DNA from: a virus
Lineage: Duplodnaviria > Caudoviricetes
Length of the DNA stretch: 24,854 nt
Direction: 5' to 3' (one strand)
IMG/VR virus record: IMGVR_UViG_3300050119_000279
Span: 1 to 24,854 of that record
Part shown: positions 1 to 24,854 of the stretch, one piece after another
Layout: every line of letters begins with the position of its first letter
How positions within the stretch are numbered: position 1 is the stretch's first letter
Made by a program: the position numbers and the translations under genes
The notes under the pieces: generated by a model
Database searches by the model: none
Seen by the model: only the letters and a program-made list of their open reading frames with translations
What the model was told of the DNA's origin: nothing

Positions 1-1
1 T

Positions 2-166
2 ACTTGTACTTTATTTAATATTTTGAAAAAAGGCCACGTGCCTAATATTTCTTTAGCTTATGAAATAGAAAAAAAAACAAATGGCCGTGTTACGCTATAT
101 GATTGGATCGATCAATCAATAACTTCCCCACGTGGCGATACCGAAAAAAACAATAGACAAAAATAA
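2..166 (+). CDS. Cro/YdaS-like HTH regulator, 3' part (5'-truncated by window)
   Basis: Manual translation, frame 2: TCTLFNILKKGHVPNISLAYEIEKKTNGRVTLYDWIDQ...QK*. The P..A..IE..T.G.VT..DW pattern is typical of Cro/YdaS-family C-termini; it lies upstream of the replication genes. Confidence 0.7.
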   Translation, partial: TCTLFNILKKGHVPNISLAYEIEKKTNGRVTLYDWIDQSITSPRGDTEKNNRQK

Positions 167-244
167 TGCAACATCAAGAACTAGAATGCGAAATTCCGGG
201 TCAGTTTGAAAGCCGTAAATCAATTCATCGAGAACTTTTTTCAT
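116..244 (-). CDS. 42-aa single-TM membrane peptide
   Basis: Manual translation MKKVLDELIYGFQTDPEFRILVLDVALFLSIVFFGIATWGSY*; GGGAGG Shine-Dalgarno a few nt before the ATG; hydrophobic C-terminal half. Below the ORF-track cutoff. Confidence 0.55.
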   Translation of the reverse strand: MKKVLDELIYGFQTDPEFRILVLDVALFLSIVFFGIATWGSY

Positions 245-302
245 ACTTCCTCCCAAAAAAACAACAATTACATTTAACATAATAATTTAAAATAGGAAAA
301 AC

Positions 303-473
303 ATGAATATTTCATCATTTGATAAAGGAACAATTTTAATTTTAGCCGGGTTGTTAACTTTTGGAATTTATTTTAAAGATGACATGGTTATTGCCGGGAC
401 TGCGCTTTTTTGCTTTATAAATGCTGTAATATATTATTTAAAAGCGATGCTGACTTTGGAAAAACATCATTAA
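303..473 (+). CDS. 56-aa two-TM membrane protein (paralog A)
   Basis: MNISSFDKGTILILAGLLTFGIYFKDDMVIAGTALFCFINAVILYLKAMLTLEKHH*; AGGA SD; aligns without gaps to 487..678. Confidence 0.75.
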   Translation: MNISSFDKGTILILAGLLTFGIYFKDDMVIAGTALFCFINAVIYYLKAMLTLEKHH

Positions 474-486
474 ATTAGGAAAAAAC

Positions 487-678
487 ATGAATATTTCATT
501 AAGAGAAAAAGCAATAATATTTGCAATTACCGGTAGTACAATTTTTGGTTTGTATAATTGCATCGATCTTTTTATAAATGTGGCGACAGGTTTATGTCTT
601 GGAACTTCTGTTGCATATTATATAAGATCTATCTTGATTTCTCAAAAAAATGCATTGATAAAACCAAAAGATACTTGA
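487..678 (+). CDS. 63-aa two-TM membrane protein (paralog B)
   Basis: Same TAGGAAAAA(A)CATGAATATTTCAT start context as 303..473; two hydrophobic segments. Confidence 0.75.
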   Translation: MNISLREKAIIFAITGSTIFGLYNCIDLFINVATGLCLGTSVAYYIRSILISQKNALIKPKDT

Positions 679-754
679 TAATAATTTTTGAAAAGAGTAT
701 GAAAAACGGGGAAACGAACGCCAATAAGTGTCCCCGCAAGAGAATAGAAATATA

Positions 755-895
755 TTTAACATTATAAAAAAATGAAATATTCAAAATAACATTAAAAAAA
801 ATGCAATATATTAAAGAAATTACATTAACAATCTCAAGAAAATGCAATATATTCGCCAATGAATATGCACATTTTCTTAATAAAATGCAACAATT
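755..895. repeat. Degenerate direct repeats AAAATG(C/A)AA(T/C)A.. in an AT-rich intergenic region (operator-like)
   Basis: AAAATGAAATATT 769-781, AAAATGCAATATATT 798-812 and 839-853, AAAATGCAACAATT 882-895; the first three are each preceded by an ACATTA motif. Confidence 0.55.
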
Positions 896-906
896 CATTG
901 AGAAAT

Positions 907-1191
907 ATGAACGATTATTATGACTTCCCGCCAAGGTCCTGTCTCACCCATATCCTAAAAAATTGCCCTAGAGCCGCTCTAGTGTTTATTTTTCTTTGGA
1001 AAAACAAAAAGAAAAATGATCTTTTCTTTATCCAAAAAAAGAAAATACGGCGATACCTTGAAACTTCCCCCACCATCTTCAAAAACGTTATTATATCATT
1101 AAGTACCATCGGCTTGTTGACTTACGAGGAAACAGACAAAGGTTACTTTATCGACGTAAAGGTAATTGAAGATGAAGCCGAATCCTCATAG
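907..1191 (+). CDS. Hypothetical protein, possible winged-helix DNA-binding protein
   Basis: Likely start ATG 907 (MNDYYDFPP). Helix / basic helix / L...GLL.Y + beta-hairpin pattern resembles wHTH. Confidence 0.6.
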   Translation: MNDYYDFPPRSCLTHILKNCPRAALVFIFLWKNKKKNDLFFIQKKKIRRYLETSPTIFKNVIISLSTIGLLTYEETDKGYFIDVKVIEDEAESS

Positions 1192-1480
1192 CTACTTTTA
1201 CCTCTTATGCGATGAATGCGCATGCCGATTCGTCACGCTCGGAAACCCTTGTGTTGCGTTAATAAATTTTACCTGCTCTTACTATAGATTTTACAAACTC
1301 CTCACCTACGACGATCGCCATGAACCAGACAAAGCAATCAAAGGGCCTCTTCGATATTTGGAATCGAAAGGATTTATCATCTCAACAGAGATCGATAGAT
1401 TCCGCGTGGCCATCTTACCTAACTTCAAAAAGTGCACATATGACGACGAAACTAATAAATTTTGCTGGTGTGGTTCGTGA
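1166..1480 (+). CDS. Hypothetical Cys-containing protein, possible wHTH
   Basis: Overlaps the previous gene end; LRYLESKGFIISTE resembles a wHTH recognition helix/wing; CxxC at the N-terminus and CxC at the C-terminus. Confidence 0.55.
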   Translation: MKMKPNPHSYFYLLCDECACRFVTLGNPCVALINFTCSYYRFYKLLTYDDRHEPDKAIKGPLRYLESKGFIISTEIDRFRVAILPNFKKCTYDDETNKFCWCGS

Positions 1481-1514
1481 TTGCTATGTAAGAGGAAATT
1501 GTGCTAGGGTATTG

Positions 1515-1585
1515 AATGAAAATGCCCAGCTTTGCCGGCCGGGCATTTTTAGAGCGTCGATACGCACTATACGAAACTTGCTGGT
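1515..1585 (-). ncRNA. Putative ~70-nt OOP-like antisense small RNA
   Basis: Bounded by a minus-strand sigma70 promoter (1590-1618) and a minus-strand intrinsic terminator (1519-1549), directly upstream of the replication initiator. Ends are approximate. Confidence 0.5.
1519..1549 (-). terminator. Intrinsic terminator, possibly bidirectional
   Basis: Minus strand AAAAUGCCCGGC-CGGCAAA-GCUGGGCAUUUU is fully paired with one G-U; the plus strand has an A-C mismatch. Confidence 0.7.
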
Positions 1586-1589
1586 TTCT

Positions 1590-1618
1590 ATAGTAGCATT
1601 CGAAGCAATTGATTTCAA
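1590..1618 (-). promoter_or_regulatory. Leftward sigma70-type promoter with extended -10
   Basis: Minus strand TTGAAA-N17-TACTAT with TGn immediately before the -10. Confidence 0.6.
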
Positions 1619-1635
1619 TCATTTTGTGAGGTGCT

Positions 1636-2703
1636 ATGTCTTCAATTCCCTATAGAGCAATACCAATTTCTTTAGAATCTAATAAAGAGTGGCTTAAACT
1701 ATCTCTTAAACGTAGAGAGCTTTTTCTTTTTTTAATGAGAAAAGCTGTTTCTATTGAATCTTATCTTTACAAAGGGGAAATCTTGACCTATGGGCAATAT
1801 GTTTGGAGCCTCAACAAACTCCGAGAAAAATTCAACGAAACTCTCAATCCTGAAGATCAATATAGTAGATCTGGACTTCAAGAAGCTCTTCAACACCTAT
1901 ATAAAATAAATTTTATAAATAAAGGTAAATTTGGTACCACCGTACACGCAGAAACGGTTGTAACTGTCACATATTCAGATAGTTGCGAGTTGATAAAAAC
2001 AAAGCTCCGTACAGCTTTTGATGACCTCCGTACACCCGCCGTACAACCTCAAGATTCGTCCGCCGTACAACCTAAAGTATCTGAAAATATCGTTGATGAT
2101 ATATCTAGAGATGGAATCAAAGAACACAAAAAATCAAGCTCCGTACAACCAGAAATTTCTTTAAACAAGGTACCTCCGTACACCCAACATGATCTAACAC
2201 AATCTAACACTAATGATAATGTCTATATAAGACATTGTCCGGATGATGCTTTTCAAATAAATAAATTAACCCAGGAAGGTGTTCAAGCTTCGCATAAATA
2301 CAAACTTACTGCGGAACAACAATTATCTCTTTCATGGCTGGAATCACAAAAAATTAACACAAGACTTGGTACTTTATGCTGGTGGTCAAAAAATTATAGT
2401 CTTGAAAGATTAAAATGCGTTTACAAAGCTGTGTGTGCGATAAAAAAGAAAAGAAGCATCGGAGCGCTTATGACCACTTTTCTTCGAAAAGATGTTCCAG
2501 TTGGATATGATTCAATTAAAGAAAATTATGAATTTTTCCCTGGATTTAGGGATCAATATCCTGAATTTAATTGGGAACTTAAAGAAACATTAGTGATTTG
2601 TGAATATGGAAATATAAAAAAGGAAATTCCTTTAAAATATAACCCAAATTTATTTGTGGATACACTTTTTAGAACAATGGAAAATTTACGCGGAGCATTA
2701 TGA
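1636..2703 (+). CDS. Phage replication initiator (lambda O-like organisation)
   Basis: N-terminal wHTH-like region, low-complexity linker encoded by DNA repeats (AVQP/SVQP), C-terminal helical domain; GAGG SD; located downstream of Cro-like genes. Confidence 0.75.
   Translation: MSSIPYRAIPISLESNKEWLKLSLKRRELFLFLMRKAVSIESYLYKGEILTYGQYVWSLNKLREKFNETLNPEDQYSRSGLQEALQHLYKINFINKGKFGTTVHAETVVTVTYSDSCELIKTKLRTAFDDLRTPAVQPQDSSAVQPKVSENIVDDISRDGIKEHKKSSSVQPEISLNKVPPYTQHDLTQSNTNDNVYIRHCPDDAFQINKLTQEGVQASHKYKLTAEQQLSLSWLESQKINTRLGTLCWWSKNYSLERLKCVYKAVCAIKKKRSIGALMTTFLRKDVPVGYDSIKENYEFFPGFRDQYPEFNWELKETLVICEYGNIKKEIPLKYNPNLFVDTLFRTMENLRGAL
1940..2182 (+). repeat. Iterons / putative replication origin inside the initiator gene
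   Basis: Seven direct copies of CCGTACA at 1940, 2007, 2028, 2039, 2063, 2141 and 2176; CCGCCGTACAACCT occurs twice, 24 bp apart. Confidence 0.75.
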
Positions 2704-3011
2704 AAATTAAAGATTGTAGGATTCTTTGGAATGAAGATGTTGAATTAAAGAAAATAATAGATATTGAAATTCATGAATTTATTATTGAGAACGGCGGTTT
2801 TAGGAATCGCTTCTTACATGAGAAATTTTCATGGGATATAGGAAATGCCTCTAAAACTTGGGGTGATTGGGATTTAGAAAAAATTCTTATTGAATTTTTA
2901 TGTATTCGTAAATTCTCATCAGAAGAGGTTAAACAAAAGTTTATAAATCAATTAAGAAAGTTAGATGTTTTTGAAGAAAATTATCAATTCTTGACAAGAA
3001 AATATAATTAA
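2700..3011 (+). CDS. Hypothetical protein
   Basis: ATGA overlap with the initiator stop; GGAG SD. Confidence 0.7.
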   Translation: MKIKDCRILWNEDVELKKIIDIEIHEFIIENGGFRNRFLHEKFSWDIGNASKTWGDWDLEKILIEFLCIRKFSSEEVKQKFINQLRKLDVFEENYQFLTRKYN

Positions 3012-3015
3012 AACA

Positions 3016-3044
3016 TTGCGGTTAAATAACTTAAATAATATAAT
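3016..3044 (+). promoter_or_regulatory. Sigma70-type promoter
   Basis: TTGCGG-N17-TATAAT, followed by the inverted repeat TATCCGG-N5-CCGGATA (3050-3068). Confidence 0.65.
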
Positions 3045-3093
3045 TCAACTATCCGGGATTTCCGGATACTTCAAACTTTTAACACTTTAGGAA

Positions 3094-3498
3094 ATGTCAA
3101 TGGAAAATTTTAAATTCATGTCTTATATCCCAACTCCAACCGACCAATACATGCTCGGAATTGCTAAAATAAAAGTTAGTTTATTCAATCCGAACACAAA
3201 GCAACCTCTTGGAGATCTGGAGCTTAGATATAAGCATGTTAAGACAAAAGACGGCACCGGTTCCTTCTTCACGGCGGCGAATTACACGACAACGGATAGC
3301 TTAGGCGAAAAGAAATATATCCCTTGCTTCCTCTTCGATAGCCGTTCGGCCGATGATGAGATTCAAGATTTCTTACGCGACAAAGTCAACCAAACGATTG
3401 CGCTTCGCAGCATTCATACTACCAATCCCCAAGCAATCGTCCATCAACAGCCAACCAGCATGAAAGAGGTCGCCGCGGAAGAGCAGTTACCGTTTTGA
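3094..3498 (+). CDS. SpoVG-like nucleic-acid-binding protein with SSB-type acidic tail
   Basis: Beta-rich core followed by a helix (...KHVKTKDGTGSFF...GEKKYIPCF...), a disordered linker and C-terminal EEQLPF resembling the SSB DDIPF tip. Confidence 0.55.
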   Translation: MSMENFKFMSYIPTPTDQYMLGIAKIKVSLFNPNTKQPLGDLELRYKHVKTKDGTGSFFTAANYTTTDSLGEKKYIPCFLFDSRSADDEIQDFLRDKVNQTIALRSIHTTNPQAIVHQQPTSMKEVAAEEQLPF

Positions 3499-3565
3499 GG
3501 ATTCTAATCTAATTCCAAAATCGAAAGGAAGGCGTCAAAAACAGTCTAAGACGATCGAAAAAGAT

Positions 3566-4012
3566 ATGGTCTGTATGGATCGATCGATAAAGGTTGAGAA
3601 ACTAAGGAAGGCCCGTCAAAAGCAGTTCTTGCCTTCTACTACCGAAATTGAGCCGGGAAGAGTTATTTTAACTCTTCCCCTTGTTACGATCAGCGAAGCC
3701 AACTGTTCCCATGCCTGGCGAACTAAACACAAACGCCATAAAGCGCAGAAAAACGCCATCTTTTGGGCATTCCTGACTGTGAAGCATTTAGTTAAATTGC
3801 CTTGCGCGATTACTTATATTCGCTATGCGCCAAAGTCATTAGATAAATTTGAAAATCTACCCATGGCGTTCAAATGGGTAAATGATGCGTTATGCGCTGA
3901 AATCACCGGCGACTTTAGACCCGGTCGTGCCGATGAATGTAAAGAAATAGATTTAAAATGCGATCAAGTTAAATCCGATTCTTTAGGTATTAAAATAATT
4001 ATTGAGTTTTAG
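3566..4012 (+). CDS. RusA-like Holliday junction resolvase
   Basis: LPLVTISEAN...W..KH...K..K; LD..EN....K...DAL...D motif arrangement and a terminal beta strand (IKIIIE) as in RusA-family proteins. Confidence 0.65.
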   Translation: MVCMDRSIKVEKLRKARQKQFLPSTTEIEPGRVILTLPLVTISEANCSHAWRTKHKRHKAQKNAIFWAFLTVKHLVKLPCAITYIRYAPKSLDKFENLPMAFKWVNDALCAEITGDFRPGRADECKEIDLKCDQVKSDSLGIKIIIEF

Positions 4013-4076
4013 GATATTCCCATTTAGGTTCTCCTTTTTCATCACTAACCAAAATTTGACCCGCTTTCGTCACATT

Positions 4077-4349
4077 TTATTTTTCTTTATTTTCCGAAGC
4101 CCAAGCTATGATGGTTTCAGGTCTGATATCTTGTTTAAGCAAGTCCATAACAGCGACAGCTTGTTCGTAGGTTAGTTCTAGCTTGGCTTTTAATTCTTTT
4201 GTAGAAATATGGCCTTTATTTTGAGTAAAAATAGTTTTAGCTGCATCATAAACTTCCCCCGCGATTTCAGTAGTAGGAAAAACATTATCAAGCTCTTCAG
4301 GAACTGTCGGAAGTCTATATCTATCTTGTGGGGCTTTTAAAGGTAACAT
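4077..4349 (-). CDS. Small protein with FtsK-gamma-like winged helix
   Basis: VYDAAKTIF...ISTKELKAKLELTYEQAVAVMDLL resembles the FtsK-gamma consensus Y..A...........S.S.LQR.L.IGY.RA..L.D.L. Confidence 0.5.
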   Translation of the reverse strand: MLPLKAPQDRYRLPTVPEELDNVFPTTEIAGEVYDAAKTIFTQNKGHISTKELKAKLELTYEQAVAVMDLLKQDIRPETIIAWASENKEK

Positions 4350-4366
4350 ATTAATTCCTATTGTTA

Positions 4367-5338
4367 TTATTTTTCATATCCTAAATTTATCACCTTGAAA
4401 CTTATCGGAGCATGGCCTAGTAAATTTTCTTGAGATCGTACCACAACACCTTCACGAGGCTTTCCATTGCTATAAGTACCTTCACCTAAATATTCAAGCT
4501 GCTTTTTATCAAAACTTTCGCCTGATTTAAGCCAAGCAACCGTTAGAAATTGTGAATCAGAACATAAATGAAGCAATTCTTGCATCGTCAAATATCTATG
4601 CTCGACAATATTGTAAGCACTAAAGGCATATCCTTCTATCTCTTTCAAGCCCATAGGGTTCCCTTGAATACCGGGACCACATGTTTCCCATTGTAGCGCT
4701 ATTCCTTCCGGCAATTTATTTGACAAATCATATCTCAAAGCAATTTTCCAATAACCATTCTCTTCATTAAAAGCTAATTCAAGGTTACGGCTACATAGTC
4801 CAAAATGGTTTTTATATTTAAATGCCGTTGTAGATGATCCATCAGCCTTCTCCGTGATATAATATGGCTTTCCTTCAAGTAAATCGATCAATTCTTGCGA
4901 ACGTTGGTAATTGGGTTCATCAGTTTTGGGAATAAAATCAGGAAAATGACCGATCGCCATACCATTTAAATGTGCTGGCATTGGCTTATGATATTTTGTG
5001 ACATTCATAAATAAGGTTATATCTTCACCAACTTGAGTATTAATTTTAAATATTTCTGGCATAATCACAACTTCACTCGGTGCACCTCGAAATCGACGCA
5101 TCTTAACGCGCCAATTACTGCTCTTCATGAAAGCCATTTCTTCGCTTTCTGCAATTAATGTATCAGGAAGATAGACAATGCATTTACTATCTATTTCAAA
5201 ATCACCTTTCTTGACAATACCTCGCCATTTTCCACCAACTCCACATACAACAGTCGCGCTAACGATAAAATCAGCATTTGGTATCTCTTCAATAGCTATG
5301 ATCTTTCCAACATAAACCAATCCTATATTTTTCTTCAT
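4367..5338 (-). CDS. ATP-dependent RNA ligase, DRB0094/Rnl2-like family, with N-terminal OB-fold
   Basis: N-terminal KIIAIEEIPNAD...VKKGDF OB domain; FPDFIPKTDE; motif I TEKADGSS; E..G.GIQGNP; motif IV EGVVVR; motif V FKVIN. Confidence 0.9.
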   Translation of the reverse strand: MKKNIGLVYVGKIIAIEEIPNADFIVSATVVCGVGGKWRGIVKKGDFEIDSKCIVYLPDTLIAESEEMAFMKSSNWRVKMRRFRGAPSEVVIMPEIFKINTQVGEDITLFMNVTKYHKPMPAHLNGMAIGHFPDFIPKTDEPNYQRSQELIDLLEGKPYYITEKADGSSTTAFKYKNHFGLCSRNLELAFNEENGYWKIALRYDLSNKLPEGIALQWETCGPGIQGNPMGLKEIEGYAFSAYNIVEHRYLTMQELLHLCSDSQFLTVAWLKSGESFDKKQLEYLGEGTYSNGKPREGVVVRSQENLLGHAPISFKVINLGYEK

Positions 5339-5363
5339 GATGCTATTCCTTAACTTTCATTAA

Positions 5364-6104
5364 TTATTTTTCCTCTATTTCTTCCAAAAGCAGATTGATT
5401 TTATCATTATTTCGCCAATTGTAGACATCCATAAACAAGCGCATATAATCATCTGTAGTAGCTTTCGGACAGAATCTCTCAACCATCTTTTCAAGGTTTT
5501 GTCTCCACTTAGTAGCATTGAAATCAGCATGACGGATAAGTTTAATCAAACATTTCCAAAAGCGCGAAGATGATGTATAATTAGAAAATCCATTCATACG
5601 CTTAATATAGCCAATTGTGTCCCAGCATATATCTAATTCATCATTAAATTCTTCTTCATTAAATATATAACTACCTTTTTTAAAATATAATTTAGGAACT
5701 TTGCCACCTCCTAGCATAATATTTAAAGCTACTTTTAAACTAATATTATACTTTTTAAGGAAATCAGCAAGTTTTTGATATTCTTGATTGCCATTTTTAC
5801 AATAAAAATTTAAATAATCCGCCATTATCCATGATTTTGAAACATTCATTAAGAGAATGTCTTTTGCTTCAAGTTGTTTATCCATTTGGTAATAGATTTC
5901 AACCATTAAAGCTTTAGCGGCAAGAAGTCTATGTTGCCCGTCAATGACTTCCATATCTCCATTAACTGAAATAGGGCGCAATTCAAGTAAGTTTCTTGAC
6001 TTTATAGATTCAATAAGCGCTTTTACATGACTTGGCGTTATTCTTTCTCTATTATCTGTTCTGAATTTAAATTGGTCGTAGTCTTTTGTTTTTTTTATTA
6101 TCAT
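5364..6104 (-). CDS. ParB/Srx-like N-terminal domain protein
   Basis: NR...SHV..LIESI...PISVN..MEVIDGQHRLLAAK motif. Confidence 0.85.
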   Translation of the reverse strand: MIIKKTKDYDQFKFRTDNRERITPSHVKALIESIKSRNLLELRPISVNGDMEVIDGQHRLLAAKALMVEIYYQMDKQLEAKDILLMNVSKSWIMADYLNFYCKNGNQEYQKLADFLKKYNISLKVALNIMLGGGKVPKLYFKKGSYIFNEEEFNDELDICWDTIGYIKRMNGFSNYTSSSRFWKCLIKLIRHADFNATKWRQNLEKMVERFCPKATTDDYMRLFMDVYNWRNNDKINLLLEEIEEK

Positions 6105-6135
6105 TTTCTTTTTCTTTAATTTTTGTTAGGTGTTT

Positions 6136-6747
6136 TTATCTATGGGTATTTCTTAATTCTTTAACGACATCAATGAGAATTTCAATTTGCATTTCAATAT
6201 TTGCAATTCTCGTATTCTCTTTTTCTTTCTTTTCCGCATGTAATGAGTCGCAAGTTGCTGCTGTTTTATTAGCTTTATCAACAAGACGTTTATCCGATGC
6301 TTTTTGCGCTTGTATAGCATCATATAAATGCCGCCCTCCATTAATCCTCACTTCATGAATAACGGTATTCTTGCCACGTTTCAACTTTATAGCAATTTGG
6401 CTTAAAGAAATTCCTTCATTGATTAATTTATGAATAACTTTACGTTCGTCTAATGTTAATCGTTCATAAAGTTTTTCTTCTTTAGTAGCGGCAACCAAGG
6501 TTGAATGACATGCTTTATATTCAGGAAAAAGAGGGAGTGTCAATTCTTCGTCAGTGAATCTTTTCATAAAGCGCGTAGCTACATTAACCGCTTTGTAATT
6601 ATCTCGGCCTCCTCCTCGTTTAATTTCATATTTGATACAACGAAGAGAACGGCCTATTTCATCGGCTATTTTCTGATAACTATATTGGCGGTTTAGTAAA
6701 TTTTCTATTTTCTCGCGTTCATCGAAAGTTAGCCAATTTATTCCCAT
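6136..6747 (-). CDS. DNA-binding protein with two tandem IS30-type HTH domains and no transposase core
   Basis: LTFDEREKI...SYQKIADEIGRS...EIKRGGGRDNYKA and LTLDERKVI...SLSQIAIKLKRGKNTV..EVRINGGRHLYDA; C-terminal coiled coil. Confidence 0.75.
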   Translation of the reverse strand: MGINWLTFDEREKIENLLNRQYSYQKIADEIGRSLRCIKYEIKRGGGRDNYKAVNVATRFMKRFTDEELTLPLFPEYKACHSTLVAATKEEKLYERLTLDERKVIHKLINEGISLSQIAIKLKRGKNTVIHEVRINGGRHLYDAIQAQKASDKRLVDKANKTAATCDSLHAEKKEKENTRIANIEMQIEILIDVVKELRNTHR

Positions 6748-6922
6748 GGTCGTCGTTTATTTTTGTTAAGGGTTTGTTAGGTCTTTTACTACAAAAATAG
6801 CATGTTTCGTCAGAGCATGCTTTTTCTAACCATTCGTTGCATTGCCAGCAATAGAAGGCGTCACTTCTTGTATTGTATTTGACAAGCGTTTTGCAGGTAG
6901 GACAATGATTTACTTGTGTTAT
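6719..6922 (-). CDS. Cys-rich zinc-binding small protein without a canonical start (ATA start or pseudogene)
   Basis: Manual translation ITQVNHCPTCKTLVKYNTRSDAFYCWQCNEWLEKACSDETCYFCSKRPNKPL...NFR*; exactly fills the gap between neighbouring genes. Confidence 0.6.
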   Translation of the reverse strand: MTQVNHCPTCKTLVKYNTRSDAFYCWQCNEWLEKACSDETCYFCSKRPNKPLTKINDDHGNKLANFR

Positions 6923-6923
6923 A

Positions 6924-7130
6924 TTATTCTTTATATTGGTCGGTAGAAGTCACTTTTAATTGCATCAACATTGCCATTAGACATAACATTTTTATTATCG
7001 CAAGCAATATCAAAAATAAACCCATGGTCATTGATAACATACTCATAAGCCATAACCATTCAGCTAAAGATAAAATACAAAATAAAGAAAGTATCCCTAG
7101 ATTTAATGTAATTCGATGCTTTTTCATCAC
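6924..7130 (-). CDS. Small hydrophobic membrane protein
   Basis: AAGGAG SD upstream; basic N-terminus followed by about 50 hydrophobic residues. Confidence 0.55.
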   Translation of the reverse strand: MMKKHRITLNLGILSLFCILSLAEWLWLMSMLSMTMGLFLILLAIIKMLCLMAMLMQLKVTSTDQYKE

Positions 7131-7204
7131 TCATTTACTCCTTTTAAAAAGATGGCACGTGTTGTAGCGCATATTACATTCAATAAATGAGCCATCAACA
7201 ATGT

Positions 7205-7276
7205 TTGTACTGAATGGAATTGAACCATTAATCGGCTAGTTATGAGTTAGCTGCTTTACCTTTAAGCTACAGCACA
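7205..7276 (-). tRNA. tRNA-CAU (elongator Met or Ile2), no encoded CCA
   Basis: TGTGCTG TA GCTT AAAGGTA AAGC A GCTAA CT-CAT-AA CTAGC CGATT AATGG TTCAATT CCATT CAGTACA A: complete cloverleaf with an A31-C39 mismatch; lacks the three G-C pairs of initiators. Confidence 0.85.
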
Positions 7277-7280
7277 ATAT

Positions 7281-7352
7281 AGGGAATGGGTGGGATCGAA
7301 CCACCTACCAGTGGCTTAACAGGCCAATGCTCTACCAGTGAACTACACTCCC
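7281..7352 (-). tRNA. tRNA-Asn(GUU) by anticodon, no encoded CCA
   Basis: GGGAGTG TA GTTC ACTGGTA GAGC A TTGGC CT-GTT-AA GCCAC TGGTA GGTGG TTCGATC CCACC CATTCCC T: complete cloverleaf. Confidence 0.9.
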
Positions 7353-7360
7353 CTATTTGT

Positions 7361-7654
7361 TTATTCTATTCCTTTCTTTACTCGCTTATCAAAAGCTCGC
7401 TTGCTTTCCATATTGATTTTCAATAACTCTGTAAATGTTTTATTGATTTCTTTATCTGATTCTTCTTCATATCCAGCTGTCAAAACAATCGAAAGGGTTG
7501 CTAAGAGAATATCACACATATACAAAGGCCCTTGTAAATGAAATGCTTCACAATCGATATCTTTTAAGACCTCTAAAATATCGTTAATGCCTTTTCTGAT
7601 AGCTGTATCAACGCCTTCAGGAAGTTCTTTTTGATTTAATTCTTCAAATTCCAT
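7361..7654 (-). CDS. Hypothetical protein
   Basis: ORF tightly packed in the leftward operon, ending 8 nt before the tRNA. Confidence 0.7.
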   Translation of the reverse strand: MEFEELNQKELPEGVDTAIRKGINDILEVLKDIDCEAFHLQGPLYMCDILLATLSIVLTAGYEEESDKEINKTFTELLKINMESKRAFDKRVKKGIE

Positions 7655-7656
7655 TT

Positions 7657-7905
7657 CTATTTCTCTTTTAAATCTTCGATTGTCTCAGCAATTTTAATAA
7701 ACGCTTTCCTAATTTGAGCAATAAGCTTAGGCATTCTTTCATATTCCATTTCTGTTAAAACCCCATGATGCAAAGATGCCGCAATATGCATGCAAATAAT
7801 ATCCATGTTTTCAGCACCTCTACAACCTTTAGCAAAATACTCATTGAGTTTTTCAACTTGTATCATTGTTTCTTTAAATTTAACTTCATGGTTGAGTTGT
7901 GACAT
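7657..7905 (-). CDS. Hypothetical protein
   Basis: GAGGA SD, tight packing. Confidence 0.7.
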   Translation of the reverse strand: MSQLNHEVKFKETMIQVEKLNEYFAKGCRGAENMDIICMHIAASLHHGVLTEMEYERMPKLIAQIRKAFIKIAETIEDLKEK

Positions 7906-8084
7906 ATATTCCTCTCAATGATTTCTAATCGTTCTTTAAGATCTAAGTAATTTTTAGCTAATTCGCCATGCCGGGCAAATAATGCTTTGCGTAATTTGTC
8001 TTGGCTTTTCTTCAAGAGACTTATTTCTTCTTGGAAAAGCTCAATCTCTGTCTTCTCATGGAAAAAGTCTAGCTGTATTAACAT
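7863..8084 (-). CDS. Hypothetical coiled-coil protein
   Basis: Likely start ATG 8084 (MLIQLDFF...); heptad pattern; first gene of the leftward operon. Confidence 0.65.
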   Translation of the reverse strand: MLIQLDFFHEKTEIELFQEEISLLKKSQDKLRKALFARHGELAKNYLDLKERLEIIERNICHNSTMKLNLKKQ

Positions 8085-8222
8085 TTCATTCTCATCGTTG
8101 AAATAAAATAATAATCCCTTGCGCTTTATATTGCAAGTGTAATATGATAACCATACATGACAATCATATGCAAGGCTTAACTTGCTAAAGAATTGATAAA
8201 AACACAAGTAAATTTAAAAAAA

Positions 8223-8399
8223 ATGTCACAGCAGATAGAAGATAATTCAATAAAACAGAAAATTGCTCAAGTTCTTGAGATCATGAAACAGCATCCAATC
8301 ATCTCCAGAACATTACTACAACGAAAAATGAAGATAACTTCCACCGCGGCACAAGCCTTACTCGATACAGTAAATAACCTACAACAAAAACGAACATAA
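8223..8399 (+). CDS. Small FtsK-gamma-like HTH protein
   Basis: Likely start ATG 8223; ISRTLLQRKMKITSTAAQALLD resembles FtsK-gamma S.S.LQR.L.I....A..L.D. Confidence 0.5.
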   Translation: MSQQIEDNSIKQKIAQVLEIMKQHPIISRTLLQRKMKITSTAAQALLDTVNNLQQKRT

Positions 8400-8476
8400 C
8401 AAATAATATCAGACGTGAATGATTATTTTATTATAATCAAAGTTTTAAATACTCAAATATAAAAAAAGAGGACGAT

Positions 8477-8869
8477 ATGAGTGAAAGAGAAAGTGATCTA
8501 AAGGAAGCAATAAAATCCATGCTTACAATTTTGGAATTAAAAGAGAAATATCATAACAAATCTTCTGATTGCAAGGATTGCTCTCCTCAAGATGAATATA
8601 TAAAAAATAGTGAAGAACACCTCCAACAAGTCAAAATAGCTAAAGAATTTGAAAATGAATATACCGAAATGATCACTTGGGCTTTCGGATCAGATTTTTT
8701 TAACGATGCTTATCATTCTAAAGATGAAACAGTAAAAGTTTGGGCAAATAGACATCCAAATCTTGCTCCTCTTAAAATATGTTTGATTCTTGATGAAAAT
8801 AAATCACATACTTCTATTCTTATGCAAATAGCCCCACTTTGGTATAATAGTAAAAATAATAACAAATAA
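8477..8869 (+). CDS. Hypothetical protein
   Basis: GAGGA SD; 130-aa ORF. Confidence 0.7.
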   Translation: MSERESDLKEAIKSMLTILELKEKYHNKSSDCKDCSPQDEYIKNSEEHLQQVKIAKEFENEYTEMITWAFGSDFFNDAYHSKDETVKVWANRHPNLAPLKICLILDENKSHTSILMQIAPLWYNSKNNNK

Positions 8870-8879
8870 AAAGGTAAGC

Positions 8880-9083
8880 ATGGATATCCAAGTCTTTCGG
8901 AAAAATATATATGGCAAAGAAAGATTTTATCCTGTGACGAAAGATGCTATCTTCCTTGCTAATCTTATTGGTTGCCCTTCTTTAGCCATGCGACATCTCA
9001 AACTATGTAAACAACATGGATGGGATGTCTCTTTTGTTACTGAAAAGATAGATTTTGATGATTATATCGAGAAAGAAAAATAA
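8880..9083 (+). CDS. Small phage hypothetical protein
   Basis: AAGG SD; KNIYGKERFYPV...A..LA.L.G pattern recalled from small phage proteins. Confidence 0.7.
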   Translation: MDIQVFRKNIYGKERFYPVTKDAIFLANLIGCPSLAMRHLKLCKQHGWDVSFVTEKIDFDDYIEKEK

Positions 9084-9364
9084 TGGAAAATAAAGAACCC
9101 CAATTTGCTTTCGGAAAGAAATTAGGCATTGCTGAATGTTTGTATAATGATATTCCATTCATGCAAAATATGATTGGACGATTAATGGTATGCATGAAAG
9201 AAACAAACAAGCTTCATAATGTATCTTGTGAATTCTTTCGACTTGATTTTAGACCTCAAACTTATGAGGAAGAGCTTTTGAGAGAATTTCCATTAAGCGT
9301 ATTGATTCTTGATTTGAAATGGGGATCTAAAAAGGAATTAGAAAAAAATAATCATGCGTTGTAA
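9083..9364 (+). CDS. Hypothetical protein
   Basis: TAATG coupling to the previous gene. Confidence 0.7.
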   Translation: MENKEPQFAFGKKLGIAECLYNDIPFMQNMIGRLMVCMKETNKLHNVSCEFFRLDFRPQTYEEELLREFPLSVLILDLKWGSKKELEKNNHAL

Positions 9365-9575
9365 GCAATGCAATAAACTCACAGTCAAAAAACAATATCT
9401 TCAAGAATTTTGTTCCCAAAACTGTAAGTCTAAGCATCGACAAAAATCAGGCATTGATGATATCCAAAAGAGATGCCCCATATGCAATAAAACCTATATG
9501 GTTAACAAATATTATAATACCAAAACATGCAGTCGCGCTTGCGGTATGATCACGAAATATAAAGCTAATACTTGA
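9354..9575 (+). CDS. Double zinc-finger protein
   Basis: CKQC...FCSQNC and CPIC...TCSRAC motifs. Confidence 0.7.
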   Translation: MRCKQCNKLTVKKQYLQEFCSQNCKSKHRQKSGIDDIQKRCPICNKTYMVNKYYNTKTCSRACGMITKYKANT

Positions 9576-9622
9576 TTTAAATTATAATTTTATTTATGTC
9601 TATCTCTTAGAAAGAGAGACAT

Positions 9623-10210
9623 ATGACAGAAATAAAAGAGAAAAAAAAGAAAAACGTTCCTCCTCGCCCTCCTCTTGGTAATCAATATGCCAAGGGCTCA
9701 ACTACAAACGGCGCTCCTCGCAAATATGATCTAGAAGAAGAAGCAAAAGAATTATTAAAATGGTCATTAAAAGCCGATTCTTTACGTCTTTATGGTTTTA
9801 CTTTTAACAAAGATTATCCTACTCAAAGATTAGAAGAGTTCGCCAAACGTTCGCCTGTTTTTGCCGACGCCATTATTATAGCTAAAAATAGATTGGCAAT
9901 GCGACGTGAGCAATATGCATGTCTTGATAAAACTGGAATACCTGCTCATGTCTATAACAAAACGGCACATATTTATGATCATGAGTTAATAGATACACAA
10001 GAAGCTATTATTGAGAAAGGCAAAGAGAAAGACCTTAAACGTAAGCTTAAAGAGATAAGACATGCTTTAGAAGTAAAGAATGAGCTCGACCTTAAGTCTC
10101 AAGTCCCTCCAAATCTTATTAATGTCAATTCTGATAATGAGAATATGATTCTCAAAGCCCAGCTTGCGAATGCATTAGAAATCATTGAAGAATTGAGAAA
10201 TAAGAAATAA
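9623..10210 (+). CDS. terS: Terminase small subunit (putative)
   Basis: PPLGNQYAKG...GAPRKY N-terminal motif; TAATG-coupled to terL. Confidence 0.7.
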   Translation: MTEIKEKKKKNVPPRPPLGNQYAKGSTTNGAPRKYDLEEEAKELLKWSLKADSLRLYGFTFNKDYPTQRLEEFAKRSPVFADAIIIAKNRLAMRREQYACLDKTGIPAHVYNKTAHIYDHELIDTQEAIIEKGKEKDLKRKLKEIRHALEVKNELDLKSQVPPNLINVNSDNENMILKAQLANALEIIEELRNKK

Positions 10211-11487
10211 TGATATCTAGCCCTAAGCAAGATAAGAGCTTTTTAGAATCTACTCATGCGTTTAACATATGGGTGGGTGCTGTTCGTTCAGGTAAGACAT
10301 TCTCTAGCATCCGTAGATTCATTCATGAGTTGCAATATGGCCCTGGCGATGAGGCTATGATAGTTGGCGTTAACCGAAGCAGTATTGACAGAAACATACT
10401 TAAAACTATGTATCAATTACTCGGCTTTCCTTTGCCATCACCTAAAACAATGAAGACTAAGTTATTTGGTAAGACCTTGTATTTCGTAGGTGCTCCAGAC
10501 GTGGGAGCAGTATCAACGATACAAGGCTCAACTTTAGCTCAAGCTTATGTTGATGAAGCTACATGTATTCCTGAGTTATTTTGGAAGATGCTAGAATCTC
10601 GTTTGAGTGTGCCAGGTGCTAAACTATTTGCTACCTGTAACCCTGATGGCCCCTCTCATTGGCTTAAGAAAGATTATATTGATAGAGCTAAAGAATTAGA
10701 TGTTGTCTATTGGAATTTTAATCTCGAAGATAATCCAATCCTTGATGAAGAATATAAAAGGCGTATTAAAGCTTCTTACACTGGCTTGTGGTATAAGCGT
10801 TTTATCTTAGGTGAATGGGCATTAGCTCAAGGAGCTGTTTATGACACATATGATCACTTCAACGAATATGCCAATCCTTTCCCTCCTCCAACTTATTATA
10901 TAGTAGGTGTTGACTATGGGACGACTAACGCAACAGCGGCCGTTTTATGCGCTATTACTCCAAATAAATGGCCGCAAATTCGAGTGGAGCAAGAATATTA
11001 TTGGGATTCTACCACAAAAGGTCGTTCGAAAACTGATGCAGAGCTTGTATCAGACATCAAAGACTTCATCGGTTATAAAAATGTTTCTGCGATTTATGTT
11101 GATCCAGCGGCCGCATCATTCAAAATTGCCCTCCGGCAAGCTGACTTGCCTGTATTGGATGCCAACAACGATGTCTTATTGGGTATTAAAATCACAGGTA
11201 AATTTATCTCAGGAAAGAATCTAGTCATCCATAAATCATGTCAGATATTGCGAGAACATTTGCAATCTTATGCATGGGATTCTAAGGCGGCTGATCGAGG
11301 AGAAGATAAGCCGATTAAGAAGAATGACCATATATGCGATGCGCTGCGTTATGCATGTACTACAGCCTTCCCACAAGGGGAATTTAATAATCCAGATGAA
11401 TATTTAACCGTTGAGCAAATGAAGCGTAAAATCTATGGCGATGAAGGCTATGGTTTTATAAATCAAAATTATTCAGGATATTTATAA
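10210..11487 (+). CDS. terL: Terminase large subunit, PBSX-like
   Basis: Walker A GAVRSGKT, Walker B YVDEA, motif III TCNP, nuclease GVDYG, YVDPAA and DHICDALRY. Confidence 0.95.
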   Translation: MISSPKQDKSFLESTHAFNIWVGAVRSGKTFSSIRRFIHELQYGPGDEAMIVGVNRSSIDRNILKTMYQLLGFPLPSPKTMKTKLFGKTLYFVGAPDVGAVSTIQGSTLAQAYVDEATCIPELFWKMLESRLSVPGAKLFATCNPDGPSHWLKKDYIDRAKELDVVYWNFNLEDNPILDEEYKRRIKASYTGLWYKRFILGEWALAQGAVYDTYDHFNEYANPFPPPTYYIVGVDYGTTNATAAVLCAITPNKWPQIRVEQEYYWDSTTKGRSKTDAELVSDIKDFIGYKNVSAIYVDPAAASFKIALRQADLPVLDANNDVLLGIKITGKFISGKNLVIHKSCQILREHLQSYAWDSKAADRGEDKPIKKNDHICDALRYACTTAFPQGEFNNPDEYLTVEQMKRKIYGDEGYGFINQNYSGYL

Positions 11488-11541
11488 AGAAATAATTCGC
11501 TTTGTGATATAAAATTTTATTTAGATATTAATGAGGTTTTT

Positions 11542-11790
11542 ATGATTATTCCTTTAGGTACTCGCGTTCTTATTAAACCTTTCAAAGAAGAAAAGAAATC
11601 AACCATCCTTCTTGTCGAGGAAAAAGCCCCTACACAGTATGAAGTTGTTGCTATTGGAGATGACGTAACAAAATTATCTGTTGGGAATTTAGTATTTATT
11701 GATCCTTATACATACTCTAAAGTTGAATATAAAGATGAAATACTTCTTATTATCGAGGAAGCAAAAGTCTTAGCTAAATTCTTAAAATAG
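11542..11790 (+). CDS. groES: Co-chaperonin GroES/Cpn10 homolog
   Basis: PLGTRVLIK, short mobile loop (EEKKSTILL), EVVAIG, VG..V, IIEE..VLAK. Confidence 0.85.
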   Translation: MIIPLGTRVLIKPFKEEKKSTILLVEEKAPTQYEVVAIGDDVTKLSVGNLVFIDPYTYSKVEYKDEILLIIEEAKVLAKFLK

Positions 11791-11799
11791 GTCATCTCT

Positions 11800-13842
11800 G
11801 TGGGTTCATATGAAAATGGTAATTATAGTTTAGGTTATGTCGATCCGACTGATTTAGGAATGAAAGATCTTAAACAGATGCAAGATTTCTTCTATCAAGC
11901 CAATTATCCAGGAAATTCCTCGCTATGGATGCAAGGAGCTATTGATAAGAGATTCAAAGTCGGCGATCAATCTTTATATAATGCCTCATATGGTCTTGGA
12001 AATAATACTAATGGAATGCCTCAAAAGTTCTTTCTAAATCTTGTTAGACGCCATATCAATATGATATGTGGATATCAGAGGAAGAACAGAAAATCTACTA
12101 TAACTATTCCTGCACATGACAATGATGATTCACTCGCGGATGAATATAATACTACAATGAAATGGTGTGATGATAGAGACGGTTATCAGGAATATCAAAG
12201 TCAAGCATTTGAAGGCGCTTGTGACACTGGTATGACATTGCTTCATCTTTATCCTGATTATACCTTTGACCCTATCTCAGGCGATCTTTTTACTGATTGT
12301 GTATCATATAATAATTTTTTGATAGATCAGTATTTCCGCAAGCAGGATCTTTCCGACTGTAATGGGATTTGGCGTCGTAGATGGGTTAACAAACAGGGTG
12401 CTAAGCAGTTATTGCCGGGATATGGAAAAGAAATAGATAAGATGAAACCCGGTGGAATTAAAGATGGTCGCTTCCCAGTGCAAGCAGAGCTTCTTAATAT
12501 CTCTATGAATGACTTATTTAGTTATGATGAATTTTACTATCGCACCTCACGGAAAGGAACTATTGTTTTAGATCCTAAGAGTGGCGAAGCGATCGAATGG
12601 GAACAAGACGAATCAGATGATGATGATATGATGCAGCGCACATTAGCGCAACAACCATGGTTAATCACAAAAGAGGTTCAGATACCTACTGTTAAACTTG
12701 TTATCACATTAAGCGGCAAGGTTGTTTATCATGGAAAAAATTTATTAAATACCGATGATTATCCATTTGTGCCTTCCATGTGCTATTATGAGCCAGATAT
12801 TCAATCATATGCATGGCGCTGCATGGGTATTATTAGGAATCTTAGAGATCCACAATGGCTCTACAATATGCGTAAGGGAATAGAATTACAAATATTACAG
12901 TCTCAGATTAATTCTGGATGGATATTCCCAGTTGATGCAGTAACAGATATTAAGGCATTTAGACAGACCGGAGAAGGCTTTTTAGTTCCTCTTAAAGCCG
13001 GACATTTGCCAAATGAGATTCAGAGAATAGAAGCCGCGGCAATTCCAGAATCTTTATTACAATTATCAGCAAGTTTATCTGAAGATATAACAAGGATTTC
13101 AGGTGTTAACGAAGAACTTTTGGGAGCAGCGACAGACGACAAGTCTGGAATTCTTTCTATGCTCAGACAGGGTGCAGGTCTTACAACGTTGCAAACTATT
13201 TTCGACAAGTTGGACTATACCCAAAGATTATATGGTAAAATCCGTCTCGCAGCGATTAGAAAGAACTTCAGTAAAGGTAAAATTCGCAACATTCTTGGTC
13301 ATGATGCGGATCCGCGTTTCTTTACGGCACATGCTCAAAAATATGCCATCTCTGTTGAAGAAGGTAATTACTCCACTTCACAACGCCAAACAGAGCTTCA
13401 GCAATTACTTCACTTTAAAGAACTAGGAATGAATATTGCCGATAAGTCAATTCTACGTGCGGCTTTCATCACTAATAAGAAACAAGTCATAGCAGAGATG
13501 GAAGAGGCAAACCAAGCGGAACAGCAATCTCAACAAGCGCAAGCAGCTCAACAAGAGAAAATAGATAATAGCAAAATAATGGGCGCTTATGCTAAAGCTC
13601 GTTTAGATATAGCGAAAGTTGAAGAAACTAAAGCTAGGATCGACGATCTAGAAGCTGGAGCAGAGCATAAACGTACAGCAGCTGATCTAGATATTGTTAG
13701 ACAAATGGTGGAATTAGAAGATTTAGATTTAGCCAATTTTAGAACAAATCTAGAGATGGCAGAAATTATTAAACTAACACAGGGTTCGAAAAGCAATCAT
13801 CCTAGTTTTAGACAAGAAGAACAAACGGCCGCAATCGGCTAA
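11800..13842 (+). CDS. Portal protein (P22-like, podovirus type)
   Basis: 680 aa following terL; NLVRRHINMICGYQRKNR, YPFVP, GIIRNLRDPQ, ISGVNEELLG; Q/A-rich C-terminal helical barrel. Confidence 0.9.
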   Translation: MGSYENGNYSLGYVDPTDLGMKDLKQMQDFFYQANYPGNSSLWMQGAIDKRFKVGDQSLYNASYGLGNNTNGMPQKFFLNLVRRHINMICGYQRKNRKSTITIPAHDNDDSLADEYNTTMKWCDDRDGYQEYQSQAFEGACDTGMTLLHLYPDYTFDPISGDLFTDCVSYNNFLIDQYFRKQDLSDCNGIWRRRWVNKQGAKQLLPGYGKEIDKMKPGGIKDGRFPVQAELLNISMNDLFSYDEFYYRTSRKGTIVLDPKSGEAIEWEQDESDDDDMMQRTLAQQPWLITKEVQIPTVKLVITLSGKVVYHGKNLLNTDDYPFVPSMCYYEPDIQSYAWRCMGIIRNLRDPQWLYNMRKGIELQILQSQINSGWIFPVDAVTDIKAFRQTGEGFLVPLKAGHLPNEIQRIEAAAIPESLLQLSASLSEDITRISGVNEELLGAATDDKSGILSMLRQGAGLTTLQTIFDKLDYTQRLYGKIRLAAIRKNFSKGKIRNILGHDADPRFFTAHAQKYAISVEEGNYSTSQRQTELQQLLHFKELGMNIADKSILRAAFITNKKQVIAEMEEANQAEQQSQQAQAAQQEKIDNSKIMGAYAKARLDIAKVEETKARIDDLEAGAEHKRTAADLDIVRQMVELEDLDLANFRTNLEMAEIIKLTQGSKSNHPSFRQEEQTAAIG

Positions 13843-13854
13843 AAGGGGTATAAA

Positions 13855-14085
13855 ATGGCACTCAATAAAGCAGTTAATAATGTAGATAGCAGAGGTGATA
13901 AGCCTGCACAAAAAGCTAAAGAAGGGCTTAAATTTCCTTTGGGCAATGCTCATTGGGAAAACAAAGTAGAAGAAACGGAAATGGCTGATCTTCGCTATGC
14001 AAGCGAGATGAATACAGCAGCGGAATATAAGAAATCCGTTGATGGATTAGCTAAATATGTTAAAAAGAATAAAATGGATTACTAA
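13855..14085 (+). CDS. Small hypothetical protein of the head module
   Basis: AGGGG SD; followed by a terminator-like hairpin. Confidence 0.7.
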   Translation: MALNKAVNNVDSRGDKPAQKAKEGLKFPLGNAHWENKVEETEMADLRYASEMNTAAEYKKSVDGLAKYVKKNKMDY

Positions 14086-14087
14086 AT

Positions 14088-14119
14088 AAATGGGATGATT
14101 TAAGACAATCATCCCATTT
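14088..14119 (+). terminator. Terminator-like hairpin
   Basis: AAATGGGATGATT-TAAGAC-AATCATCCCATTT perfect 13-bp stem. Confidence 0.65.
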
Positions 14120-14135
14120 GTAAAGCTGCTTTACA
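14119..14135. promoter_or_regulatory. 17-bp palindrome, copy 1
   Basis: TGTAAAGC-T-GCTTTACA, 15 nt upstream of ATG 14151; second copy at 20021-20037. Confidence 0.65.
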
Positions 14136-14150
14136 TTGAAAGGATTTATC

Positions 14151-14372
14151 ATGGTTAAAGAAAAAACTGTGCATGGCGTTGATTCAGTTAAACGCAAAGA
14201 TGCTGATGTTGTTAAAAAAGGATTTGGCCCGGCTATTCCTAATGATCAATGGGAAATGCGCGTCAATCCAATGCCTGCTGGTATTCCGAATGATCCAGCT
14301 GGTGCATTCCTTGCAATGGAAGGAAAAAATAGACCAGTTCCACACAAAAAAATAAACGAGTATGATTATTGA
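14151..14372 (+). CDS. Small hypothetical protein
   Basis: Likely start ATG 14151 (MVKEK) with AAGGA SD. Confidence 0.65.
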   Translation: MVKEKTVHGVDSVKRKDADVVKKGFGPAIPNDQWEMRVNPMPAGIPNDPAGAFLAMEGKNRPVPHKKINEYDY

Positions 14373-14986
14373 TGACTAAGCGAGTAACAGCCGGAGAACT
14401 GTCTCAAAAAGCTTTAGCCGATACAACCAAATATGATGCTTTAGAAGTTGGTCATGCAATGACTGATGATGTTACGCATCAATTAAGAGAATGTGTACGC
14501 CTCTATAGAGACAAGATAGATGAGGATGAATTCTGTGTTATTCGGATAATTGCTAGCGATCCTCTTATTAAGAATGCTAAGAGGTTTAAATATTATGCAT
14601 GGCCATATCTACCAGCACCTAGGCCGAATCAGGCCGTATTTCTTTATAATAAGCCTTTAGATCAGTTTACCAAACGTCTATGGATTCTTCCTAGTGCTAT
14701 GGTAATGGCCGAACTTGCAGGAACTAGCATCGTCGTTGATAAACGATATCAGACAATGCAAGCCTGGAGTGTTGCATTCTTCAAGGGAACATTTTGGGAA
14801 TATATTCGCCATGAACATGATATAGATATGCTATCTCAAGAAGAATATATGTTAGTTCATCGCGAGGAATTGATTAAGGCTGGATGTAAGTTGTTCGAGG
14901 CGCACACTTCCGAGCCCTTTGATTTTAGTAAGATCGCGATCGAGAAGATCGTAGACACGAAGACAGTCTTGGCCGATGAGGATTGA
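14369..14986 (+). CDS. Phage hypothetical protein
   Basis: Coupled to the previous gene; globular, aromatic-rich 205-aa ORF. Confidence 0.75.
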   Translation: MMTKRVTAGELSQKALADTTKYDALEVGHAMTDDVTHQLRECVRLYRDKIDEDEFCVIRIIASDPLIKNAKRFKYYAWPYLPAPRPNQAVFLYNKPLDQFTKRLWILPSAMVMAELAGTSIVVDKRYQTMQAWSVAFFKGTFWEYIRHEHDIDMLSQEEYMLVHREELIKAGCKLFEAHTSEPFDFSKIAIEKIVDTKTVLADED

Positions 14987-15139
14987 TTCGATGGCTTTAG
15001 GCAAACAGAGTACCCCTATTGGGGCATCAGCTATCATAAAAGTAACAGTTTTTCGATAGTTATTTAAACTTTTCATGAGATTCTTGTTAATTTTATTCAT
15101 CTCTTTTTCGAGAATCTTTTGGGCTTTATCAGTATACAT
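14852..15139 (-). CDS. Stand-alone RNA polymerase alpha-CTD-like (helix-hairpin-helix) protein
   Basis: PIGVLCLPKAIESILIGQDCLRVYDLLDRDLTKIKGLGSVRLEQL follows the alpha-CTD pattern PI..L.L......L....I..V.DL.....L.KI.GLG...L..I. Confidence 0.65.
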   Translation of the reverse strand: MYTDKAQKILEKEMNKINKNLMKSLNNYRKTVTFMIADAPIGVLCLPKAIESILIGQDCLRVYDLLDRDLTKIKGLGSVRLEQLTSSLNQFLAMN

Positions 15140-15154
15140 ATAAGGAAATCACCA

Positions 15155-15913
15155 ATGGAAGAGCAGAAACAACAACAAACAACAATATCTGAAGTAAAAA
15201 CAGAAGATAAGATTAATCCTGTTCAAAATCAAGAAAATTTAGCAATTTCTCAATCGGATAGTAAAGAGGAAAAGCCTAAAACAGCAACGGAATGGGATAA
15301 GTTTCGGGAAGCTAGAGCTATAGAGCGTAAACGTGCTGAAGAAATCGAGAAGCAAGCTAGAAAGAGTGCTGAAGAAGCGGCAGCCTTAAAAGCAGCATTA
15401 GAAGCAGCATTAAATAAACAACAATATAATGCTCCCCAATCTCAGAATGGATATGACAATGGTGAAGAGACTGAAGAGCAGCGTATTGATAAGAAAGTTA
15501 ACGCAGCATTAGCAAAGCGTGAAATAGAAGCAGCCAAACAGCGTAAAGAACGTGAACAAGCGGAATTTCCTGAAAGATTAACTTCCACTTATAGAGATTT
15601 TAATCAAGTTTGTTCAACTGAAAATCTAGATTATTTAGAATATCATTATCCTGAAGTTGCCGGAGCTTTTAAACATTCACCAGATGGCTTTGATAAATGG
15701 GCATCGGTTTATCAAACCGTTAAACGATTAGTTCCTAATGCTGATTCTAAAAAAGATCAGAAAAAAGCAGAAGCGAATTTTAATAAACCTCAGAGCGCTT
15801 CATCACCAACTGTAACAAGTACAGGTCAAGCATTAACAGCTACGCATTTAGATGAATCAAGAAAAGCCTCTAATTGGACAAGAATGCAGAAAGCTATGAA
15901 AGGATTAAGCTAA
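15155..15913 (+). CDS. Capsid scaffolding protein (putative)
   Basis: Likely start ATG 15155 with AAGGA SD; E/K/Q/A-rich coiled coil; located upstream of the capsid gene. Confidence 0.7.
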   Translation: MEEQKQQQTTISEVKTEDKINPVQNQENLAISQSDSKEEKPKTATEWDKFREARAIERKRAEEIEKQARKSAEEAAALKAALEAALNKQQYNAPQSQNGYDNGEETEEQRIDKKVNAALAKREIEAAKQRKEREQAEFPERLTSTYRDFNQVCSTENLDYLEYHYPEVAGAFKHSPDGFDKWASVYQTVKRLVPNADSKKDQKKAEANFNKPQSASSPTVTSTGQALTATHLDESRKASNWTRMQKAMKGLS

Positions 15914-16092
15914 TGGAAGAGAGGATCAGAAATTTTATAATACAAACAAATATGGGTGCTGTTCGGTTACAAGCAGGAACAATTTTGATTGAATCGGATG
16001 GAATTTTAAGTTTGATAACTAATCACAAGACTGTCGCTTGTTTTAAAAATTGGCTATATTTTCTTGTTGAGGAACAAGAAAATAAAATTTGA
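15913..16092 (+). CDS. Small hypothetical protein
   Basis: TAATG coupling at 15911-15915 (MEERIRNF...). Confidence 0.6.
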   Translation: MEERIRNFIIQTNMGAVRLQAGTILIESDGILSLITNHKTVACFKNWLYFLVEEQENKI

Positions 16093-16100
16093 TTTAATTA

Positions 16101-16129
16101 TTGAACATAAATATTTAAATATGTAATTT
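16101..16129 (+). promoter_or_regulatory. Possible promoter for the capsid leader
   Basis: TTGAAC-N17-TAATTT; the predicted start near 16136 lies just before the structured leader. The AT-rich context lowers specificity. Confidence 0.4.
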
Positions 16130-16138
16130 ATTGTTTTC

Positions 16139-16224
16139 GGACTGGATGTTGTGGGTTGTCCTCCCACCGGGCTAAATCACGGGTTGCCCTCCGTAGGCTG
16201 ATAAGTTCACCTTGCCAAGTGAAC
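16139..16224 (+). ncRNA. Structured capsid 5' leader: three tandem hairpin/pseudoknot units
   Basis: GGAC-tggatgtt-GTGGG-tt-GTCC-t-CCCAC; GGGC-taaatc-ACGG-gtt-GCCC-t-CCGT; GGC-tgataa-GTTCAC-ctt-GCC-aa-GTGAAC. Confidence 0.6.
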
Positions 16225-16253
16225 GTGAATATCATTAACTTACGAGGTCAACC

Positions 16254-16555
16254 ATGTCATTCCCTACCGGAATTACAAATATCAACAATTTTGCTCCAGA
16301 GTTGCCAGTGCAGGCTTCTGAAGATCTATTGTCAACTCCAATGTTCAATTTGATCCACTCTTTCGGAGTCGATCTTCATCATGCCGAAGCTTATATCGGT
16401 AAAACTACACGTATGTCACGTTTTGAGCGTCTATCTACAGATGGCGGTCAACTTGATGGTTCTGGTATTGATCCAGCATCTGAAGTTCCAGTTCGTAGCG
16501 ATATTGACGCAACAATGGAAATTTATGCGAAATCAATTGTTACAAATGAGCAGGT
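16254..16555 (+). CDS. Major capsid protein (N4-gp56-like), exon 1
   Basis: GAGG SD; G.T.R..RFERL...L...GIDP......R.DIDA....Y......NEQV motif; capsid-like sequence stops at the group I 5' splice site. Confidence 0.9.
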
Positions 16556-16646
16556 CAAAAAATTATGCACAGCCTGCTATAAACCAACTCTAAATATCTT
16601 GGAAGGCCTAAAAGTTTAATAAACTCAAGGTAACCAGAGGCAACTC

Positions 16647-17135
16647 TTAATTATAGGAACGATTTCTAGCATGAAGATTACGAAGTTCGAGACAAAGTTT
16701 AGCGCGAAGTTCATGGATCTCAGGTTTAACTTGAGGACCAGATTGACCAACGCAATAAAACTTTTGTTTACCCGATCTAACCATCTCCATGATGATTTCA
16801 GCCTGTCTTTTCTTAATGATGAGATAGGGATAAATAATTTCACATATATGAAGAAGTCTATCACCGGTACATTGCCATTTATATACAGTTTTAAGACTGT
16901 TTATAGGTGTTTGTTTTCTAGTGTATTTAAACTTTTTGCTGCCAAAATTATCAACAAGCCAGTCGATGAGAATTTCATCAGTGGAACTAATGATAAGATA
17001 GGTTGTGTACCAAGGATTACCATTCTTGGCTTTAGCATAAGTTCCGGAAGTAAGGGCACCTTCACCATCAACAATGCCAGCCATATAGGCACAAATTGTT
17101 TCTGGATAAATTTTGCGAATGTATTTATCAATCAT
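16647..17135 (-). CDS. Single-motif LAGLIDADG homing endonuclease, intron-encoded, antisense
   Basis: AYMAGIVDGEG motif, Y.W, IYPYLIIKKRQAE motif; likely start ATG 17135 (MIDKY) with GGA upstream; 162 aa. Confidence 0.9.
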   Translation of the reverse strand: MIDKYIRKIYPETICAYMAGIVDGEGALTSGTYAKAKNGNPWYTTYLIISSTDEILIDWLVDNFGSKKFKYTRKQTPINSLKTVYKWQCTGDRLLHICEIIYPYLIIKKRQAEIIMEMVRSGKQKFYCVGQSGPQVKPEIHELRAKLCLELRNLHARNRSYN

Positions 17136-17169
17136 ATGAAATCCATTGCTAACGTTGTTATATACGTTA

Positions 17170-17198
17170 ATGATAACATAATTAAGGCAGAGCCGCAA
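17170..17198 (-). promoter_or_regulatory. Antisense promoter for the homing endonuclease
   Basis: Minus strand TTGCGG-N17-TATCAT with TGn extended -10, about 35 nt upstream of ATG 17135. Confidence 0.6.
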
Positions 17199-17371
17199 CG
17201 ACTAAGTGAGATGGACTGCATTATTTTAATGCGGTAAGCGATAGTCTAAACAATGGTGAAAGCCATTGAGACGGGATTAACAAGACCGTCCGCCACAATA
17301 AAAGTCCACCGAGACTATAAACAAAGTGGTCAGTAAGCTTAACTATGAGCTGAAAGTAATAGATCCCAGTG

Positions 17372-18038
17372 TGTGCTTTGGGAAAATAGCAAGACTCTAA
17401 CAAAGTTTACAGCATTATTAGGACAATGGGTAAGAGAAAAAGAAGATTTGCTAATGCGCGACCTTTTCAGTTCTAGTGTATCTTATATTAATGCCACAGG
17501 TGGTTTAAACGGCGATCAGCCTTCAAACATATCCTTGAACGATGTTAATAATATTGAAACTATTCTTCTTGGTAATGATGCGCGTACAATGCTTGTAAGC
17601 ATAGATGCAATGAATAAATTTGCTACAGGCCCTACTAGAGATGCTTTTATAGCGCTTGCAAATACAAATTTGACAAACGATCTTCAGAAAGTACAAGGTG
17701 TATTGCTTAAAAATGCATATCCTGCACAAGAAGGTCTAAGACCAGAAGAGTATTGTTCGATCTCTAGATTCCGTTTCTTTGTTTCTTCTAAAGCTGCAAA
17801 GATTCCTGGAGCATCACTTAAAGGTAATACTGTTTATACAATCCCTATGTATGGTTTAGAAGCTGCAGCCAAGATTGAACAGAATAACTACACCGCTGTT
17901 ATCGGTTACCGTCCGCCATGGGTTGTTTCGTCTGTTTCACAAAACAGTCAACTATATGCGAAGTTTGCGATTGCTCGCGCGATTACAAACCAAAATTGGA
18001 TCTCTGGTCTGAATGCGACAACATTCCAACCATCATAA
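17372..18038 (+). CDS. Major capsid protein (N4-gp56-like), exon 2
   Basis: Spliced junction CAG GT|T GTG CTT TGG reads NEQVVLWENSKTL; LGQW.REKED.LMRD motif; 302+667 nt gives 322 aa. Confidence 0.9.
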
Positions 18039-18051
18039 GGAGAAATAGATC

Positions 18052-19104
18052 ATGCCTTTTACTATCTTAACAGGTAATACATTCACCTCTACAGGTGCAG
18101 GCGTTAAAATTAATTTGCCAAGTTCAGCAGATTATTTTGTAACTACTAATATGACACAACTTCCACTTGCTCCAGCGACTGGTGTTGTGATTCGTTCTGA
18201 ATGGTTCGGCCCTAAATTTGGCCTTGGTCAAACGGCTGTAAATAATGGGATACGTTGGAAGAAAACAGCTTCAGTTAATGCGATTGAAATTGATACTTTT
18301 GCGACATCTACAGCATCAAACGGTTTCACTTATGTAACAAAAGTCCCAGTAGTTGAAGCGCAAGCCGCTAATGCTATCACAGCGATTACAGCAGCTAACC
18401 CAGCAGTAGTTGCACAGACTAACACCTATTCAAATGGTGATGTTGTGAGACTATATGGCACAACTGGAATGTTGCAAATTGGTGGAATGGATTTCCAAAT
18501 CAGTTCAGTCTCTGGCTCTGGTTATACATTGTTAGGTCTACCAGCTACCGCAGGCAATGGCTTTGCAAGTGCTGGTACTGCTGGATTTACACGCAGAATT
18601 TCACAATTTAATGCAGTTGATCCAGAGTTCCTATATATCACTAACATTTCTAATGCTACACAAGCCGTTGTTTCGACTTCAGTCGATCCAAGTAACTACT
18701 ATGTAGTAGGTATGAAGATTCATTTCAGTGTGCCTTATTCATATGGTATGACTCAAATTAATCAACTTACTGGAAATATCATAGCTGTTAATGCTGTGGG
18801 AGCAACTTCTAATATTGGTGCATATAACGTGACAGTGGATATTGATACAAGTGCCTTTACTGCATTTGCATTCCCAGCATCTACAGCTTCACCGACAGCG
18901 CCATTATGGGCAACTTTTGCACCAGCTGGACAAAACACACAGTTTAACCCTCTTACAGGCGTTCAAACTGGTTATGACTTTGTGAAGGCTCCGTTCCATA
19001 CAGGTCAATTTACTCCATATATGTTCCTTGCCGGTGGCGCTCAGTCCCCTGCTGGTGCTAACTTGGATCAAATTAACTGGATCGCATACAAGTTTGAAAA
19101 CTAG
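18052..19104 (+). CDS. Virion structural/decoration protein with repeated beta-barrel (E1-FCCH-like) domains
   Basis: ITAITAANPAVV...GDVV....GM..I and ITNISNATQAVV...GM.Q.N repeats; directly follows the capsid gene; AAGGAG SD. Confidence 0.7.
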   Translation: MPFTILTGNTFTSTGAGVKINLPSSADYFVTTNMTQLPLAPATGVVIRSEWFGPKFGLGQTAVNNGIRWKKTASVNAIEIDTFATSTASNGFTYVTKVPVVEAQAANAITAITAANPAVVAQTNTYSNGDVVRLYGTTGMLQIGGMDFQISSVSGSGYTLLGLPATAGNGFASAGTAGFTRRISQFNAVDPEFLYITNISNATQAVVSTSVDPSNYYVVGMKIHFSVPYSYGMTQINQLTGNIIAVNAVGATSNIGAYNVTVDIDTSAFTAFAFPASTASPTAPLWATFAPAGQNTQFNPLTGVQTGYDFVKAPFHTGQFTPYMFLAGGAQSPAGANLDQINWIAYKFEN

Positions 19105-19107
19105 ATG

Positions 19108-19136
19108 ATAAGGAGGGGTAAAACCCTCCTTATTTT
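19108..19136 (+). terminator. Intrinsic terminator after the capsid/decoration genes
   Basis: ATAAGGAGGG-GTAAAA-CCCTCCTTAT followed by TTT. Confidence 0.75.
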
Positions 19137-19146
19137 ATGAGGTTAG

Positions 19147-19548
19147 ATGACATTTCCGAATAACTCGAATCAGTACTTACCCGGCGTTATCCAGATACCA
19201 AGTACGTTGGAGATTACGGCATTAACAAATACTTATCCGGCTATTGTGACCATTTCGATAGAAGTAGTTACAGCGGCAAATACTTATATTTTTGGGCAAT
19301 TAGTCCGTCTTAATATTCCTTATTCTTATGGAATGTCACAAGCAAATGGATTAGTGGCAACAGTACTTTCGAATAATGGGACGCAATTAGTTTTAGATCT
19401 TAATACAACTAATTTTGATCCTTTTGTCGTTCCTTCGGGGAATGTTTCCCAGCCGGCTAGTGTTGCTCCGGCAGGTTCAAGAAATTTAGAATATAATAAC
19501 AGCACAGATTTTGTCCCTTTTCAATCGTTAAATAACAGAGGTAATTAA
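19147..19548 (+). CDS. Virion structural protein, single-domain paralog of the 18052..19104 C-terminal domain
   Basis: ITALTNTYPAIV...GQLVRLNIPYSYGMSQANGL aligns with GMKIHFSVPYSYGMTQINQL. Confidence 0.7.
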   Translation: MTFPNNSNQYLPGVIQIPSTLEITALTNTYPAIVTISIEVVTAANTYIFGQLVRLNIPYSYGMSQANGLVATVLSNNGTQLVLDLNTTNFDPFVVPSGNVSQPASVAPAGSRNLEYNNSTDFVPFQSLNNRGN

Positions 19549-19974
19549 ATGGCTCATGTCGTCATGTGTACAGCTTCGGGAGAACAACATGGATTGATTA
19601 ACACTTTAACCAATTCAGTTGTCTTTGATGATTTTAAATCTATGGATCCTTCCATTAAAACAAAATGCGAGAAAGAGAAGAAAGAAGATGCTCGCATAGT
19701 TAAAGTTAAATATTTGAATACTCGTGGTAAACATGAACGTTTATCAAAACCTTATTGTCGATGGGCTGGCGATCCAATTCAAATGTGGCATTTGATTCCT
19801 GGCCAAGTCTATGACATTCCTTACGGAATGGTCAAAGAAGTTAATAACGTGAAGATGCCTAAACGTAGTGGTCTTGTGACTATTGATGGTCAAGCTTTAA
19901 AAAAAGATGAATCACCATTAGACAAGGATGAAGACGGCGAGCAATTGCACTTGCTTGTTCCAGCCTCTTTTTAG
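19549..19974 (+). CDS. Hypothetical protein of the morphogenesis module
   Basis: GAGG SD; abuts the previous gene. Confidence 0.75.
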   Translation: MAHVVMCTASGEQHGLINTLTNSVVFDDFKSMDPSIKTKCEKEKKEDARIVKVKYLNTRGKHERLSKPYCRWAGDPIQMWHLIPGQVYDIPYGMVKEVNNVKMPKRSGLVTIDGQALKKDESPLDKDEDGEQLHLLVPASF

Positions 19975-20020
19975 GGTTTTTATTTTGTAATATTAAGTTG
20001 TTCTCCTTGGAGATCTAATT

Positions 20021-20037
20021 TGTAAAGCCGCTTTACA
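20021..20037. promoter_or_regulatory. 17-bp palindrome, copy 2
   Basis: TGTAAAGC-C-GCTTTACA, 16 nt upstream of ATG 20054. Confidence 0.65.
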
Positions 20038-20053
20038 TATATAAGGTAAATTT

Positions 20054-21106
20054 ATGACATCGCCCATTGCTCCCGCAGATTCAACCTATGCAAGAATAGA
20101 GCAGAAAGTGCGCCGTTTAACAGCATCTTCAGGCGAATTGTCTTTAAAATCGACAGACATTCAACAGGCGGTAAATGTTTTTTACAGTCAGGATTTCCCT
20201 TATGGAATTAAAATTGATCAAATGCGATCTGTATATACGTTCTTTACGGAGCCAAATAGAGATCGCTATCCTTTAGATGTTAATTTCAATCAAGGTGTAA
20301 GAGCGCCAATGTATGTTGAAGGGATTCAAGGAAATTTCTTTAAGGATCGGCAACAATTTTATGCTTTATGGCCAAGATTTCCAACAGAATTTAAACCTAT
20401 CAATGGTGATGGAACAACTACAACTTTTAATTTTAATATTCAAGGCCCTTTCCTGAGTAAGGAAGTTGTTTTAGGGGGAGTAGATAAAAATGGTTCTCCA
20501 ATTAGTGTGAATGATGACGGTAATGGAAATTTGCAGTTATTAACGCCTAATGCTGTTAGATCTGTTCCCCTTCAAACGACTAATCCAGCTTTACCAGGAA
20601 TGTATAATAATAATACGGGCAATCCTGGCTTAAACAATCCTCAAAATATTGGTACTGTTAATTATGTAAATGGAAATTTCAGCCTTGTATTTCCTATTGC
20701 TCCAGCGGCTGGAACTCAGATGACGCTTTGGGTTAGTCAATATCAAACAGGACGACCATATAGTTTATTATTCTGGAATAACGAATTTACTATTCGACCT
20801 GTACCAAAATTGATACATAAGATTGAGGTAGAAACTTTTCTAACTCCAGTTCAATTCATGCAGCAAACTGATACACCTATTTTAAATCAATGGTGGCAAT
20901 ATATCGCTTATGGAGCCGCAATGGAGATCCTTAGAGAGCGTCAAGATCTTGAGGGCGTGTCTAACTTATCAGAAGGATTTCAACGTCAGGAAGCTCTTGT
21001 TTTAGAGCGCCAAGCTATTGAAGAATTATTCACACCGAATCCAACAATCTTTAACTCTGTGACTCCATCGGCTGGTGGTGTTAATGGCATAGGATATTAT
21101 TGGTAA
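20054..21106 (+). CDS. Head-tail adaptor-like protein with an inserted beta domain
   Basis: N-terminal helices (I..KVRRLT), C-terminal IRPVP...WWQYIAYGAA..I helices; position typical of podovirus adaptors. Confidence 0.6.
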   Translation: MTSPIAPADSTYARIEQKVRRLTASSGELSLKSTDIQQAVNVFYSQDFPYGIKIDQMRSVYTFFTEPNRDRYPLDVNFNQGVRAPMYVEGIQGNFFKDRQQFYALWPRFPTEFKPINGDGTTTTFNFNIQGPFLSKEVVLGGVDKNGSPISVNDDGNGNLQLLTPNAVRSVPLQTTNPALPGMYNNNTGNPGLNNPQNIGTVNYVNGNFSLVFPIAPAAGTQMTLWVSQYQTGRPYSLLFWNNEFTIRPVPKLIHKIEVETFLTPVQFMQQTDTPILNQWWQYIAYGAAMEILRERQDLEGVSNLSEGFQRQEALVLERQAIEELFTPNPTIFNSVTPSAGGVNGIGYYW

Positions 21107-21107
21107 T

Positions 21108-23408
21108 ATGGCAGGATATCAACCACTTTACATTAAAGGCAATGAAACGGGCTTAGTACAAAATAGGCAGGAATTCATTTTGCCAAATGATGCTTATCCG
21201 ATTCTAGAGAATGCTTATATATTCAGAGAACAACTTAAGCGTAAACAAGGTTGTCAATTACTTGGAAGACTTCGAAGAGATCTTATTAATTATCCAACTA
21301 CCGGATCCCCTCTTTTAGGTGTCACGGATGGATCGGGGAATTTTTCAGGTAATCTTTTTACAATTCTTGTTTCTCTAGGTTATATAAATGCTAGTGAAAA
21401 CTCTGGTATTGTCTTAGGAATGGTTAATATTCATGTTAATGCCTTTGGTACATTTATAGAAAACTCACCTCCAAATGGAACATTATCAGCTCCATTTTCA
21501 GGAACTGGCATTATTAATTATGCGACAGGTGCATTTAGTGTAAGTACAGCAGGCGCAGCCCCTGGCCAAAACGTTCATTTATATTTGTTTAGTTATTATC
21601 CTGGCCTTCCTGTCATGGGATTGCGTTCACGCCAATTAAATACTATTAATAATGAAATGACCATCGCTTTTGATACCATATATGCCTATCGCTTTGTAGG
21701 TACTTCATGGCAAGAATTTATTCCGGGAACTGTTTGGACTGGTGATGATTCCGATTTATTTTGGACAACAAATTATTGGGTTAGCGCCGCTAATGCTAAA
21801 CTTTTTTGGGTCACTAACTTTTCAGGAATTACCGGTGATCCCATTCGTTATACAGATGGGATAACTTGGACAACTTTTGCTCCTGTTATTGATGCGGCTG
21901 GCAATCTATTAACTCAATGTCTTTGTATAATCCCATTTCGTGGAAGATTGGTTGTATTTAATACTTTAGAAGGGGCGAATTTAGCCACCTCGGTATCTTA
22001 TCCAAATAGGATACGATGGGCAGCAATAGGCAGCCCCTTTACGACTAACGCTTGGAGAGATGACATTAGAGGCCAAGGAGGTTTTCTTGATATTCCTACT
22101 TCAGAAAATATTATTTCAGTTGGTTTTGTTCGTGACAATCTTGTTGTTTATTGCGAAAGCAGCACTTGGCAACTTCGTTATACTGGCCGATCAATTGCGC
22201 CATTTCAGATCGAGAAAGTTAATAGCGAACTTGGAGCTGAAAGCACATTTAGTGCTATTCAATTTGATACGTCTTTAGTTGGCATTGGTGATAAAGGTAT
22301 TGTTGAATGCGATAGCTATAAGAGCGAAAGAATTGATATCAAGATTCCAGATCTTGTTTATCTATTTCAAAATCAACTTTCCGGCCCCAAACGCGTATAT
22401 GGTATTAGAAACTTCCAGAAAAGGTTGGCTTTTTGGACTTATCCTTATCAACCAACGGGAGCCAAGTTTCCGAATCGTCGTTTAGTTTATAATTATGAAA
22501 ACGACTCATGGGCAATTTATATTGATTCATTTACAGCTTTAGGAACATTTCAGCCTCAGACATCTAGAACATGGGCAGGTACTGTTTCGCCATGGCGTTC
22601 TCAGAATTATGCTTGGTTTGATACGCCGGCACTTTTCCCGGATATTGTTGGAGGAAATCAAGAAGGTTATGTTGTTTATTTAGATAAGAAAGTAACTAAT
22701 GATGTTACATTAGCTATTAGCAATATTGTCGGTAATTCTCCTTTACCAACCGTTTTAACAGTGATCGATCATAACTTCCAAATTGGTCAAGAAGGTCAAA
22801 TAATCCAAATTAGTGGAATTCCAATAGGAACACCTTTTGCTAATTTAAATGGTGGAATTTTCGAAGTAGATGTTATTAATTCTAATAGTTTTAGATTGTT
22901 TTTATATGATCCTACAACACAGGAATTTAGTACTCCTCAGACCGATACGCCAGGTACATATATTGGTGGAGGTCAAATAAGTGTTAAAGATAACTTTAGA
23001 ATCGTTAGTAAAAAGTTTAACTTTCTAGATGAAGGTCAAAATATCCAATTAGGATTCATTGATATTCTTATGGATGATACTTCTACTGCAAACGGATCTG
23101 AAGATGGGGAAATTTCACTAAAAGTATATGTCGATTATAATAATTCAAGTCCTGTCAATATTCTTCCTCAAAATTCTCAATCCGATACTTTCTTTAATGC
23201 AAGTGTGCCAACTTATCGTATTTCTGGGGAAGAAGCATCAAAGAATTTTCAAAGAGTTTTCTGTCCGGTTCGAGGCGCATTTATTACTATTGAATGGACA
23301 CTTTCAAATTTACAAATGACAACAGGTGCGCAAGAATCTGATGTTCAAATTGATCTTCAAATATTATGGATACGTAAAGCCGGGAAGCTACTTCCACGAG
23401 GAGTTTAA
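21108..23408 (+). CDS. Tail nozzle / DNA stabilization protein (P22 gp10/T7 gp12-like, beta-propeller)
   Basis: 766 aa, beta-rich; FRGRLVV, IRWAAIG, LVYNYENDSW blade-like motifs; follows the adaptor. Confidence 0.7.
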   Translation: MAGYQPLYIKGNETGLVQNRQEFILPNDAYPILENAYIFREQLKRKQGCQLLGRLRRDLINYPTTGSPLLGVTDGSGNFSGNLFTILVSLGYINASENSGIVLGMVNIHVNAFGTFIENSPPNGTLSAPFSGTGIINYATGAFSVSTAGAAPGQNVHLYLFSYYPGLPVMGLRSRQLNTINNEMTIAFDTIYAYRFVGTSWQEFIPGTVWTGDDSDLFWTTNYWVSAANAKLFWVTNFSGITGDPIRYTDGITWTTFAPVIDAAGNLLTQCLCIIPFRGRLVVFNTLEGANLATSVSYPNRIRWAAIGSPFTTNAWRDDIRGQGGFLDIPTSENIISVGFVRDNLVVYCESSTWQLRYTGRSIAPFQIEKVNSELGAESTFSAIQFDTSLVGIGDKGIVECDSYKSERIDIKIPDLVYLFQNQLSGPKRVYGIRNFQKRLAFWTYPYQPTGAKFPNRRLVYNYENDSWAIYIDSFTALGTFQPQTSRTWAGTVSPWRSQNYAWFDTPALFPDIVGGNQEGYVVYLDKKVTNDVTLAISNIVGNSPLPTVLTVIDHNFQIGQEGQIIQISGIPIGTPFANLNGGIFEVDVINSNSFRLFLYDPTTQEFSTPQTDTPGTYIGGGQISVKDNFRIVSKKFNFLDEGQNIQLGFIDILMDDTSTANGSEDGEISLKVYVDYNNSSPVNILPQNSQSDTFFNASVPTYRISGEEASKNFQRVFCPVRGAFITIEWTLSNLQMTTGAQESDVQIDLQILWIRKAGKLLPRGV

Positions 23409-23410
23409 AA

Positions 23411-23462
23411 TTGAATGGTTAAGGGTAATGTGTTATAAGTAATAATGACAAGGGGTCATTAT
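23411..23462 (+). promoter_or_regulatory. Promoter plus RBS-sequestering hairpin of the HNH gene
   Basis: TTGAAT-N17-TATAAG with TGn (23411-23439); ATAATGAC (23442-23449)/GTCATTAT (23455-23462) stem enclosing the AAGGGG SD and pairing the AT of the start codon. Confidence 0.55.
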
Positions 23463-24036
23463 GAAAGAAAAAAAATGCGATTATTGTAATAAAATTTATA
23501 AACCAAATTCTCAATGTAAAGAATGCGGTTTAAAATGTCGTTTATTAAATGGAATAAAAAAGAATGGAGATTGTTGGGATTGGAAAAGAAAAATTTCAAA
23601 AACTGGTTATGGACAAATAACTATAAATTCAAAATATTGTTCAGTTCATAGAGAAAGTTATAAATTTTTTAAAGGGGAAATACCTTTAGGCAACCAAGTT
23701 TGTCATTCATGTGACAATAAAAAATGTATTAATCCCGAACATTTATGGGTTGGAACGCAAAAAGAAAATATACAAGATGCAAAAAATAAAAATAGACTTG
23801 CCGATCAAAGAGGAAGAAAACATTCGAAAGAAACATTAGAAAAATTGAAGCTTCGTCCTCATTCAGATCGAAGAGGCGAAAAGCATCATTTGAGAAAATT
23901 AAATGAAAAAGATATTTTTAAAATTAGGGACTTGTTAAAAAATGGTTATACTCAAAAACAAATAGGCGAAATGTATGAAGTTAATCAAAGCACAATTTGT
24001 CAAATCAAAAATGGTAAACGTTGGAGTCATATATGA
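23461..24036 (+). CDS. Free-standing HNH homing endonuclease
   Basis: N-terminal Zn finger; CWDW...GYG...VHR..Y...G.IP....CHSCDNKKCINPEHL..GT..EN; NUMOD3-like GRKHSKET; C-terminal HTH. Confidence 0.9.
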   Translation: MKEKKCDYCNKIYKPNSQCKECGLKCRLLNGIKKNGDCWDWKRKISKTGYGQITINSKYCSVHRESYKFFKGEIPLGNQVCHSCDNKKCINPEHLWVGTQKENIQDAKNKNRLADQRGRKHSKETLEKLKLRPHSDRRGEKHHLRKLNEKDIFKIRDLLKNGYTQKQIGEMYEVNQSTICQIKNGKRWSHI

Positions 24037-24056
24037 CTTAAACTTAGGGGGTTATT

Positions 24057-24680
24057 TTGAGCTTCAATCCTAATGTGCCGCAGCCTAATGATGATTTAAG
24101 CGATAGTCAAGGTGATTTGCTATTGAATTTTCAAACAGCAAATACAAGTTTTGGAAGAGATCATTTTGCTTTTTCCGATCTGACGGCTAATAATGGAAAG
24201 CATAATCAGGTGACAACACCAGTATTTATTGATTCTCCACCTACAGGATTGCCACCAGTTACTACAACAGACCCTAAAGCCTATGGTTTCCAACAAACAG
24301 TACCTTTAGGGGTTTTGCAATATTCTCGTGGCCCTACTAATGCCGTTCCTACGCCTTTAACAAGTTTACAATCACCTTCGACAGCAATTGTTTTAGCACC
24401 TTTAGCAACTACTAATTTATTAGATTTTACAGGAATTTTAAGAGCTGTTGTCGATGTTTACGCCGCTGATTATACTTTACCAGGGTTTGTTGCAATAAAT
24501 GGATTAAAAAACGTTTCGACAGTGTTTTGGAATGGAACTAACTTTTTTACTTTCGCTCAAGCGGCCATACCTTCTTTAGTTATTAGTGCTACAGGAAATA
24601 TTTTACAGTTAAAAAATAATTCAGCAACTCCACTAACGACGGTTTATTGGACAATGCGTTTTGTAAGGATTGATACATGA
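24057..24680 (+). CDS. Putative tail/virion structural protein
   Basis: TTG start with AGGGGG SD; PNVPQPNDDLSDSQ..L..NF N-terminal anchor-like motif and a beta-rich C-terminus. Confidence 0.65.
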   Translation: MSFNPNVPQPNDDLSDSQGDLLLNFQTANTSFGRDHFAFSDLTANNGKHNQVTTPVFIDSPPTGLPPVTTTDPKAYGFQQTVPLGVLQYSRGPTNAVPTPLTSLQSPSTAIVLAPLATTNLLDFTGILRAVVDVYAADYTLPGFVAINGLKNVSTVFWNGTNFFTFAQAAIPSLVISATGNILQLKNNSATPLTTVYWTMRFVRIDT

Positions 24681-24854
24681 CACTTAGCAGTCAATTATTT
24701 GAAAGTTATGTTCCTGTTTATGATGCGGTCCCTGAAGAATGGGATGATGCACGGCCTTTTCTTGTAGAAACGTTAAAGAAAATCTCTAATGCCATTAATG
24801 TGCGAGAAATTGGTTTCTTCTTAGATGAGGAATTGATTAGTGGAAAGCAATTTA
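24677..24854 (+). CDS. Putative virion protein, 3'-truncated by window
   Basis: ATGA overlap; MTLSSQLFESYVPVYDAVPEEWDDARPFLVETLKKISNAINVREIG... open to the window end. Confidence 0.7.
   Translation, partial: MTLSSQLFESYVPVYDAVPEEWDDARPFLVETLKKISNAINVREIGFFLDEELISGKQF

Follow-up and report, generated by a model that had tools for sequence, protein, structure and literature searches.

What purpose do three small predicted pseudoknots serve when they stand in a row in the leader of a phage capsid mRNA? The question is raised by positions 16139–16224 (+ strand) of the DNA analysed here, a 24,854-nt stretch, hereafter the window, which is a phage head and tail module with a terminase, a P22-like portal, a scaffold-like gene and a capsid gene from 16254. 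A sequence-only reading had reported three back-to-back units at this place, and they were found, by direct reading, exactly as described. Unit 1, the 5'-most (16139–16167), has a loop helix (GGAC 16139–42 / GUCC 16158–61) and a stem (GUGGG 16151–55 / CCCAC 16163–67). The middle one, unit 2 (16169–16194), pairs GGGC 16169–72 with GCCC 16186–89 in its loop helix and ACGG 16179–82 with CCGU 16191–94 in its stem, and carries an anti-Shine-Dalgarno strand in stem, loop and 3' arm. For the 3'-most, unit 3 (16196–16224), the loop helix is GGC 16196–98 / GCC 16214–16 and the stem GUUCAC 16205–10 / GUGAAC 16219–24. Besides the sequence as read, covariation in relatives bears on unit 1, and predicted folds on unit 3. 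The first description is refined in that each loop helix holds one extra pair beyond a one-base bulge (U16143, U16173, U16199), which is G-U, A-U and G-U in units 1 to 3 of the window and G-C in most relatives.

The array is indeed a GC-rich island (56% GC, versus 16% in the 85 nt upstream), and 19 nt separate it from the GAGG of the capsid Shine-Dalgarno sequence (SD, 16244–47), close to the 20 nt first estimated. Among 1000 shuffles of 16139–16224, none held two or more strict units and 59 held one, against three in the real sequence. The plain minimum free energy (MFE) of the region was unexceptional (z −0.47 and z −0.85), as expected of a folding program that cannot form pseudoknots. No second copy of the array was found in the window's phage; in the near-identical complete record G001, tandem units occur at the capsid only, and model R1 gave one strong match per three-unit genome. 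A search for a transcription attenuator or intrinsic terminator (a hairpin followed by a U run) found none on the + strand between 15000 and 16600. A tRNA or tRNA fragment was rejected, as ARAGORN and Rfam detected only the tRNA-Met(CAU) and tRNA-Asn(GUU) at 7203–7353 (− strand). An RNA ligase gene lies at 4367–5338 (− strand).

The array had been placed at a predicted transcription start. A putative sigma-70-type promoter lies at 16101–16129 (+ strand; −35 TTGAAC 16101–06, 17-nt spacer, −10 TAATTT 16124–29), from which transcription would start near 16136–16139. It has 7 of the 12 consensus bases and was not called by a promoter scan; the position itself is kept in relatives. A sigma-70-like promoter matching at least 8 of 12 bases was found upstream in 18 of 36 three-unit leaders, versus 5.4 +/− 2.1 in shuffles, and the −10 box of the relatives mostly ends 6 nt before the first unit. 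This placement across three-unit leaders upholds a cis-regulatory position at the start of the transcript.

The controlled gene encodes a major capsid protein of the N4-gp56 family. Its exon 1 (16254–16555, + strand) is 99% identical to the same part of an intronless relative, L001, which scores 62.3 bits against TIGR04387 (cutoff 60). Exon 2 (17372–18038, + strand; phrog_1357, major head protein) is 91% identical to residues 102–322 of the intronless L002 capsid. Between them lies a group-I-like intron (16556–17371, + strand, boundaries placed by inference), undetected by Rfam, with an endonuclease ORF on the opposite strand (16647–17198; phrog_5046), which looks like a LAGLIDADG enzyme and is labelled HNH in PHROGs. 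Capsid introns of relatives occur at the window's site and after residue 127. The scaffold-like gene (15119–15913, + strand) is so labelled from its position; it is present in 211 loci of the clustered set and had no PHROG, Pfam or NCBIfam match. Further upstream, two small basic proteins (13855–14085, 14136–14372) and a 205-aa protein (14369–14986), conserved before the scaffold and of no family, are candidates for RNA or DNA binding; an Atlas look-up of the 205-aa protein returned unnamed clusters only. A phage-encoded GroES-like co-chaperonin lies at 11542–11790, between terminase and portal.

Relatives were collected with exon 1 as the query, which gave 254 in the viral collection, 80 of them kept, and further scans added more. 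The resulting 200 loci comprised 196 with a capsid N-terminus and, once short, N-containing and more than 90% alike leaders were dropped, 132 leaders, referred to below as the window's clade. A pattern scan revealed the same triple array before capsids only 28–30% identical, and searches from such distant capsids provided 212 more loci with 140 distinct upstream regions. About 1000 viral and 840 metagenome stretches are estimated to hold a matching peptide pattern. Seven contigs from genome collections bear taxon labels that are unrelated, probably because of mis-binning; when model R1 was applied to five of these taxon-labelled genomes, the capsid-leader copy was the only one found, in two of the five. 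Six of 40 matched cultured records were examined and none was counted as a member, five of them having the capsid start at most 30 nt from the upstream gene. The Massilia violaceinigra plasmid NZ_CP024609.1 (L668 727–843) has a 117-nt structured gap before its N4-gp56 capsid gene, with two weak parser matches, a possible loop–upstream pairing and no conserved loop U, and poppyseed gave one isolated parser match, inside the upstream gene.

Units were parsed with a position-weight scheme that ignores whether the loop can pair with the upstream segment. Because U-C-G in the loop and R-R-C..G upstream score well in it, rare variants go undetected and conservation at the favoured positions is overstated. 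In all, 562 units were parsed in 272 distinct leaders: 287 in the 132 leaders of the window's clade and 275 in the 140 distant ones, versus 10–20 and 25–32 in shuffled leaders. Most capsid leaders in a large group of uncultured phages with N4-gp56-family capsids thus contain the unit, in two to six copies as parsed. Its consensus is R-R-C-(optional bulge)-G, a linker mostly of 3–8 nt, a stem of 3–7 bp and a loop Y-U-C-G-Y-Y-A. The bulge is present in 226 of 287 units in the window's clade and absent from 220 of 275 distant units.

Both helices of the unit covary. The middle variable pair of the loop helix is Watson-Crick in 277 of 287 units of the window's clade (189.8 expected) and in 267 of 275 distant units (140.4 expected); for the other variable pair the counts are 223 against 114.2 expected and 234 against 140.6. 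A loop pairs with its own upstream segment in 106 of 121 cases and with that of the next unit in 16 of 121, which rules out pairing between neighbours. A pair between the conserved loop U and the second base past the bulge was also ruled out (134 Watson-Crick, 132 expected). In a structure-blind MAFFT alignment of 35 three-unit leaders, most of them picked by the unit parser, 90.7% of the positions were paired (75.1% when shuffled), 17 of 20 pairs showed double changes, and every slid control was less than 49% paired. The leaders are related sequences, so that these counts are not counts of independent events. With a loop that pairs with a flanking segment and two covarying helices, the unit can be classed, by sequence comparison, as an H-type pseudoknot, and this part of the sequence-only reading holds.

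The same data bear on the reading that no RNA element exists and that the repeats are DNA operators, or chance. The units are direct repeats beside a promoter, as operators might be. Their sequence varies, however, while pairing is kept in both helices, the wobble pairs are G-U on the sense strand, and 1000 shuffles never reproduced two units. Covariation largely refutes this reading, which we regard as most improbable.

In its sequence the loop resembles an anticodon loop that makes a U-turn. Loops are 6–9 nt long; Y-U-N-R is matched in 225 of 287 and 212 of 275 units (counts partly selected by the parser), and among 7-nt loops 136 of 177 and 91 of 127 stand between Y and A, flanks whose identity the parser does not score; a U-turn geometry would be consistent with this sequence pattern. 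Linkers shorter than 3 nt are rare: 280 of 287 and 270 of 275 units reach that length, in keeping with a rough hand estimate, based on textbook A-form geometry, of how long a strand must be to bridge the two helices. Among 227 units, the third loop measures 1 nt in 173 and 2 nt in 33. In distant units the two bases after the upstream segment are U (226 of 275) and A (241 of 275), and an A usually follows the loop core. A variant unit has classical loop proportions and masks the same anti-SD by another geometry; all of its 26 viral matches lie 55–82 nt before the start of an N4-gp56-family capsid gene, and on the tree it turns up here and there (10 changes) in a region of weak support.

Array length is itself variable. 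In L447, exact duplication has expanded the array to about seven 24-nt copies, from about −290 to −120 relative to the capsid start, and the arrays of L374, L382, L342 and L507 have also grown by exact or near-exact tandem duplication. In L109, L112, L113, L114 and L125, long self-contained hairpins lie between the first and second unit; such insertions would hold the units physically close despite the extra length.

A second fold, mutually exclusive with the array and missed by the sequence-only reading, pairs the middle unit with the SD region. Its 5' strand (16182–16202, + strand) consists of GGUUG 16182–86, CCUC 16188–91, GUAGG 16193–97 and UGAU 16199–16202, and its 3' strand (16231–16253, + strand) of AUCA 16231–34, CUUAC 16239–43, the SD GAGG 16244–47 and CAACC 16249–53; both were placed from the MFE structure in the window and from covariation across relatives. 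When the window is folded without pseudoknots, the unpaired probability of the SD is 0.0. The middle unit is predicted to pair with its own ribosome-binding site (RBS) at −17.6 kcal/mol, versus a mean of −9.6 with the RBS of other leaders; for the whole clade, the figures are −15.3 for own and −9.5 kcal/mol for cross duplexes. The own RBS was among the best 5% for 36 of 82 middle units, in contrast to 3 of 83 and 3 of 62 for the other units, the last figure being that of the unit 1 class, which has no own-RBS signal. A looser parser gave a smaller middle-unit signal (23 of 97 in the top 4%), and a parsing-free scan of complementarity to the RBS peaked at −76 to −47.

In the window's clade the competing helix is 15–20 bp long. 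Both of its halves covary (45 of 63 each, p 1e-4 and 1e-6), and no covariation was seen in its apical part (31 of 63). For 34 of the 36 three-unit leaders the closed fold is the MFE structure, and 62 of the 85 leaders with at least two units and a recognisable SD have the middle unit as SD partner. Such a covarying alternative helix would make the leader a two-state element. By nearest-neighbour estimates without pseudoknot terms, made on 52 leaders selected for having the closed fold, this fold is favoured over bare hairpins by a median of 14.6 kcal/mol, and by 3.3 once full loop-helix stacking is granted with no loop penalty, at which point 41 of the 52 stay closed. The window's own gap moves from +10.2 to −3.2 kcal/mol with the same stacking. 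Given the shift of the median, the two states are predicted to be close in energy, with the closed one as the usual default. Unit 1 is predicted to survive in both states, and the hairpin of unit 3 to become the apex of the closed fold, where its upstream segment would be sequestered.

Pairing with the SD is weaker or absent in the distant clades. Of 86 leaders there, 38 have the last unit as SD partner and 43 have no unit in this role. Own and cross duplexes differ little (−6.8 versus −5.8 kcal/mol), with 6 of 88 reaching the top 4%, and the SD is predicted to be no more occluded (median unpaired probability 0.26) than in leaders lacking the motif (0.21, n = 32). The unit is therefore the constant part of the group, and the SD helix is strong in some lineages only.

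The location of the array was then compared across loci. Tandem pairs in 271 loci numbered 203 in capsid leaders and 16 elsewhere, versus 4 in a shuffled copy; of the 16, nine belonged to the same arrays (further upstream or on the other strand), one to a scaffold leader, and six were chance-like. When mapped on a tree of 224 capsids, the leader occurs in the two deep clades alike and requires 4 parsimony changes. In the distant set, 39 of 40 leaders with the upstream stop less than 60 nt from the capsid start had no unit, and 67 of 68 with the stop further away had at least one; for the remaining 32 no gap was called. Where the scaffold gene abuts the capsid gene, a unit stands directly before the scaffold gene in 23 of 32 phages, versus 2 of 163 phages with a capsid leader. 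On these sequence counts, the array goes with the capsid transcript. The units of scaffold leaders stop about 0–6 nt before the SD, and no anti-SD was visible by eye; a protein bound at this place would more likely repress. A second, classical-looking type of small pseudoknot lies 40–90 nt before the scaffold start in L404, L405, L385, L402 and others, upstream of the relocated unit and often enclosed by a helix. In L326 (180–1298) an ORF that by appearance is IS605/TnpB-like separates scaffold and capsid leader, and the array stays with the capsid; L227 (299–428) has a sub-threshold match to HEARO RNA.

Two arrays were found in other settings. G005, a phage with a variant-type capsid leader, carries a second array, of two units (G005:C1:16465-16355, − strand), with promoter-like sequence and an anti-SD helix, before an 806-aa gene that is tail-fibre-like by position and composition and has no PHROG match; the G001 orthologue of this gene lacks an array. 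A last pattern scan returned 120 loci, 68 of them next to the N4-gp56-type capsid family, one a leader of this family cut short, and 51 others. Fourteen of the 51 had a hairpin, namely L581, which precedes an intron-split capsid of the same family, L560, and 12 that looked chance-like by eye. In L560 (701–828; G010:C1:7165-7289), a single case, a full triple array precedes a 431-aa major head protein of an unrelated family. This phage has 58% GC, its array begins 14 nt after the upstream stop codon, and the last unit forms an 8-bp helix reaching into the SD. Its 14.6-kb contig (35% complete) had no protein in common with G001–G006 or with the capsid neighbourhoods (E<0.01).

The unit, its two helices, its repetition, the competing helix and the link with the capsid transcript, all established by sequence comparison, suggest that the leader is likely a two-state translational switch, on as pseudoknots and off as a long hairpin. 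Our preferred reading, to which we assign a probability of about 0.42, is that the middle unit competes for the RBS and that a bound protein holds the array open. The pseudoknots, being local and made before the SD, would form first during transcription and leave the SD free. A protein that binds the repeated fold, possibly in a cooperative manner, would then keep the array folded and the RBS open; without it, the RNA would refold into one long hairpin that blocks translation, the closed fold being the predicted equilibrium state with the open fold within a few kcal/mol. The 5' unit may have a protective role. A bound protein is favoured because a unit outside the switch is retained, because copies multiply, and because capsid output must be high and stage-specific. 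Leaders retain units that play no part in the competing helix, and arrays gain copies by exact duplication (L447), as would suit repeated binding sites, and the same logic is rebuilt in other registers in the variant unit, the second G005 array and the L560 array. The search for an effector by gene association showed no neighbouring gene cluster that tracks the motif. Autoregulation by scaffold or capsid, put forward in the sequence-only reading and for which P22 scaffold is reportedly a precedent, gained no support, since no neighbour tracks the motif and the unit also stands before the unrelated capsid of L560.

The same two folds could also work with no binder at all, as a kinetic timer: the U-turn loops would trap the anti-SD on the nascent RNA, ribosomes would load, and the message would later relax into the closed hairpin, as in the MS2 maturation leader, a precedent described in PMC4615214. 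That the pseudoknots are local and transcribed before the SD, that the variant unit masks the same anti-SD with another geometry, and that the unit occurs with unrelated phage proteins are all consistent with such a device, as is the partly parser-selected fit of the loops to Y-U-N-R, a motif described as speeding RNA-RNA pairing (PMC8464778). A timer gives no purpose, however, to the 5' unit, to arrays of 5–7 copies or to scaffold-leader units without an evident anti-SD; infection stages would be indistinguishable to it; and the MS2 device serves a low-copy protein (PMC4615214), whereas capsid is needed in bulk. We consider the timer rather doubtful.

Unlikely, too, is a constitutive stabiliser or translation enhancer, an always-folded array that shields the 5' end or blocks the progress of nucleases, with the SD pairing as a clade-specific add-on or minor fold. 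Compact pseudoknots can be obstacles to scanning by RNase E. An array that begins at the predicted transcription start and moves with it, as the scaffold leaders indicate, whose copy number is elastic, and which pairs with the SD in only about half of the distant leaders, could well act in this way. A pure stabiliser would nevertheless not retain a 15–20-bp competing helix that covaries with the SD region and dominates the predicted ensemble, and in L560 the 14 nt after the upstream stop leave no intergenic room for a promoter. Still less probable is a new riboswitch class, in which the unit would be a minimal metabolite or ion aptamer and the tandem copies a cooperative on-switch for capsid synthesis, that is, tandem 25-nt anticodon-like pseudoknots portable between unrelated phage lineages and virion genes. 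Its layout of aptamer plus expression platform, closed by default, the presence of the unit in unrelated phages and the conserved unpaired U and A after the upstream segment and A after the loop core would all suit an aptamer. On the other side, invariant bases are few, with variation even in the core pairs, the bulge can be missing, the variant unit is built on a different geometry, a U-turn explains the conserved loop bases, and the context consists of virion genes only, without metabolic genes.

If the protein-held switch or another form of it is real, a large uncultured group of dsDNA phages gates its most abundant virion protein at translation, by a modular RNA device absent from Rfam, and this would explain the timing or dosing of a capsid gene that stands behind an ordinary host-type promoter. 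A protein trigger would mean a phage translational activator acting on repeated pseudoknots, and a small-molecule trigger a new riboswitch class; an element without a ligand would still amount to a new timer acting during transcription, or a new stabiliser, of use to synthetic biology. With a unit of about 25 nt and hundreds of natural compensatory variants, structure, polarity and trigger are accessible with synthetic RNA and a reporter.

The sequence-only reading could match the array to no riboswitch class, and a covariance-model comparison with Rfam 15 agreed, the leader having no match at E<=10 or at the gathering threshold. Arrays of 6 plus 8 relative loci likewise gave none at threshold, and the sole overlap among relatives was a sub-threshold ncS54 (25.6 versus 43 bits) on the minus strand of L273. 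The preQ1-I aptamer is a very small H-type pseudoknot that controls a downstream RBS and has a long A-rich third loop. The main unit has a third loop of 1–2 nt instead of this tail, its genes are not related to queuosine, and Rfam gave no match, so that preQ1-I was rejected; classical loop proportions are shared by the variant unit only. Guanidine-II (mini-ykkC) consists of two tetraloop hairpins whose loops pair with each other, and was rejected because the present loops of 6–9 nt pair with their own upstream segment, again with no Rfam match.

A search of the literature, with partial coverage of subscription papers, found no description of the motif. The closest entries are DNAVirus_3698 (85 nt, found 37 times) and DNAVirus_865 (62 nt, found 4 times) of Fremin et al. 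2023 (PMC10690425), two anonymous candidates from IMG/VR that lie no more than 25 bp upstream of capsid_maj_N4 genes. The array too lies just upstream of an N4-type capsid and one candidate, at 85 nt, has the length of three units, so that the array may overlap them and may already have been catalogued as an unnamed candidate, the comparison being by description only. In the main text of that paper 'tandem' and 'riboswitch' do not occur and pseudoknots are mentioned only for gp32.

Three characterised systems share some of its features. The repZ leader of the IncI-alpha plasmid pCol1B9 has a 5' pseudoknot that is required for translation, and is shut by the antisense RNA Inc with FopA (PMC9977716). 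There too the pseudoknot excludes an RBS-blocking helix, a relation that prediction and covariation indicate in the window's clade and that is weak in distant clades. In contrast to the one pseudoknot of repZ, the capsid leader has two to six short, local, tandem units on a phage structural mRNA, with no known antisense RNA. In the Levivirus MS2, the stable fold of the maturation 5' UTR joins the SD to a complement further upstream, which a structure that forms earlier keeps hidden (PMC4615214). The capsid leader likewise has an upstream anti-SD in its predicted stable fold, which an earlier structure would hide; but MS2 uses one metastable hairpin, in an RNA phage and for a low-copy protein, whereas repeated pseudoknots are used here by dsDNA phages for the most abundant virion protein. 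The autoregulatory pseudoknot of T4 gene 32, about 70 nt before the start codon and followed by an A+U-rich stretch, nucleates protein binding (PMC3014915). It resembles the array in its position as a phage mRNA leader pseudoknot and differs in being single and in serving repression by the gene's own SSB through an unstructured tract. In the capsid leader the corresponding tract is taken up, in the predicted fold, by a covarying helix, the open state would be the one with the pseudoknots, and a capsid gene lies downstream, so that membership of the gene 32 operators was rejected. The array belongs to none of these three systems and represents a real and conserved RNA family, as yet uncharacterised, that likely functions as a switch.
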